A stretch of DNA of 64,000 nucleotides from an uncultured Ruminococcus sp. (GTDB taxonomy: Bacteria; Bacillota; Clostridia; Oscillospirales; Acutalibacteraceae). Positions 1-64,000 of this stretch are shown here, in pieces; positions within the stretch are counted from its first letter, which is position 1, and each line of letters starts with the position of its first letter. The stretch is from assembly GCA_902786345.1 (NCBI GenBank), contig CADACB010000010.1:34723-98722 (forward strand), in the 5' to 3' direction. Below the pieces are notes generated by a model. The model was not told the origin of the DNA, ran no database searches, and was given only the letters and a program-made list of their open reading frames with translations. Made by a program: the position numbers and the translations under genes.

Positions 1-436
1 CAACACTGTTTAACCCGATTATCGCACCGTCGCCTATATGTACCCCGGGCAATATGGTTGAATTTTGGCCTATCCATACATCATTTCCAACAACAGTATC
101 ACCCTTAAGCGGCATTTCTGTAAGCGGAGGTATTTCCTGATTCCAGCCTTCCATAATATAAAAAGGAAATGTGGAAACAGCATTCATCTGATGATTTGCA
201 CCATTCATTATAAAGCTTACGCCAGAAGCAATCTGACAAAATTTTCCTATTATAAGCTTATCTCCATTAAAATCATAATGATGCATAACGTGAGACTCAA
301 AATCTTTATCGCTGAAGTAGGTAAAATCTCCCACTATTATATTCGGGTTTTTTACAGTAGGTTTTACATATGTAACTGTTTTTATTCCGTGTACCGGAAA
401 GACCTTATCCGGATTAGGACTGTTTCCATCCTTCAT
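1..436 (-). CDS. Vat-family (streptogramin A / xenobiotic) hexapeptide-repeat O-acetyltransferase, N-terminal part only; 3' end lies beyond the window start
   Basis: Hand translation of the minus strand from ATG at 436-434 gives MKDGNSPNPDKVFPVHGIKTVTYVKPTVKNPNIIVGDFTYFSDKDFESHVMHHYDFNGDKLIIGKFCQIASGVSFIMNGANHQMNAVSTFPFYIMEGWNQEIPPLTEMPLKGDTVVGNDVWIGQNSTILPGVHIGDGAIIGLNSV with no stop. This closely resembles VatD/SatA-type acetyltransferases as I remember them. A GAGGTG RBS lies upstream. Confidence 0.75.
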   Translation of the reverse strand, partial: MKDGNSPNPDKVFPVHGIKTVTYVKPTVKNPNIIVGDFTYFSDKDFESHVMHHYDFNGDKLIIGKFCQIASGVSFIMNGANHQMNAVSTFPFYIMEGWNQEIPPLTEMPLKGDTVVGNDVWIGQNSTILPGVHIGDGAIIGLNSV

Positions 437-474
437 TATTCTGTCACCTCATATAAAATTGCAGATATACAGAA

Positions 475-498
475 AAGGAGTGCGACAAGGCACTCCTT
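475..498 (-). terminator. Hairpin terminator after ftsH
   Basis: Inverted repeat aaggagtgc / gcactcctt with T-rich sequence on both sides, between the ftsH stop (509) and the Vat start (436). Confidence 0.5.
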
Positions 499-508
499 CT
501 GATTTTTA

Positions 509-2476
509 TTAATTATCAGAAGCCTCTTCTGTTGTGCTGATTTCGCCTTCGTTACCGTCTTCACTGATAGCTTCAGCTTCAGATTCAGCTTCATCTTCAT
601 CATCTGTCGGGATCAATTTGCCCTCCATCGCACATGCAAACTGCTCACCTGACATCTTCTCGTGCTCAAACAGGAACTTAGCAACAACGTGCAGCTGATC
701 AATGTGCTCTCTGAGGATTTTTTCTGTTTTATTGTATCCGTCAGTGATATATTCCTTAACCTCTGCATCTATCTTTGCTGCTGTTTCCTCTGAATACGTT
801 TTATTGTGTCCAAATTCCTTGCCAAGGAAAACCTCACCGTCAGATGAACCATAGGTGATCGGACCGAGCTTTTCGCTCATACCGTATTTTGTTATCATTG
901 AAAATACAAGATTTGTAGCTCTTTCAATGTCATTTGACGCACCCGTTGAAATATCGCCAAGGATAACTGCCTCAGCAACACGTCCGCCGAGAAGAACAAT
1001 AATTTCCTCAAGCATTTCATTACGCGAACGATATGCTCGGTCTTCAGACGGCAAAGACATTGTATAGCCGCCTGCCATACCTCTTGGGATAATCGAGATC
1101 TGATGAACAGGATCCTGAGTTGTGCAATAATAGGTTGCAATAGCGTGACCTGCCTCGTGATATGCTGTAAGCTTCTTTTCCTTGTCAGACATAACACGTG
1201 ATTTCTTTTCCGCACCTACAACAACCTTTATAGTTGCCTCCTCAACTTCCTGCATTGTGATTGCTCTCTGATTCTTTCTTGCAGCAAGAAGTGCTGCCTC
1301 ATTAAGAAGATTCTCAAGATCTGCACCTGTGAAGCCTGCTGTTGATTTAGCTATTGTCTTAAGTTCCACATCCGGCGCAAGGGGCTTACCCTTAGCGTGA
1401 ACCTTGAGTATTTCCTCACGTCCCTTGATGTCCGGACGACCTACCATCACCTGTCTGTCAAAACGTCCGGGACGCATAAGCGCGGGATCGAGTATATCCG
1501 GGCGGTTGGTTGCCGCTATCATAATTACACCCTCATTTGCACCAAAGCCGTCCATTTCTACAAGGAGTTGGTTAAGCGTCTGCTCTCTTTCATCGTGTCC
1601 TCCGCCAAGGCCTGCGCCTCTCTGACGGCCTACGGCATCGATCTCATCTATGAAAATTATACAAGGAGAATTTTTCTTTGCCTGTTCAAAAAGATCTCTT
1701 ACACGTGAAGCACCCACGCCGACAAACATTTCAACAAAATCAGAACCTGAAATTGAGAAAAACGGAACACCTGCTTCTCCGGCAACCGCCCTTGCAAGCA
1801 ATGTCTTACCTGTACCGGGAGGTCCTACAAGCAATACACCCTTAGGTATTCTTGCACCAAGCTCATTATACTTTTTAGGATCTTTAAGAAATTCAACTAT
1901 CTCCCGAAGTTCTTCCTTTTCTTCATCTGCACCGGCAACATCCGCAAAAGTAGTTTTTCGCTTCTCATCGCTAAGATTTTTTATCTTGGCTTTACCAAAG
2001 CCCATTTGTTTTCCGGCATCTCCAAGACCTCCGGAAAGCCTTCTCATAAAGTATATCCATACAACAGCAAGAAGTGCTATAAGAATAAGGTTCGGCAGGA
2101 AATTAATCCACCAAGAGTTATCCGTTGCCTGTTTCCAGTTATACTTCATCGGTTTTTCCGGATTATCTTTATTATAATCATTCACATAATCCTCTATTGT
2201 GTTAAGGAACAGTGAAACACTGGCAACGTTTGTTTTTATTTCCTTTTTACCCTTATACTTGGTGTTGAGCTTCATTTCAAGAGAGCCGGTACCGAAATCA
2301 AGAGTATATTCATCTACCTGCTTGTTCTGAAACATATACACAATATCTGAGGTCGGATATTCCTCTTTAGGCTGCATAAAAAACAGCAGTGAGATCACTA
2401 TAATAAGAATGATCGGTATTCCCAGATAAATAAGCAGATTACGTATTGTTTTCTTGTTGTCCAAGATAATTGTCAC
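509..2476 (-). CDS. ftsH: ATP-dependent zinc metalloprotease FtsH
   Basis: 655-aa ORF with an N-terminal TM segment, AAA Walker A GPPGTGKT and the zinc motif HEAGHAI. The exact start is uncertain by about 12 nt because the GTG at 2476 abuts the AGGAG. Confidence 0.96.
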
Positions 2477-2485
2477 TCCTTTGTT

Positions 2486-3040
2486 TTAGTATTTCCATTG
2501 GCAGATCCCGCTTTTGAGAACTCCCACATATGGCAGATTTCTGTATCGCTCATCATAGTCAAGACCGTAGCCCACTATGAAAAGATCGTCAACAGTTCTT
2601 CCACAGTAATCAGGCGTTACAGGACCAATTCTTCTGCAGGGCTTGTCAAACAAGGTACAGATCTTTACTGACAGAGCATTTTTTGATAACAAATACTCTT
2701 TGATATAGGTAAGAGTATTCCCCGTATCGAGAATATCCTCAACTATCAATACATTTTTTCCGGCAACATCGGCTGAAATATCTTTGGTAATTCTGATATT
2801 TCCCGATGATACCGTTCCGGAACCATAGCTTGAGGCAGCCATAAAGTCAAGTACACAGTCGTCTATTGAAAGTCTTCTGAAAAGGTCTGCCAAAAATATT
2901 ACACCGCCCTTAAGTATTCCCACAACTACAAGCGATTTATCTTTATAGTCGTCATTTATTTTTCCGGCAATATCAGTTACAACTTTTTCAAGCTGTTCTT
3001 CGTTTAAAATTATTTTTTCAATATCACTATGCAACGGCAT
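2486..3040 (-). CDS. hpt: Hypoxanthine phosphoribosyltransferase
   Basis: 184 aa with the PRPP-binding motif VLIVEDILDTGNTL. It sits in the conserved ftsH-hpt-tilS neighbourhood. Confidence 0.92.
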   Translation of the reverse strand: MPLHSDIEKIILNEEQLEKVVTDIAGKINDDYKDKSLVVVGILKGGVIFLADLFRRLSIDDCVLDFMAASSYGSGTVSSGNIRITKDISADVAGKNVLIVEDILDTGNTLTYIKEYLLSKNALSVKICTLFDKPCRRIGPVTPDYCGRTVDDLFIVGYGLDYDERYRNLPYVGVLKSGICQWKY

Positions 3041-3049
3041 TCATTCCTT

Positions 3050-4423
3050 TCACTTCAGAATATCCCCGGATGATTCTTTTATAACAAGAACTCTTCTGGT
3101 GTCCGGTGTTATCTTATATTTATCGGAAACCCCTATACCCTCTATCCAAAGAACATCACTTTCACTCGCCAGCAAGATAAGCTCATCCCGCTTTTCCGGC
3201 GAAAGCTTCATTTCGGTAAAAAGCTTTTTCAGAGTTTTTGTAACATTACGTCTTAATGGAGAAAAGAAATCTCCAGGTCTTCTTGTACGAAAAACATTCA
3301 ACAATGGTATTGTATCATAATCAAGCGAATTATCAAACAAATTTTTTTCAATTTTTTTACGGTTGTTGAATTCATCTATATTAATCAAAACAGCATTTAT
3401 TTTTTTGTTGTTAATTGTTAATATCTTTCCCGGCTGCAAGGCAATTTGTTCATCACATTTTTCTTTTTGTTTATCAGTTCTGCAATAAACAGAAAAAATT
3501 TTTTTATCCGACGCAGCAAAAATTCCGTGTTTTATTTCAAGTGCACCACCATTATACACTATTTTTCTGATAAGTTCAATATGCCTTGCCTCGGGAATGA
3601 TATGATATTCTGCACATATTATCCTGATTGCCTCAGAGAAAACAGCCTCATCAGACCCCATAAGCTTTTCCACAGCATAACCATTATCTTTTTTTGCATC
3701 ACTCAAAAGCAAAGCTGCTGTATTTCTGATATAAGAATACGTCTGACGGCTGCGTTCGGATAGACCGCATATCGTTCTTTCAAGAGACGGATTTATCTCC
3801 TTTAAAATTGGCACTACATCAAGCCGCAGTTTGTTTCTTGTATACTCTCGTGTAAGGTTGGTACTGTCAGTAACATATTCAATCTTATTTTCAGCACAAT
3901 ACTGTTCTATATCGTCACGTGACACCTCAATCAGCGGTCTTATAATGTTTTCCCTGACAGGCGGAATACCGCACAAGCCCTGTATACCGCTTCCTCTTGT
4001 AAGGTTAAAAAGCACTGTTTCTACATTGTCTGACGCTGTGTGGGCAGTAGCAATTTTAGCATTAAGCTCCCTCGATTTACATTTAAAAAAATCGTATCTT
4101 ATCTCACGTCCACACAGCTCAGTGCTTATTCCTCTTTTTTTTGCTTCATTGATCACATCAGCGTGAAGTGTAAAGAGCTTGACGCCAAGCAGGCTGCAAA
4201 AAGATTCTGTAAAGCGTTCATCATTGTCAGCTTCAATTCCTCGTATTCCGTGATTGATATGACAAGCATATATGTCAAGGTTTAAATCTTTGCGGATAGA
4301 CACCAAAAAATGAAGCAATGCACAGGAATCAGCACCTCCTGACAACCCCACTATTATCCTGTCACCCTTTGTTATCATATTATATTTTTTTACTGTTTTA
4401 TAAGCTTTATTCTTCACTTTCAA
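3050..4423 (-). CDS. tilS: tRNA(Ile)-lysidine synthase
   Basis: 457 aa with the PP-loop motif GLSGGADS near the N-terminus; adjacent to hpt. Confidence 0.92.
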   Translation of the reverse strand: MKVKNKAYKTVKKYNMITKGDRIIVGLSGGADSCALLHFLVSIRKDLNLDIYACHINHGIRGIEADNDERFTESFCSLLGVKLFTLHADVINEAKKRGISTELCGREIRYDFFKCKSRELNAKIATAHTASDNVETVLFNLTRGSGIQGLCGIPPVRENIIRPLIEVSRDDIEQYCAENKIEYVTDSTNLTREYTRNKLRLDVVPILKEINPSLERTICGLSERSRQTYSYIRNTAALLLSDAKKDNGYAVEKLMGSDEAVFSEAIRIICAEYHIIPEARHIELIRKIVYNGGALEIKHGIFAASDKKIFSVYCRTDKQKEKCDEQIALQPGKILTINNKKINAVLINIDEFNNRKKIEKNLFDNSLDYDTIPLLNVFRTRRPGDFFSPLRRNVTKTLKKLFTEMKLSPEKRDELILLASESDVLWIEGIGVSDKYKITPDTRRVLVIKESSGDILK

Positions 4424-5777
4424 GCACCTGTGATGTAAATCTCATAAATTCTCCCTGCCAATGCAGCGGCACAGAACGGGTCTCGCCGTGTCTGTTCTTT
4501 GCCACTATACACTCGCCACTATTTTTATCACTGTCTTCTGCATTTGCTCCTTCTGTATTTTTATAATAATCCTCACGGTAAAGGAACAATACGATGTCTG
4601 CATCCTGCTCAATAGATCCGGAATCTCTCAGATCTGAAAGCTGCGGCTTATGCTCAGCTCTTTGCTCGCTTGCACGTGAAAGCTGTGAAAGCGTTATGAC
4701 GGGAACATTGAATTCCTTGGCTAATATTTTTAAATTTCTTGTTATTTCTGAAATTTCCTGTACTCTGTTATCTATTCGTCTTGAAGATGCCATAAGCTGG
4801 AGATAGTCAATTATTATAAGATCAACATGCTTTAACCTTCTAAGCTTCGCCTTCATTTCCGGAACGGTGATACCCGGAGTATCATCCATATACATATCAG
4901 CCTTGCTGAGAACATCTCCTGCTTCAATCAGTCTTACCCATTCCTCTTCCGAAAGCTTTCCGGTTCTGAGCTTTGTACCTTCTATAGAACCTTCTGTTGA
5001 TAGCAATCTTGAAGCAAGCTGTTCCTTAGTCATTTCAAGCGAGAAAAAAGCTACCCGTCTTTTACATTTAACAGAGACGTGTCTTGCTATATTTAGCGCA
5101 AAACTTGTTTTTCCCATACCCGGTCGTGCCGCAAGAAGAATAAGGTCTGATCTATTTAATCCGGTTATAGTGCTGTCAAGCGCACCTATGCCCGTTGGAA
5201 TACCTTTATACATATCACTTTCAGGTGAATTAAGCAGATCAAGCCTGTCAAAGGTCTGAAGAATTACATCACCGACTTTTTCAAGCCCTTTAACACTTTT
5301 GTTATCTCTTATATCAAATATTCTCTGTTCAGCAGAATCAATTAACCTGGATACTTCCTCACCGGGCTGAGAGGCATCATCTATGATCTCTCTTGACGAA
5401 ACAATAAGACTCCTCAAAAGATATTTGTCCCTTACAATTGAAGCATATTCGTCAACTCTTGAAATAGAAGGAACAATATCGGCAAGCTGCATAAGATATG
5501 TTTTTGTTTCAGCATCCGAAAAGTCACGTCTGCCCTTCATTTTTTCAAGAACTGTTATAAGATCAACAGGCTTACTGAGCGTGAAAAGCTCGATCATAAC
5601 CTTATATATTTCTTTGTGAGTTGCAAGATGAAAATAATCGCTTGAAGGAAGTATTTCCATAACGGTAGCAAGACAATCCGAATCAAGCAAAATTGCACCA
5701 AGAACAGACTGCTCTGCCTCGGCACTATATGGAAGGTTCATTCCATCAAAGGAAGATGTTATTTCACTATCACTCAT
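4407..5777 (-). CDS. dnaB: Replicative DNA helicase (DnaB family)
   Basis: Contains the DnaB N-domain (AEQSVLGAILLD), Walker A ARPGMGKTSF and a RecA-like C-domain. I chose the ATG at 5777 (4th codon of the track ORF) because AGGTG lies about 9 nt upstream. It overlaps tilS by 17 nt. Confidence 0.94.
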   Translation of the reverse strand: MSDSEITSSFDGMNLPYSAEAEQSVLGAILLDSDCLATVMEILPSSDYFHLATHKEIYKVMIELFTLSKPVDLITVLEKMKGRRDFSDAETKTYLMQLADIVPSISRVDEYASIVRDKYLLRSLIVSSREIIDDASQPGEEVSRLIDSAEQRIFDIRDNKSVKGLEKVGDVILQTFDRLDLLNSPESDMYKGIPTGIGALDSTITGLNRSDLILLAARPGMGKTSFALNIARHVSVKCKRRVAFFSLEMTKEQLASRLLSTEGSIEGTKLRTGKLSEEEWVRLIEAGDVLSKADMYMDDTPGITVPEMKAKLRRLKHVDLIIIDYLQLMASSRRIDNRVQEISEITRNLKILAKEFNVPVITLSQLSRASEQRAEHKPQLSDLRDSGSIEQDADIVLFLYREDYYKNTEGANAEDSDKNSGECIVAKNRHGETRSVPLHWQGEFMRFTSQVLESEE

Positions 5778-5814
5778 TTTTAACACACCTTTTTATCGGG
5801 AAATAAAATACAAT

Positions 5815-5845
5815 AATTCGGAATCCCTTTTATGAATTCCGAATT
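5815..5845 (-). terminator. Hairpin between rplI and dnaB (weak or partial terminator)
   Basis: Perfect 10-bp inverted repeat aattcggaat / attccgaatt with a weak T tract. Confidence 0.4.
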
Positions 5846-5871
5846 ATCTCGGGTATTGTCAAATTTTATTA

Positions 5872-6321
5872 TCACTGCTGTTCTGTTACCATAACCTTAA
5901 TTTTGGCAGTAATACCTGTATACAGCTTGACCTCACAATTATAAGTACCGAATGCTTTTATATCATTATCAAGAACAATTTTCCTCTTATCTATTGACAG
6001 GCTGTACTTTCTCTTTAGCTCATTTGCAATTTCCTTGCTTGTTACCGACCCGAAAAGTCTTCCGCCTTGTCCTGCTTTTGCAGTCATTGTAAGCGTCTCT
6101 CCCTCAAGTCTTTTCTTGTTGGCCTCAGCCTCAGCGGTTTCTACAGCAATTCTATGCTGCTTTGACTGTTCGGCATTTTTCAGTTCATTCATAGCCTGTG
6201 CGTCTGCTTCTCTTGCAAGCTTTCTTGGGAAAAGATAATTGCGTGCATATCCATCTGAAACATTTATAAGCTCACCCTTTTTTCCGCTTCCCTTAATATC
6301 CTGTAAAAGTATTACTTTCAT
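5872..6321 (-). CDS. rplI: 50S ribosomal protein L9
   Basis: 149 aa starting [36 protein letters not shown], typical of L9. Confidence 0.97.
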
Positions 6322-6351
6322 TACAATTTCCTCTTTTCTTATGGAATTTCA

Positions 6352-8340
6352 TTATTTCTGATTATTCTGACTGACCCTGCTAAGATCAAGCTCACTTATA
6401 ATTGATACAAGACGTTCTCTTGCCTCAGCTATGCTGACTCCATCCATCTGACAAGCTGCCATTGTCTGATGACCGCCTCCGCCAAGCTGCTCCATTATAA
6501 CCTGTACATTAAGATCACCGAGTGATCTTGCAGATATATTGATAGTTTTTGAGGTTTTATACATTACAAATGACGCCTTTACATTTTCTATACCGAGCAG
6601 TTCATCCGCTGCCTGAGCAGAAGCTATCCTTATATCAGGTATATCCTCATCAGCACAGGCTATTGCACAATAATTAAATATCTCAGCCTCACTGACAAGC
6701 TTATATTTTACCTTATATGTATCTATCGAATTAGAAAAGAGTCTCTTTACTTCAACGGTATCTGCACCATGACTCCTAAGATATGCAGCAGCCTCGAAGG
6801 TTCTCACTCCTGTTCTGAGCACAAAATTCTTTGTGTCGAGCATTATCCCCGAAAGAAGTGCTTCACTTTCCAGTCTGCTCAGAGATTCATTTCCAAGATA
6901 CTGAATAAGCTCGGCAATCATTTCACACGCCGATGATGCATATGGTTCGTGATAAAAGATAAGAGCCTTATCTATATGATTCACCATCATTCTGTGATGA
7001 TCAATAACTACAACACGGCTGCATTTTTCATATATTTCCTTTGATTCAAGGAAATTAGGAGAATGTGTATCCACAATTATGAGCAAGGTTTTATCATTAA
7101 GCATATCAAGAGCTTCATTTTCAGTTTTGAACATACCATCAAGACCTGCACGTTCAAAGCTCGCTACAAGAGATTTAGCCAAAGTCTGCTGACGATTTAT
7201 CAATATATAAGCTTCCTTGTGAAGTCCCTTGGAAACTGCGCTCCACATTCCTACAGCAGCACCTACCGAATCAAGATCGGAATATCTGTGTCCCATAACA
7301 ATAACATTACTGCTGTTATTTATATGATTTGTAAGTGTTGAAGCAATTACTCTTGTTCTTACCTTATCTCTCTTTTCTATTCCTTTTGATACACCGCCGA
7401 AGAACTTATAAGATTCAGCTTTTTTTACTGCTGCCTGATCTCCGCCCCTGCCCAGTGCCATATCAAGCGCCTGACGCGCCCACTGCTCATTCTCTTTATA
7501 GCTGCTTCCACCGTGACCAACTCCTATAGAGATTGTAGCATTCATTCTGTCGTTTATTTTAATTGAACGAATATCATCGAGGATTTTAAATTTCTCTCCG
7601 ATAAATTTATTGATGTTCCGCTCTTCCATAACAACAATATATCTTCCGCCGCTTATCTTTTTATAGAAGCCTGTTGTTGATGCTACCCATTTTACTATAG
7701 CGTGTTCAACCTCAACTGTAATCTTGCTGGCTTCACCGTCCTCGGTTTCACGCTCTATCTCTTCCTTATTATCGAAAGCAACTATCGCAACCACAGGACG
7801 TGACTCAATATATTCATCGGAATTGGACTTATAGGTATTATCATCTATAAAATATACTATTGATCCCTGATCAAATCTGACTCCAAAAGCAATAAACCAC
7901 GTATTCCTGCACAAGGTATCTGTTCCGTTATCATCAAAAAGAGATTCCGGATTTCCGTTTGAAAGATATTCGTTTATATTGCTGCCAAGACAATCGGGGG
8001 ATCCTCCGACACGTTCCTTGAAATGCTTATTTGCCGATATAATTTCATAGTGCTCGCCAAGCACAGCCACAGGCAAATTAATATCCTCAATTGTTCTTTT
8101 TTCATCCTTAAATATCTTTTTTGACGCTCCTGTCAGTATCCTTGAAACATATGATCTTATATTAACAATACTGACAATTGAAACGGCAAGTGCAGCGGAA
8201 GCAAAGACCATTTCTCCAAAGAATATCAATATACTGTACTTTAACGAAAATACAGCCATTATATACATAGCTGCTGCAAAAACTGCAAAAAGTGCACATA
8301 TAAAATTTTTATTTTCTTTTTTTCTCACGCTGATCACCAC
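6352..8340 (-). CDS. gdpP: GdpP/YybT-like DHH-DHHA1 phosphodiesterase (probable c-di-AMP phosphodiesterase)
   Basis: 662 aa with two N-terminal TM helices, PAS-like and degenerate GGDEF-like regions, a DHH motif (VIDHHR) and GGGGH in DHHA1. The yybT-rplI-dnaB synteny is conserved. The start codon is uncertain (GTG at 8340 or 8328). Confidence 0.85.
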   Translation of the reverse strand: MVISVRKKENKNFICALFAVFAAAMYIMAVFSLKYSILIFFGEMVFASAALAVSIVSIVNIRSYVSRILTGASKKIFKDEKRTIEDINLPVAVLGEHYEIISANKHFKERVGGSPDCLGSNINEYLSNGNPESLFDDNGTDTLCRNTWFIAFGVRFDQGSIVYFIDDNTYKSNSDEYIESRPVVAIVAFDNKEEIERETEDGEASKITVEVEHAIVKWVASTTGFYKKISGGRYIVVMEERNINKFIGEKFKILDDIRSIKINDRMNATISIGVGHGGSSYKENEQWARQALDMALGRGGDQAAVKKAESYKFFGGVSKGIEKRDKVRTRVIASTLTNHINNSSNVIVMGHRYSDLDSVGAAVGMWSAVSKGLHKEAYILINRQQTLAKSLVASFERAGLDGMFKTENEALDMLNDKTLLIIVDTHSPNFLESKEIYEKCSRVVVIDHHRMMVNHIDKALIFYHEPYASSACEMIAELIQYLGNESLSRLESEALLSGIMLDTKNFVLRTGVRTFEAAAYLRSHGADTVEVKRLFSNSIDTYKVKYKLVSEAEIFNYCAIACADEDIPDIRIASAQAADELLGIENVKASFVMYKTSKTINISARSLGDLNVQVIMEQLGGGGHQTMAACQMDGVSIAEARERLVSIISELDLSRVSQNNQK

Positions 8341-8369
8341 CGAAAGAAATATATATTATGGGGTCAATA

Positions 8370-10343
8370 TTATACCTCCATAATGATAGGAAGAATCATA
8401 GGACTTCTTCTTGTTTTGTCATAAAGCAGCTTTGAAAGCTCATCCTTTACCGTATTTTTTATAACTCCCCATTCGTGAATTCCTTGTGATTCACAGTCTT
8501 CAAGTGTTTCTATTACGACACGTCTTGCATTATCCATAAGAGGCTCACTCTCTCTTACATATACGAAGCCTCTTGAAACTATATCAGGACCGGCAATAAT
8601 ATGTCCGTCCTCACCGTCAAGTGTAACTACAACAACTATAAGACCGTCCTGTCCAAGATGTTTTCTGTCACGCAGAACAATGCTGCCCACATCGCCTACT
8701 CCAAGTCCGTCAACAAGAACCTTTCCTGCCGGTATACTTGGCAGCTGTTTCATATTATCCTTGTTGATCTCAACAACATTTCCAATATCACCTATAAATA
8801 TATTTGATCTTGGCATTCCCATCTCCATTGCAAGCTGGGCGTGTTTTATAAGATGCTTTTGCTCACCGTGAACAGGAATAAAATACTTTGGCTTTGTAAG
8901 ACCGTGTATTATTTTAAGCTCTTCCTGACAAGCGTGTCCCGAAACGTGAACCTCATACATTGATTCATAAACAACCTTACAGCCGTGTTTCATAAGCTCA
9001 TTTACAACTGAACCTACAGCTTTTTCGTTTCCGGGTATAGGATTTGCCGATATTATTATATAATCCTCAGGACCTACCTCTACCTTTCTGTGATCAGAAT
9101 AAGCCATTCTGGAAAGAGCAGACATTGTTTCTCCCTGACTGCCCGTTGTTACAAGAACGATCTGATCCTTTGAGTAATGTCCGAGCATATCAATATCTAT
9201 TATCAGTCCGTCAGGAACATTAATATAACCAAGCTCTGACGCTATAGTCATATTATTTATCATACTTCTTCCCGAAAAAGCTACCTTTCTGCCATATTTC
9301 TGTGCACAATCAAGTATCTGCTGTATGCGTCCAAGATTAGAAGCAAACGTAGCTATTATTATACGGCTTTTTTCAGCCTCTTTAAATAACAGGTCAAAGG
9401 TATGTGCAACCTTCTGCTCTGTCATTGTATATCCGGGACGTTCGGCATTTGTAGACTCCGCAAGCAATGCAAGCACTCCGCTTTTTCCAAGCTCAGCAAA
9501 TCTTGCAAGATCTATCATTCCTCCTGTTGTAGGAGTGCAGTCTATCTTAAAATCACCTGTGTGTACGATAGTACCTGCGGGTGAATGAATAGCTATCGCT
9601 ACAGAATCCGGAATTGAATGGTTAACATGTATGAATTCTATCGACATACAGCCAAGCTTGATTCTCTGTCCGGGCTTTACTGTATTGAGCTTAGCTTTAC
9701 TGAAAAGATTATGCTCTTTAAGCTTACTGCCTACCAGTCCTAAAGTCAGCGGTGTTCCATAGATTGGAACATTTATTTTTCTGAGAAGATAAGGCAGTGA
9801 ACCAATATGGTCCTCGTGACCGTGAGTTAATACTACACCCTTGATTTTATCCTTATTACGCTCAATATAAGTAAAATCCGGAATAACAAGGTCCACTCCA
9901 AGCATATCTCCATCAGGAAATGCCATTCCGCAATCAAGCAAAAACATATCATTATCACATTCAAACAATGTGATATTTTTTCCAATTTCGTTCAAACCGC
10001 CCAGAAATGTTACTTTAACCGAATGATCTGACGGCTTGATATACTGTCTTCTTGACTGGAAATCTGAGCTGTGATGATACCTTGACTGTCTGTTTTTGTC
10101 ATTGACTTCTGTAAAACTTCTTTTTTCTTGTGAAAAAATTTTTTCGTATTTTCTGTTATTTTCCCCGATAGCCTGATCCGGAAATTTCTGAGCAGGAATT
10201 ACACGATCAAAAAGCCCCTTTGATTTTTTTTCGGGCATAGCCTTCTTATGCACCATTCTGCTGTTCTTTGAAAGTCTTGAGCCTGAAACACTCTTACCTC
10301 CGTTATTTCTCGGTGCATTTTTCCTGTTAAATTCTGATAACAC
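8370..10343 (-). CDS. rnj: Ribonuclease J with a basic N-terminal extension of about 100 aa
   Basis: Metallo-beta-lactamase motif HGHEDHIG plus beta-CASP and C-terminal domains. The GTG start at 10343 is preceded by GGAGG at about 9 nt. Confidence 0.9.
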   Translation of the reverse strand: MLSEFNRKNAPRNNGGKSVSGSRLSKNSRMVHKKAMPEKKSKGLFDRVIPAQKFPDQAIGENNRKYEKIFSQEKRSFTEVNDKNRQSRYHHSSDFQSRRQYIKPSDHSVKVTFLGGLNEIGKNITLFECDNDMFLLDCGMAFPDGDMLGVDLVIPDFTYIERNKDKIKGVVLTHGHEDHIGSLPYLLRKINVPIYGTPLTLGLVGSKLKEHNLFSKAKLNTVKPGQRIKLGCMSIEFIHVNHSIPDSVAIAIHSPAGTIVHTGDFKIDCTPTTGGMIDLARFAELGKSGVLALLAESTNAERPGYTMTEQKVAHTFDLLFKEAEKSRIIIATFASNLGRIQQILDCAQKYGRKVAFSGRSMINNMTIASELGYINVPDGLIIDIDMLGHYSKDQIVLVTTGSQGETMSALSRMAYSDHRKVEVGPEDYIIISANPIPGNEKAVGSVVNELMKHGCKVVYESMYEVHVSGHACQEELKIIHGLTKPKYFIPVHGEQKHLIKHAQLAMEMGMPRSNIFIGDIGNVVEINKDNMKQLPSIPAGKVLVDGLGVGDVGSIVLRDRKHLGQDGLIVVVVTLDGEDGHIIAGPDIVSRGFVYVRESEPLMDNARRVVIETLEDCESQGIHEWGVIKNTVKDELSKLLYDKTRRSPMILPIIMEV

Positions 10344-10548
10344 TAAAATTTACCTCCGTTTAAACAATATATAAATTATTAAAATCAAATAAAAAATATC
10401 GCCAAAGCGCCTATTGCTTCATAGCAATATTTACATCCCGAACACAATTATATATGTTATTTTACTATTCTAACCGGATTATGTCAATAGATTATTTCCC
10501 TGAAAAATTTTTTCAGAGAAAACAAACAGGATTATCACTATTATACTA

Positions 10549-10576
10549 TTGAATAAGACAAAGAATATTGTATAAT
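10549..10576 (+). promoter_or_regulatory. Candidate sigma-70-type promoter of rnhA
   Basis: TTGAAT (10549-10554), 16-nt spacer, TATAAT (10571-10576) with TG just upstream. Confidence 0.4.
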
Positions 10577-10604
10577 AGTATTAAACAAATTGCGGGAGGT
10601 AATT

Positions 10605-11042
10605 ATGAAGCATATTGAAATATTTACCGATGGTGCTTGCAGCGGTAATCCCGGTCCAGGAGGCTGGGGTGCAATCCTTAGATATAAAGGTCACGAAAAA
10701 GAGCTTTCCGGCGGAGAGGCTGAAACCACAAACAACAGAATGGAGCTTATGGCAGTTATAGAAGCATTAAAAGCACTTAAAGAGCCTTGTGAAATTACAT
10801 TAACAAGCGATTCAAAATATGTTTGTGACGCAATCCTGAAGGGATGGGCTGTAAAGTGGAAAAAAAATAATTGGATCAAAAGTGATAAATCAAAAGCGAA
10901 AAATCCTGAGTTATGGGATGAGCTTCTATCTCTGCTTCAAAAGCATAAGATAAACATAAATTGGGTGCGCGGACACAACGGTCATCCGGAAAATGAACGC
11001 TGTGACAGACTTGCTGTTGCCCAGTCAAAAAAATTTTCATAA
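10605..11042 (+). CDS. rnhA: Ribonuclease HI
   Basis: [25 protein letters not shown]... is typical RNase H1. GGGAGG lies 6-7 nt before the ATG at 10605, which is the 6th codon of the track ORF. Confidence 0.92.
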
Positions 11043-11051
11043 ATTTTATCA

Positions 11052-11095
11052 AGATCATCTGTTAAATATATATTTATGACAGATGATCTTTTTGT
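11052..11095 (+). terminator. Intrinsic terminator after rnhA
   Basis: Stem agatcatctgt / acagatgatct followed by ttttgtg. Confidence 0.7.
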
Positions 11096-11262
11096 GATAA
11101 ACATATAAAAATTGATTTATTTTTAGTTATATCCTACTATTTTAATATGATTTATAAAAATAGTATTGATTTATTCCTTTTTTGGGTGTATTATTAATAA
11201 GTCCGGAATAGCTTCTGAATTTATTACATATCAAACCTATTAGATAAATAGTCATACTGTGT

Positions 11263-11340
11263 TATAATAAACAGAATGATTCTGTGATAAAATAAATTTT
11301 GATGCGAAATCCAAATTATTTCAATTGTGATTTCGCTTTT
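11263..11340 (+). promoter_or_regulatory. nifS leader: -10 box, operator-like palindrome and a terminator-like hairpin
   Basis: TGtTATAAT at 11263-11268; palindrome ACAGAATgATTCTGT at 11271-11285; 8-bp stem gcgaaatc / gatttcgc (11304-11336) followed by tttt, just before the nifS RBS. Confidence 0.35.
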
Positions 11341-11361
11341 ATAAGAAATGAGGTATGGAAT

Positions 11362-12543
11362 TTGATCAGGAAAGTATACGCTGATAACGCTGCAACCACA
11401 AAACTGTCAGCAGCTGCATTTGAGGCTATGAAACCGTATTTTTTTGAAAATTACGGAAATCCGTCAAGCCTTTACAAATTGGGCGCTGAAAGCAGCAAGG
11501 CTGTTGATAAAGCAAGAGCAGATATTGCAGAATGCATTAATGCAGAAAGACCATCTGAGATTTGCTTTGTTTCCGGCGGAAGCGAAGCAGACAACCACGC
11601 AATAAAGGGTGCGGCAGAGCTGGGAGCAAAAAAAGGCAAAAAACACATTATTTCATCAAAATTTGAACATCACGCAGTATTGCATACTCTCGATTATCTG
11701 AAAAAACACGGCTTTGAAATAACTTTGCTTGACGTTCACGAAGACGGTATTGTGCGTCCGGAAGAACTTGAGGCTGCTATAAGAGAAGATACGGCATTGG
11801 TTACGATAATGTTCGCCAACAATGAAATAGGTACAATACAGCCAATAAAAGAACTCGCAGAAATTGCTCATAAACACGGAATATTATTTCACACAGATGC
11901 GGTACAGGCTGTAGGTAATATTGAGATTGATGTGAGAAAGCTGGGCGTTGATATGCTTTCGATGTCATCACATAAATTTCACGGTCCTAAAGGCGTGGGG
12001 GCATTATATATGAGAAAGGGTATCCGTCTGCCGAATCTTATACACGGAGGTGCTCAGGAAAGGGGGCTTCGTGCAGGAACTGAAAATGTTCCGGGCATTG
12101 TAGGTATGGCAGCCGCATTGAAGGAATCTATTGAAAAAATGCCCGAAAGAAATGTACGTCTTACAAAAATGCGTGACAGATTTATTGATGAAATGCTTAA
12201 AACAGACAGATCCATTATAAACGGAGACAGGTTTAAAAGACTTCCGGGTAATGTAAATATGTGTTTTCAGGGTATAGAAGGAGAATCCTTGCTGCTTATG
12301 TTGGATCTTAACGGTGTAAGCGCATCATCAGGTTCTGCCTGTACATCAGGCTCTTTAGATCCGAGCCATGTTCTGCTTGCTATAGGACTTCCTCACGAGA
12401 TCGCTCACGGTTCACTCAGACTGACCTTCAGCGAGGAAAATACCGAAGAGGACATCGACTATATTATATCTGTATTAAAACCTATCATTAAAAGATTGAG
12501 AGATATGTCCCCTCTTTGGGAAAAAATAATCAAAAATAATTGA
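11362..12543 (+). CDS. nifS: Cysteine desulfurase NifS (class V aminotransferase)
   Basis: PLP-lysine motif [10 protein letters not shown] and active-site SSGSACTS. I chose the TTG start at 11362 ([13 protein letters not shown]) with GAGGT 8 nt upstream; the longer track ORF has no RBS. Confidence 0.9.
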
Positions 12544-12563
12544 ATGAAAGAAAGGTGATATTT

Positions 12564-12995
12564 ATGGCATACAGTGAAAAGGTAATGGACCATTTTGCAA
12601 ACCCAAGGAACGTGGGTGAAATGCCCGATGCAAATGGAATCGGAGAAGTTGGAAATTCAAAATGCGGAGATATAATGAAAATGTATATCAAGGTTGAGGA
12701 CGATATTATCAAAGACGTAAGCTTCAAAACCTTTGGCTGCGGTGCGGCTATCGCAACAAGCTCAATGGCAACAGAGCTTGTAAAAGGACGCTCTGTCAAA
12801 GACGCACTTAAGCTCACAAACAAGGCTGTTATGGAGGCTCTTGACGGACTGCCGCCGGTGAAGGTTCACTGTTCAATTCTTGCGGAACAGGCAATAAAAG
12901 CAGCTCTAAGTGATTATTATACCCGACAGGGGATTAATCCTGAACCTATTGTCGGCAAAATAACAGAAGCACCTGAGTGTGCCTATGAAAACTGA
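12564..12995 (+). CDS. nifU: Fe-S cluster assembly scaffold NifU/IscU
   Basis: MAYSEKVMDHFANPRNVG..., with conserved Cys in GNSKCGD, FGCGAAIA and VHCS. AAAGGTGA RBS precedes the ATG at 12564. Confidence 0.9.
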   Translation: MAYSEKVMDHFANPRNVGEMPDANGIGEVGNSKCGDIMKMYIKVEDDIIKDVSFKTFGCGAAIATSSMATELVKGRSVKDALKLTNKAVMEALDGLPPVKVHCSILAEQAIKAALSDYYTRQGINPEPIVGKITEAPECAYEN

Positions 12996-13027
12996 TCATC
13001 CTTGATCTTTAATACAACAAAATTACA

Positions 13028-13071
13028 GGCTGTGATTTGAGTCAGTTCTTCAAATCACAGCCGTATTTTTT
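13028..13071 (+). terminator. Intrinsic terminator after nifU
   Basis: 13-bp stem ggctgtgatttga / tcaaatcacagcc followed by gtatttttt. Confidence 0.8.
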
Positions 13072-13227
13072 ACTGTTACTAAAAACTATTATAGCTACAA
13101 ATTTTTCAGGAGAAAAACATATAAATATATATGTCATATTTTAGGAAAGCACTGATTAAATAGAAAAATATAAGAAAACGCTTGAAAAATAAGTTACAAA
13201 AACAAAGGTTATAAAAACAGTTTTGCA

Positions 13228-13278
13228 TTGCTTTATAAAGCAAACAGCCTTGCAATGCCAGAAAAAATTTGTTATAGT
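13228..13278 (+). promoter_or_regulatory. Candidate TetR-gene promoter with an adjacent 16-bp perfect palindrome (putative operator)
   Basis: TTGCTTTATAAAGCAA at 13228-13243; TTGCAA at 13250-13255; 17-nt spacer; TATAGT at 13273-13278. Confidence 0.45.
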
Positions 13279-13306
13279 AATAACATACCGAAGGGAGTGT
13301 GGCACA

Positions 13307-13876
13307 ATGATTGGGAACGTGCCGAGCCGCAGAACATTAAGAACACAAGCGGCGATTCGCAACGCGTTTGCCGAGCTTTTGACCGAAAAGGAGCTGCACA
13401 AAATTACTGTGCAGGAACTTGCGGACAGAGCCGACGTTGGACGCGCGACGTTTTATAAGCATTATCTTGATATCTACGACCTTTATGAGAAAATTGAGAG
13501 CAATACGCTGACGGAAATTGCCGCGCTTGTGCTGAACACCGGAGAAGAGCCTGTTGAGGATTTCTTCAAAAAACTGCTCGATTACATCTCGAACAACCGG
13601 GCGGTATTCAAAATGATTTTCAGCCCGAACATCACCGCGCAGCTTTATGTCAAGCTGTCAGGAATGATTGAGGGAATGTTCCGCCAGGTGGAGAGCGAGA
13701 AAACCGGACGCAGCGTCGATGACAGGCGGCTTGAATTTATTAACGGCTACCGTGTGCAGGGCTGTATGTCCGTCATTTCAAAATGGGCACAAAATGATTT
13801 CGGCGATTCAACGGAGGATATTCTGAAAACCCTTTTGCTGCTCGACAACAGCATAACAAAGCTTCTGTATACTTAA
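13307..13876 (+). CDS. TetR/AcrR-family transcriptional regulator
   Basis: N-terminal HTH region (RTQAAIRNAFAELLTEKELHKITVQELADRADVGRATFYKHY). ATG at 13307 with GAAGGGAG RBS. The GC-rich sequence begins here. Confidence 0.85.
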   Translation: MIGNVPSRRTLRTQAAIRNAFAELLTEKELHKITVQELADRADVGRATFYKHYLDIYDLYEKIESNTLTEIAALVLNTGEEPVEDFFKKLLDYISNNRAVFKMIFSPNITAQLYVKLSGMIEGMFRQVESEKTGRSVDDRRLEFINGYRVQGCMSVISKWAQNDFGDSTEDILKTLLLLDNSITKLLYT

Positions 13877-13885
13877 TGAAACAAT

Positions 13886-13926
13886 CCCCGTCCGTCACCT
13901 TTTATGGTGCGGGCGGGGTGTTTTCG
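13886..13926. terminator. GC-rich bidirectional terminator between the TetR gene and the cargo gene
   Basis: Stem ccccgtccgtcacc / ggtgcgggcgggg followed by tgttttcgg; it sits between convergent genes. Confidence 0.7.
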
Positions 13927-13944
13927 GTTAGAAGAGACGTATTT

Positions 13945-16089
13945 TTATTTCTTCATATAGTTAACATAATCCTGAAATGTTCTGTTGCTATCCTTTGATA
14001 ACCAATCACAGCAATCAATGAATTCTCTTATACTCGATCCGTCCAGTTTACTGTTGCCGAGAAATACTTTTTCCCAATCCAAAAAGATTCTGTAATTATA
14101 CGGCTTTCCATATCCGAAGCCTATCAACCCCCATGATAAATAACCACGGAGAGTCTCTATATCGGCGTTGGGAAATTCCTTTTTCCAACTATTGTAGAAT
14201 CTGTTGAATCGATCTACTATAAATTCATGATTGCCTCTATAGAAATCAGCTTTATCCGGATTTGAATAATCGAAACGGTTTCTCTCATCACTGTTCCGCC
14301 ACTCCCTGTAGACCTCATAGTCCTTGTAACCGAAAGCGGGAAAAGACGCTTTGAAGGCTCTGTAAATATTTTTGTATTCGTCAAAGGTCATTTCAGGATG
14401 GTCCCACTTAAAAGTGTTATATTCCTTAGTGGGTGCATATGCCTTCTGTTCATCGTCCGAAAGATTGTTATAGATGGTAAAAATCTTGTTGCTGTAGTTA
14501 TAGCAGTTCACATAATTAGTTGTCAGCTTTATGCCCCAACCGTAGATATCTTCTCTACGGTATGTGTACACCTTAAAGCTCTGCTCCTCACATTTGGGGT
14601 CATAGATGTTGATTCCCTTTGCGTAAACGGTGCAGTCATACAGCAGTGCTCCATCAACCTTGCCGGCAAACTCAGTTCCGGCATCCTTTTCCTTTGTATC
14701 AAGGTTAGTGCTTGTCAGAAGATAGGCGGTGCCGCTGTTCGCCACATCAAAGGTGTATGCTAATGCACCATACTTTTTCAGGTAATCATACAGAGAGGTA
14801 TTGGGATATTTTTCGCGGACATAGCTTGCGAGCTGCTTGATTTCGTCGGTGGAGATTGTGCTCTTTTTGACATAGTCACCGGCGACAGATTTCATGTCCT
14901 TATAAAGATTAACGTTCTGCGAACGTCCGATAACATCGGTGAGCGACTTACTTGTCTTGAAAATCATCGTGCCGTTGTCGTGCTTTTGAAAGCTCTTGAC
15001 CCCTGTTGCTGCTGCAACGAGCATTTTAGAAGCATCGCTCGCGTCAAGAATTTCTCTGTTTTTGTCAAAGCTGTTATAAGCCGTTCTGAGCGCACCGTCA
15101 CCAAGTGCCTTTACATCAGCGTCTTTGAAATAGTAAACAGCGTCCGCTGCCCTCTGGCACTCCGCCAACAGAGAAACCGCGTATACATACTGTTTTGTCA
15201 GGTCTTCGGCCGCACCATACGCCTCGTTATACGCTTCGCTTTCTACCATGCAGCCTGCCGCCTTGTCGTTGTAAAGCAAATCAAACATACAGTCTGACAC
15301 ATACTTGTTGCTGCCGTCCATATAGTCCCTGATGACGGTGCAGTAATTTTTGACGTCTCTGAAATCAGCCGAATTTTTGAGTGTTGCAAGCTTCATCATC
15401 TTCTGCTGGTTGTTGAGGTCGTCGTCGGTTTCAACCGCGTAAACGTCCTTTGCAAAGGACTCCAGCACAGCGCTGAGGTTACGGAAATTTGTCTTAAGCT
15501 CACTGAGTTCGGTTTTGTTACCAAGCCACTTGGTGTTGACGTCAATGTTGTTGTTAAGATGCTTCAGCTCCGTCTGAATGTCGTCGAGCTTTTGATCCAT
15601 TTTGTCGAGCTTGTCGTTCATCGCCGCCATGGGGTCGCTGTTATTGTCAACATTCACATGGAACAATGTTTTGAAAGGTGCTACCAAAAGTCCTGCTCCG
15701 GGAAAAGCATTACCGAGTGTGCCAAAAGCTTCGTCAGCCATCGCAATGCCCGCCTTCTTACCGTAATCCTCCGCGCTGACAGCGGCGTAGCTTACCGCAC
15801 CGATGTTGCCGCCGTCAAGAAGCTCAACATAAGACTGCTGATTTGTTTCCGCCGCACTTACCGGAACGGGGGCAATTGCCGACGCGCTGGATAAAACCAT
15901 AATGGACGCAAGCAGTGCCGGGATAAAGCCCTTGCCGCCTGTTACCTCGGCAAGCATTTCGTCGGGGATTTCAATATCATATTCGTCGATTACCTGCGCA
16001 ATCTCTTCCTCGGTTTTGCAGGTAAATACCTTTGTCTTTTGCTCCTCGGTCAGTGTGTTCAAAAATTCGTTAGCATTGAAGTTCGTCAT
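13945..16089 (-). CDS. 714-aa secreted-protein candidate with a Nif11/double-glycine-type leader (predicted PCAT cargo); function of the mature part unknown
   Basis: N-terminus MTNFNANEFLNTLTEEQKTKVFTCKTEEEIAQVIDEYDIEIPDEMLAEVTGG, followed by the hydrophobic stretch KGFIPALLASIMVLSSASAIAPVPVSAAE. AGGAGG RBS precedes the start. It is adjacent to a C39-ABC exporter. Confidence 0.85.
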   Translation of the reverse strand: MTNFNANEFLNTLTEEQKTKVFTCKTEEEIAQVIDEYDIEIPDEMLAEVTGGKGFIPALLASIMVLSSASAIAPVPVSAAETNQQSYVELLDGGNIGAVSYAAVSAEDYGKKAGIAMADEAFGTLGNAFPGAGLLVAPFKTLFHVNVDNNSDPMAAMNDKLDKMDQKLDDIQTELKHLNNNIDVNTKWLGNKTELSELKTNFRNLSAVLESFAKDVYAVETDDDLNNQQKMMKLATLKNSADFRDVKNYCTVIRDYMDGSNKYVSDCMFDLLYNDKAAGCMVESEAYNEAYGAAEDLTKQYVYAVSLLAECQRAADAVYYFKDADVKALGDGALRTAYNSFDKNREILDASDASKMLVAAATGVKSFQKHDNGTMIFKTSKSLTDVIGRSQNVNLYKDMKSVAGDYVKKSTISTDEIKQLASYVREKYPNTSLYDYLKKYGALAYTFDVANSGTAYLLTSTNLDTKEKDAGTEFAGKVDGALLYDCTVYAKGINIYDPKCEEQSFKVYTYRREDIYGWGIKLTTNYVNCYNYSNKIFTIYNNLSDDEQKAYAPTKEYNTFKWDHPEMTFDEYKNIYRAFKASFPAFGYKDYEVYREWRNSDERNRFDYSNPDKADFYRGNHEFIVDRFNRFYNSWKKEFPNADIETLRGYLSWGLIGFGYGKPYNYRIFLDWEKVFLGNSKLDGSSIREFIDCCDWLSKDSNRTFQDYVNYMKK

Positions 16090-16168
16090 TTCGGTTACCT
16101 CCTAAATGTATTTTAAAATTATTTTGCTTAGGTTATGTTCAGGGTTGTTTTCCGTTCCCTGTGACTAT

Positions 16169-16197
16169 ATAGTAACACCATTTTTTAATAGTTTCAA
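16169..16197 (-). promoter_or_regulatory. Candidate promoter of the cargo gene
   Basis: On the minus strand: TTGAAA (16197-16192), 17-nt spacer, TACTAT (16174-16169) with TG upstream. It lies about 80 nt before the cargo ATG. Confidence 0.45.
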
Positions 16198-16217
16198 TCT
16201 TCAATGTACCCACGATT

Positions 16218-16263
16218 TGTCTACTTAGAGACACATTACAGACAAAGTGTCTATTTGTAGACA
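16218..16263. promoter_or_regulatory. Cluster of five TGTCT/AGACA pentamers (three inverted-repeat pairs) upstream of the cargo promoter
   Basis: TGTCT at 16218 and 16248; AGACA at 16229, 16240 and 16259. This gives TGTCT-N6-AGACA, AGACA-N3-TGTCT and TGTCTA-N4-TAGACA. Confidence 0.4.
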
Positions 16264-16268
16264 TATTG

Positions 16269-18464
16269 TTAATGAATTGTCTGATTATCCGTTCTCTGAC
16301 GGCTGACAAGCTCGGAAAACAGCCCGTTTTTCGCTGTCAGTTCTTCGTAGCTTCCTTCCTCGGCAACGGCGCCGTTGTCGAGCACCAGTATTCTGTCGCA
16401 ATGGCGTATTGTCGAAAGTCTGTGCGCGATAATGATACGCGTGCAGCCCATTTTATCAAGAGAATCGCTCACCTGACGCTGCGTGATGTTGTCGAGAGCG
16501 CTGGTTGCTTCGTCAAAAATCAGAATTTTCGGTTGTGAAACAACCGCCCTCGCAATCAAGATACGCTGCTTTTGTCCGCCAGAAATTCCCCCCTGCCCTG
16601 CTGACACAAGGGTGTGCATCCCCATCGGCATAGCACGGATATCGTCGGCGATTCCCGCAATTTCAGCAGCTTTCCATGCATCGTCAAGTGTCGCCTGCGG
16701 AAATGCTATAGTAATATTTTCAAATATGCTACCCTGAAACAGCTCGCCGTTTTGCATAACCGTACCGATTTTGCCGCGCAGAGAGCTTAGGTCGAGCAAA
16801 TCCAAGCTGTGTCCGTCGTAAGCAACCTCGCCGCGTTCGGGAGTGCGCAGGCCGAGCAGCAGCTTTACCAAGGTGGATTTGCCGCAGCCTGTTTTGCCGA
16901 CAACCGCGATATATTCCTTAGGGCGTATTTTCAAAGACAGGTTTTTAAATATATATGGAGTGTTCTCGCCGTAGCGGAAGTAGATATTATTCAGCTCCAC
17001 TGCTCCGCTCAAATCTGAAACAATCCGTCGGTCGCCGTATGCTTCGGGTTCTGTCTGCATGAATATGTCAAGCATTTGCAGCATGGGCGCAATTTTTCCT
17101 ACGGACACAAACGAATCCGACAGCAACTTTATCGCACCGAGTACCGTGCCGAACGCCACCGCGAACGCGATATAGGACGATTGCCCAACGCCGTAATCCA
17201 TCGCAATGTTGTACAAAACGATACTTGAAACAAGGCTTACCGCAAGGGTGATTACACCACTGATACGTGCGAAAAGCGGCGGCGAAAAGCTGAGCCGTCT
17301 GCTTTCGGAATACTCGCCGAGCCACTTTGCGAAGAAGCGTTTTTCAGCTCCCGAGAGCTTTATCTTCTGAATTCCGTTTATCACGTTATATCTGGTTTTG
17401 GCTTCTTTGGCGGAAAGTTGCAGCTTTTTGTTGTTAATTTTTGTCTGCACAACCGCAGAGAGCACGCCGAAGCCGATGGTGATCAGCAGTATTGACAGCG
17501 TCGGCAGGCCGAGCGGCGGCGCAATCCAAAATATTTGAACGATATACAAAAGCGACGCCAGCGCGGTCAGCCCAGTTCCCGCAACGGCAGAAATCAATAG
17601 TTCGCAAAGCTCGTCAACAGTGCTCGAAAAGCCCGCAAGCTCGCCCGGACTTACTCTTTCAAAAAAGTCAGAAGGAAGCCCCAGTATCCGCATCATCAAA
17701 GCCGAATGAACCGTTAAGGAAGTTTTGCCGCGGATTCTCTTTATCAGCGAGTCAACTACCGTGCGGATTAACTGAACCGAGATCACGGTACACAGCATGA
17801 AAATACCAATAAAAAAGAGTAATATGGTATTGCCGCTTGCCACTATGTCGCCGGTAAGCACTTTTACCGTCTGCGGAATCAGCAGCCCGACGGCTGTCAT
17901 GAGCAGTACGCAAAAAGCGAGATATACCCAATCTTTTGCGCGCATACAATCCTTTATGTAGTATAGAAATTCCTTTGAAGTCAGCTTTTTATGCGGAAGC
18001 GGCTTGTAAAAACAATAGGCTTCCGTTTCAAACAACGCCGCCGTTTTGCGGTTTACCCTTACGGTACTTCCCAAATGGTTTTTAAAGCTGTAATGTGTGC
18101 CGAATTTATCGGGTAAGAGAACAACGGGCTCGCCGTTGTCTTTTCTGTGTGTAAGTAATACGCCGTAAGCATCCTTGTACCACTCACCATCCAAAAGGAC
18201 TGTACGCTTCATAACACCGTAGTACCGCAAGCTGTAGTTGAGCTGTTCGCCGCTGTCGGTGATAGAATCCGGAAACTTCACGGGCTTTAGGTGAAAATAT
18301 TTTAAAATCTCGTCAATGGCGCGTTCGGCGATAATGCTTTCGTCAAGCAATTCGTCTGCCGTTTGCTGTCCATAAACAATACCCGCTGCCTGAAGGAAGG
18401 TGTTTTCCAACAACTGTTGGTCTTGCTCCTTCCGCTCGTTTATTTGTTTTTCAAATAAATTCAT
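16269..18464 (-). CDS. ABC exporter (permease plus ATPase) with a non-peptidase N-terminal domain; NHLM-type second transporter
   Basis: 731 aa. The N-terminal domain of about 170 aa has no Cys/His C39 motifs. It has a 6-TM region, Walker A GKTGCGKST, signature ISGGQKQR and Walker B ILIFDEATSALD. AAGGAG RBS. Confidence 0.9.
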   Translation of the reverse strand: MNLFEKQINERKEQDQQLLENTFLQAAGIVYGQQTADELLDESIIAERAIDEILKYFHLKPVKFPDSITDSGEQLNYSLRYYGVMKRTVLLDGEWYKDAYGVLLTHRKDNGEPVVLLPDKFGTHYSFKNHLGSTVRVNRKTAALFETEAYCFYKPLPHKKLTSKEFLYYIKDCMRAKDWVYLAFCVLLMTAVGLLIPQTVKVLTGDIVASGNTILLFFIGIFMLCTVISVQLIRTVVDSLIKRIRGKTSLTVHSALMMRILGLPSDFFERVSPGELAGFSSTVDELCELLISAVAGTGLTALASLLYIVQIFWIAPPLGLPTLSILLITIGFGVLSAVVQTKINNKKLQLSAKEAKTRYNVINGIQKIKLSGAEKRFFAKWLGEYSESRRLSFSPPLFARISGVITLAVSLVSSIVLYNIAMDYGVGQSSYIAFAVAFGTVLGAIKLLSDSFVSVGKIAPMLQMLDIFMQTEPEAYGDRRIVSDLSGAVELNNIYFRYGENTPYIFKNLSLKIRPKEYIAVVGKTGCGKSTLVKLLLGLRTPERGEVAYDGHSLDLLDLSSLRGKIGTVMQNGELFQGSIFENITIAFPQATLDDAWKAAEIAGIADDIRAMPMGMHTLVSAGQGGISGGQKQRILIARAVVSQPKILIFDEATSALDNITQRQVSDSLDKMGCTRIIIAHRLSTIRHCDRILVLDNGAVAEEGSYEELTAKNGLFSELVSRQRTDNQTIH

Positions 18465-18475
18465 ACGCAGTCTCC

Positions 18476-27041: not shown

Positions 27042-27595
27042 AGTTTTTCCTCCAGATTTCTGGTAATTATCTCTTTTAATTTTATCGCAGCTGCCCTGGC
27101 ATCCCTGAGGGTAGCGCCTTCTGTATAAAACGGCTCTGATATTCTTACTGTTATTCTTGAAAAAAGACGTATTTTACCCTCTGTGTATATTGACACAGGA
27201 ATAATACCCGCACCCGTTTTAGCAGCAATAAGTGCTGCACCTGCCTTTGGCTCAAAGCTGTCAATTTTTCTGACTATTTTCCCTTGAGGAAAAATACCTA
27301 CTATTTTTCCTGCTGACAAAAGCTCCGATGCTTTATCTGCCGATTTTAGATCAGCGCTGTTTCTTTTTACAGGAAAAACTCCACAGGCTTTCATAAAAAA
27401 AGAAACAAAAAATCCGCGTCCGGTAAAAAACTCCGATTTTGCCATAAAATGTATCTTTCTTCTGAAACCAAACCCCAGAATAACAGGATCAAAATAGCTT
27501 ATATGATTAGAACACAGCACAAAGCCGCTTTTTGGAACATTTTCCCTTCCGATGTATTTTATCCTGAAAAAGGGACGTATCAGTATCAGTGCCAT
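27038..27595 (-). CDS. 1-acyl-sn-glycerol-3-phosphate acyltransferase (PlsC family), copy 2
   Basis: HX4D motif in CSNHISYFDP. It overlaps the ispH start by 4 nt. Confidence 0.8.
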   Translation of the reverse strand: MALILIRPFFRIKYIGRENVPKSGFVLCSNHISYFDPVILGFGFRRKIHFMAKSEFFTGRGFFVSFFMKACGVFPVKRNSADLKSADKASELLSAGKIVGIFPQGKIVRKIDSFEPKAGAALIAAKTGAGIIPVSIYTEGKIRLFSRITVRISEPFYTEGATLRDARAAAIKLKEIITRNLEEKL

Positions 27596-27615
27596 AAATC
27601 TGAAAATGTGATAAA

Positions 27616-28230
27616 TTATTTTAAATCATTCTCTCTGAGTTTTTTTATTTCAGCCATTATTTTTCGGCTGGCATTACGGAATTCTTCACCTGTTCCGTTT
27701 TTAAAGCCAAGTTCTTCGGGACTTAAGGGTTTTCCCCATGATACAGTAAGTTTTTGGAAAAGCTTTACCTTTTTGTTTTTCGGAGTTATACAAACCGGTA
27801 TAACAGGAACATTCATTTGCTGAGCTATCGTAGCTGCTCCCGACTTTGGTCTTAAAAACTCTCCTGTCTTTGAGCGTGTACCTTCTATGAATATTCCCAG
27901 CAGCCGTCCGTCTTTGATGACCTCTTCCGCCTCATTGATTGCTTTTCCGTCACCCGCTCCTCTTGTAACGGGAAATGCCCCAAGCTTTCGTATCAGCCAT
28001 GAGAAAAATTTATTTTCAAAAAGCTCTGCCTTTGCCATATAGTATATCTGACGTTTTTGAGTGAGTGCCAGTATTACAGGATCATAATTTGACAGGTGAT
28101 TTGAACAGACAATATAAGCTCCTTTTTTGGGAAGATTTTTCTTACCGTTAACTTTGTAAAAAAACAATAGCTTAAAAATCGGTATTGCAAGAATTCTTCC
28201 GATAACGTATATAGGATGTCTGCGTTTCAT
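27616..28230 (-). CDS. plsC: 1-acyl-sn-glycerol-3-phosphate acyltransferase (PlsC family), copy 1
   Basis: HX4D motif in CSNHLSNYDP, plus FIEGTRS and PVIPV blocks. Confidence 0.85.
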   Translation of the reverse strand: MKRRHPIYVIGRILAIPIFKLLFFYKVNGKKNLPKKGAYIVCSNHLSNYDPVILALTQKRQIYYMAKAELFENKFFSWLIRKLGAFPVTRGAGDGKAINEAEEVIKDGRLLGIFIEGTRSKTGEFLRPKSGAATIAQQMNVPVIPVCITPKNKKVKLFQKLTVSWGKPLSPEELGFKNGTGEEFRNASRKIMAEIKKLRENDLK

Positions 28231-28892
28231 ATAGTCTTCTCCTTTATAATGCTTATAATTGCTTCCACAGATTGCTCAAGAGTCATATCGGTCGTATCAA
28301 CTGTAACCGAATCCTCTGCAGCCTTCAGCGGTGCAGTTTTTCTGTGTGTGTCATTATAATCTCGCTGTACTATATCGAACAAAACCTTATCAAAATCGGC
28401 GGGCATACCGCTTTCCTCAAGCTGCAGAACACGTCTTTTCGCTCTTTTTTCGGGTGATGCCGTAAGAAATATTTTTACATCTGCATTAGGCAGCACAACC
28501 GTACCTATATCCCTTCCGTCCATTATAACATTATCATTGCGTGCAAAGCTTCGCTGCAACTCAAGAAGAAATTCTCTTACGGAAGGTATTGCTGAAACAG
28601 CCGAAGCTGCCATTGAAACATTTTCAGCACGTATCTCATCTGTTACATCATTATCATCAAGAAGAATACGCTGTGACCCGTTAAAGAATATAAGTCTTAT
28701 ATCAATATCGGGCAGAAGCTTTTCTACTGCTTTTGCATCAGTTGTGTTGACATTATTTTTTATACACGAAAGTGCTACAGCACGATAAAGCGCACCCGTA
28801 TCAATATAAATATATCCTAAGCTTGCCGATGCTGCTTTCGCTATTGTACTTTTTCCTGCTCCGGCAGGTCCGTCAATTGCAACCGCTATCAT
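28227..28892 (-). CDS. cmk: Cytidylate kinase
   Basis: IAIDGPAGAGKST P-loop and typical Cmk length and layout. Confidence 0.95.
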   Translation of the reverse strand: MIAVAIDGPAGAGKSTIAKAASASLGYIYIDTGALYRAVALSCIKNNVNTTDAKAVEKLLPDIDIRLIFFNGSQRILLDDNDVTDEIRAENVSMAASAVSAIPSVREFLLELQRSFARNDNVIMDGRDIGTVVLPNADVKIFLTASPEKRAKRRVLQLEESGMPADFDKVLFDIVQRDYNDTHRKTAPLKAAEDSVTVDTTDMTLEQSVEAIISIIKEKTI

Positions 28893-29131
28893 AATAATTG
28901 CCTCCGTTCGGGAATTTTATACGTTCATTATAACAGCTTTAGTTAAAAATTACAATGATTTTATGCGGATTAAAAAACAACATACAGATCAAATTTTTTA
29001 TCATACAATATCAAATATACCAAAACAGACCGGAAGTGCAGACACTGCTCCGGATAAAAATTTCAGCTTGTATTCTGGCGGAAGATATGTTAAATTTTAT
29101 TTATAACATTTAATTTGTCAGGAGGATGAAA

Positions 29132-29725
29132 ATGAGCGTTTTTCATTTTTTTGCTATTATGTCACGTATGAAATATATAAACCGATGGTCACTTATGAAT
29201 AACACAAGATATGAAAATATCAGCGAACACAGTCTGACAGTATCAATGCTCGCTCATGCGCTTGCTGTGATAAGCAACAAAAGACTCGGAAACAATATAG
29301 ACGCTGAACACGCTGCGGTAATTGCTATGTTTCACGACTGCACTGAAATAATTACCGGAGATCTTCCCACGCCTATAAAATATTCGAGCCGTTCAATGAG
29401 AAACGCTTATAAAAATATAGAATATGAAGCTTCACAGCAGCTTCTTTCAGCATTGCCGGATTATATGAAGGACGAATATAAGACGCTATTGACACCGGAA
29501 AAAGACGATCCTCATATGCTCAGGCTGATCAAAGCCGCTGACAAACTGTCAGCACTTATAAAATGTATTGAAGAGGAACAAATGGGAAATACTGAATTCA
29601 GTAAGGCAAAAACAGAAATACGTACCGCGCTTGACAAAATGCAGCTTCAGGAAGTAAATATATTTATAGAGGAGTTCTTACCCTCATATAGTCTGTCTCT
29701 TGATGAACAGAACATTGCTCTGTAA
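29132..29725 (+). CDS. YfbR-like HD-domain 5'-deoxynucleotidase
   Basis: RWSLMNNTRYENISEHSL and MFHDCTEIITGDLPTP are typical of YfbR. I chose the ATG at 29132, 7 nt after AGGAGG. Confidence 0.8.
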   Translation: MSVFHFFAIMSRMKYINRWSLMNNTRYENISEHSLTVSMLAHALAVISNKRLGNNIDAEHAAVIAMFHDCTEIITGDLPTPIKYSSRSMRNAYKNIEYEASQQLLSALPDYMKDEYKTLLTPEKDDPHMLRLIKAADKLSALIKCIEEEQMGNTEFSKAKTEIRTALDKMQLQEVNIFIEEFLPSYSLSLDEQNIAL

Positions 29726-29927
29726 TATACTTAATGTTATGATGATAATTAACAATTAATTGTCCTATTTTTCGTCAAAAAATATATATTACGACATTTT
29801 TTTATTTTTTATTTGATTATACAGATGTTCTGATATATAATATTACGAAAAAGTCAAAAATACAGTTTTTTAAAAACTGTATTCTATATTTCGTTATGTA
29901 ATTACTTGCTTTAAAAGGAGATTTTAT

Positions 29928-31382
29928 ATGTCGTCAGAAAATAAAGAACAGAAAAATCATCTCAGAAGCAACCCGGAAAATATAAGCTCGGGTAAACCAC
30001 ATACAGAATCCGATAATATTGTTTTTTACAATAATGATACAAGTCAGAAAAATAAACAGTCATTGCCTCAAAGAACAGTCAAAACAAATAAAAAGCCAGC
30101 CGGAAATACACAGGATGTATCAAATTCAAAGCAGAAGCCAAAACCTGCTTCAGTGAATGCTGCAAGAAAAGGTAAGCTTTCTAAAAAACGTGTAGCTGTT
30201 AATGTAGTTGCTTCTGTATTCAGTGTTCTTTTTATCATAGCCGGTATTTTGTCTCTTGTTGCATATACTTATTTTCACAGAATAAAATATGAAGCACTGA
30301 CTGATATTAACAACGAAACAAACAGTAATAATATTGAACAACAAGTATCACGATCAGAAACATCAAAATCTCAGGTTGAAACCTATAGCGGCAACCTGCT
30401 TGAAGACCCGATGGTACTTAATATTATGCTTTTTGGTGCTGACACCCGTAAAGGTGCAGAAAAAGGAAATTCGGATACAATGGTATTGTTCTCGATCGAT
30501 ACAAGGCATAAAAAAATGAAAATGCTTTCATTTATGAGAGATACCTATGTAGATATTCCGGGACACGGTGAAAACAGAATAAACGCATCATATACTTTGG
30601 GCGGGGCTTCCCTTTCGGTAAGTACTATTCAGAAAAATTACGGTATTAAGGTAGACAGATATGCTGTGGTGGATTTTTCAAGCTTCCGTGAAATAATCAA
30701 TATTTTAGGCGGCATTGATGTTGAACTGACCTCTGAGGAAGTAGATTACATCAACTGGCAGTCCTGGATCAACGATCAGGATGAATACAAAGAAGCCGAA
30801 GGAGATTACAAAGAGGCAGTTCGCTCACAACTAAGAGGTGTGTGGTTGTCAAACATACCCGAATATGAAAAGCCTATCAACAAGGATTCGCTCTCTTTCA
30901 CCCAGAAGGATAATAACGAGCCTACAGCAATAGTTCATCTTGACGGACGTCAGGCACTCTGGCACGCAAGAAACCGTGGTGAGGATGGTATATGCAGCGG
31001 TGACGATTTTACAAGAACACAGCGTCAGAGAAATGTTTTGAGCATTATTATAAATGATATGAAAAAGGCTGACATAGGTACGGTTATGTCTGTAATTTAT
31101 GAGATAGGTCCGCTTATAACAACAAACGTAAAAACCTCAGAAATAACCGCTCTTGCTTCTAATATTTCAAAATATCTTTCTTATGAAATAATATCAGAAT
31201 CTGCTCCTCTTGTTAATGAAATAGGTTCTACTTTCTTCTTCTCTGATAATTATGAAAGACCTGTATACATCAATGGTGAATTATCATCCGTCATCCTTAT
31301 TAATGATTGGAATGATTTCAGAAGAAAAATAGCTGAATTTATTTTTGAGGATCAGGTACAAAGTATTAAAAATTCAGGTTAA
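29928..31382 (+). CDS. LytR-CpsA-Psr (LCP) family protein
   Basis: Basic cytoplasmic tail and a TM segment, then the LCP core LFGADTRKGAEKGNSDTMVLFSID...RDTYVDIPGHGENRINASYTLGG. Confidence 0.88.
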   Translation: MSSENKEQKNHLRSNPENISSGKPHTESDNIVFYNNDTSQKNKQSLPQRTVKTNKKPAGNTQDVSNSKQKPKPASVNAARKGKLSKKRVAVNVVASVFSVLFIIAGILSLVAYTYFHRIKYEALTDINNETNSNNIEQQVSRSETSKSQVETYSGNLLEDPMVLNIMLFGADTRKGAEKGNSDTMVLFSIDTRHKKMKMLSFMRDTYVDIPGHGENRINASYTLGGASLSVSTIQKNYGIKVDRYAVVDFSSFREIINILGGIDVELTSEEVDYINWQSWINDQDEYKEAEGDYKEAVRSQLRGVWLSNIPEYEKPINKDSLSFTQKDNNEPTAIVHLDGRQALWHARNRGEDGICSGDDFTRTQRQRNVLSIIINDMKKADIGTVMSVIYEIGPLITTNVKTSEITALASNISKYLSYEIISESAPLVNEIGSTFFFSDNYERPVYINGELSSVILINDWNDFRRKIAEFIFEDQVQSIKNSG

Positions 31383-31388
31383 GTTATA

Positions 31389-31422
31389 AATGACAGGTGA
31401 AGCTTCGCCTGTCATTTGCTGT
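31389..31422 (+). terminator. Hairpin after the first LCP gene
   Basis: Stem aatgacagg / cctgtcatt followed by tgctgt; the T tract is weak. Confidence 0.45.
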
Positions 31423-31443
31423 ATATAAACGAAGGTGATATAC

Positions 31444-32592
31444 TTGCAGTCCAACAACAATAAAAAACATTTTCAGAATGCCGAAACACACGAATCATAT
31501 CAGGAACGCATATTTAACGATGACTATGGTGACGATTATTCCTCAGATACAAAAAACAGGCATAACAACGGCAGTATCCCCCACAAATATGATGCTCCAA
31601 TATACCGCAAAAGAAAACCAATGCGAATTATCATCAGAATTATTATAGTATTGCTGATATTAACTATATTATTGTTTGCCGCATTCATAACAATGATCGT
31701 AATGAGAGTCAATTATACAAACAATCACCCTGACAGTGATTATATAAGCAGCATTGCAGGAGAACTAAAAACTGACAGCAATATAGAAAATATTATGCTG
31801 TTTGGTACTGACAATCATAAAGAGGATGAATATGGAAGATCGGATTCAATGATATTGATTTCTGTAGATAAGAAAAATAAAACAATCAAGCAAACCTCAT
31901 TTCTGAGAGACCTTTATGTAGAAATACCCGGATATGGAACAGATAGACTTAATGCTGCATTCGCACTTGGAGGCGCTAAGCTTGCAGCAGAAACTATCGA
32001 ATATAATTTCCGGATAAAAATTGACAGCTATGCGGTTCTTGATTTTTCGGGATTCACTGCAATAATTGACGCAGCCGATGGAATAGAGCTGGAGCTTACT
32101 GAGGAAGAAATTGACTATATAAACTGGCAGTGCTGGCGTAACAAACAAGTCGAAACAAGAAATGAGTTAGACGTCAACAGTTATACTTTTTATTACAATG
32201 ATAACGAAGAATATGTTGCAAATGTCAAGCTCAATGGCAGACAGGCACTGTGGTACGCCCGTGACAGAGACAGTGCAGGCTCTGACTTTGACAGAACAAA
32301 ACGTCAGAGGATTGTTATAGGAAATTTAATTGAAAAAATGAAAACAAGCAGTCCAATCACTCTTATGAAAGCTGCTTTTTTAGCGGCTCCTATGATAACA
32401 ACCGATATGTCAGGAGATGATGTACTCGGAAAGCTTTTTTCACTGCCCGGTTATTTAAAATATAACAAAAGTGAATATCGTATTCCCCGTTCCGATAACT
32501 TCTATAATGACTATGTTAACGAGGCTGCCGTCCTCAAAATTGAAGATAATGAATATGAAATTCAAAAGCTGTATGAATTTATTTACGAATAA
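31444..32592 (+). CDS. LytR-CpsA-Psr (LCP) family protein, second copy
   Basis: LFGTDNHKEDEYGRSDSMILISVD...RDLYVEIPGYGTDRLNAAFALGG. The start is either TTG at 31444 or GTG at 31435 (GAAGGTGA RBS region). Confidence 0.85.
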   Translation: MQSNNNKKHFQNAETHESYQERIFNDDYGDDYSSDTKNRHNNGSIPHKYDAPIYRKRKPMRIIIRIIIVLLILTILLFAAFITMIVMRVNYTNNHPDSDYISSIAGELKTDSNIENIMLFGTDNHKEDEYGRSDSMILISVDKKNKTIKQTSFLRDLYVEIPGYGTDRLNAAFALGGAKLAAETIEYNFRIKIDSYAVLDFSGFTAIIDAADGIELELTEEEIDYINWQCWRNKQVETRNELDVNSYTFYYNDNEEYVANVKLNGRQALWYARDRDSAGSDFDRTKRQRIVIGNLIEKMKTSSPITLMKAAFLAAPMITTDMSGDDVLGKLFSLPGYLKYNKSEYRIPRSDNFYNDYVNEAAVLKIEDNEYEIQKLYEFIYE

Positions 32593-32622
32593 AATACTAT
32601 CCGGAATCCTTTAAAAATATTA

Positions 32623-32663
32623 AAGCTGCCGCACTCCGTATTTCTGCTTATGTGCGGCAGCTT
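32623..32663. terminator. Hairpin between convergent genes (LCP and lipoprotein)
   Basis: 12-bp stem aagctgccgcac / gtgcggcagctt; flanks are AT-rich rather than clean T tracts. Confidence 0.5.
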
Positions 32664-32763
32664 AAATTATATATAATTATTATCAGATCATACAAAATGC
32701 TGTACAATTCAATTGTTTTCTGTCTTTATAACTCTTATATCAAGTAAAAAATAATCTGACAAA

Positions 32764-33276
32764 TTACTGGTTATTTGCAGTATCACCGACATTATCTGCG
32801 GCATTTTCAACCGTATCGCCTGCGTTATCAGCAATATTGGAAACTGTATTTCCTACATTGCTTGTTACATTTGAAACAATATCACCGGCATTGCTTGTGA
32901 TATTTGATGCCGCATTACCTACATTGTCTGCTGCATTGTCGATAATATCACCTGCGTTTTCAGCTGCATTGTCAACTGTGTTTCCTGCATTATCGGCAGA
33001 ATTGTCAGCTGTATTTCCTGTATTATCAGCATTACTTACGGTATTATTTTTATTTTCTACCATATCATCTGTATCGCCTATTATACCGTTACCGTCTGTT
33101 ACCTGACCGTTACTCGGCTGGGTTACCGTACTTGAATTAACATCGGCATTCGGCAGCTGTGACGCTGACGGTACTGATGATGTATTTTCGGGTGCAGTAT
33201 CCTCGTTTGTTTTACAAGCCGCAAGGCTCATACAAAGAGCAAACAGCATTCCGGCAGCAATAATTTTTTTCTTCAT
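32764..33276 (-). CDS. Lipoprotein with a low-complexity N/D/G/T/V repeat region
   Basis: Signal peptide with lipobox SLAAC. The C-terminal two thirds consist of degenerate units of about 8 aa (ADNAGNTV, DNAAENAGDII, SNVTSNVGNTV...). Confidence 0.7.
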   Translation of the reverse strand: MKKKIIAAGMLFALCMSLAACKTNEDTAPENTSSVPSASQLPNADVNSSTVTQPSNGQVTDGNGIIGDTDDMVENKNNTVSNADNTGNTADNSADNAGNTVDNAAENAGDIIDNAADNVGNAASNITSNAGDIVSNVTSNVGNTVSNIADNAGDTVENAADNVGDTANNQ

Positions 33277-33446
33277 AATCTTACTCCTTTTTTAATTATT
33301 ACAAGGATATTATTATCTCTGCCATTAAAATTTATGTACGGAAAAATTTTGAAATTAAAGTTCAAAAATACAGCTTGCCGCAATCACTTGACGTAACGGA
33401 TGAAGTAGAGTAAAATAATTAAAAAGACAAGGAGTGGAATTATAGT

Positions 33447-34046
33447 ATGCAAAACACAATAATCTGCATATCAAGAAGCTATGGCAGCGGTGGAAGAGCT
33501 ATCGGAAAATTAATTGCCGAACATATGAATCTGCCCTTTTATGACAGAAATCTTATATATATGGCATCAGAAAAAAATAATATTGATTTGAATTTACTTG
33601 CTGTGAATGATGAAAGCTTAAATAAAAATTTCAGCAATTTCCGGATTCCTGATGAAAAAAACAAATACATTTCAAAAGAAAATATTTTTTTGTGCCAGTC
33701 AAAAATAATTAAAGAAATCTCTGATAAAAACAGCTGCATAATAATAGGAAGATGTGCAGGTCACATACTCAGAAACACCCCACATAAGGTTCTCAGAGTG
33801 TTTATATGGGCACCCGAACACAGTTGTATAGATACCGTTATGAAAAAATTTAATATAAACGAATCAGAAGCATCTAAAATAATAAAACAAATAAACAAAC
33901 ATCGTGAAGATTATTATAAGCACCATACCAAATCATCACGCTCAGACGCACGTAATTATGATCTTTGTATTGACACATCAAGAATGACTTATGAAAACGC
34001 TGCTAAGGCTATTGAAGAATACTCTTCAATATTTTCAGGACTATAA
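33447..34046 (+). CDS. Cytidylate kinase-like family (P-loop) protein
   Basis: IICISRSYGSGGRAIGKLIAEHMNLPFYDRNLI is typical of the Cytidylate_kin2-like family. AAGGAG RBS. Confidence 0.8.
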   Translation: MQNTIICISRSYGSGGRAIGKLIAEHMNLPFYDRNLIYMASEKNNIDLNLLAVNDESLNKNFSNFRIPDEKNKYISKENIFLCQSKIIKEISDKNSCIIIGRCAGHILRNTPHKVLRVFIWAPEHSCIDTVMKKFNINESEASKIIKQINKHREDYYKHHTKSSRSDARNYDLCIDTSRMTYENAAKAIEEYSSIFSGL

Positions 34047-34052
34047 AATTAA

Positions 34053-34093
34053 AAAACTGCCGTGAGAATATAGCTTACGGCAGCTTTTTGTTT
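34053..34093. terminator. Bidirectional terminator between the kinase-like gene and ddh
   Basis: Stem around ctgccgt / acggcag, flanked by aaaaa and ctttttgttt. Confidence 0.65.
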
Positions 34094-34108
34094 ATGAGCT
34101 TTTACATA

Positions 34109-35095
34109 TCAAAGAAATTGTGATCTGAGTTCCTCGGGAGACTGCCTGCAAAGATAAGACGGCGGAATATCAAGAACTGTTTTACAGCCTCTTGCACCTT
34201 CATCAAACATTTTCTTTAATGCCCTTGCATACGCGATTATAACACTTGTTGTGAATTCGGGATTTGAATCAAGCTTTATACTATACTCTATAATATGCTT
34301 GTTTTCTTTGTTTACACCTGTTTTACCGGATCTGAATACAAAACCTCCGTGTGACATACCGCTGTGATCTTTTATAAATTCATCCTCATCTATGAAATGT
34401 ACTACTGTATTGTAATCAGCAAAATAATTAGGCATTTCTTTGATTTCTTTTTCAACCATTGCAGCATCCGCACCCGGCTCAAGAACAACAAAACATTCTC
34501 TTATATGCTTGTCTCTTGTTTTAAGCTCCGGATTTTTTCCGCTTCTTACAGCTTCGAGTGCTTCTTCTGACGGGATAGTATATTGTTTTGCATTTTTTAC
34601 ACCTTTGATCCTGCGAACCGCATCAGAATGTCCCTGACTTACACCCTTTCCCCAGAATGTATAATCTTTTCCGTCAGGAAGAATTGCATTTGCATACACC
34701 CTGTTTAGCGAAAACATACCCGGATCCCAGCCTACAGCTATAAATGCAAGATGTCCCCCCTCTTTTGCAGCAGCGTCAACATTGCTGAAATGCTCCGGAA
34801 TTTTTGCATGTGTATCGAAGCTGTCTATAACATTAAACAGCTTTGCATATTTTGGTGTCTGAACCGGAAGATCGGTTGCACTTCCTCCGCACAGAACCAA
34901 TACGTCAATTTTATCTTTCCAGTCTTCTATTACATCTGCACTTAAAACCGGTACTCCGGCAGTCAAAATTTTCACATCATCAGGATCTCGTCTTGTGAAT
35001 ACGGCAGCCAGCTCCATATCATCGGAATCTGCAACAGCTATTTCTGTTCCCTTGCCTATATTTCCATAACCTAAAATTCCTATTCTTGTTTTCAC
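34109..35095 (-). CDS. ddh: meso-Diaminopimelate D-dehydrogenase
   Basis: GILGYGNIGKG Rossmann motif and GWDPGMFSLNRVYANAIL...FWGKGVSQGHSDAVRRIKGV closely resemble Corynebacterium Ddh as I remember it. Confidence 0.88.
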   Translation of the reverse strand: MKTRIGILGYGNIGKGTEIAVADSDDMELAAVFTRRDPDDVKILTAGVPVLSADVIEDWKDKIDVLVLCGGSATDLPVQTPKYAKLFNVIDSFDTHAKIPEHFSNVDAAAKEGGHLAFIAVGWDPGMFSLNRVYANAILPDGKDYTFWGKGVSQGHSDAVRRIKGVKNAKQYTIPSEEALEAVRSGKNPELKTRDKHIRECFVVLEPGADAAMVEKEIKEMPNYFADYNTVVHFIDEDEFIKDHSGMSHGGFVFRSGKTGVNKENKHIIEYSIKLDSNPEFTTSVIIAYARALKKMFDEGARGCKTVLDIPPSYLCRQSPEELRSQFL

Positions 35096-35305
35096 AACAG
35101 TTCTCTCCTTTTCAATATTTTTTCTAGATATAGTATAAAATTAAATTTCTGTTATGTCAATATAATTAATGTCAGCATAAATCATCTTTATCAATTTTGA
35201 TATAAAATCAGCCAATAAACAAACAAGATTTTATTTTGTGTATATTGAGAATTTGGTTTAAATATGGTATACTTTATTGAAATGATCATATAACGGAGGA
35301 TAACT

Positions 35306-36484
35306 ATGAAGATGAATAAAATAAAACTTATTGCTCTCTTGCTTTTTGCGACAACAACACTTGGAATTTTTAATGCGTGTTCAGGAGGTAACAATAAATC
35401 TGAAAACAGCAGCAAATCAGGCACTTCAACTCTAAGTTCTGCTGAAGAAATTGAAAACAAGTCTTCTGAAAACGATAATACAGACAAAACCGGATCAAGC
35501 AGTGAATCCAAAGAAAGCAGTCAGGCTGACGATCCGACTGATGAAAAAGAAAAAGGCTCTGTTCCTGCAATACCAACATCCGATGATAACGGTCAGGTAA
35601 TTGAAGGTATAATTGTATATAACAAAGCATTGTTTGAAAGATTCTATGGCTATGATGATCTTGCAAATGATTATGCCGATACAATGTTAAAAATACATAC
35701 AGCACTTGGCAATGATGTAAAAATATATAACGTACTCGTTCCGACTCACTGCGGAATCTCTCTTCCGGACAGCGTTGTTGAAGAAAACGGACTTGAAGAT
35801 CAAAATGAATACATAAATACTATTATTAAAAAATATTCTGCTGATTCCGAGAATCCAATCGTAGGTATAAACACCTATGATACTCTTATGCACCACAGAG
35901 ATGAATATATTTATCTCAATACTGATCACCATTGGTCCGCTCTTGGTGCATATTATGCATACAAAGATTTCTGTAAGGCAGCAGGCGTTGATTATTTAAG
36001 GCTTTCTGATATGGAAAAGGGTGAAATCAATGACTATTACGGCAGCCTGACAGCTTATGTTGACAGCTCATATGTTGATCCCGACACAGTTGAATATTAT
36101 AAAACAAATAAGGACATTACTACAAAGGTTTATGAAAACGATGGCAGCGGCGGTACAGACACCTCACTTATCCACAGCTATGCCGACAGCAGCTTTGCAT
36201 ATGGTGTATTCCTTGGCGGAGATAACGGGCTTATGGTTAGCAAAAACAATGACGGCAACGGTAAAAAAATTGCTGTTGTAAAGGAATCATATGGCAATGC
36301 ATTCTGCCCGTATATTGCTTATACATACAGTGAAACCCATATGATCGATTTCAGATATATTACCTTTGATTTTGAACAATATCTCAAGGATAACGATATT
36401 CACGAGGTAATTTTTATCAATAATGCAATGGCAACAGCAACTCCTGCAAGATGTGAGGAGCTTAGTGCATTGGTTTCTGAATAA
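35306..36484 (+). CDS. DHHW-family lipoprotein (orphan copy)
   Basis: Lipobox GIFNAC, a Ser-rich linker and the NTDHHWSALGAYYAYKDF signature. Confidence 0.85.
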   Translation: MKMNKIKLIALLLFATTTLGIFNACSGGNNKSENSSKSGTSTLSSAEEIENKSSENDNTDKTGSSSESKESSQADDPTDEKEKGSVPAIPTSDDNGQVIEGIIVYNKALFERFYGYDDLANDYADTMLKIHTALGNDVKIYNVLVPTHCGISLPDSVVEENGLEDQNEYINTIIKKYSADSENPIVGINTYDTLMHHRDEYIYLNTDHHWSALGAYYAYKDFCKAAGVDYLRLSDMEKGEINDYYGSLTAYVDSSYVDPDTVEYYKTNKDITTKVYENDGSGGTDTSLIHSYADSSFAYGVFLGGDNGLMVSKNNDGNGKKIAVVKESYGNAFCPYIAYTYSETHMIDFRYITFDFEQYLKDNDIHEVIFINNAMATATPARCEELSALVSE

Positions 36485-36513
36485 TTTATATGAAATAATC
36501 TTTATCATTAAAA

Positions 36514-36547
36514 GCATCGGATATAAATAACATCCGGTGCTTTTTTA
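36514..36547 (+). terminator. Intrinsic terminator after the DHHW gene
   Basis: Stem gcatcggat / atccggtgc followed by ttttttat. Confidence 0.75.
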
Positions 36548-36793
36548 TCCGCTTATACTACTCACTTTAAACGACAATATTGTCAGAGCTTTGCCCTGAA
36601 ACTCACCAAAGGGGCTGCCAGCTTCATTACATTTCGCATAACTTCCGACAGCCAATCAGCGTTCGCTTTCAGCTCTGCTTCTTAGGTAGTCAGATATTGT
36701 CCCTTGGAACACCCGGCAGGGACGAAATCCCTGTACCCTTCAAATTGTTTTGCTTATAGTTTTTCTGCCGTTTTAAAAGAAAATAGTATTAAT

Positions 36794-38149
36794 TTATTGT
36801 CCGATAAGCTTTTTTCTTATTACTCTTTTTCCACTATATCTAATTTCCGGAGAAAGCAATATAAGAGCAGCAAGATTCGGGATAGCCATAAGTCCGTTAA
36901 GTGTATCTGAAATTTCCCATACAAGAGAAATTCCTGTTATACATCCGAAATATACAATTGCTGTATAAATCAGTCTGTATATCAAAATATATTTGCCGCC
37001 CGTTATATATTCAAAGCTCTTTTCACCGTAATAGGACCACGATACAAGTGTTGCAAATGCAAACAGAATTATGGATAAAGACATAAATATGTTTCCTGCA
37101 TTTCCGAGCACAAGATCAAATGAAAGAGTACTAAGTTCTATCCCGTCAAGGCCGGTCTTATCTGCACCTGTTGCAAGAATACACAATGCCATAAGCGTAC
37201 ACAGAACTATCGTATCAACAAAAACCTGAAAAATCCCCCACATTCCCTGCTCATATGGATCATCAGTCTCAGCAGCAGAATGAACTATAGGCGAGCTTCC
37301 AAGACCTGCTTCATTTGAAAATACACCTCTGGATATGCCGTATTTTATTGCCCTTGACATTCCATAACCCATAAATCCGCCTGCCGCTGCTTTTATATCA
37401 AAGGCTTCAATTATGATTTTTTCAAATGATGCCGGTATATTTTTGTAATTTACCGCCAGAATGACAAATACAGCCACTGTATATATAATTGCCATAAAGG
37501 GAACAAGCTTTTCAGTCAGTCTTGATATACGGTCTATTCCTCCAAAAATAATAACACCTACCGCAATCGCGATTATTATGCCGCTTAAATATTTATTCAC
37601 TCCAAAACCGTTTTCAAGTGCTCCTGCCACAGAATTTGCCTGCGTCATATTTCCCATTCCAAATGCAGCCAGGGTACAAAATACAGCAAATATAACTGCC
37701 AGCCATTTACATTTCAGACCCTTCTCTATGTAATACATAGGTCCACCTACATATTTCCCGTTTCTTCTTACTCTGTATTTTACACCCAATACATTTTCTG
37801 CAAAAACTGTTGCCATTCCAAAAAAAGCTGCTACCCACATCCAGAAAACAGAACCCGCTCCGCCTAAGGCTATTGCATTCGCAACTCCAACAATATTGCC
37901 TGTACCGATAGAACCGGCAAGTGCTGTTGCCATTGCCTGAAAAGGTGAGATGTTTTCTCTATCTTTTTTATTTTTATCTGATTTAAAAAACGACACTGCC
38001 GTTTTTGTCCACCACTCTTTGAACCCAAACAGCTGAAAGAACCTGAGCTTTATAGAAAAAAATATTCCCACTCCAACCAAAAGTATGAGCATATATGGTC
38101 CCCATACCAAATTATTCATAAATTGATTTATTTCATTTACTATATCCAT
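36794..38149 (-). CDS. Alanine/glycine:cation symporter (AGCS family)
   Basis: About 450 aa and multi-TM, with typical AGCS blocks (FQAMATALAGSIGTGNIVGVA, GGPMYYIEKG). I prefer the ATG at 38149 over the GTG at 38161. Confidence 0.9.
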   Translation of the reverse strand: MDIVNEINQFMNNLVWGPYMLILLVGVGIFFSIKLRFFQLFGFKEWWTKTAVSFFKSDKNKKDRENISPFQAMATALAGSIGTGNIVGVANAIALGGAGSVFWMWVAAFFGMATVFAENVLGVKYRVRRNGKYVGGPMYYIEKGLKCKWLAVIFAVFCTLAAFGMGNMTQANSVAGALENGFGVNKYLSGIIIAIAVGVIIFGGIDRISRLTEKLVPFMAIIYTVAVFVILAVNYKNIPASFEKIIIEAFDIKAAAGGFMGYGMSRAIKYGISRGVFSNEAGLGSSPIVHSAAETDDPYEQGMWGIFQVFVDTIVLCTLMALCILATGADKTGLDGIELSTLSFDLVLGNAGNIFMSLSIILFAFATLVSWSYYGEKSFEYITGGKYILIYRLIYTAIVYFGCITGISLVWEISDTLNGLMAIPNLAALILLSPEIRYSGKRVIRKKLIGQ

Positions 38150-38272
38150 ATTAAACACCACACACCAAAACAGTCTTTTAATTTATATGCGTAAAAAACT
38201 TTTTTAAAACAATATATACGGATTATTGATTTAAATAAGTATTTCTGATATATTTAAAAAGAGGTGATTCAT

Positions 38273-38752
38273 ATGGTAATACGTGTAGGACACGGATATG
38301 ATGTACATAAACTCTCAGAAAACCGAAAGCTGATAATAGGCGGAACAGAAATTCCTTATTGCAAAGGTTTATCCGGACACTCGGACGCTGACGTTTTAGT
38401 TCATTCAATAATTGACGCCATTTTAGGTGCAGCAGCATTAGGAGATATTGGCACGCATTTTCCCGATACTGATCCTGCTTATAAAGATGCAGACAGTATA
38501 GAACTGCTTAAAAAAACCTGCGATCTGATTTACAGCAACAACTACACTATTTCAAATATAGACGCTACAGTTATTGCTCAAAAGCCTAAATTAAAGCCTT
38601 ATATAACCAATATGAGAGCTAACATTGCAGCGGCAATGAAGATAGATATAGATTGCGTCAGTGTAAAAGCAACTACAGAAGAACAGTTAGGCTTTACAGG
38701 AAGACAGGAAGGCATTTCTGCACACTGTGTTGCACTTATTATCAGGGAATAA
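38273..38752 (+). CDS. ispF: 2-C-methyl-D-erythritol 2,4-cyclodiphosphate synthase
   Basis: RVGHGYDVH and [10 protein letters not shown] motifs. The ATG at 38273 lies 6 nt after GAGGTG. Confidence 0.95.
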
Positions 38753-38861
38753 GGTATCCCGATAGATGATTATGGATTTGAAATTCATTTAAATGCAGTA
38801 AAAGTGTTCACGAAAATATATGTAAATATAACGCTTTACATCAATAAATATCATTGTTCAA

Positions 38862-38896
38862 ACAAAAGCTGATATACTTTACAGCTTTTGTTATTG
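38862..38896 (+). terminator. Hairpin terminator downstream of ispF
   Basis: Stem acaaaagctg / cagcttttgt followed by tattg. Confidence 0.55.
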
Positions 38897-38910
38897 TAAA
38901 GCATAAACAA

Positions 38911-38977
38911 AACCTCTTATACTACATAGCTGATAAATATAATCAACTATAATGGTATAAGAGGTTGTTTTATTTTT
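38911..38977. terminator. Long-loop hairpin with T tracts on both strands (ispF/degV convergent region)
   Basis: 12-bp stem aacctcttatac / gtataagaggtt followed by gttttattttt. The complement is followed by ttttgtttatgc. Confidence 0.5.
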
Positions 38978-39153
38978 GACAATATATTTTGATAATATAT
39001 AATTTATACTATTTTCGTTTATTGTTGTACCAATAAAACATCAGAAAAATCCAAACAAAACAATATAATGTAATGAAGCTGAAGCCATTGTGTGTTTCAG
39101 GACAAAGACATTACAATATCTATAGTTTAAAGTGATAACAGTATTAAAAACAA

Positions 39154-40041
39154 TCATATATTGAATCTGCTTACATCCTTTCCGAAGCTCAGAAGTGCCA
39201 CTGCATCAGGACCAATGGAAGCTCCTATTATCGGACCTATATAACAGGTGTATGTTTCGGCATCCGGAATTCTTTCATTTATCATTTCCTTAAGTGTTTG
39301 TGCATCATCACTGCTGTCTGCGTGAGCGATGATTATAAGCTTATCATCGGAATCAGCTATAGCGGCTGCTGTAAGTTCAACTATCTCTGAGAGTGAATTG
39401 ACTCTTCCCTTTACTTTTTTGATTGGTGTGTTATTTCCCTCTGTATCAGAAATAATTATAGGCTTTACACCTAACAGATTTCCAAAAAATGCTGCTGAAG
39501 CCTTTACTCTGCCTGCACGTCTTAATGTATCAAGACTGTGCACAGTGCAAAATTGGTTAATATTGTTCCGTTCGGAAATTATTTTTTCTGCAAGCTCATC
39601 TGTGGACAATCCGCTGTCTCTGTGCTTTGCAGCACGAATTGACAATAAACCCTCTCCGCTGCACGCATTAAGGGAATTAATACAGTATATTTGAGAATCC
39701 GGATATTTTTCTCTAAGACGTTTTGCTGTTATCTCACCCATATTTACAGAACCTGAAAGTGCAAGTGAACATCCGATGTAAATTATATCATATCCTGCTT
39801 CAAGCCAATATGTAAATTTTTCTTCAAATTCTTTTTCAGGAACCTGTGTAGTTGTTATACGTTCACCGTTTCTCATTATATCATAAAATTCCTTTGGACT
39901 ATAGTATTCCCAATCAAGACTTGCCGGCTGTTCCTTGCCGCTTATCACAGTATTCATTTTTACATAATCAATATCATACTTCTCTCTCATTTCTTTTGTA
40001 AGATCTGAGCACGAATCAGTAATTATTTTTATTTTATTCAA
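39154..40041 (-). CDS. DegV-family fatty-acid-binding protein
   Basis: KIKIITDSCSDL N-terminus and typical DegV length. I prefer the TTG at 40041 (MNKIKIITDS) because AAGGGA abuts the ATG at 40050. Confidence 0.88.
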   Translation of the reverse strand: MNKIKIITDSCSDLTKEMREKYDIDYVKMNTVISGKEQPASLDWEYYSPKEFYDIMRNGERITTTQVPEKEFEEKFTYWLEAGYDIIYIGCSLALSGSVNMGEITAKRLREKYPDSQIYCINSLNACSGEGLLSIRAAKHRDSGLSTDELAEKIISERNNINQFCTVHSLDTLRRAGRVKASAAFFGNLLGVKPIIISDTEGNNTPIKKVKGRVNSLSEIVELTAAAIADSDDKLIIIAHADSSDDAQTLKEMINERIPDAETYTCYIGPIIGASIGPDAVALLSFGKDVSRFNI

Positions 40042-40197
40042 ATGTATCATCCCTTATTTTATTTTTAAGTTATACCTTACTTGTATATTATATACCGTTA
40101 AATATCTGAAAAAAATGGACATATTTGTCTTTTTACGTTGTAAAATACACACTTTTGTATACAAGTGTGTAATAAGTAATAAATATATATTAAATTG

Positions 40198-40234
40198 TAA
40201 AAAAACCTGCTGTAAAATTTAACTTTTACAACAG
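40198..40234 (-). terminator. Intrinsic terminator after the pseudouridine synthase gene
   Basis: Minus strand: ctgttgtaaaa / ttttacagcag stem followed by gttttttta. Confidence 0.7.
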
Positions 40235-40243
40235 ATCAATTTA

Positions 40244-41212
40244 TCAGATAATATAATCTCCTTCAGAAAAATATGACGTAAACCATACCTCAGGAGCTGT
40301 AAAAACTTTTTCATTAAGATATTGAAGTATGCCGCTGTCACTTTTGAATGAGAATTTCAGTTTGTATGAATACAGTGCCTGATATTTATACCCCATTTTA
40401 CGGTTTATTTCGTTTCTTCCGTATTTTCCGTCTCCAAGCAGCGGATGTCCTATGTGTGCAAAATGTGCCCTTATCTGATGTGTTCTGCCCGTCAGCAAAT
40501 CTACTTCAACAAGACTGAAATTATTTTTTTCGGCAAGTACCTTGTATTTTGTCTTTATGGTTTTTGTATTATCGGTTGGTCTTTTTGATATATAAACCTT
40601 ATTCTTCTGTTCGTTCTTTTCAAGATAGTCAGTGAGCAGTGCTTCTTTTTTCTTGAATATTCCAACAGCAATACACAGATAAAGCTTTTCTATTTCTCTG
40701 TTTTTAACCTTTTGATTCAAAATACGCAGGGACTCAGAATTTTTTGCAGCAATAACGATACCTCCGGTATTTCTGTCTATACGATTGACAAGGGCAGGTG
40801 CAAAGGAATTTTCTTTTCTTGGATCATATTCGCCCTTATCATAAAGATAATGCTGCACACGGGCTATAAGTGAATCAAAATGGTATGTCTCATCAGGATG
40901 AACAAGCAATCCTGGTTTTTTATTCAGAAGCATTATGTTTTCATCCTCATAAACTATATCCAGCTTGATTGGCGCTTTCATAAAATCATATTCATCTGTT
41001 GTGCTTTGAAAGAACTCATCCTTGATATAAAGCGTAAGAATATCCCCAGCCTTAAGTCTGCTTGAGATCTCACACCTTTTTCCGTTCAGCTTGATATATT
41101 TTGTACGGATATATTTATACATCAGCGACTGAGGCATATTTTTAAAACGTTTGCTCAAAAACTTATCAAGTCTTTGTCCGCCGTCATTTGCAGTTATTTC
41201 AATCTGCCGCAT
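40244..41212 (-). CDS. RluA-family 23S rRNA pseudouridine synthase (RluD/RluC-like, with an S4 domain)
   Basis: S4-like N-terminus (GQRLDKFL) and catalytic VNRIDRNTGGIV. ATG at 41212 is the 11th codon of the track ORF. Confidence 0.88.
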   Translation of the reverse strand: MRQIEITANDGGQRLDKFLSKRFKNMPQSLMYKYIRTKYIKLNGKRCEISSRLKAGDILTLYIKDEFFQSTTDEYDFMKAPIKLDIVYEDENIMLLNKKPGLLVHPDETYHFDSLIARVQHYLYDKGEYDPRKENSFAPALVNRIDRNTGGIVIAAKNSESLRILNQKVKNREIEKLYLCIAVGIFKKKEALLTDYLEKNEQKNKVYISKRPTDNTKTIKTKYKVLAEKNNFSLVEVDLLTGRTHQIRAHFAHIGHPLLGDGKYGRNEINRKMGYKYQALYSYKLKFSFKSDSGILQYLNEKVFTAPEVWFTSYFSEGDYII

Positions 41213-41286
41213 AAATTCCACTTCCCTACTATGTTTCCACACTAAATATGATCACAGTTATATATTATACATATGACTGAAATTGT

Positions 41287-43860
41287 TTAAAGTCTTGAAG
41301 AAATAATATTTCTGATCTCATCCTCGGCAGCCCTGATCTCTTCATAGAACGCTCTTGATGATACACGCAGTGCACCGCTGCCAAGAATTATAAGCTGTTC
41401 AAGTCCATCTGAAGTAACTACCCTTACTCTATGATCTGAAGCGAGCTTATGAGTTGCCTTTTCAATGTACATATCAGCAGTTTCAGCTTCTTTTGTATAC
41501 ACTATACTGATATTATCCACTTTTTCAACCGAACCTTTGCCGCCCGTAACTTTATATGCATCAAATACCAGTATAACCTCGCATTTTTTATAGCCCTGAT
41601 AGTTGCACAAAGTATTGATCAGTGACGCTCTTGCAGCATCTATATTTGTTTCTGACAGCTTTTTAAGATGCTCCCACGAAAAAATTACGTTGTATCCGTC
41701 AACAAGAAGATATTCAGTATCATCAACAGGTTTTTTCACAGTTTTAATTTTTCTGTCGTTGTAAGAGGGTGCAATAAACTCTCGTTGCTGTTCCTCACTT
41801 TTTCTTTTTACAGGTCCGTATGTTTGTTCAAAAATCTGCATAAGCTCTCTGTCAAGTGCAAATATATCATTGCCTGAGCTATAGCCTGCAAGACGTTCAC
41901 GCTTATTGACGGTCTGAACCCCGGGCTTTGACCAGGCTTCAGGCAGATGCATATGAGATTTTACTTCATCCCATTTTACAATATATCCTGAACCGTGGGA
42001 ACAAAAAACAGAATCACATGGATTGTCTGTATCACGATCAGGAGAATAGTCTGACTTTTTAATAATCTCATCTGCATTGTGACAATCGTCATAGCCTATA
42101 AAGCTGCATACAATCCTGCCTCTTCCGTGAGTATATTGAGTGACCTCTTTCCCATAATTATTGATTGTAGAAACAGGAGCTTTGCCTTTTATTACCGACA
42201 TATCTCCAAGGGCTTCCGGCTGCTCAAAGCTGCCTGACATCTGCTGTATATCTGAAATTGCTCTGCCAATATTTTCATTCGGAACTTCCAGCATAAAGCT
42301 GTAATAAGGCTCAAGCAAAATACTGTTCGTTGAACGGATACCCTGCCTCACAGCCCTTAAGGCAGCCTGTCTGAAATCTCCGCCCTCGGTATGCTTTGGA
42401 TGTGCCTTTCCTGAAAGAAGTATTATTTCCATATCTGTTATCGGGGAACCTGTCAGCACACCAATATGTTTTTTTTCATATAGATTAGAAAGTATCAATC
42501 TCTGCCAGTTTTTATCAAGCGTATCCTCACGGCATTCAGAGCTGAAAACGATTCCGCTGTTTCGTTTTCCGGGCTTCAAAAGAAGATGAACCTCTGCATA
42601 ATGACGGAGCGGCTCAAAATGTCCTACACCTTCAACCGGCTCTGTTATTGTTTCCTTATATATGATATTGCCTGTACCAAATGAAACCTCAAAGCCGAAG
42701 CGCTCAGATATAATACTTTTCAGCACTTCAAGCTGTATCTCTCCCATAACCCTGAGCTGAATTTTACCATATCTCTCATTCATAGATACATTTAACAGCG
42801 GATCTTCGTTTTCAAGTATTTTAAGCTTTTCAAGTGCTGTATGTGTATTTACTCCTTCCGGCAAATCAAGTGAATATGTAAGAACAGGCGCAAGCACAGG
42901 CAGTGCAGAAGGCTTTTCTGTTCCAAGACCATCTCCGGGAGAAGCAAAGCTTATACCGGTAACTGCACATATTGTTCCCGGTAAAGCTTCTTCAACTGTA
43001 TTGAAACGTTCTCCTGAATATATTCTTATCTGGTTAACCTTTTCACTGTTTGTATTTTTATCACTTTCAAGTATATCTCTTACCCTGAGACAGCCTCCTG
43101 TCACCTTAAGATATGTAAGACGTCTTCCCTGTTTATCATCGGAAATTTTAAATACCTTTCCGGCAAAAACCTCGGGATATGACGGCATTTGAGTGTAATT
43201 ATAAAAAATATCAAGAAATGTATTCACACCATTGTTTTTTAATGCAGAGCCGAATATAACCGGAAAGATCCTTCTGTGTGATACAGCAGATGTGATACTC
43301 TCTTTATTTATCCGATCATTATTATAATATTCATCCAATAATTTGTCATCACATTCGGCAATGCTTTCGTTAAACAGAGGACTGTCGGCTTCTGTAAAAT
43401 CCACACATCGGTCACTTATCTTATTTTTCAGCAGTGCAATAAGCTCTGATTTATCTGCTCCCGGAAGATCCATTTTGTTTACAAAAATAAAACACGGCAG
43501 TCTGTATTTATTAAGCAGATCCCAAAGCGTATGCGTGTGGCTTTGGATGCCGTCAGTTCCGCTTATAACTAATATTGCATAATCAAGAACCTGAAGTGTT
43601 CTTTCAGCTTCGGCTGAAAAATCGACGTGTCCGGGTGTATCAAGTAACGTGTATTCAACATCCTTATATTTCAGAATCGCCTGCTTTGAAAAAATTGTGA
43701 TACCTCTTTCCCGTTCAAGAGAGTATGTGTCAAGAAAAGAATCACGATGGTCAACACGTCCCAGCTTATTGATATTTCCGGAGTTATAAAGCAGTGCTTC
43801 GGACAATGTTGTTTTTCCTGAATCCACATGTGCCAATATACCTGCAACAATTTTTTTCAT
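41287..43860 (-). CDS. Translational GTPase (EF-G/Tet(M)-like, five-domain) fused to a C-terminal YacP/Rae1-like NYN ribonuclease domain
   Basis: G motifs AHVDSGKTT, DTPGHVDF and NKMD, plus EF-G-like domains II-V. The C-terminal 150 aa (YLLVDGYNVIFSWEHL...ILVFDAYKV...IVYTKEAETADMYIEK...VVTSDGLEQLIILGSGALRVSSRAF) align well with B. subtilis Rae1/YacP as I remember it. Confidence 0.85.
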   Translation of the reverse strand: MKKIVAGILAHVDSGKTTLSEALLYNSGNINKLGRVDHRDSFLDTYSLERERGITIFSKQAILKYKDVEYTLLDTPGHVDFSAEAERTLQVLDYAILVISGTDGIQSHTHTLWDLLNKYRLPCFIFVNKMDLPGADKSELIALLKNKISDRCVDFTEADSPLFNESIAECDDKLLDEYYNNDRINKESITSAVSHRRIFPVIFGSALKNNGVNTFLDIFYNYTQMPSYPEVFAGKVFKISDDKQGRRLTYLKVTGGCLRVRDILESDKNTNSEKVNQIRIYSGERFNTVEEALPGTICAVTGISFASPGDGLGTEKPSALPVLAPVLTYSLDLPEGVNTHTALEKLKILENEDPLLNVSMNERYGKIQLRVMGEIQLEVLKSIISERFGFEVSFGTGNIIYKETITEPVEGVGHFEPLRHYAEVHLLLKPGKRNSGIVFSSECREDTLDKNWQRLILSNLYEKKHIGVLTGSPITDMEIILLSGKAHPKHTEGGDFRQAALRAVRQGIRSTNSILLEPYYSFMLEVPNENIGRAISDIQQMSGSFEQPEALGDMSVIKGKAPVSTINNYGKEVTQYTHGRGRIVCSFIGYDDCHNADEIIKKSDYSPDRDTDNPCDSVFCSHGSGYIVKWDEVKSHMHLPEAWSKPGVQTVNKRERLAGYSSGNDIFALDRELMQIFEQTYGPVKRKSEEQQREFIAPSYNDRKIKTVKKPVDDTEYLLVDGYNVIFSWEHLKKLSETNIDAARASLINTLCNYQGYKKCEVILVFDAYKVTGGKGSVEKVDNISIVYTKEAETADMYIEKATHKLASDHRVRVVTSDGLEQLIILGSGALRVSSRAFYEEIRAAEDEIRNIISSRL

Positions 43861-44026
43861 TCACTTTACCTCCGTCAGGTTAATCGGACAATAAAAAAGA
43901 CTGTATAATCCGATAAAGAAGGATAATTTCAGTAAAACATCCAAAACATTTTATGAACCGGATATTTTAAAAGCCGAAACCATCCATACCAATAGAATCA
44001 GACAGTCACTAATCCCGCAGCAATAT

Positions 44027-44057
44027 AATGCCGCTTATTTTACACTTAAGCGGCATT
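44027..44057 (-). terminator. Hairpin downstream of the amidohydrolase gene
   Basis: 11-bp stem aatgccgctta / taagcggcatt with a weak T tract. Confidence 0.4.
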
Positions 44058-44089
44058 AATATAATAATAAAATTCTATAGTACCTTTGT

Positions 44090-44908
44090 TCATATACTAA
44101 TTCCGAAAAGCTCAGCTGCATTCTTATACATAAGTCTGTCATATTCATCAGCTGTTATCATTTCTTTTAGCTCATTGAAATATTCCTGATAAAGCGAGCG
44201 GTCACCCATACGGTTATGAAGGTATGTGTCCTTACCATCAATCGGGCTGTCACTTCCGAAAACAATTTTCTCTATGCCTGCCGTCTTTATAAGCTTGAGT
44301 GTGCTCTTCAACGGCACCCAAGTTGTATCTCCATAAAGGTTAGGAAGTCTTGATATAAGCTCTATAGCCTCATTATTATCTGTTCCAAGTCCCATATGAA
44401 CCATAAAGAACTTTGTTTTAGGAAATTTTTTTGCCATATTATATACTCTTACACACGAAGCGGCATCCGAACCTCCTGTATGAACAACAACAGGTAATCC
44501 ATAATGCTCTGCAAGATCAATAAACGGCGTGACTTTATCGGAATCAAATGGCACATTGGAATGATATGGATGAAACTTTATTGCCTTTATATATTTTCTG
44601 TTGTCATTTATTGCCTTATAAAGATCATAATCGGCTTTTTCGCCAAAGGGCTTTACCCACACAGCAACACCTATACGATTTGGTTCAGACCTTGCAAACT
44701 CTATCACGTCATTAAGACATTCCAGCTGAGAATGCTGGTATTTACGTGGAATCGGACGAAGCTGATGATCAAATTCAGCTGCATTCAGGCTTGAAACAAT
44801 GCTGTAATCAATTCCGTATTTATCCATAGAATATACAACATCTTCCTTTGTAAGCCTGAAATTGAGCATATCACCAATGTGTACATGTGTGTCAATTATC
44901 ATATGCAT
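44090..44908 (-). CDS. Amidohydrolase-family (TIM-barrel metal-dependent) hydrolase
   Basis: IIDTHVHIGD N-terminal metal-binding motif, and later VVHTGG / VHMG histidines. Confidence 0.8.
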   Translation of the reverse strand: MHMIIDTHVHIGDMLNFRLTKEDVVYSMDKYGIDYSIVSSLNAAEFDHQLRPIPRKYQHSQLECLNDVIEFARSEPNRIGVAVWVKPFGEKADYDLYKAINDNRKYIKAIKFHPYHSNVPFDSDKVTPFIDLAEHYGLPVVVHTGGSDAASCVRVYNMAKKFPKTKFFMVHMGLGTDNNEAIELISRLPNLYGDTTWVPLKSTLKLIKTAGIEKIVFGSDSPIDGKDTYLHNRMGDRSLYQEYFNELKEMITADEYDRLMYKNAAELFGISI

Positions 44909-44917
44909 ACCTCCACA

Positions 44918-45373
44918 CTACTTCTCGGATATAAGCCTGTTAAGCTCCTCAAGAAAAGTATGAACATCCTTGAACTGTCTGTATACCGAAGCAAATCTGA
45001 CATAGGCTACTTCATCAACATTTTTTAATATATCCAGTGTATACTCTCCTATAAGCTTTGACGAAATTTCTCTGTCAAGCGTACTTTGTATTTTTGTCTC
45101 CACCTTATCAACTATCATATCTATATCATCAAGTGATACAGGGCGTTTTTCACATGCACGAAGTATGCCGTTTGTAAGCTTTTCACGGTTATATGGCTCT
45201 CGTGAATTATCACGCTTTATAACCATCACAGGTGTGGTTTCTATTATCTCATACGTAGTAAAACGTTTTGAACAATTAAAGCACTCGCGGCGGCGCCTTA
45301 TTCTTTCACCCTCATCGGTTGGTCTGGAATCTACAACCTTACTTTCTTCACATCCGCAATATGGGCATTTCAT
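44918..45373 (-). CDS. nrdR: Transcriptional repressor NrdR
   Basis: MKCPYCG...CFNC zinc ribbon plus an ATP-cone. Confidence 0.95.
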
Positions 45374-45475
45374 AAAGTTCCCTCCCTGTTCATAATTTAG
45401 GACAATCGGAGCAATGTAAATATAAATATATATTCATCAGGCTTTAAGACCATTTTAATGATATAGTCCGGATGA

Positions 45476-46270
45476 TCAAAAATATTTGTATACAAGATAT
45501 TCAAGATATTCTTTTGACTCCGTAAGCTCTGACAGCTTATCAAAGCTGAACCTATATACTTCTATTATTATATCACCGTCATATTTTAAACCTGCAAGAT
45601 ATTTGATAAATTCTTCTATATCAAATCTGCCCTTGCCCGGCAGAACACATTTGTTGTTTATATCATTATCGCTTATATGTATATGTCTGAGTGACTTACC
45701 CATAGTCTTTATTTCATCAAGCGGCGTGACTCCACTTCTGAACGCCTGCTTGGTGTCACATACAAAAAAAGCGCTTTCAGGTATCTGCTCTCTCATATCC
45801 ATTATAAAGTCAGGAATTCCGCTTCGGAATCTGACAACATTTTCCTGAAGGAGCTTTACACCGTAACAGGCAGCTTTTTTCTGAAGAAGTTCAAAGCGTC
45901 TGCAATATTCAGCATTTGAAAGAGATGAACTGTAGTCAGTGCTAAGACCGTGAAGCACCACTTTATCAGCACCAATATATTGAGCTGCACGAAAATACAT
46001 TTCGTATAAGCTTACACCGTCAAGAAATCTTCTTTCGTAATTTGAAAAAAGCAGAAAAGATTCATATGAGGATGTAAACGGATGGATAGATACAACTGAT
46101 GAGCCAAATCTTTCAAGATGTGTTTTCAGCTTATCAAGATAGTCTTTTTCAAGCTCGGAAAAAGTATTGAAAAAAATCTCAAACGTATCAAAACCTATTC
46201 CGGTAAGCGTGGATATACAATCCTCGGTAAGCATAGGATATAAGCATCCTGTTGATATTCCTATTTTCAT
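45476..46270 (-). CDS. Sugar phosphate isomerase/epimerase (xylose isomerase-like TIM barrel)
   Basis: 264 aa with layout and motifs typical of the AP endonuclease 2 / xylose isomerase-like fold. No specific function can be assigned. Confidence 0.75.
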   Translation of the reverse strand: MKIGISTGCLYPMLTEDCISTLTGIGFDTFEIFFNTFSELEKDYLDKLKTHLERFGSSVVSIHPFTSSYESFLLFSNYERRFLDGVSLYEMYFRAAQYIGADKVVLHGLSTDYSSSLSNAEYCRRFELLQKKAACYGVKLLQENVVRFRSGIPDFIMDMREQIPESAFFVCDTKQAFRSGVTPLDEIKTMGKSLRHIHISDNDINNKCVLPGKGRFDIEEFIKYLAGLKYDGDIIIEVYRFSFDKLSELTESKEYLEYLVYKYF

Positions 46271-46450
46271 ATTTACCCCGATAATACTACAGTTAAGTTT
46301 ATCTTATTTCCTGATTATTATAATATATCTTTTTTGCGGTAAAGTCAAATAAAATCAAGCATTTTATATAATTTTTTTATTTTCAGATAAAGATAAATAT
46401 GCACATTAATCCTTTTTAAAAAATAAATATAAAAATAATATAAAAAAAGC

Positions 46451-46479
46451 TTGACAAATGAATAAATTTAGTATATTAT
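46451..46479 (+). promoter_or_regulatory. Strong consensus-like promoter of an orphan short transcript
   Basis: TTGACA (46451-46456), 17-nt spacer, TATTAT (46474-46479), overlapping TATAAT. Confidence 0.5.
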
Positions 46480-46485
46480 AATAGC

Positions 46486-46642
46486 AGTTGAACAAACACT
46501 CACTCTATGGTGGAATAAATGCATCATTACAGTAGTTTGTTTAATGTTTTATTTTGATTATTCCTTTTCTTTCCTTTTTCCTTTTTTCTTTTTATTCCTT
46601 TAAGTAAGAACGCAGAGCTTGTCTCTGCGTTTTTGCTTTTTT
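46486..46642 (+). ncRNA. Candidate sRNA of about 155 nt with a 5' hairpin, a long CU-rich tract and an intrinsic terminator
   Basis: It is bounded by the promoter at 46451-46479 and the terminator at 46609-46642. No ORF with an RBS is present. A 10-bp stem ttgaacaaac / gtttgtttaa is followed by a pyrimidine tract at about 46557-46601. Confidence 0.3.
46609..46642 (+). terminator. Intrinsic terminator
   Basis: Stem aacgcagag / ctctgcgtt followed by tttgctttttt. Confidence 0.75.
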
Positions 46643-46703
46643 AGAATTATATTATTTTTAGCACCACACCACACATTTTTTTGTATATATTCATCACTGT
46701 ATA

Positions 46704-46733
46704 TTGACAAATACTCATTATTTTTTATATAAT
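46704..46733 (+). promoter_or_regulatory. Candidate promoter of the cohesin-like protein gene
   Basis: TTGACA (46704-46709), 18-nt spacer, TATAAT (46728-46733). Confidence 0.5.
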
Positions 46734-46766
46734 ATGGTATAAATCACATTATTAAGGATCAATAAA

Positions 46767-47615
46767 ATGAAATTTATAATAAAAATCCTATCAGTATTTT
46801 TTATCCTTTTTATCTCATTGGAATTAACGGGAACAGAAAATATTAAAGCGTCGGAAAATCTTACAGTAAAAATAAAAGCTGATGAAACTGTACGTCCGGA
46901 TAAGTCTTTTGATGTATTTGTGGAATTTTATTGTGATGAGGGTATTGGTGCACTTCAGTCATCTCTTACATATGACATCAGCCGTCTTTCACTTTCAAGT
47001 GTACAGCTTGAAAATAAAACTTCATATGATTTTTTCTCATACAGTGATACATCAGAAGGTGTAAAAATTCTTGTTTCTAATGCAAAAGAAAAGCCTGTTA
47101 TTCATACTGTAAAATTCAGATTTAAACCAAAAGATCATTATGATGACTGCATTTATAAATTCTCAATAAGCTTTTGCAGCTTCTGCACTGATAAAAAAGA
47201 ATTGATTCAATGCAGCTCACTCCCATCTTTTTCCGTAAGATCATTCTTGTCAAATGATACGAAAACAAACAGCAGCTCAGATGATAATTCAAAAACAAAA
47301 AACAGCCTGATATATGAAAAAGCTTCTGAACTCTATCAAAATAATACGTATTCACAAAACGATATTAAAAAAGCAGAAAATGGTAATTATTTAATTGCAG
47401 ATTATGACAATATTTCCGGAGTATCCGAAAATACATCATCTGACAGCAAAAATGATAATGCTTATTATATACAAGAAAAAATCAGTTCTTTTGTTACGGA
47501 TAAAACATTCTTACTTGGATTTATAGGTGTAGTGATCATTGTTTCATTAGCTATAATATATGCCTACAAGTCCGGACTAAAAAGAGCTAAACGTCAAGAC
47601 AATCAAAAAAAGTAA
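46767..47615 (+). CDS. Secreted, C-terminally membrane-anchored protein with a cohesin-like N-terminal domain (tentative)
   Basis: Signal peptide, then a beta-rich domain of about 140 aa (LTVKIKADETVRPDKSFDVFVEFYCDEGIGALQSSLTYD...), a Ser/Asn-rich linker and a C-terminal TM segment FLLGFIGVVIIVSLAIIYAY followed by a basic tail. Confidence 0.6.
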   Translation: MKFIIKILSVFFILFISLELTGTENIKASENLTVKIKADETVRPDKSFDVFVEFYCDEGIGALQSSLTYDISRLSLSSVQLENKTSYDFFSYSDTSEGVKILVSNAKEKPVIHTVKFRFKPKDHYDDCIYKFSISFCSFCTDKKELIQCSSLPSFSVRSFLSNDTKTNSSSDDNSKTKNSLIYEKASELYQNNTYSQNDIKKAENGNYLIADYDNISGVSENTSSDSKNDNAYYIQEKISSFVTDKTFLLGFIGVVIIVSLAIIYAYKSGLKRAKRQDNQKK

Positions 47616-47768
47616 AAGTAGTCCGACCTAAAAATAAAAAAAGTTAAAATTTATATATTCTCATAAGCATCTTGTTGTGCTATAATATATTCAGCATAAT
47701 CAGATGCTTTTTCTTATGCTTGAAATCAGACTTGCTGTAAAAAGATCTGTATATACGGAGGAAATAAT

Positions 47769-48125
47769 ATGCTTTTTATAAACTATCCAAAATGCACAAC
47801 CTGTAAAAAAGCTAAAAATTGGCTTGACGAAAACAATATATCCTACACAGACAGAAATATCAAAGAGCTTTCTCCCTCTTTTGAAGAACTGAAGCTATGG
47901 TATCAAAAGAGCGGACTGCCTTTAAAAAGTTTTTTTAACACAAGCGGCATTCTATATAAATCAATGCAGCTCAAGAATAAGCTGCCAGGAATGAGTGATG
48001 ATGAAAAAATTCAGCTTCTTGCAAGTGACGGTATGCTTGTAAAACGTCCTATAATCGTTAATGGAGATACCATACTTTTAGGATTCAAGCCGGATGAATG
48101 GAAGGAAATGCTGCTGACTGATTAA
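47769..48125 (+). CDS. ArsC/Spx-family (YffB-like) thioredoxin-fold protein
   Basis: 118 aa; the NYPKCTTCKKAKNWLDENNISY N-terminus is typical of the family. Confidence 0.85.
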   Translation: MLFINYPKCTTCKKAKNWLDENNISYTDRNIKELSPSFEELKLWYQKSGLPLKSFFNTSGILYKSMQLKNKLPGMSDDEKIQLLASDGMLVKRPIIVNGDTILLGFKPDEWKEMLLTD

Positions 48126-48143
48126 AGAATTACGGTGATATAT

Positions 48144-50102
48144 ATGAGGGATTTTTTACCTGTTACAAAAAATGATATGAAAAAAAGAGGATGGGATCAG
48201 GTTGATTTCACCTTTGTAATTGGTGACGCATATGTTGATCATCCTTCCTTTGGTCCTGCAATAATCAGCCGTGTACTCGAAAACGCAGGCTACCGCGTAG
48301 GGATAATTCCTCAGCCTGACTGGAAGGATGAAAAAAGTATTGATGTTTTCGGTGAACCAAGACTTGGTTTTTTGATTTCTGCCGGAAATATGGACTCAAT
48401 GGTAAACCATTATTCTGTATCTAAAAAACGTCGTTCCAAGGATTTTTTTACACCGGGCGGAGTAATGGGTAAAAGACCGGATCACGCAACCGTGGTTTAT
48501 GGAAATCTTATAAGAAGAACTTATAAGAACAAACCAATTGTTATTGGCGGAATAGAAGCCAGTCTCAGACGTATGGCTCATTACGACTATTGGGATGATA
48601 CATTAAAACGCTCAATATTGCTTGATTCACAAGCGGACATATTGTCTTTTGGTATGGGTGAAAATTCAATCGTTCAGATAGCCGATGCACTTAACAGCGG
48701 AATAGCTGTAAGTGACATCACCTTTATCAGTGGAACTGTATATAAAGCAAAAACGCTTGACAGACTGTATGATTATATTACATTGCCGTCATATAAGGAT
48801 ATGAAGGCTGATAAGTTAAACTATGCAAGAAGCTTTTATACACAATATGTGAATACAGATCCGTTTTCCGGCAAAATTCTTGCCGAACCATATGACGATG
48901 TATATGTTGTACAGAATCCGATGTCAAAGCCGCTCAGTCAGGATGAAATGGACAGAATATATGCATTGCCTTATATGAGAACATATCACCCGATGTATGA
49001 GTCTGAGGGCGGTATAGATGCAATACGAGAGGTAAAGTTCAGTCTTATAAGCAACCGCGGATGTTTTGGCGGATGCAGCTTCTGTGCACTAACGTTTCAC
49101 CAGGGAAGAATAATACAGACAAGAAGTCATAAATCTATATTGGATGAGGCAAAATTACTCATTGAAGATCCTGATTTTAAAGGATATATACATGATGTTG
49201 GCGGACCAACAGCCAATTTCCGTAAAACTTCCTGTGAAAAACAGCTTAAATATGGTGTATGTCCTAACAAGCAATGCCTGTTTCCTAAACCTTGCAGTAA
49301 CCTCACTGTGGATCACAGTGATTATCTGGAGCTTCTTCGTAAGCTGAGAGCTTTGCCGGGAGTAAAAAAGGTTTTTATACGCTCAGGTATACGCTTTGAT
49401 TATATTATGGCTGATAAGGACGATACGTTTTTTAAGGAAATGTGTAAATATCACATAAGCGGTCAGCTAAAAGTTGCACCCGAACATATAGCTGATGAGG
49501 TGCTGTCAAAAATGGGAAAGCCTGAAAACAGCGTATACAGGGCATTTTGCAAAAAATATGCTCAAATAAATAAGTCCTTAGGAAAACCTCAGTTTCTTGT
49601 GCCATATCTTATGTCCTCACATCCCGGCTCTACTATCAAAGAAGCAATAGCATTAGCTGAATATCTCAGAGAATTGGGGTATATGCCTGAACAGGTTCAG
49701 GACTTCTACCCTACTCCATCTACTATTTCTACATGTATGTATTATACCGGAGTAGATCCAAGAACTATGAAGCCTGTTTATGTTGCTCACGATCCTCATG
49801 AAAAGGCTATGCAAAGGGCTTTGATACAATATAAAGATCCAAAAAACTACGATCTTGTTCACGAAGCCCTTGTTAAAGCTCACAGAACTGATCTGATAGG
49901 CTTTGATAAAAAATGTCTTATACGTCCGAAAAACAAAAATGATGTCGGAAGAAAAAACAGACTTTCAAAATCAGGCAGAATTCTTACTGCTGAAGAAAAA
50001 AAATACGGTATATCCTTTGAAAAATATGACAGTATCATAAACGAACAAAAGGGTAAGAAAAAAATTTCCAAACCAAAAGCTTCATCAAAACGAAAGAAAT
50101 AG
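48144..50102 (+). CDS. ygiQ: YgiQ-family radical SAM protein (UPF0313)
   Basis: [23 protein letters not shown]-terminus, a CFGGCSFC cluster motif and a basic C-terminal tail. Confidence 0.9.
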
Positions 50103-50121
50103 CATATGGGAGTGATGAGTA

Positions 50122-50814
50122 TTGAACGAAAATAAAAGAAATAATAAAAACAACAGGCTGATGTTTATACTAAAAATAATCGTCACAGCAGCAGCGGCAT
50201 TGTCAGTAGGTACAACAGGATTCGTTATATTCAACAGAAACAATTCCGATAAAAAGAATGAAAACAGTAAAGTTATTGTTAACTCATCAGCCGCGGAATC
50301 CGGAAGCATTAAAAATAAAAGCGTCGAACAAAGCTCTGAAAGCAAGTCCGGCAGCAATAACACTGACAATGACACTGTTATAACATACACGCTTGCAGAT
50401 GTTGACGCTCTGCAAAATGTTGATTATTTTGCAAACGGAACATTGGAACACATTTTTGACGGTACTATCAATAAAAAAGGTAAGGCTACCGGCTATCATT
50501 ACACAATGATCTCAGACAGCAAAGGCGAAGTTATTGAAGGTACAAAAAGTAAAACCGACAAAAACGGAGTTTTCACCGGCAAGGTAAAGGTAAGCGGAAT
50601 TTCAAAAAACGGTTTCAGTTCATTCTATCCGGAAAGCTGGTCACCCCAGCAGGTAGTCGATGCAATAAACAGTGCATACGAGGATGCTGTTTCAGATCCG
50701 TCAAATCCTTCCGGTTCATTATGGATAGGACATTATGGTGATATAGAGATAGATATGTACCTTAACAACAGCAAGAAAATAACAACAGCTTATCCGGTTT
50801 ATGAGGGGGATTGA
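50122..50814 (+). CDS. Membrane-anchored protein with a C-terminal bacterial EndoU-like nuclease domain
   Basis: TTG start with GGGAGTGA RBS. N-terminal TM segment (LMFILKIIVTAAAALSVG) and a Ser/Asn-rich linker, then LEHIFDGTINKKGKATGYHY...FSSFYPESWSPQQVVDAINSAYEDA...KKITTAYPVY. This resembles the EndoU_bacteria toxin domain (from memory). Confidence 0.7.
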   Translation: MNENKRNNKNNRLMFILKIIVTAAAALSVGTTGFVIFNRNNSDKKNENSKVIVNSSAAESGSIKNKSVEQSSESKSGSNNTDNDTVITYTLADVDALQNVDYFANGTLEHIFDGTINKKGKATGYHYTMISDSKGEVIEGTKSKTDKNGVFTGKVKVSGISKNGFSSFYPESWSPQQVVDAINSAYEDAVSDPSNPSGSLWIGHYGDIEIDMYLNNSKKITTAYPVYEGD

Positions 50815-50815
50815 T

Positions 50816-51154
50816 ATGCCTGACTATAAATTTAAAATATCTGAGGGAAAACATCCAATAGTCACAGTTGTATTCTCAGAAAAAAAATTCAACATTCTCA
50901 ATACGTTTTTGCTGTCTGAGGCAAGAAACTTCGGCAAGGAAATTCAAAACGGTCTTTTGAAGGTTCTATCCGGAAAAATTGACAGCTATTCATTTAGCGG
51001 TAATATTTTTTCTTTTGAAGCCGACTGCGAAAAAACCGTAATATCAAATGATATTTCCGAGGATGATCCACCTCTGAAAGTAAAAACAAGTGAGCTTCTT
51101 ATGCTTATAAACTCATATAAATCTGAACTTGACAATCTTAAGAACAAACAGTAA
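50816..51154 (+). CDS. Small cytoplasmic protein translationally coupled to the EndoU gene (possible immunity protein)
   Basis: ATG lies 2 nt after the EndoU stop, with a GAGGGGGA RBS inside the upstream gene. 112 aa with no signal peptide. I recognise no family. Confidence 0.55.
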   Translation: MPDYKFKISEGKHPIVTVVFSEKKFNILNTFLLSEARNFGKEIQNGLLKVLSGKIDSYSFSGNIFSFEADCEKTVISNDISEDDPPLKVKTSELLMLINSYKSELDNLKNKQ

Positions 51155-51187
51155 CTCTTACCAAAACACTTAAAGGAGGTGATCAGT

Positions 51188-51649
51188 ATGAGTGATATAT
51201 TCTGGATATGGATAGCTGTTATAGTTTTTTCAGTATTTGTTGAGTGGGCAACTCAGCTGCAGCTAATAACTGTATGGGCAGCCCTCGGCGGTATTGCTGC
51301 ATTGATACTTGAACTATGCGGTGTTGATATGTCAATACAAATTGTTGTGTTTTTTGCTGTTACAATTGTTATGATGCTGCTTACCCGACCTTTTGCCAAA
51401 AAAATGACGAGGTTCGGTGTAACTCCTACAAACGCTGATATGAACATAGGAAAACACGGAAAGGTCACAAAGATTATTGATGAGGATATGGGAATATTCC
51501 GGGTAAGAGTTGATAACTGTGATTGGTCGGCCGTGACGGAAGAAAAGAAAATTCTTCCCGTTGGCACATCGGTATCGGTTTTGAGGATAGAGGGCGTTAA
51601 GCTTATCGTTGAACAGCAAAAACAAAGTTCAACAATAAGTACAAATTAA
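51188..51649 (+). CDS. NfeD-family membrane protein
   Basis: Three TM segments followed by a C-terminal OB-like domain (GKVTKIIDEDMGIFRVRVDNCDWSAV). It is paired with an SPFH gene. AGGAGG RBS. Confidence 0.85.
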   Translation: MSDIFWIWIAVIVFSVFVEWATQLQLITVWAALGGIAALILELCGVDMSIQIVVFFAVTIVMMLLTRPFAKKMTRFGVTPTNADMNIGKHGKVTKIIDEDMGIFRVRVDNCDWSAVTEEKKILPVGTSVSVLRIEGVKLIVEQQKQSSTISTN

Positions 51650-51686
51650 AACATAAACTTTAAATTTCAGAAAAGAGGTAATTTTT

Positions 51687-52808
51687 ATGCAGGGATGGTT
51701 AATAGCGTTTATAATAATTTTTGTAATTTTTATTCTTGTAGTGGTTTCAAACATAAAGGTTGTTCCACAGGCAAATGCATTTGTAGTTGAGAGGTTCGGT
51801 GCTTATTATAAAACATGGCACACGGGCATACACGTTAAGGTTCCGTTTATGGACAGAATCGCAAGAAGAATTTCGCTAAAGGAACAGGTTGTTGACTTTG
51901 AACCTCAGTCTGTTATCACAAGAGATAACGTATCAATGCAGATAGACACGGTTGTTTATTTTCAGGTAACTGATTCCAAACTCTATACCTATGGTGTTGA
52001 ACACCCAATAATGGCTATTGAAACACTTTGTGCAACAACACTCAGAAATATTATAGGTGAACTTGAGCTTGATAATACACTTACATCTCGTGATAAGATC
52101 AATGATCGTATAAGAGAAATACTGGATGAAGCAACAGATGCATGGGGTATCAAAGTAAAGCGTGTTGAGCTGAAAAACATTCTTCCTCCGCGTGAGATTC
52201 AGGTTGCAATGGAAAAGCAGATGAAGGCAGAACGTGAACGCCGTGCAAGAATACTTGACGCAGAAGGTGAAAAGACAAGCCAGATACTTGTTGCAGAAGG
52301 TCATAAAGAAGCTGCCATTCTTCGTGCTGAGGCTGTAAAGGAAACAAAAATACGTGAAGCACAAGGTGAGGCTGAAGCTATTATTGCTGTTCAGACTGCT
52401 TACGCAGACAGCCTTAGGATGCTTAATGAAGCTTCACCAAGCGACAAGGTAATTGCACTTAAGAGTCTTGAAACCTTTGCACAGGTGGCAGACGGCAGGG
52501 CAACAAAGATCATTATTCCGTCTGAAATACAATCTATGGCAGGCCTTGCAACAACTCTAAAGGAGCTTGTTGTTGAAGGCGATATAGATAAAACAAAGCA
52601 AACTGAAAAAACGTCTTCTCCAAAAACATCAGTACCTAAGCCTGCTGCCACTGTTACACCGTCTCAGCCGGAATCAGTAGGTACAGGATATGCAGATCAA
52701 TACCAAGGAACACCAGCTTCTATGCGTACAATGCCGGCAGATCCTCAGTCTGCACTGAGAGCACAAGCACAACAAATGCTTGATATGAATGCTCCAAGAA
52801 GACAGTAA
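51687..52808 (+). CDS. SPFH/band-7 (stomatin-like) protein with a low-complexity C-terminal tail
   Basis: N-terminal TM segment, an SPFH core (VPQANAFVVERFGAYYKTW...) and an EA-rich coiled coil. Confidence 0.9.
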   Translation: MQGWLIAFIIIFVIFILVVVSNIKVVPQANAFVVERFGAYYKTWHTGIHVKVPFMDRIARRISLKEQVVDFEPQSVITRDNVSMQIDTVVYFQVTDSKLYTYGVEHPIMAIETLCATTLRNIIGELELDNTLTSRDKINDRIREILDEATDAWGIKVKRVELKNILPPREIQVAMEKQMKAERERRARILDAEGEKTSQILVAEGHKEAAILRAEAVKETKIREAQGEAEAIIAVQTAYADSLRMLNEASPSDKVIALKSLETFAQVADGRATKIIIPSEIQSMAGLATTLKELVVEGDIDKTKQTEKTSSPKTSVPKPAATVTPSQPESVGTGYADQYQGTPASMRTMPADPQSALRAQAQQMLDMNAPRRQ

Positions 52809-52862
52809 TTCAATAAGTCTGTGTAAAAACATCAAAAAATTTTTTTGAGCAATTTATAATTT

Positions 52863-52911
52863 ACGAGGGCTTGAGCAAAATTTTCTTATTTTGCTCAAGC
52901 CCCGTAATTTT
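52863..52911. terminator. Bidirectional intrinsic terminator
   Basis: About 17-bp stem acgagggcttgagcaaaa / ttttgctcaagccccgt with T/A tracts on both sides, between convergent genes. Confidence 0.8.
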
Positions 52912-52976
52912 ATAGAAAGCAATAATACTTCTCATAACCTACTATTCAAAAAGATATTTAATAAAAATAATTTGTA

Positions 52977-55900
52977 TCAATCATGTAAAAGCTTTGTTGA
53001 AGTGTCAGGTTCAGTTGCAAATGAAGAACTGCGCTTTATGTTATGCTTTGCAAAATATAAAGCTTTTATAGAGGCTGCATACAGTTCATCATATGTTGTT
53101 CCGTCATTTGGAAAAAGACTTATTCCGGCTTTTCCAAATATTGTTATGTCCCCTGCTTCTGACTGATATTTGTTATTTATTATTTTGCAAATTTGTTCGG
53201 ACTTTTCAAGAATTTTTTCACGGTCATTCATTCCCTTAACAAAGATAATAAATCTGTTTCCGCTGCTTCTTCCGATTATATCCGAATCTCTGAAAAGTTC
53301 ACGGATATTTTGTGCTACCTCTTTGAGTACCGCATTTGCAAATACTGATCCAAGATCTCTCTCAATAAGCTCAAATCCGCAAATTTCTGCCATAATAAAC
53401 GCGTGGCTGGATGCAGAACCTTCATCATAAAGATAGCTTTTTATTTTATTCTCCGTTGCACGCTTGTTATAAAGATTGGTGATAAAATCGGTTCTCTCCC
53501 TTTTCTTATCATCAACATTCCCTTCTCTTTCGTCTGATATGTCTGTAAACACTGAGATTATCTTAACCGGTACCTGTGCAGCATTTCTCATTGTCACAAA
53601 GTGTACCCTGTTCCATACATACAACTCATCTGTTTTGCGGAACACTCTTATAAATGCTTCGCTTTCACTCTTATCCGATCGCGCACTATTCATTTTTTCA
53701 AGAAGCTTTCCAATATCATCCGGATGAATAAAGCGAACTTCCCTGAGATTTTTCACGAATTCCTCTGTCTGCGGAATATAGCCGTACATCTCTTTAAAGG
53801 AGCCTGAAAGCTTTATCTGATCAAATCTGGGCATCCACTCCAGAATGAATGACTTGGTCTGTATGAGAATTTCATCATACATTTTTTCATTTGGTACAAT
53901 AGATGTATTTTCGTGACCTATTACAGGATAACTCATAACAAATGAAGACGCCTGCATTTGAAGCTTGAAATCATCTATTGATATAATTTCATTTTTATGT
54001 ATGCCGAATGAGATACCTGTACTATTCTTTATAACAGTGATAAGCTCTTCATCTATCCCCCAAGGCAAAATACAATATGCCCCCAGCTCTGAAAAGTATT
54101 TCATAAGCTCACAGATAACGCTTATATTATAAATACCATCTGCAACAGCATTCATAAGCTTATTTGCAAACATAACCTTATCAAACAGCTTTTCAATAAA
54201 GCAATTGATATTTATACTTCCGGCACCAACGTTATAAATACCGGTTTTGAATCCACAGCTTTTTAATGTTGATATAAAGCTTTTAAGCTCATTTATGCTG
54301 AACTGGTCTATCATTTCGTGTGACAGCATAATACATATCTTACGACAGTCAACAGGATATTTTTTAAGTATTTCACCAAGTGCCGTCAAAACAGTATCAC
54401 TGTCTTTTCCGTCAAATAACGTAAACACTGAAATATCAGGTATAGCGGTATTTTCCTGCTCCAGGGAATAGAGAGCAGAAATCAATCTGCTTATATTGTT
54501 CAGGCTCAGTGCAGTTATGCTGCTGTCTGATGAAACAGCTACAAAAACCTTGTCTATATCCTTCAGGTAATCACCATTAAATTCCACCATATCGTATGAC
54601 ATAATATGTCCGCTGACAGAATCAGCAACAGGTATAAAATACTCATTTTTTCCTATCAGCTCTATAGTATTAGTGCCCTTTACGCTGACTTCAGTATCAT
54701 ACTTTTTAAGCTCCCAGTTTTCCCTCATACTCTTGTTGTAGAATAAATACATATTTTTTCCGTTAAGCTTTGCAATATCTACTGCCTTTGAAGCATTGCG
54801 GAATAACTCATCAAAGTCACTGCCATCCTGCGGATATGTTGCAATACCCATTGAAACCGTTATTGAAGGGATCTCCATATTTTCAAAATCATAGGTCTTA
54901 TGAAGACACCTGAAAATATCTTCAACAAGCTCCATTCGCTGTTCCTCATCAGGACAGTCATTTATAAACACAAGGAAATTATCATCCTCTATCCTGCCTA
55001 ATATATTACCATATGTTATCTGTCTTTTAAGAACCTCTGTAATATCACACAATACATCATTACCGAATTTATAATCCGTTTGTCGGTTAAGCTTTTTAAA
55101 ATCGTCTATATCTATAAGAATCAAAGAGTGAAAACCGTTCTTGCCTGTATTTTCGATATAATCGTTGACTTCCCTCTTTATTCCTTTAAAATTCCACAAG
55201 CCGGTCACTGAATCCTGATCTGACATATAATTTGTATTTATTATGCTTTCGTGAAGTTTTGTCATAACAAGAAAAATCTCTGAAAGCTTATCGTTCTCAA
55301 CAACCGGTATCACCAAACACCTTACCGCGGAATATTCTCCGCTGCCAAGATCCATAATGCACTCCATAACAAGACTCTCATTATCATCTTCAAGTGCTTC
55401 ATTCACACTTGTTATTCTGAATGTTCTCAAAAATCTGTTTCTATACGTTTCCGGACAGCAATCAGAAAGTATATTTATAGCCTCTTCATAATTTTTGGGT
55501 ACATATCCGCATATATCTTTTATACTTCCCTTTCTTTCGTGAAGGGTATCATATCTTATATCAAATTCAAAAACATAATCCGATGCTTTATAAAGCACTT
55601 CACGATCACGCTTCTGCTTTACTGACATAAGCTTCTTAAGATGTTCAATTGTATCTATCAGATCATTTCTGTCCATTTTAAGATATGTGTCTTTTGAATG
55701 ATCTTCATTTTTATCATTTATAAAGCTCTGATGAGAATGATCAGAAACATTTCTGTCTGTGTGATTAACATCTGCATATTCAACCGCAAGAGACTTGAAT
55801 TTAGGAAGAACAATTCCGAAACACTCCATCATTTCATCAGAAAACGCTCCGCATGCACCATTACGAATCATCTCTACTGCCTGTTCGTGAGAGAACGCAG

Positions 55901-56855
55901 CTTTATAAGGACGATCACTTGTAAGTGCATCATAGCAGTCTGCCACTGAAACCACCTGTGCCCATACAGGTATCTGATCACCTACTAATCCTTCAGGATA
56001 ACCAAGTCCATCCCATTTTTCATGATGATAACGGCAAATATCATAGCAATATCTATAATATTCATTTTTTTCGACAACATCAAGCTGATTAAGAATTTCA
56101 CAGCCCTTTATGGTATGCTGCTTCATAATGCGAAACTCGTCATATGTAAGTCTTCGGGGGCTAAGCAATATTGAATCAGGTATTGCAATTTTGCCTATAT
56201 CGTGAATAGAAGACGCTGATGTAATAAGCTCTATCTTTTCTTCTGTAAGATTATACTTAGGATATTTTTCAGCAAGTACACGCAAAAGAGCCTCAGTAAA
56301 TTTTCTTATTCTATGAATGTGTCTTCCCGATTCAACATCGCGATATTCTATAACAGTGCTCAGTGTGTCAAGCATATCGTTATTAATGGTATTTATCTTT
56401 TTTTGCTGACTTTCAAGTCTTTTATTTTGCTCAAGAATTTTCTTTGTCTGCTCGCCTACAAGTTCCTCAAGCTCTTTTTTATGTGCAAAAAGCTCCACCA
56501 TATTTGCCACACGTCTTTTAGCTATGTATGGATTTACGGGTGATGAGATAACATCACTGAATGGCATTGAAATATTATTCTGTCCGATATGTGAGGAGTC
56601 GTTGTCAATTATCATTATTACAGGTATATCATCGAATATTTTCAGTGCAGAAAGAGTTCTTACGGATTCAGACGATAAACGTGCGGCTATGTATTCGTTA
56701 ATGATAATCACTGAAATATCATCGTGATTTTCCATAAGACACTTAAAAACCTCGTCGCTGCTTTCTGTCTGTATCAAATCATACTGTGATGCAAAAATAC
56801 TGTAAAGTATAGATCTGTTTATTTCCGTATTATCTGCAACAAGCATTTTTTTCAT
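52977..56855 (-). CDS. 1292-aa multidomain c-di-GMP signalling protein: REC-like, HD-GYP, PAS-like, GGDEF-like, EAL-like, PAS-like, GGDEF-like
   Basis: The HD-GYP motifs are intact (SSIHDIGKIAIP, HHEKWDGLGYP). At the GGDEF positions it reads GRIEDDNF and GRSSGNRF. At the EAL position it reads SYDMV. The REC-like N-terminus shows IIINEY where the phospho-Asp is expected. Confidence 0.88.
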   Translation of the reverse strand: MKKMLVADNTEINRSILYSIFASQYDLIQTESSDEVFKCLMENHDDISVIIINEYIAARLSSESVRTLSALKIFDDIPVIMIIDNDSSHIGQNNISMPFSDVISSPVNPYIAKRRVANMVELFAHKKELEELVGEQTKKILEQNKRLESQQKKINTINNDMLDTLSTVIEYRDVESGRHIHRIRKFTEALLRVLAEKYPKYNLTEEKIELITSASSIHDIGKIAIPDSILLSPRRLTYDEFRIMKQHTIKGCEILNQLDVVEKNEYYRYCYDICRYHHEKWDGLGYPEGLVGDQIPVWAQVVSVADCYDALTSDRPYKAAFSHEQAVEMIRNGACGAFSDEMMECFGIVLPKFKSLAVEYADVNHTDRNVSDHSHQSFINDKNEDHSKDTYLKMDRNDLIDTIEHLKKLMSVKQKRDREVLYKASDYVFEFDIRYDTLHERKGSIKDICGYVPKNYEEAINILSDCCPETYRNRFLRTFRITSVNEALEDDNESLVMECIMDLGSGEYSAVRCLVIPVVENDKLSEIFLVMTKLHESIINTNYMSDQDSVTGLWNFKGIKREVNDYIENTGKNGFHSLILIDIDDFKKLNRQTDYKFGNDVLCDITEVLKRQITYGNILGRIEDDNFLVFINDCPDEEQRMELVEDIFRCLHKTYDFENMEIPSITVSMGIATYPQDGSDFDELFRNASKAVDIAKLNGKNMYLFYNKSMRENWELKKYDTEVSVKGTNTIELIGKNEYFIPVADSVSGHIMSYDMVEFNGDYLKDIDKVFVAVSSDSSITALSLNNISRLISALYSLEQENTAIPDISVFTLFDGKDSDTVLTALGEILKKYPVDCRKICIMLSHEMIDQFSINELKSFISTLKSCGFKTGIYNVGAGSININCFIEKLFDKVMFANKLMNAVADGIYNISVICELMKYFSELGAYCILPWGIDEELITVIKNSTGISFGIHKNEIISIDDFKLQMQASSFVMSYPVIGHENTSIVPNEKMYDEILIQTKSFILEWMPRFDQIKLSGSFKEMYGYIPQTEEFVKNLREVRFIHPDDIGKLLEKMNSARSDKSESEAFIRVFRKTDELYVWNRVHFVTMRNAAQVPVKIISVFTDISDEREGNVDDKKRERTDFITNLYNKRATENKIKSYLYDEGSASSHAFIMAEICGFELIERDLGSVFANAVLKEVAQNIRELFRDSDIIGRSSGNRFIIFVKGMNDREKILEKSEQICKIINNKYQSEAGDITIFGKAGISLFPNDGTTYDELYAASIKALYFAKHNIKRSSSFATEPDTSTKLLHD

Positions 56856-56968
56856 TTTAATACACTCCTATACGTTAAAAGGCTTTTGTTTCAAACTCAC
56901 AATATATCCTAAAAACAAATTTCTCCTCGTATATTATACACAATTATTTATAATTTGTACATAGATTT

Positions 56969-58120
56969 TTATAAAATTTTATTTGTTATTTCCTGAAAAT
57001 AATGTGCAATGACCAGATCTGTCATTTCACCATAGCTTTTTATCCCACTGCTCTGAGAATTAGATTTAAGATAATTGTCATTTAAAGAGGCTGCCGCTTC
57101 TGCAACAGGAGTTTCAAATTTTGACCAATATTCGGAATATTCATCAAGATCATCCAAAACATCATCAGATATGTATTCAAGAAAATCAGAAAATTTCTCT
57201 TTGTCTGTATTATAAAGTGCATTAGATGCATAAAGCATTGCCGATACATATCCGGAATACATAAACTCATCGTTTCCGGAATATATGCAAGAAAGATAAG
57301 AAATAAAATTAGCATCGTGTTCACTCATAAAACCCCTTACGTGTGCAAGCTCGTGACACATCGAAAAAGGTATGGTAAAATCAGGTACATCAACATTCAC
57401 ATTTGCTTCAAACGTAAACGGAAAATATATTCCCGTAATGTTAAGATACGACATTCCTATTGAAAGTATCACAGGCTTTGGAACACTATAACCCTCCGGC
57501 ACAAAACTGTATTTTTTATGTAAACCATTAACGGCCGACGCAGCAGTTTTATATGCCGGCTGTCTGTCAAGAATCATATGACCGTTGCTGTCCTCCTTGA
57601 GTCTGCTCCTGCATTCCGACGCGTTTTCAGCAAGATACACACACACCTCATATAACTGGTCTGTTGAAGTTTTCTTAACCTCAAGTCCGATCTTTTCCGC
57701 AAAATTAATGCAATGGTAATTGATTCCGCAGTTTGTTATGAACAGAAAAAATACTGCACAGCATATTGAAACAACCCTCAAAACTCCCCTGAACAATATT
57801 TTCTTACGTGAATCTTTTCTTCTTACAGTCCTTACAATAACCAATACAAAATATATTACCGCCATAAAAGGCAAAGCAACAATTAAAACCTCAGCCAAAG
57901 AAAGCGGAATTAATCCTGAAATATTATTCCAGAAAATTGAAATATATCTATAAATGTAATTGCAATAAAAATCAGCAAATCCGGGAATATGACCTGCACA
58001 CAAAATTAATATAAATGACATCGGTAAAAGCATTATCATCCAGAACCATATACTGTAAAAACAGACAGACGTCATTTTTCTGATTTTTTGAAATATATTT
58101 TTATAAACATTATCCGGCAT
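56969..58120 (-). CDS. DUF3810-family membrane protein with a zinc-metalloprotease-like HExxH motif
   Basis: FSMCHELAHVRGFMSEHDANF plus N-terminal TM segments. I chose the start at ATG 58120 (MPDNVYKNIF). The upstream part of the track ORF is translated tandem repeat DNA. Confidence 0.78.
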   Translation of the reverse strand: MPDNVYKNIFQKIRKMTSVCFYSIWFWMIMLLPMSFILILCAGHIPGFADFYCNYIYRYISIFWNNISGLIPLSLAEVLIVALPFMAVIYFVLVIVRTVRRKDSRKKILFRGVLRVVSICCAVFFLFITNCGINYHCINFAEKIGLEVKKTSTDQLYEVCVYLAENASECRSRLKEDSNGHMILDRQPAYKTAASAVNGLHKKYSFVPEGYSVPKPVILSIGMSYLNITGIYFPFTFEANVNVDVPDFTIPFSMCHELAHVRGFMSEHDANFISYLSCIYSGNDEFMYSGYVSAMLYASNALYNTDKEKFSDFLEYISDDVLDDLDEYSEYWSKFETPVAEAAASLNDNYLKSNSQSSGIKSYGEMTDLVIAHYFQEITNKIL

Positions 58121-58206
58121 AATAGGTCTTCCATTCTTTTTTCTTAATTCTATCACAAGATTATTGTTTTTGCAACGCGGCAACAAGCTGCCGCACCCAA
58201 TTTGCA

Positions 58207-58306
58207 GTGCGTGACCGCACTGGACAATTCGCGGTGCGTGACCGCACTGGACAATTCGCGGTGCGTGACCGCACTGGACAATTCGCGGTGCGTGACCGCA
58301 CTGGAC
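58207..58306. repeat. Tandem array: 3 full plus 1 partial copies of a GC-rich 27-bp unit, each with an internal hairpin
   Basis: gtgcgtgaccgcactggacaattcgcg occurs at 58207-58233, 58234-58260 and 58261-58287, with a partial copy at 58288-58306. Each unit contains GTGCG-tgac-CGCAC. It lies in the 500-bp divergent intergenic region. Confidence 0.9.
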
Positions 58307-58619
58307 GCTCACTCTGACTATCAAAACCAAACATACGCCGATCGCGGTTTTCCCTTCCTCGCACTCCTTGCGTCGTGCTTTTGGAAGGGTTCTGTAAAAA
58401 CAGGCAGATAATTTTATTAAACTTACGTAATTATTTTACACTAACAGCTAAAACTCCGGTCTTACTTCTGAATCATCAACATACGTTTAATTGTAAATCT
58501 TTTTACCAGAAAATAATTATTGCAAAACATCTCTTTTTTTAATATTATGTAATAAAGTATAAATTACTGCATAAAACAATAAGCCAATATGATAATTCCT
58601 GTTATGTGGAGTGAGCCTT

Positions 58620-59186
58620 ATGAATATCGAACAAATTGATTCTACAAGAATATTAATATCACTTTGTGATAAGGATATGGAAAGCTATTCCGTTACGTTT
58701 GACTCCCTCGGCCTTACGGAATTGCACTCCCGTAAGGTGATCAGAGAGCTTATGTATCGTGCGTCATTAAGAACCGGCATAAGCTTTAAAAACAAACGCG
58801 TTTTGATTGAAGCACTTAAATATGAGCATGGCTGTCTATTGCTTCTCACAATTTCAGATAAACAAAAAAGAAGAAAAATATATAAAATCAAATACTACAA
58901 CGACTCTTACATTTTCGTGTTTGATGATGTTGAAAGCCTTCTTGCTTGCATAAAAGCACTTTATGGTATAAACGGAAATAAATATTCAAGCTCTGTATAT
59001 CTATATAATAATAAATATTATCTTGTGATAAATTCTGCTTCTGCACTTAAGGGAAGATATAAAAATACCATCTCTGAATTCTGTATAAAGCAATTCAGAG
59101 GAAGTGCATATACTGCCTTTCTTTTAGAACACGCAAAGCTTTTGTCAGAAAAAAATGCTGTAGAAGTTATAGGCGGCAAGCTATAA
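58620..59186 (+). CDS. mecA: MecA-family adaptor protein (short form)
   Basis: MNIEQIDSTRILISL... N-terminus, and C-terminal blocks VYLYNNKYYLVINS and LLEHAKLLSEKNAVEVI that parallel B. subtilis MecA (LYSFENRYYLYVDF, LEEYGKLIISEHALETI). GGAG lies 8 nt before the ATG at 58620. Confidence 0.7.
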   Translation: MNIEQIDSTRILISLCDKDMESYSVTFDSLGLTELHSRKVIRELMYRASLRTGISFKNKRVLIEALKYEHGCLLLLTISDKQKRRKIYKIKYYNDSYIFVFDDVESLLACIKALYGINGNKYSSSVYLYNNKYYLVINSASALKGRYKNTISEFCIKQFRGSAYTAFLLEHAKLLSEKNAVEVIGGKL

Positions 59187-59191
59187 GCAAA

Positions 59192-59238
59192 CCAGCCGTC
59201 TGCGTTTCAATTGTTGCAGACGGCTGGAATTTATTTTG
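59192..59238. terminator. Bidirectional terminator between mecA-like and DMT genes
   Basis: 12-bp stem ccagccgtctgc / gcagacggctgg followed by aatttattttg. Confidence 0.75.
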
Positions 59239-60151
59239 TTTCCTGTTTATTTTGTTTCCTGTTTATTTTTTTCTTAAAAACCCAAAGGTTATTGTTATAT
59301 ACATACATAAGCACTGCCATAGAACAAATAACAATATATCCCACAACACTATATATATCCGGAAGTTCTCCAAGAAATATAAAACCGAGAAGTGTTGCAA
59401 AAATTATCTGTGAATAATCATAAACAGAAATTTCTCTTGCAGGTGCATTACAATATGCAGCAGTTATAGAAAACTGACCGCCTGACGCCGAAAGCCCCGC
59501 GCCTAACAACATCGCAATCTGATATATACTCATAGGATGAAAGTCAAAAATTAAGAACGGCAGCGTTACAAGACACGAAAAGGATGAAAAGAAAAACACT
59601 ATAAGCGAACCGTTTTCCTTCCTCGTTCCCAATATCCTTACCATTGCATATGCAAAACCGGCACACATCCCTCCGAACAAGCCTATTGCTGAAGGAAGTA
59701 TATCAACATTTGAAAATGAAGGCTTGATTATAAACAGTGTTCCTATAAAGGCAATAAATACAGCAGCCCCCTGAATAAAAGTAAGTCTTTCTTTTAAAAG
59801 AAAAAAAGAAAATATTATTACAAAAAATGGTGACATTTTATTTAGTATAGATGCATCCGAAAGAGGAATATGGTCAATTGCATAAAAATTACATATAATT
59901 CCCAACGTACCTATAGAAGCACGAAGTATAAGAAATTTTAAATTGCCTTTTTTCCATTTAAAGCTATCCTTGTTTTTTATCAGCACGGCAGCAGAAAAAA
60001 ACACTGCTACAAAATTTCTGAAAAAGCTCTTCTGAAACGAAGGCAGATCCCCTGACAGTCTTACAAATAAATTCATAAACGCAAAACAGAATGCCGAAAT
60101 TATTATGTAAATTATTGCCTTATTTTTATTTTTTATTTTCAGCATATTCAT
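59231..60151 (-). CDS. DMT-superfamily (EamA-like) transporter
   Basis: 306 aa, about 10 TM segments, two EamA-like halves. The start could instead be the ATG at 60145. Confidence 0.85.
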   Translation of the reverse strand: MNMLKIKNKNKAIIYIIISAFCFAFMNLFVRLSGDLPSFQKSFFRNFVAVFFSAAVLIKNKDSFKWKKGNLKFLILRASIGTLGIICNFYAIDHIPLSDASILNKMSPFFVIIFSFFLLKERLTFIQGAAVFIAFIGTLFIIKPSFSNVDILPSAIGLFGGMCAGFAYAMVRILGTRKENGSLIVFFFSSFSCLVTLPFLIFDFHPMSIYQIAMLLGAGLSASGGQFSITAAYCNAPAREISVYDYSQIIFATLLGFIFLGELPDIYSVVGYIVICSMAVLMYVYNNNLWVFKKKINRKQNKQETK

Positions 60152-60255
60152 TCTTCCCTTTTATTGTCTTTGATAATTTTACCCTATCATCAATACATCT
60201 GTTTAACATACCGAGAACCACTACCTCCATAACGGAAACAGTGGTTCTTGTCTGA

Positions 60256-61395
60256 TCAGAATAAAAACGATATATTATCGTCTGTTGCCAGATTATCCAG
60301 AGAATAAAGAATAAGTATTGAATCTGCATTTTCCTGTTCGGCAAGTTCAGATATATCCTTTTTATAATATCTCAGGTCAGCCATAATTATCTCGCTGTAA
60401 TTCTGCGATAAAAACGGAGCTATTGCGTGTGCATATGAGTCCTTTACAATAATAAGCTTACCGCCCTTTGCATCCGTATTCCTGATCCTTACAAGACTAT
60501 GGTTGCCGTCAAGAAATACCGGATATTTATCGTCTTTATTAAAATATTCACGAAAAAAATAACTGTCATTTTCCTTTGTGACATCGGAATCGCTTATCGT
60601 TACCGAAACTGATTTTTCAGATTGATTTTTGTTTTTCCACAATTCCAGCTTATCCGGAGTAATCCACCATAGTGCAGCCTTTGAATAGGATGTACCATAA
60701 AATCCATCAACTGTTTCTTTTTCAAAATTTTCTTCCGTAACCGGCTTATATCCAAGCCTGTCTCCAAGCAGCTTATAGCATTCATATGCACCTGCCGATG
60801 TCCAATGATGGTCGGTTTTATAATAAAGCTGCTCGCTTTCTGCTTTTTCTTTAAAAACAGATCTCACATCAATAAAATTAACATCCTTGCCCAAGGCATT
60901 GCTGAATTTATCAATGAGCTTATCATCAATATATTCCTCGTGATTCAACGGAAGCTTATTTTGATTGACATATCCTGATGACGGGATCAGTGTCATATAT
61001 ACAGGTATATCAGAGGTTTCTGCAAACTCCTTGATATAACCGGCATTTGTTGTTATCAGTTCCGTATCCTTTGTAGGCTTCGGAAAAAGGTAACCGTCAC
61101 TGCCCAGATATATGCCCTTATTTCCGTTTCTGCCGGTAACAAGATCATAATCAGCACTTAGTCCGACAAAAAAATTTCGTCCCGGCACATAGTCCGAAAG
61201 ATATGTGTCAAGCCCCTTCTGAAAATCACCATTAACAACTTTTTCAGCTGTAATTTCCGGAAATGATGACAACACCTTTTTTTCCTGAGCAGAATAAGAT
61301 TCTTTTGGAAGAATAAAATACATTATCATAAAGGAAAATATAAACCCACAAAAAATTACAGCAGGAAGATATTTTACACAATTTTTTATTTTCAT
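60256..61395 (-). CDS. DHHW-family protein (partner of the MBOAT acyltransferase)
   Basis: N-terminal TM segment and the YKTDHHWTSAGAYECYK signature. It lies directly downstream of the MBOAT gene. Confidence 0.88.
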   Translation of the reverse strand: MKIKNCVKYLPAVIFCGFIFSFMIMYFILPKESYSAQEKKVLSSFPEITAEKVVNGDFQKGLDTYLSDYVPGRNFFVGLSADYDLVTGRNGNKGIYLGSDGYLFPKPTKDTELITTNAGYIKEFAETSDIPVYMTLIPSSGYVNQNKLPLNHEEYIDDKLIDKFSNALGKDVNFIDVRSVFKEKAESEQLYYKTDHHWTSAGAYECYKLLGDRLGYKPVTEENFEKETVDGFYGTSYSKAALWWITPDKLELWKNKNQSEKSVSVTISDSDVTKENDSYFFREYFNKDDKYPVFLDGNHSLVRIRNTDAKGGKLIIVKDSYAHAIAPFLSQNYSEIIMADLRYYKKDISELAEQENADSILILYSLDNLATDDNISFLF

Positions 61396-61432
61396 AACGC
61401 AGCTCCTTTCTGTATAGCTTCATATTATCCCA

Positions 61433-62830
61433 TCAGAATTTAAAATAAAGAAAGGGATTATAAGAACTGCTTACTAATGAAGCTGTACACAGCAGCAGCG
61501 AACCAATACACGCACTGTTATCCAAAACATACTTTACCGGCAGACTCTTTATTTTATGATAGAGTGTTGTAAACAGAGGTGTTGAAACAACAGCCGCTAG
61601 TATAAGAAGCGGAATATAAGAGATGACCCTTGCCTGTATATCAGCAGACATCATAAAACCGTCAGAACCGAACAGTCTTGCAATAAATGTTCCCATTTGT
61701 CCCATATCCTCAAAGTAGAACAATACCCAGCCAAAAACAACAAGAATCATTGAATATATATGTCCGATAACAGCAGGTGATTTTTTCAGCAGCTTAAGCA
61801 GGAATGACTTTTCAATCACAAGCAATATACCGAAGTATACTCCCCATAATATAAAATTCCAGCTTGCACCGTGCCACAGACCGGTAAGAAACCATACTAC
61901 GCCAATATTGATTATCTGACGTGCAAGACCCTTTCTGTTGCCGCCAAGAGGTATATAAACATATTCTCTGAACCACGTGCCAAGAGAGATATGCCATCTT
62001 CTCCAGAATTCAGTGATACTTTTGGAAATATACGGATAGTCAAAGTTTTTCATAAACTCAAATCCGAACATTTTTCCAAGACCTATAGCCATATCTGAAT
62101 AACCGCTGAAATCAAAATATATTTGAAGCGTATAGGCAATTATTCCTGCCCATGCACCCAGTGCTCCGCTTGAAGCACCGCTTTCTCTTACAGCATCCCA
62201 CAAACTGCCCATTTCGTTTGCAATAAGTATTTTTTTTGACAAGCCAACAAGAAATATCTTTACACCGTCAGTAAACTGCTGTAAATTCTCTCTGCGGTTC
62301 ATCATCTGCTCTGCAACGTCCTCATAACGTACAATCGGACCTGCGATAAGCTGCGGAAACAAAGAAACATATGTTCCGAATGCAATTATATTTTTCTGTA
62401 CTTTTACAGTATTTCTGTATACATCAATAGTATATGACATTGTCTGGAAGGTATAGAAAGAAATACCAATAGGCAGGGAAACCTGCAAAACAGGAATATT
62501 CAGGAACGGCAAAACAAAATTAAGAGTCTCTCCTATGAAGCCAACGTATTTAAAGAATCCCAATAAACCAAGATTAAGAACAATAGCCACAATGAAAATC
62601 AGCTTTGAAAGCTTTTTCTTCTGACGCTTTGCTCCCAATAGTACACCTGCAAAATAGTTTATCATTATTGACACAAGCATAAGTATGACAAGCATAGGCT
62701 CGCCCCACGAATAGAATACAAGGTCAACAATAAAAAGCGTAAGATTTCTGAATCGTCTTGGTGTTACATAATACAAAATCAGAACGATAGGCAGAAACAT
62801 AAAAAGAAATATCAGACTTGAAAATATCAA
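61433..62830 (-). CDS. MBOAT-family O-acyltransferase (AlgI/DltB-like)
   Basis: 465 aa, multi-TM, with the conserved FWRRWHISL histidine block. TTG start with GGTGGTG RBS. Confidence 0.92.
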   Translation of the reverse strand: MIFSSLIFLFMFLPIVLILYYVTPRRFRNLTLFIVDLVFYSWGEPMLVILMLVSIMINYFAGVLLGAKRQKKKLSKLIFIVAIVLNLGLLGFFKYVGFIGETLNFVLPFLNIPVLQVSLPIGISFYTFQTMSYTIDVYRNTVKVQKNIIAFGTYVSLFPQLIAGPIVRYEDVAEQMMNRRENLQQFTDGVKIFLVGLSKKILIANEMGSLWDAVRESGASSGALGAWAGIIAYTLQIYFDFSGYSDMAIGLGKMFGFEFMKNFDYPYISKSITEFWRRWHISLGTWFREYVYIPLGGNRKGLARQIINIGVVWFLTGLWHGASWNFILWGVYFGILLVIEKSFLLKLLKKSPAVIGHIYSMILVVFGWVLFYFEDMGQMGTFIARLFGSDGFMMSADIQARVISYIPLLILAAVVSTPLFTTLYHKIKSLPVKYVLDNSACIGSLLLCTASLVSSSYNPFLYFKF

Positions 62831-62855
62831 GCAAAAACACCACCGAACTTATACA

Positions 62856-63449
62856 TTAGTTAATGCCTTCATTAAAAATGCTCTTGATTTTATCAGCATC
62901 TGCCGAAATAACAAGTGAAACATAAAGTCCGTTTCTTTCAACCTTAGCGCTCTCAATATTTGCAACCTGTTCGGGACTGTAGTTTTTGATTACATTATAT
63001 TTTGACTGCCAGTTATCCTGAAGTTTCTTTTCTATTTCATCAGCAGCAGCCTCATCCTTTGCCTGCACATACACAATCTGATCCTGTGTAAGACCGTCTG
63101 TGCAGTAAAGACCTGCAAAATCATCCATCCAGTCTGATTCAATACCGAATGTACGTTTCATTCTTTTAGCATTAAAGTCTGCCGTTTCAGCAGGCATTGT
63201 AACTTCTGCCTTTACCTTTTCAAGAAGCTGCTGAAGATTGCCTGTTTGCTGTTCAGAAACTGCTTCACTTTGAACATCTGATTTTTCATCACTGCTTTGT
63301 ACATCAGAAGCATCAGCTTTACTCTGTGCTGAAACAGATGAAGCTGATGTCGTGCCTGAAGCTCCTGATTTTTCATTTCCGGAATTTCCGCACGCACAAA
63401 AAGTTAACACAAGTGCGGCAGCTGTAAGTGCTATAAATAACTTTTTCAT
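62856..63449 (-). CDS. DUF4358-like lipoprotein
   Basis: Lipobox LTFCAC and a Ser-rich linker. The C-terminal domain pattern (FGIESDWMDDFAGLY...IVYVQAKDEAAADEIEKKL) recalls DUF4358, which usually accompanies MBOAT/DHHW genes. I chose the ATG at 63449. Confidence 0.65.
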   Translation of the reverse strand: MKKLFIALTAAALVLTFCACGNSGNEKSGASGTTSASSVSAQSKADASDVQSSDEKSDVQSEAVSEQQTGNLQQLLEKVKAEVTMPAETADFNAKRMKRTFGIESDWMDDFAGLYCTDGLTQDQIVYVQAKDEAAADEIEKKLQDNWQSKYNVIKNYSPEQVANIESAKVERNGLYVSLVISADADKIKSIFNEGIN

Positions 63450-63499
63450 TATATTGTTTCCTTTCTCTGTAGCTTTTTTAATATACATATACTAAAGAC

Positions 63500-64000
63500 T
63501 TAAACGTGATTTTTTAGGTATTCTACCCATTGATAGCAGCCTGAATCTGAAAAATGCAGTCCCATTGCAGACGCATCGCTGCAATATTCATATATCAGAT
63601 TGCCGTCCTCATCTTCAACAGCAGACGCTATATCCAGATAATGATACCCTTTTTCTTTGCACAATTCCTCTGCTTTCGAATCAAACTGTGCAATAGTTGT
63701 ATTGTTAAGCATTTTTAGCTGACTTTCTTTAAGCATAGGAGTGACTGATTCAACATAAATCTCGGCATCAGGGCAATTTTTTTCTATTTTGCTCAAAAGC
63801 TGCTGCATAGCATTTATTGCACCATCAACACCATATGCTCCAATATCGTTCATACCAAGCATAATAAATATTTTTGCGGGATCAATGACCCCTGCTCCCT
63901 CATCTACAGTATATTTTACACCGTTGTATGAAGGATGCACGTTATCAGGATAATCAATATCCCAAAGTGCATTATTATAACCAAGACTTCCTGCACATAG
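63500..64000 (-). CDS. SGNH/GDSL-like hydrolase, C-terminal part (5' end beyond the window end)
   Basis: The reading frame stays open to position 64000. It has the IFIMLGMNDIG (GxND block) and a C-terminal GLHFSDSG block, and sits in the O-acylation gene cluster. Confidence 0.65.
   Translation of the reverse strand, partial: LCAGSLGYNNALWDIDYPDNVHPSYNGVKYTVDEGAGVIDPAKIFIMLGMNDIGAYGVDGAINAMQQLLSKIEKNCPDAEIYVESVTPMLKESQLKMLNNTTIAQFDSKAEELCKEKGYHYLDIASAVEDEDGNLIYEYCSDASAMGLHFSDSGCYQWVEYLKNHV

Follow-up and report, generated by a model that had tools for sequence, protein, structure and literature searches.

The minus-strand gene at positions 13945–16089 of the 64,000-nucleotide stretch of DNA analysed here (the window), from a Ruminococcaceae-type bacterium of the rumen or gut, encodes a 714-residue precursor composed of a double-glycine leader, a signal-peptide-like helix, a helical bundle, an α/β domain, and aromatic repeats. 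Leader and helix together probably constitute a two-part signal that directs large surface or secreted proteins out of the cell and depends on the adjacent transporter PCAT, an exporter with its own C39 peptidase. PCAT-dependent processing of the window protein is likely; that PCAT itself is the translocon for the bulk of the chain is somewhat less likely than not. We infer both cleavage and export from the sequences. That the leader occurs only in the company of the exporter points to recruitment of a peptide exporter for proteins of up to about 1000 residues. The minus-strand translation is exactly the 714-residue product quoted in an earlier, sequence-only reading of this DNA, and the plus-strand frame over the same interval is riddled with stop codons.

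The leader, residues 1–52 (15934–16089, minus strand), has a net charge of about −9, ends in V(−4)-T-G-G, and is classed from alignments as a putative divergent, shortened Nif11-type double-glycine leader. The double-glycine site with hydrophobic residues at −4, −7, and −12 that the sequence-only reading had described is present (TGG at residues 50–52, preceded by Val, Leu, and Ile at these positions), and GG is invariant across 15 aligned leader sequences. Position −15 is a non-hydrophobic Asp, with Ile at −14 and Tyr at −16, so that three of the four hydrophobic positions are satisfied. The same reading had assigned the leader to the Nif11 type, which holds for its lineage and not for direct model matches: the window leader gives no match to TIGR03798 or PF07862 at E ≤ 10 and none to NHLP models. 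Longer homologous leaders of 66 residues align over the full model length with TIGR03798 at 16–26 bits and PF07862 at 18–20 bits, below the curated cut-offs of 32.3 and 23.8 bits, respectively. Because the window leader has no Nif11 match of its own, the link to Nif11 runs transitively through these longer variants, and on such sub-threshold evidence homology to Nif11 leaders is likely. The class II bacteriocin leader model TIGR01847 scores 12.6–12.7 bits at residues 40–52, under its cut-off of 15.7 bits, and likewise gives sub-threshold matches in 5 of 11 homologous leaders. Among leader-bearing homologues, the leader is 29–69% identical to that of the window compared with 19–48% for the mature part; in distant members, the values are 40–69% for the leader and 19–27% for the cargo. 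Prepilin-like processing, which a leader with a terminal Gly ahead of a hydrophobic helix could suggest, was rejected: Glu is absent from +5, such a long and acidic leader does not fit, and the gene linked to it encodes a C39-ABC protein instead of a prepilin peptidase.

Residues 53–80 (KGFIPALLASIMVLSSASAIAPVPVSAA; 15850–15933, minus strand) resemble a Sec-type signal peptide, with a K-G-F-x-P start, a hydrophobic helix, and an AXA-type site at V77-S78-A79 or S78-A79-A80. Within residues 1–87, hydrophobicity peaks in the 15-residue window that begins at residue 55 (mean Kyte–Doolittle value of 2.05), and AF2 predicts a helix at residues 55–69. The signal-peptide- or TM-like stretch that had been proposed to follow GG aligns with the N-terminal Sec signal peptide of leaderless relatives, in agreement with that proposal, and all leader-bearing homologues keep the segment behind GG. 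Of the features of a Sec signal peptide, the h-region and an AXA site are present. The 52 residues that precede the h-region carry a net charge of −9, and a positive N terminus therefore exists only after cleavage at GG.

Directly upstream of the cargo gene lies a three-gene cassette of the NHLM type, giving the gene order miniHlyD-PCAT-ABC2-cargo, all on the minus strand. PCAT (18476–20656; 726 residues from the ATG at 20656) comprises a C39 peptidase, a permease, and an ATPase. It is the adjacent C39 transporter noted previously, an identification upheld by scores of 845.0 bits against TIGR03796 (cut-off of 853.3) and E = 1.7e-31 against Peptidase_C39. The catalytic residues Q22, C28, H102, and D118 are present and align with those of LahT150 and PCAT1, and over 137 residues the C39 domain and LahT150 (PDB 6MPZ) share 69% identity. 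ABC2 (16269–18464; 731 residues) is a permease/ATPase without a peptidase that scores 645.9 bits against TIGR03797 (cut-off of 709.4). The active C39 motif is found on the PCAT subunit only; the N-terminal 170-residue region of ABC2 resembles neither C39 nor any PDB chain, and its interpretation as a degenerate C39-like domain was dropped for want of detectable similarity. Walker A, Walker B, signature, and H-loop motifs are intact in both PCAT and ABC2, which argues that transport activity, beyond mere proteolysis, is under selection. The mini-HlyD accessory protein (20661–21083; about 140 residues from M39 of a 178-residue ORF) consists of an N-terminal TM helix and a short domain, matches TIGR03794 over its first 59 positions (E = 5e-7, 28.9 bits; cut-off of 156.2), and has the same length and position in loci L021, L022, L028, L029, and L031. 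All three cassette genes score below the NHLM equivalog cut-offs (TIGR03796, TIGR03797, and TIGR03794). Since the NHLM families are the best scoring by far, the genes are close relatives that fall just outside the curated equivalogs. Between leader-bearing loci, the transporters are 55–80% identical and the three genes are syntenic.

Comparison across the cargo family (19 close and 114 representative homologues) shows that leader and cassette occur together. About 90% of the family has no leader, a plain signal peptide, and no PCAT nearby. Judged from these sequences, this uncharacterised family of the Ruminococcaceae normally uses the Sec route and is regulated by the TetR protein encoded alongside. 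A scan of GTDB genomes returned leaderless homologues only and provided taxonomy and synteny. A cassette stands beside the leader-bearing gene at 8 of 8 loci and beside none of 9 leaderless genes, the former count being restricted to leader-bearing loci with enough flanking sequence (cassette-positive: the window, L001-3, L021, L022/23, L024, L028, L029/30, and L031; cassette-negative: all leaderless loci L006-L020). Loci from related metagenomes are not wholly independent of one another. Fisher's test gave p = 2e-4 when the comparison stood at 6 versus 9 loci, before the count grew to 8 versus 9. At the leader-bearing locus L005 (P0017), no cassette is present in the 4.5 kb upstream, although only 280 bp of contig remain beyond the gene on its downstream side. 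The sequence-only reading had held that homologues routinely lacking the GG leader and found away from C39-ABC transporters would speak against its proposal. Taken literally, this describes about 90% of the family, but the coupling of leader and cassette is all-or-none, which favours the link to PCAT instead of refuting it.

The closest homologue, P0002 (78% identity), occupies the same STAS-gene-TetR locus with the same promoter and lacks the 4.8-kb cassette. A clean in-frame deletion of 87 nt has removed leader codons 21–49, the core of the leader; GG has changed to NG, and five substitutions have introduced Lys or Arg. The net charge ahead of the helix shifts from −9 in the window protein to +6 in P0002, leaving a positively charged Sec n-region. 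The tie to the adjacent PCAT that had been claimed for the window protein is thus strengthened by strict co-occurrence, by joint loss in the closest relative, and by the 69% identity of the C39 domain to LahT150. The module of leader and hydrophobic helix also precedes unrelated cargoes, in precursors of about 140 to 1030 residues that include a PMP-repeat protein, ChW-repeat proteins, a hydrolase-like remnant, and small proteins of 140–152 residues. The cargo after GG measures 660 residues in the window and 60–950 residues in relatives.

The cargo promoter and 5′ UTR (16090–16268, minus strand) contain two palindromes, a −35/−10-like site (16197–16169), and an AGGAGG ribosome-binding site, and the entire stretch is conserved at the locus of the cassette-less relative. 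The palindromes, exact copies of TGTCTN6AGACA at 16218–16233 and 16248–16263, are likely TetR operators, as predicted from their sequence. A TetR-family regulator with Pfam TetR_N and TetR_C_8 domains is encoded convergently with the cargo gene (13307–13876, plus strand); it is a conserved companion of the family and adjoins homologues with and without leader. The terminator of the upstream STAS gene (21148–21179, minus strand) marks the upstream edge of the inserted cassette, whose own promoter-like sequence, TGTTATAAT, lies between 21147 and 21084. At L008, the homologous terminator sits immediately before the cargo promoter.

In the window precursor, GG is followed by 662 residues and not by a short core of tens of residues, and no LanM, cyclodehydratase, or radical-SAM gene was found between 10 and 24 kb of the window. 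The AF2 model of the full protein (pLDDT of 75) places a conserved helical bundle at residues 106–368 (14986–15774, minus strand), which includes an FPGAxxLVxPFKxLF motif and a coiled-coil-like stretch. This stretch, MNDKLDKMDQKLDDIQTELKHLNNNI, begins at residue 157, where the coiled-coil-like region had been noted, although Pfam coiled-coil matches are weak. The α/β domain at residues 373–545 (14455–14973, minus strand) is the most conserved portion of the family, and its separate model reaches a pLDDT of 90.6. Residues 546–714 (13948–14454, minus strand) form a variable C-terminal helical region that is defined by a repeat HMM and by composition. As had been remarked, this region is rich in aromatics, with Phe, Trp, and Tyr making up 22.5% of its residues compared with 13.3% of the whole protein. 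The motifs at residues 569 and 625 that had been taken as an internal duplication are real and are better described as decayed copies of an 18-residue aromatic repeat with the consensus FxDYLxW(K/R)xxFPxxD(V/I)K. Homologue P0014 carries 8–9 tandem copies, and an HMM built from them detects one clear copy (i-E of 7.7e-7) and several degenerate ones in the window protein. In other homologues, ChW repeats replace the C-terminal aromatic region.

Searches of the cargo protein against Pfam and NCBIfam yielded only weak coiled-coil noise, and a profile search against PDB sequences yielded nothing meaningful. Foldseek comparison of the full model with the PDB and BFVD gave no match with E < 0.02, and the fold of the α/β domain was not matched in the PDB (best E of 0.03). 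Structure prediction and fold search of the mature part, which had been advised earlier, accordingly returned no significant match. An NTF2-like or CaMKII hub identity for the α/β domain (E of 0.03, TM of about 0.2) and a Vip3 or ClyA/Hbl toxin identity for the helical bundle (E of at least 0.028, TM of at most 0.18) were not adopted. The suggestion of a large toxin or bacteriocin finds no support among the Pfam, PDB-sequence, or fold comparisons. The domain partners observed across relatives, namely ChW, Listeria-Bacteroides repeat, PMP, PKD, and fn3, point to the cell surface.

In the favoured reading, the C39 domain would bind the acidic, helical Nif11-type leader and cut after G52. This step is well supported, and LahT150 has been shown experimentally to cut Nif11-type leaders with tolerance of any P′ sequence (Bobeica et al. 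2019, PMC6363468). The new N terminus, K53-G-F-x-P with its helix, might then enter the transporter and partition into the membrane with the N terminus inside, while a PCAT/ABC2 heterodimer might thread the unfolded remainder outward, as HlyB-type ABC exporters do with large substrates; we hold both proposals less firmly. Signal peptidase I would subsequently cut at VSA/SAA, after A79 or A80, to yield a protein of about 635 residues, or the helix would be retained as a membrane anchor. More generally, it is conceivable, though somewhat doubtful, that the Gram-positive subgroup defined by C39-PCAT, ABC2, and mini-HlyD is a true protein secretion pathway parallel to Sec. In such a pathway, the GG leader would be recognised and cut, the helix inserted into the membrane, and cargoes of up to about 1000 residues threaded N terminus first, with genes switching routes by gaining or losing a 50-residue leader. 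Counting against the favoured reading, the window leader fails every curated leader model, and PCAT and ABC2 fall just under their equivalog cut-offs. Size is a further caveat, in that PCAT would have to work in another way to thread 630 residues. The cargoes of characterised PCATs measure about 25–115 residues, the PCAT1 cavity of about 15,000 Å3 fits a 66-residue cargo (PMC6959990), and export by the MccV PCAT falls sharply at 116 residues (PMC10231218).

These size limits favour an alternative in which PCAT acts as a gate for Sec. The acidic leader would mask the signal peptide, the C39 cut would expose K53 and the helix, SecA/SecYEG would translocate the 630-residue protein, and signal peptidase I would release it, with the ABC part holding or handing over the substrate or exporting the freed leader. 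The apparently complete Sec-type signal peptide and signal peptidase site in all leader-bearing proteins would be expected if Sec were still the translocon. In leaderless relatives, the homologue of the post-GG segment is a true Sec signal peptide; the segment keeps AXA, and at L028 a lipobox-like LSSC follows the hydrophobic helix. After loss of the cassette, moreover, the P0002 lineage shed the leader by deletion and acquired lysines, turning the segment back into a standard signal peptide, which indicates that the cargo is Sec-compatible and that the leader is probably not. Were proteolysis alone needed, however, decay of the transport parts would be expected, or a C39 protein on its own would be enough, whereas the three cassette genes, including both ATPases with their canonical motifs, are strictly conserved in synteny at 55–80% identity. 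The module also heads small cargoes that PCAT could carry conventionally. On this balance, we regard Sec export gated by PCAT as unlikely, while giving it real weight.

The order of the two systems could also be reversed. Here, the helix would be an internal signal-anchor, Sec would export the large domain, signal peptidase would release it, and the remaining 80-residue stub would be the PCAT substrate, cut at GG to free a hydrophobic peptide of roughly 27 residues (KGF...VSA) that would be exported to serve as a signal or an antimicrobial. Enterococcal pheromones derived from lipoprotein signal peptides offer an analogy. Such a peptide lies within the usual PCAT cargo size, the post-GG segment (KGFxP..A..IM.FSS) is unusually conserved for a signal peptide across unrelated cargoes, and the module is portable between cargoes. 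Were the leader harmless to Sec, however, its coordinated deletion with reversal of charge once the cassette was lost would be unexpected; a 52-residue region of net charge −9 to −12 before the helix disfavours N-in insertion, and no receptor/kinase pair or immunity gene was found beside the cassette, making this order of events very unlikely. Still less probable is that the extension is a non-functional relic on a protein exported by Sec regardless, with PCAT serving another, unannotated peptide. The failure of the curated leader HMMs and the dispensability of PCAT to about 90% of the family are compatible with a relic, but strict co-occurrence, joint loss at a syntenic locus, and leader conservation far above that of the cargo are not expected of one. 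No other GG-leader ORF, including any small peptide near the cassette, was detected in the 64-kb window by leader HMM and regular-expression searches. Finally, translation from M45 (MLAEVTGGKGF...) would bring K53 and the hydrophobic stretch close behind the initiator and produce what looks like an ordinary Sec signal peptide. Initiation is placed at M1 instead: a perfect AGGAGG precedes it by 8 nt, in a region conserved at the relative's locus, no Shine–Dalgarno sequence precedes M45, residues 1–44 are conserved at the protein level in at least 20 homologues, and M45 itself is replaced by Ile, Tyr, or Glu in homologues. A mis-called start is rejected as scarcely credible.

PCATs are regarded as peptide exporters. 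From the PCAT1 structures came an alternating-access model that places the entire cargo within the transmembrane cavity, and in experiments on the MccV system export collapsed above about 100 residues. At this locus and its relatives, PCAT cassettes with intact active sites are strictly coupled to precursors of 140–1030 residues that also bear a Sec-type signal peptide. Should PCAT carry these proteins across, the present size limit and mechanism need revision, and the leader and helix would provide a portable, simple secretion tag for Gram-positive anaerobes; should its role be only to uncover the signal peptide for Sec, export by Sec under licence from a protease would be a mechanism of a new kind. 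The family supplies matched natural pairs at the same locus, with leader and cassette or with neither, and the protease has a crystallised relative of 69% identity with established assays.

A literature search turned up no account of a GG leader placed ahead of a signal peptide, or of a protein-sized PCAT cargo in Gram-positives, an absence that is not proof. Autotransporters with an extended signal peptide region are large surface proteins in which a conserved extra segment precedes an otherwise normal Sec signal peptide. In contrast to the window leader, these are basic segments that undergo no cleavage at GG and have no link to an ABC exporter. The NHLP/N11P systems (Haft et al. 2010, PMC2887384) share with the window a TIGR03794/TIGR03796/TIGR03797 exporter in the same gene order, a leader of Nif11 lineage that ends in GG, and a cargo gene beside the exporter. 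Their known cargoes are short cores on which RiPP enzymes encoded nearby usually act, whereas the window cargo has 660 residues, no such enzyme nearby, a signal-peptide-like helix after GG, an HlyD protein reduced to about 140 residues, and scores under the cut-offs. LahT of the rumen Lachnospiraceae C6A11 (PMC6363468; PDB 6MPZ), the source of the 69% identical C39 domain, likewise acts on substrates with Nif11-type GG leaders, but the LahA cores are lanthipeptides of about 20–30 residues, and neither a signal peptide after GG nor a protein-sized cargo has been reported for them. The PCATs of class II bacteriocins, microcins, and competence peptides (PCAT1-CtA, CvaB-MccV, and ComA-ComC) also combine a GG leader, hydrophobic residues at −4, −7, and −12, and an active C39 domain fused to an ABC exporter; they are homodimeric with cargoes below about 100 residues, in contrast to the PCAT/ABC2 pair and the protein-sized cargo found here. 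In Faecalibacterium, MAM, an Oscillospirales envelope protein that is not a bacteriocin, carries a GG leader, and its processing and export to the surface by a PCAT have been proposed; it has 135 residues and lacks the signal-peptide-like helix that the window cargo carries after GG (PMC12184118). HlyB-type type I secretion of RTX proteins belongs to the same clade, with TIGR01846 scoring 364 bits on the window PCAT. These Gram-negative systems differ in their C-terminal, uncleaved signal, their inactive, degenerate C39-like domain, and their need for full-length HlyD and TolC, but they thread unfolded proteins of 1000 residues or more and thereby provide a precedent for large cargo.

The 714-aa cargo protein is encoded on the minus strand of the window (13945-16089), where translation returns the sequence given by the sequence-only reading; the plus-strand frame is riddled with stop codons. 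The same strand carries the three genes of the export cassette: ABC2 (16269-18464), a 731-aa permease/ATPase with no peptidase domain whose best family is TIGR03797 (645.9 bits); PCAT (18476-20656), a C39-peptidase ABC transporter (TIGR03796, 845 bits; Peptidase_C39, E 1.7e-31); and a mini-HlyD of ~140 aa (20661-21083), for which the NHLM HlyD model TIGR03794 is matched at the first 59 positions only. Downstream of the cargo gene and convergent with it is a TetR_C_8 regulator (13307-13876). Upstream of the cassette are the terminator of a STAS gene (21148-21179), the STAS gene itself (21194-21493), and a SpoIIE phosphatase + HATPase_c gene (21661-23625), which together with the STAS gene forms a partner-switching-type pair flanking the locus. 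In six genome loci, leaderless cargo homologues likewise have the STAS gene as their upstream neighbor, which places it in the conserved neighborhood and not in the export cassette. A 180-bp promoter/UTR belongs to the cargo gene alone, and a perfect AGGAGG lies 8 nt ahead of M1. Two exact TGTCTN6AGACA palindromes (16218-16233 and 16248-16263) are located solely in this promoter and are also kept at the locus of the syntenic relative; they are probably operators of the adjoining TetR_C_8 regulator, homologues of which accompany cargo family members with and without the leader alike. GC content is 0.45-0.50 over ~14.5-21 kb, taking in the cassette plus two-thirds of the cargo gene from its 5' end, versus ~0.39 in the flanks, and this rise across 14500-21000 is compatible with horizontal acquisition.

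The leader (cargo residues 1-52) contains 25% Asp/Glu, carries a net charge of -9 ahead of the hydrophobic helix, and is predicted to fold as three short helices in the AF2 model. Its GG site, V(-4)-T-G-G with Leu at -7 and Ile at -12, is as the sequence-only reading described it, and the stretch that follows (residues 53-80, KGFIPALLASIMVLSSASAIAPVPVSAA) is signal-peptide-like as proposed there, with a hydrophobic helix and then an AXA-type site. The Nif11/double-glycine assignment made in the same reading stands in modified form. The cargo leader lies under all curated models: no model was reached in the curated leader HMM search, and the single match, to TIGR01847, is sub-threshold (12.6 bits versus a cut-off of 15.7) and covers exactly residues 40-52. 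In contrast, homologous leaders with a 12-residue insertion cover TIGR03798 (leader_Nif11) from end to end with scores of 16-26 bits and E values down to 8e-6, and score 18-20 bits against Pfam Nif11. Because these longer homologues match leader_Nif11, the window leader is classed from sequence as a divergent, shortened Nif11-type double-glycine leader, an assignment by transitive homology and not by curated-threshold membership. Across the 64-kb window, no leader-like ORF besides the cargo was found.

A word-indexed search returned 19 cargo homologues, none annotated, and an exhaustive profile search gave 114 representative clusters. Hits in genomes fall in Ruminococcus sp., Ruminococcaceae, Acutalibacteraceae, and comparable Clostridia of rumen or feces. 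About 90% of the family begins with a standard Sec signal peptide (MKKTNNIKTRIIAGLLS...SASA-AE), which aligns with the post-GG stretch of the window protein. Many leaderless homologues (P0009, P0024, P0025, P0027, P0038, P0040, P0042, P0066, and others) are annotated with an Asn/Thr-rich in-frame extension before the signal peptide (MKK...); these extensions are probably mis-called starts within CA-rich 5' UTRs. The leader is present in nine representative clusters and in additional metagenomic genes, and every leader-bearing homologue retains, after GG, K/R-G-F-x-P, the hydrophobic helix, and small residues. The cassette lies at most 7 kb from the leader-bearing gene at all eight loci with adequate flanking DNA, counted as independent (the window, L001-3, L021, L022/23, L024, L028, L029/30, and L031), and is found at 0 of 9 leaderless loci, likewise counted as independent; an earlier tally of 6 versus 9 loci gives a Fisher p of 2e-4 for the pairing. 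Loci L005, L025-27, and L032, whose flanks are too short to be informative, were left uncounted. Resolvase or integrase fragments are seen near L001 and L021.

The closest homologue of the cargo, the leaderless P0002 (78% identical), occupies the same STAS-gene-TetR locus, and its gene (L007:356-1936 and L008:597-2177) was compared with window positions 15800-16300. The promoter, RBS, and start codon are near-identical to those of the window cargo gene; the 4.8-kb cassette is missing, and the STAS terminator directly abuts the promoter. Within the gene, a clean in-frame 87-nt deletion corresponds to leader codons 21-49, GG is replaced by NG, and five substitutions are to Lys or Arg. The net charge of the N terminus is -9 in the window cargo versus +6 in the part remaining in P0002, which reads as a textbook Sec n-region. 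The leader deletion and charge reversal argue that the post-GG hydrophobic segment would work as a Sec signal peptide when the leader is absent. Without the cassette, the leader appears not to be tolerated, and the P0002 locus looks like a reversion to the Sec route caught in the act.

The module of leader and post-GG helix is also observed on other cargoes. Leaders share 40-69% identity with that of the window in proteins whose mature parts show 19-27% identity or no relationship, and PCAT and ABC2 are 55-80% identical between these leader-bearing loci; judged from these identities, leader and transporter evolve as one unit, independent of the cargo. The cargoes include a 1030-aa Chlam_PMP-repeat protein (L024), the ChW-repeat proteins P0017, P0047, and P0105, and a 1024-aa protein (L028:1208-4279) in which a lipobox-like LSSC closes the post-GG helix and suggests lipoprotein-type processing following PCAT cleavage. 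At L021, the leader-bearing gene (10001-10724) is frameshifted after 91 codons, and its hydrolase-like continuation resembles the C-terminal part of an alpha/beta-hydrolase; the module there carries a cargo of another kind. A pair of tandem genes (L029:9511-9969 and L029:10001-10423) downstream of a miniHlyD-PCAT-ABC2-TetR block encodes small proteins of 152 and 140 aa that bear this leader and hydrophobic helix and share a conserved HPGEMGYGY at the end of their tails. At L031, a leader-bearing PMP-repeat gene of ~1070 aa (5614-8823), with the exporter cassette just downstream, is divided by a single in-frame TAG into ORFs of 112 aa and 937 aa and could represent a pseudogene, a sequencing error, or read-through.

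Residues 1-150 of PCAT align without gaps with LahT150, the C39 protease domain of LahT from a lanthipeptide system (PDB 6MPZ), at 69% identity over 137 residues, and Q22, C28, H102, and D118 of the C39 domain are all present. LahT150, which derives from a Lachnospiraceae isolate, cuts Nif11-type leaders at GG in many substrates, and residues past the cut site do not matter to it (PMC6363468). Taken with the leader-cassette pairing, the P0002 comparison, and leader-transporter co-evolution, this likeness provides good support for the cargo as a predicted substrate of the adjoining exporter, with its leader removed after G52. Canonical Walker A/B, signature, and H-loop motifs are found in both PCAT and ABC2. 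Residues 1-170 of ABC2 (window 17955-18464, minus strand) have no detectable counterpart among C39 domains, Pfam families, or PDB chains; substrate handling could be among the roles of this segment.

Translocation of the 630-aa body by the PCAT/ABC2 pair is the reading that we tentatively prefer. All three cassette genes are strictly conserved with ATPase sites intact, and ABC exporters of the related HlyB type thread proteins of 1000 aa. The post-GG helix would hold the protein in the membrane, N-in, while the chain is fed outward, and signal peptidase would free it later. However, a complete signal peptide with its SPase site is retained in every leader-bearing case, and known PCAT cargoes are small: the PCAT1 cavity has room for ~66 residues (PMC6959990), and MccV export drops sharply at ~116 residues (PMC10231218). 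The same observations, along with the apparent Sec compatibility of the cargo family, favor export of the body by Sec as licensed by C39, which we consider rather unlikely. A Sec-first order of events, in which the actual, small cargo of PCAT is the stub of leader and helix that remains, is improbable; a coincidental association of leader and cassette is very improbable, and a mis-called start of the cargo gene is scarcely credible.

The AF2 model of the cargo (pLDDT 75) comprises a helical bundle (residues 106-368), an alpha/beta domain (373-545) with pLDDT >90 (90.6 in a model of this domain by itself), and helical repeats at the C terminus. Searches of Pfam, NCBIfam, PDB sequence profiles, and Foldseek PDB and BFVD gave no significant match. 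Recurrent Foldseek matches are weak (Vip3 toxins, E ~0.03-0.3, TM <0.2; ClyA, ~0.7), and those of the beta domain to NTF2-like folds (0.03-0.4) are not significant. With no significant match in sequence or fold, the earlier idea of a toxin or bacteriocin gained no support. The C-terminal internal duplication noted at the same time is repetitive as described, but its nature is that of a decayed 18-aa aromatic repeat, FxDYLxW(K/R)xxFPxxD(V/I)K, which spans residues 569-709 of the window protein and forms a tandem array of 8-9 perfect copies in the homologue P0014 (residues 576-753). This repeat matched no Pfam family and could function in wall or glycan binding. The domain partners found in relatives (ChW, Listeria-Bacteroides repeat, PKD, fn3, and PMP) point to a protein that is secreted or sits at the cell surface.

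The system is assembled from known components. Haft et al. (PMC2887384) reported the three-gene NHLP/N11P exporter, a close biochemical relative of which is LahT. The window system departs from it in three linked ways: in the protein size of its cargo, in the Sec-type signal peptide directly behind the GG site, and in a truncated HlyD. Among envelope proteins that are not bacteriocins, the nearest reported example with a GG leader is MAM of Faecalibacterium (PMC12184118), but MAM is small (135 aa) and is without the post-GG helix of the window cargo. A full-text literature search found no description of a GG leader plus signal peptide on a PCAT-linked, protein-sized cargo.

Follow-up and report, generated by a model that had tools for sequence, protein, structure and literature searches.

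A translational GTPase fused to a Rae1-type NYN_YacP nuclease domain in an uncultured Ruminococcus sp.

The fusion gene and its genomic surroundings

The window analyzed here is a stretch of 64,000 nucleotides (64 kb) of DNA from an uncultured Ruminococcus sp. On its reverse strand lies an open reading frame with an ATG start and a GGAGG ribosome-binding site (RBS), which encodes a five-domain translational GTPase and an NYN_YacP domain in one polypeptide of 857 residues. The gene, the parts of its product, and the neighboring elements are listed below in the direction of transcription, with the sources of evidence in parentheses.

43964..43992, (-), promoter-like site TTGGTA-17-TAAAAT, 5' of the fusion gene
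43869-43873, (-), GGAGG RBS
41287..43860, (-), complete coding sequence of the GTPase–NYN_YacP endoribonuclease fusion, 857 aa and stop (ORF call, Pfam, assemblies)
43189..43860, (-), G domain, residues 1-224, with a reduced G' insert (Pfam, alignments)
42925..43167, (-), domain II, EF-G_D2, residues 232-312 (Pfam)
42676..42888, (-), domain III, EFG_III, residues 325-395 (Pfam)
42331..42669, (-), domain IV, EFG_IV, residues 398-510 (Pfam)
42364..42414, (-), domain IV tip loop SGKAHPKHTEGGDFRQA, residues 483-499 (alignments)
42076..42318, (-), domain V, EFG_C, residues 515-595 (Pfam)
41941..42093, (-), Cys/His block, residues 590-640 (alignments, full-length model)
41869..41940, (-), tether 1, residues 641-664 (full-length model, alignment)
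41812..41868, (-), conserved acidic helix DIFALDRELMQIFEQTYGP, residues 665-683 (alignments, full-length model)
41716..41811, (-), tether 2, residues 684-715 (full-length model, alignment)
41290..41715, (-), NYN_YacP (Rae1-type) nuclease domain, residues 716-857 (Pfam, alignments)
40244..41242, (-), S4 plus PseudoU_synth_2 (RluD/RluC-like) gene, 44 bp after the fusion stop (domains, gap, neighbor survey)
40204..40237, (-), nearest downstream hairpin with a T-run that resembles a terminator, same strand

The continuity of the reading frame should be noted. Contigs of four runs from four different studies cover the gene with substitutions only and zero indels. The GTPase–NYN_YacP architecture is found in 80 species loci, and the frame is unbroken in these species-level genomes where the flank suffices, the exceptions being L061 and L063. 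GTP_EFTU and NYN_YacP share one protein, and all of the 120 best database matches are about 860 residues long with the same six domains. Since four independent assemblies are free of indels and the ~860-residue architecture recurs in several hundred species, the single frame is real; the fusion is confirmed as genuine and not an assembly artifact, and the possibility that a sequencing error had joined two genes can be set aside. Sparse metatranscriptome contigs also map onto the gene.

The family is very widely distributed among gut and rumen Clostridia: it spans at least 564 species genomes and no fewer than 150 clusters when grouped at 50% identity, one 90% cluster holding 2838 member sequences. 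The architecture is not new, as fusions of Tet with NYN_YacP in Clostridia were described by Atkinson in 2015 (PMC4342817) and likewise by Matelska in 2017 (PMC5499597). A literature search found no functional work on the fusion, in agreement with the original prediction.

Downstream of the fusion gene, no terminator was found before the pseudouridine synthase gene, and the two genes are probably cotranscribed in the window. The operon proposed earlier is therefore plausible as a local linkage (44-bp gap, no terminator), but it is not conserved: such a neighbor occurs at 1 of 80 related loci, where it lies on the opposite strand. A conserved operon partner was sought in the 80 loci and rejected, no neighbor family occurring in more than 11 of them.

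The window neighbors (NrdR, an amidohydrolase, and the RluD-like gene) give the fusion gene a chromosomal, housekeeping context that is devoid of the rlmB-yacP-sigH surroundings. No mobile-element context is seen at the locus, a PADLOC search for defense systems gave no match, and no Rfam leader or riboswitch in the 64 kb reached the gathering thresholds. In viral contigs about six family-level matches stand against dozens of tet genes, and the fusion-type matches in the plasmid collection come only from chromosome-like records (Monoglobus, Agathobacter). The Agathobacter copy adjoins a BrnT/BrnA toxin-antitoxin pair.

Stand-alone yacP lies in the canonical rlmB-yacP-sigH context in six cases (Bacillus, Listeria, Staphylococcus, C. 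difficile, Latilactobacillus, and Collinsella). Monoglobus has rlmB and sigH with no yacP between them, and its records hold no YacP-type NYN match other than the fusion. This empty slot suggests that the fusion replaces stand-alone Rae1, as is probably the case in the carrier lineages, an argument built on one genome (Monoglobus) and one Vescimonas rlmB locus, with uncertain completeness of the records. No second yacP was found in the 64-kb window, and no rlmB-sigH region in the window or in the retrieved related loci.

Domains of the encoded protein

Six Pfam domains, each above its gathering cut-off, are found in the protein, and they bear out the predicted fusion of an EF-G/Tet(M)-type GTPase to a Rae1/YacP-type NYN domain together with the motifs quoted for it. 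GTP_EFTU covers residues 5-224 (E = 1.9e-50). The G domain contains G1 AHVDSGKTT (residues 10-18), G2 RGIT, G3 DTPGH (74-78) with the catalytic His78, G4 NKMD (128-131), and G5 GSAL, and the Pfam matches confirm the five-domain EF-G/Tet(M) layout of the N-terminal part. The fold of this body is that of EF-G (Foldseek probability 1.0 to ribosome-bound EF-G structures), and its sequence matches in the PDB reach ~1e-73. The tip loop of domain IV, SGKAHPKHTEGGDFRQA, is specific to the family and almost invariant; it is aligned with the EF-G loop DGSYHEVDSSEMAFKIA and takes the place of loop III of the Tet proteins, GLYYSPVSTPADFR.

At the C-terminal end, NYN_YacP (PF05991) covers residues 718-852 (E = 2.2e-48, 164.8 bits, cut-off 24.6), with LVDGYN at 719-724, VFDAY at 765-769, ETAD at 793-796, and TSD at 816-818. 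The domain matches the crystal structures of B. subtilis YacP/Rae1 (5MQ8/5MQ9) with E = 3.4e-23, as anticipated from the sequence, and is 37–46% identical to annotated rae1/yacP genes. The acidic residues Asp721, Asp767, Asp796, and Asp818 are aligned with Asp7, Asp53, Asp81, and Asp104 of Rae1. The match extends over profile positions 1-137 of 166, and the protein stops after the last core helix; about 40% of the other fusion members keep a Rae1-type C-terminal tail. Monophyly of the fused NYN domains was considered, but a crude NJ tree did not split them from the stand-alone YacPs of Firmicutes, and we therefore make no claim of a separate clade.

The catalytic residues of both modules are intact here and throughout the 78 members (40–52% identity) used for the conservation counts. 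G1, G3 (including His78), and G4 are invariant, as are Asp721, Asn724, Asp767, Thr789, Asp796, and Asp818 in the NYN domain, which verifies the nuclease residues called for by the original prediction. This invariance at such low identity indicates strong purifying selection on the GTPase and the nuclease alike.

The region between domain V and the NYN domain, described before as a linker of about 60 residues, turns out to be a Cys/His block, a tether, a conserved helix, and a basic tether. The Cys/His block has the pattern GYxxCHN...DxxNPxDSVFCxHGxGxxVxWxxV..xMH. Cys593 (67/78), Cys620 (70/78), His622 (55/78), and His638 (70/78) are widely conserved and could form a metal site, and Ser617 and Phe619 are found in 78 of 78 members. 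The block also occurs in unfused Lactobacillus relatives. It was considered as an autonomous domain and rejected: the block modeled alone is poor (pLDDT 62), whereas in the full-length model it reaches pLDDT 82–88, and for this reason it is best read as an extension that packs on domain V.

Tether 1 is disordered, varies from 12 to 46 residues over the family, and is about neutral in charge. The acidic helix that follows is fixed at 19 residues in every member; its short peptides gave no matches to Pfam. Tether 2, which adjoins the NYN domain, is disordered and basic, with a net positive charge in 74 of the 78 members (median +5). The full-length model thus consists of well-folded domains on disordered tethers, with low confidence in their relative placement (pTM 0.47). 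The Cys/His block, the 19-residue helix, and the domain IV loop AHxKHTEGGDFRQA form a family-specific set, defined within the present analysis, all of which is present here.

We also considered whether the helix before the NYN domain (FALDRELMQIFEQTYG) is a relocated C-terminal tail of stand-alone Rae1 (IALSEEVLKTFEKWRRG). This idea was rejected: of the 41 best matches of an HMM built from the tail alone, 14 fell on the helix, but they scored no higher than shuffled decoys, the hhalign score of 11.2 was reached by 7 of 200 permutations, and many members (e.g., P0271) have the helix and a Rae1-type tail together.

Proposed action on the ribosome and alternative explanations

Rae1 is a ribosome-dependent mRNA endonuclease that acts at stalled or collided ribosomes and feeds tmRNA (PMC12407103; PMC13622287). 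The original prediction had called it an A-site RNase, a label that is outdated; the 2026 preprint of Tetreault links Rae1 to collided ribosomes and tmRNA (PMC13622287). Of the proposal that an A-site GTPase delivers an A-site RNase, the fusion of a GTPase with an intact NYN domain stands, but with the A-site view outdated the simple delivery picture does not follow, and a tether of about 75 residues parts the modules.

We propose that the fusion is an mRNA endonuclease, docked on the ribosome and gated by GTP, that serves rescue or decay at stalled or collided ribosomes, with a probability of roughly one half. It would be a chromosomal housekeeping factor of translation quality control, whose ribosome binding, GTPase activity, and RNA substrate are predicted from homology; the cleavage position and the GTP gating we infer. 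In the GTP form, the five-domain body would occupy the factor-binding site of the ribosome, its domain IV extending toward the decoding centre, on a ribosome that is either stalled with a vacant A site or collided and locked in the rotated state. Docking would raise the local concentration of the NYN domain on its ~75-residue tether (variable linker, acidic helix, and basic linker), and the domain would cut the mRNA beside the docked ribosome, most plausibly on the mRNA-entry side. In a disome, this side would face the rear of the stalled ribosome in the lead, where stand-alone Rae1 cuts. Given the low-confidence domain placement, this geometry is argued from general knowledge of ribosome dimensions. 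The cut would yield a non-stop end for tmRNA rescue and lead to mRNA decay, and GTP hydrolysis on the sarcin-ricin loop would release the factor. The abundance of the family in gut and rumen Clostridia suggests that ribosome rescue is organized differently there from Bacillus.

A bolder form of this proposal, which we regard as rather unlikely, makes the GTPase-tethered form the only Rae1 in most gut and rumen Clostridia and a collision-independent bacterial 'no-go decay' factor with a mode of action unlike that of stand-alone Rae1. The body would sense the state of one ribosome, either an empty A site or rotation without the ability to translocate, and would license GTP-dependent cleavage; sensor, timer (GTP hydrolysis), and nuclease would be one polypeptide, and the Cys/His block might serve as a metal-dependent ribosome contact or regulatory site.

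Atkinson 2015 suggested that such proteins are tetracycline ribosomal protection proteins with an added RNase (PMC4342817), which we consider extremely improbable. The best NCBIfam model for the fusion is indeed tet_protect (NF012153), the short-G' layout gives one continuous alignment to Tet(M), and many records bear the frequent NCBI product name 'TetM/TetW/TetO/TetS family'; but the scores are 419 bits against a cut-off of 775 and, for the TetM/W/O/S model (NF033148), 293 bits against 1100. The GTPase is only 29–31% identical to authentic Tet(M/O/W), with Tet(S), TetB(P), and Otr(A) as distant. In Tet proteins, the YSPVS of domain IV loop III displaces tetracycline. Where Tet(M/O/W) reads GLYYSPVSTPADFR, the fusion reads GKAHPKHTEGGDFR, with AHPKHTEGG for YYSPVS; the Tet C-terminal tail (…PNSRIDKVRYMFNKIT) is missing with the Cys/His block in its place, and domains IV-V score higher against EF-G than against Tet. 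No leader peptide was found ahead of the gene, which lies outside any mobile context in a family nearly absent from viral contigs. The GTPase is hence Tet-like, as first described, in overall layout only, every Tet-specific test having failed, and the gene is probably no tetracycline-resistance gene. These comparisons argue that the name of TetM/TetW/TetO/TetS tetracycline-resistance protein is wrong for the family, which bears on resistome surveys of gut and rumen metagenomes. A regulated shut-off or defense-type toxin, a GTP- or stress-gated nuclease cutting translated mRNA globally, for example in phage infection or starvation, is also very improbable: PIN/NYN nucleases are common as toxins, the Rae1 preprint speculates on a role against phage mRNA (PMC13622287), and BrnT/BrnA adjoins the Agathobacter copy, but neither the PADLOC search nor the 80 loci revealed a defense system or a conserved antitoxin-like neighbor, and the gene is single-copy and broadly inherited in housekeeping surroundings.

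The substrate could instead be stable RNA: docked through its GTPase on subunits or 70S ribosomes, the protein would cut rRNA with its NYN domain, either to trim precursors or to inactivate and degrade defective or surplus ribosomes. Such a factor of rRNA/tRNA processing, ribosome biogenesis, or ribosome turnover seems doubtful to us. The first role predicted for NYN_YacP was in the maturation of rRNA and tRNA (cited in PMC4342817; PMC5499597), stand-alone yacP always adjoins rlmB and mrnC in an rRNA-modification operon, and the next gene in the window is an rRNA-type pseudouridine synthase; but all experimental work on Rae1 shows translation-dependent mRNA cleavage (including PMC12407103; PMC13622287), the fusion is no longer part of the rlmB operon, and the synthase neighbor recurs at only 1 of the 80 related loci. 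The cleavage may also be confined to programmed stalls on a small set of dedicated targets, short ORFs or leader transcripts, after the first-described Rae1 targets spyA and bmrX. Known targets require a specific stalling peptide and sequence context (PMC12407103), and the sequence data fit this gene-specific regulation and the rescue and decay function alike, but the preprint reports a global Rae1-dependent rise of tmRNA tagging (PMC13622287), and we take a gene-specific role to be improbable.

Comparison with known systems

Tet(M)/Tet(O)/Tet(W) share with the fusion the five-domain translational GTPase and the short G' insert, and are alignable over residues 1-590. The fusion differs in lacking loop III YSPVS and the Tet tail, in being non-mobile and chromosomal, and in the added Cys/His block and NYN domain. 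With EF-G (and EF-G2 paralogues) it shares the five-domain fold, the catalytic His of DTPGH, and a domain IV tip loop of equal length, in which a conserved His is aligned to the EF-G loop His. However, the G' subdomain is much reduced (the HMMER alignment splits, leaving EF-G residues ~161-218 unmatched), domain IV loop I is 4 residues shorter, and the EF-G cut-offs of NCBIfam/TIGRFAM are missed (342 bits against 583, and 299 against 659).

Ligilactobacillus salivarius has an unfused relative, a 'translation factor GTPase family protein' (WP_164920261, 644 aa), which is 49–50% identical over residues 1-644. The domain IV loop and the Cys/His block are common to both, but the L. salivarius protein ends directly after the block and thus has neither the helix and tether nor an NYN domain. 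Such unfused relatives in L. salivarius are on mobilizable megaplasmids, and the WP_164920261 gene adjoins a Cys-less S14 paralogue. By Rosetta-stone logic, the fused Clostridial and unfused Lactobacillus forms predict a functional link between this uncharacterized GTPase and Rae1.

B. subtilis Rae1/YacP (5MQ8/5MQ9) has the same NYN_YacP fold, the four aligned acidic residues, and 39% core identity, and a ribosome-dependent mode of action is expected for the fusion. Rae1 is, however, a single domain of 170 residues encoded in the rlmB-yacP-sigH cluster, whereas the NYN domain here ends an 857-residue GTPase with no fixed gene context, has a basic N-terminal tether, and lacks the C-terminal tail of about 30 residues (profile positions 138-166). 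Rae1 is now being redefined as the collision-rescue nuclease of Gram-positive bacteria; its binding is transient, and for this reason there is no structure of it on the ribosome so far (PMC13622287). A GTPase-welded Rae1 could be trapped on the ribosome by non-hydrolysable GTP or a His78 mutation, a direct route to view how Rae1-type nucleases engage the ribosome.

In eukaryotes, NONU-1, as Cue2, is a collision-dependent mRNA endonuclease, and Hbs1-Dom34 and GTPBP1/2 are translational GTPases that recognize stalled ribosomes and are coupled to mRNA decay. To our knowledge, none of the systems of SmrB, Cue2/NONU-1, Hbs1-Dom34, and GTPBP1/2 combines GTPase and nuclease in one polypeptide. E. coli SmrB and Cue2 resemble the fusion in functional logic only, as endonucleases recruited to stalled or collided ribosomes (PMC13622287); the fold of SmrB, Cue2, and NONU-1 is an unrelated one, SMR, as opposed to NYN in the fusion.

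The fusion gene and its two catalytic centres

The GTPase-NYN_YacP fusion in one frame, as read from the sequence in the original prediction, is a real feature, and the reading was right in outline. Pfam assigns six domains to the 857-aa protein, each above its curated threshold, and every GTPase and NYN motif quoted in the prediction is found in the frame.

Features of the fusion gene and its protein (nucleotides numbered in the window; residues in the 857-aa protein)
41287-43860, minus strand: fusion gene, a single 857-codon frame with an ATG start
43869-43873, minus strand: ribosome-binding site GGAGG, 5' of the fusion gene
43992-43964, minus strand: promoter-like site, 5' of the fusion gene
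40237-40204, minus strand: first terminator-like site, beyond the pseudouridine synthase gene
Residues 5-224: GTP_EFTU (Pfam)
Residues 232-312: EF-G_D2 (Pfam)
Residues 325-395: EFG_III (Pfam)
Residues 398-510: EFG_IV (Pfam)
Residues 515-595: EFG_C (Pfam)
Residues 590-640 (window 41941-42093, minus strand): Cys/His block, 'GYxxCHN…DxxNPxDSVFCxHGxGxxVxWxxV…MH'
Residues 641-664: tether 1, disordered, 12-46 aa across the family
Residues 665-683: acidic helix 'FALDxELMQIFEQTYGP', length fixed at 19 aa
Residues 684-715: tether 2, disordered, net positive in 74 of the 78 members
Residues 718-852: NYN_YacP (Pfam, E 2.2e-48)

The frame is not two genes joined by a sequencing error. Four runs, each from a different study (sampled from bovine gut, bioreactor sludge, or gut), give independent contigs across 41000-44100 that differ by a few substitutions and show neither indels nor joints. 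Both crystal structures of B. subtilis YacP/Rae1 (5MQ8 and 5MQ9; E 3.4e-23) are matched by the C-terminal domain, whose D721, D767, D796, and D818 align with D7, D53, D81, and D104 of Rae1. These acidic residues are invariant among 78 members that are 40-52% identical to the query, and the other invariant NYN columns include Y723, N724, and T789. In the GTPase, the invariant columns include A10, V12, D13, G15, and K16 (G1), T55 (G2), D74-H78 (G3), K129 and D131 (G4), and G204 (G5). The invariance of the catalytic columns at this level of identity argues that both catalytic centres are kept by selection.

The best 120 matches in a collection of 5.8 billion proteins are all ~860 aa, with 99-100% query coverage and the identical Pfam set. 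An exhaustive search among 50%-identity representatives gives at least 150 relatives (41-60% identity, nearly all 830-1150 aa), and at least 564 species match even narrow patterns when each species is represented by a single genome. The window derives from an inhabitant of the rumen or bovine gut that belongs to the Acutalibacteraceae/'Ruminococcus' group. Carriers include Acutalibacteraceae, MAGs labelled Ruminococcus, Eubacterium, or Faecalibacterium, Eubacterium coprostanoligenes ATCC 51222, Anaerostipes and other Lachnospiraceae, Agathobacter rectalis, Monoglobus pectinilyticus, Mogibacterium, and Erysipelotrichia. At the best 80 loci, the frame is intact wherever the flank suffices, except in two MAG copies, one with a local frameshift (L063:6194-8813) and one shortened (L061:3216-5153), which may be assembly errors or pseudogenes. 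Variant architectures, either real or artefacts of assembly or gene calling, occur in family members P0155 (1156 aa; ~300-aa insertion within the G domain), P0271 (1040 aa; domains IV and V in two stretches each), and P0146 (655 aa; without domains II-III). The Rae1-type C-terminal tail (…LDEETAKQMEEIRLGK) follows the NYN core in P0271, in member P0162, and in ~40% of 380 sampled family members, and has been lost from the protein encoded here and from its relatives within Oscillospirales.

The region after domain V had been described as a linker of about 60 aa. Disordered tethers do exist there, but the region has four parts, including the Cys/His block and the helix. The block is common to fused and unfused members; S617 and F619 never vary, 86-90% of members have each of C593, C620, and H638, and 71% have H622. 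Its pLDDT is 82-88 within the full-length prediction and 62 when modelled alone. This difference suggests that the block is probably an extension packing on domain V; it may hold a metal site. The full-length model (mean pLDDT 76.6, pTM 0.47) indicates domains that are individually well folded in an undefined mutual arrangement.

Gene context and stand-alone yacP

The gene order in the window is AP_endonuc_2, NrdR, amidohydrolase, the fusion gene, S4 + PseudoU_synth_2, DegV, and IspF. With a 44-bp gap between the end of the fusion frame and the pseudouridine synthase gene, and no terminator-like site on this strand until beyond the latter, a two-gene transcript is plausible in this genome. Metatranscriptome contigs map sparsely to both genes. 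The operon proposed in the original prediction is thus plausible locally, but the linkage is not conserved: an RluD-like gene is found near the fusion at 1 of 80 related loci, on the opposite strand, and an amidohydrolase at 3. No conserved neighbour is found at these loci, the top neighbour family occurring at no more than 11.

Stand-alone yacP always follows rlmB and, where a sigma-factor gene is annotated, precedes it (Bacillus, C. difficile, Listeria, Staphylococcus, and Latilactobacillus); that gene is sigH in Bacillus, Listeria, and C. difficile. The rlmB-yacP order also holds in Collinsella, giving six of six non-Monoglobus taxa, with the sigma-factor gene next in five. In the fusion carrier Monoglobus pectinilyticus (loci L095 and L096), rlmB lies apart from sigH and no yacP adjoins either gene; sigH follows pta-ackA, and a metallophosphoesterase gene follows rlmB. 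The fusion is the only NYN_YacP-type match in any Monoglobus record. Nor does yacP follow rlmB in Vescimonas fastidiosa. These observations, from one or two genomes of uncertain completeness, support replacement of stand-alone Rae1 by the fusion. The 64-kb window has no second yacP.

Elsewhere in the window, an EndoU_bacteria-domain protein of 217 aa (~50161-50814, plus strand) is followed by a 112-aa ORF without family match (~50816-51154, plus strand); the two could be a nuclease toxin/immunity pair. GC content is 0.46-0.48 at 14001-20000 and 0.29 at 46001-48000, against ~0.35-0.40 elsewhere, and within the low-GC stretch lies an ORF (46767-47615) for a membrane-anchored protein of 282 aa, rich in Ser and Asn and without a Pfam match. 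No Rfam family, hence no tRNA, rRNA, or riboswitch, matches at gathering score in window 1-64000.

Proposed mechanism and rival roles

The architecture has been recorded twice (Atkinson 2015, PMC4342817; Matelska 2017, PMC5499597). Full-text literature searching found no functional study; the fusion is already noted yet uncharacterised. The premise of an A-site RNase does not hold. Knowledge of Rae1 has advanced, and Rae1-dependent tmRNA tagging is shown on collided ribosomes; no ribosome-bound Rae1 structure is available, the binding being transient (Tetreault 2026, PMC13622287). The interest lies in timing: Rae1 is just now central to Gram-positive collision rescue, and a natural GTPase-Rae1 fusion offers a way to learn how this nuclease engages ribosomes.

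We infer that the GTPase body, in its GTP form, would dock in the ribosomal factor-binding site, while the NYN domain on its ~76-residue tether would sample mRNA near the docked ribosome. By our rough estimate, such a tether typically reaches several tens of angstroms and at most >200 angstroms. Outside the decoding centre, mRNA is nearest at the entry channel. Within a disome, the collided ribosome turns its entry side towards the exit side of its stalled neighbour, and it is there that Rae1 cuts. The collided ribosome is rotated and unable to translocate; if the EF-G-like body docked on it, the nuclease would thus come to lie at the known position of Rae1 cleavage. If instead the body docked on a stalled ribosome whose A site is vacant, the cut would be expected downstream of that site. 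With either docking, release would be timed by GTP hydrolysis and the cut would yield a tmRNA substrate.

A role in rRNA processing or biogenesis agrees with the original prediction for the NYN_YacP family and with the local pseudouridine synthase gene, but is rather unlikely, since that context is not conserved and all experimental Rae1 data point elsewhere. A gene-specific regulatory role, which sequence data alone do not tell apart from the main reading, seems quite improbable. A toxin or defence role is very improbable, finding no support in PADLOC, gene neighbourhoods, or viral contigs. Among 2.9 million viral contigs, only ~6 family-level matches are found (L098-L103), true tet genes being far commoner. 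Several of these matches are at the ends of contigs, and several, of the unfused type, run no further than residue ~639; they probably represent host DNA flanking called prophages. Tetracycline protection is hardly credible, as the protein fails each of the sequence tests applied.

Unfused relatives and comparison with Tet proteins and EF-G

Ligilactobacillus salivarius megaplasmids encode a 644-aa protein that is 49-50% identical to the fusion, has the identical type of domain IV loop and the Cys/His block, and stops directly after the block; family member P0268 (651 aa) resembles it. These relatives mark the GTPase with the Cys/His block as the ancestral unit, to which the helix, tether, and NYN domain were added. 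Rosetta-stone logic, applied to parts that Clostridia fuse and other organisms keep apart, predicts joint action of the GTPase and Rae1. On L. salivarius pMP118, the gene of the 644-aa relative (L002:5402-7920) is transcribed divergently to the genes of two other products, an S14 paralogue that lacks Cys (zinc-independent type) and a 'metal homeostasis' peptide of 35 aa. Between them lies the palindrome AAATAGTAATCATTACTTT, which resembles a Zur box. These surroundings may reflect a zinc link for the GTPase, or coincidence.

The NCBI product name 'TetM/TetW/TetO/TetS family tetracycline resistance ribosomal protection protein' is frequent (proteins P0015, P0054, P0099, and P0315; loci L002 and L003), and the records so named score far under the curated cut-offs. 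Resistome surveys of the gut and rumen thereby risk counting too many tet genes.

The original prediction likened the GTPase to EF-G/Tet(M); a Tet identity is not borne out. The best NCBIfam model is the generic tet_protect (419 bits; cut-off 775), the TetM/W/O/S model gives 293 bits (cut-off 1100), and the EF-G models are below their cut-offs too. The sequence is about as far from EF-G as from Tet(M)/Tet(O) (E ~1e-72 to 1e-73 each). The fusion shares 29-31% identity with authentic plasmid-derived Tet(M), Tet(O), and Tet(W), and the values for Tet(S), TetB(P), and Otr(A) likewise lie between 27% and 32%. In the alignment, Tet loop III 'GLYYSPVSTPADFR' is replaced by 'GKAHPKHTEGGDFR', which is nearly invariant across the fusion family, and the Tet C-terminal tail is missing. 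This domain IV loop aligns without gaps with the EF-G tip loop, histidine included; domains IV-V match EF-G better (3e-17) than Tet(O)/Tet(M) (~1e-12), and the GTPase fold matches many free and ribosome-bound EF-G structures (Foldseek probability 1.0). However, the G' insert is shorter than that of EF-G. Together with the scores below both sets of cut-offs and the differences from Tet in loop III and tail, this short insert argues that the GTPase forms a separate translational-GTPase subfamily, neither a Tet protein nor EF-G.
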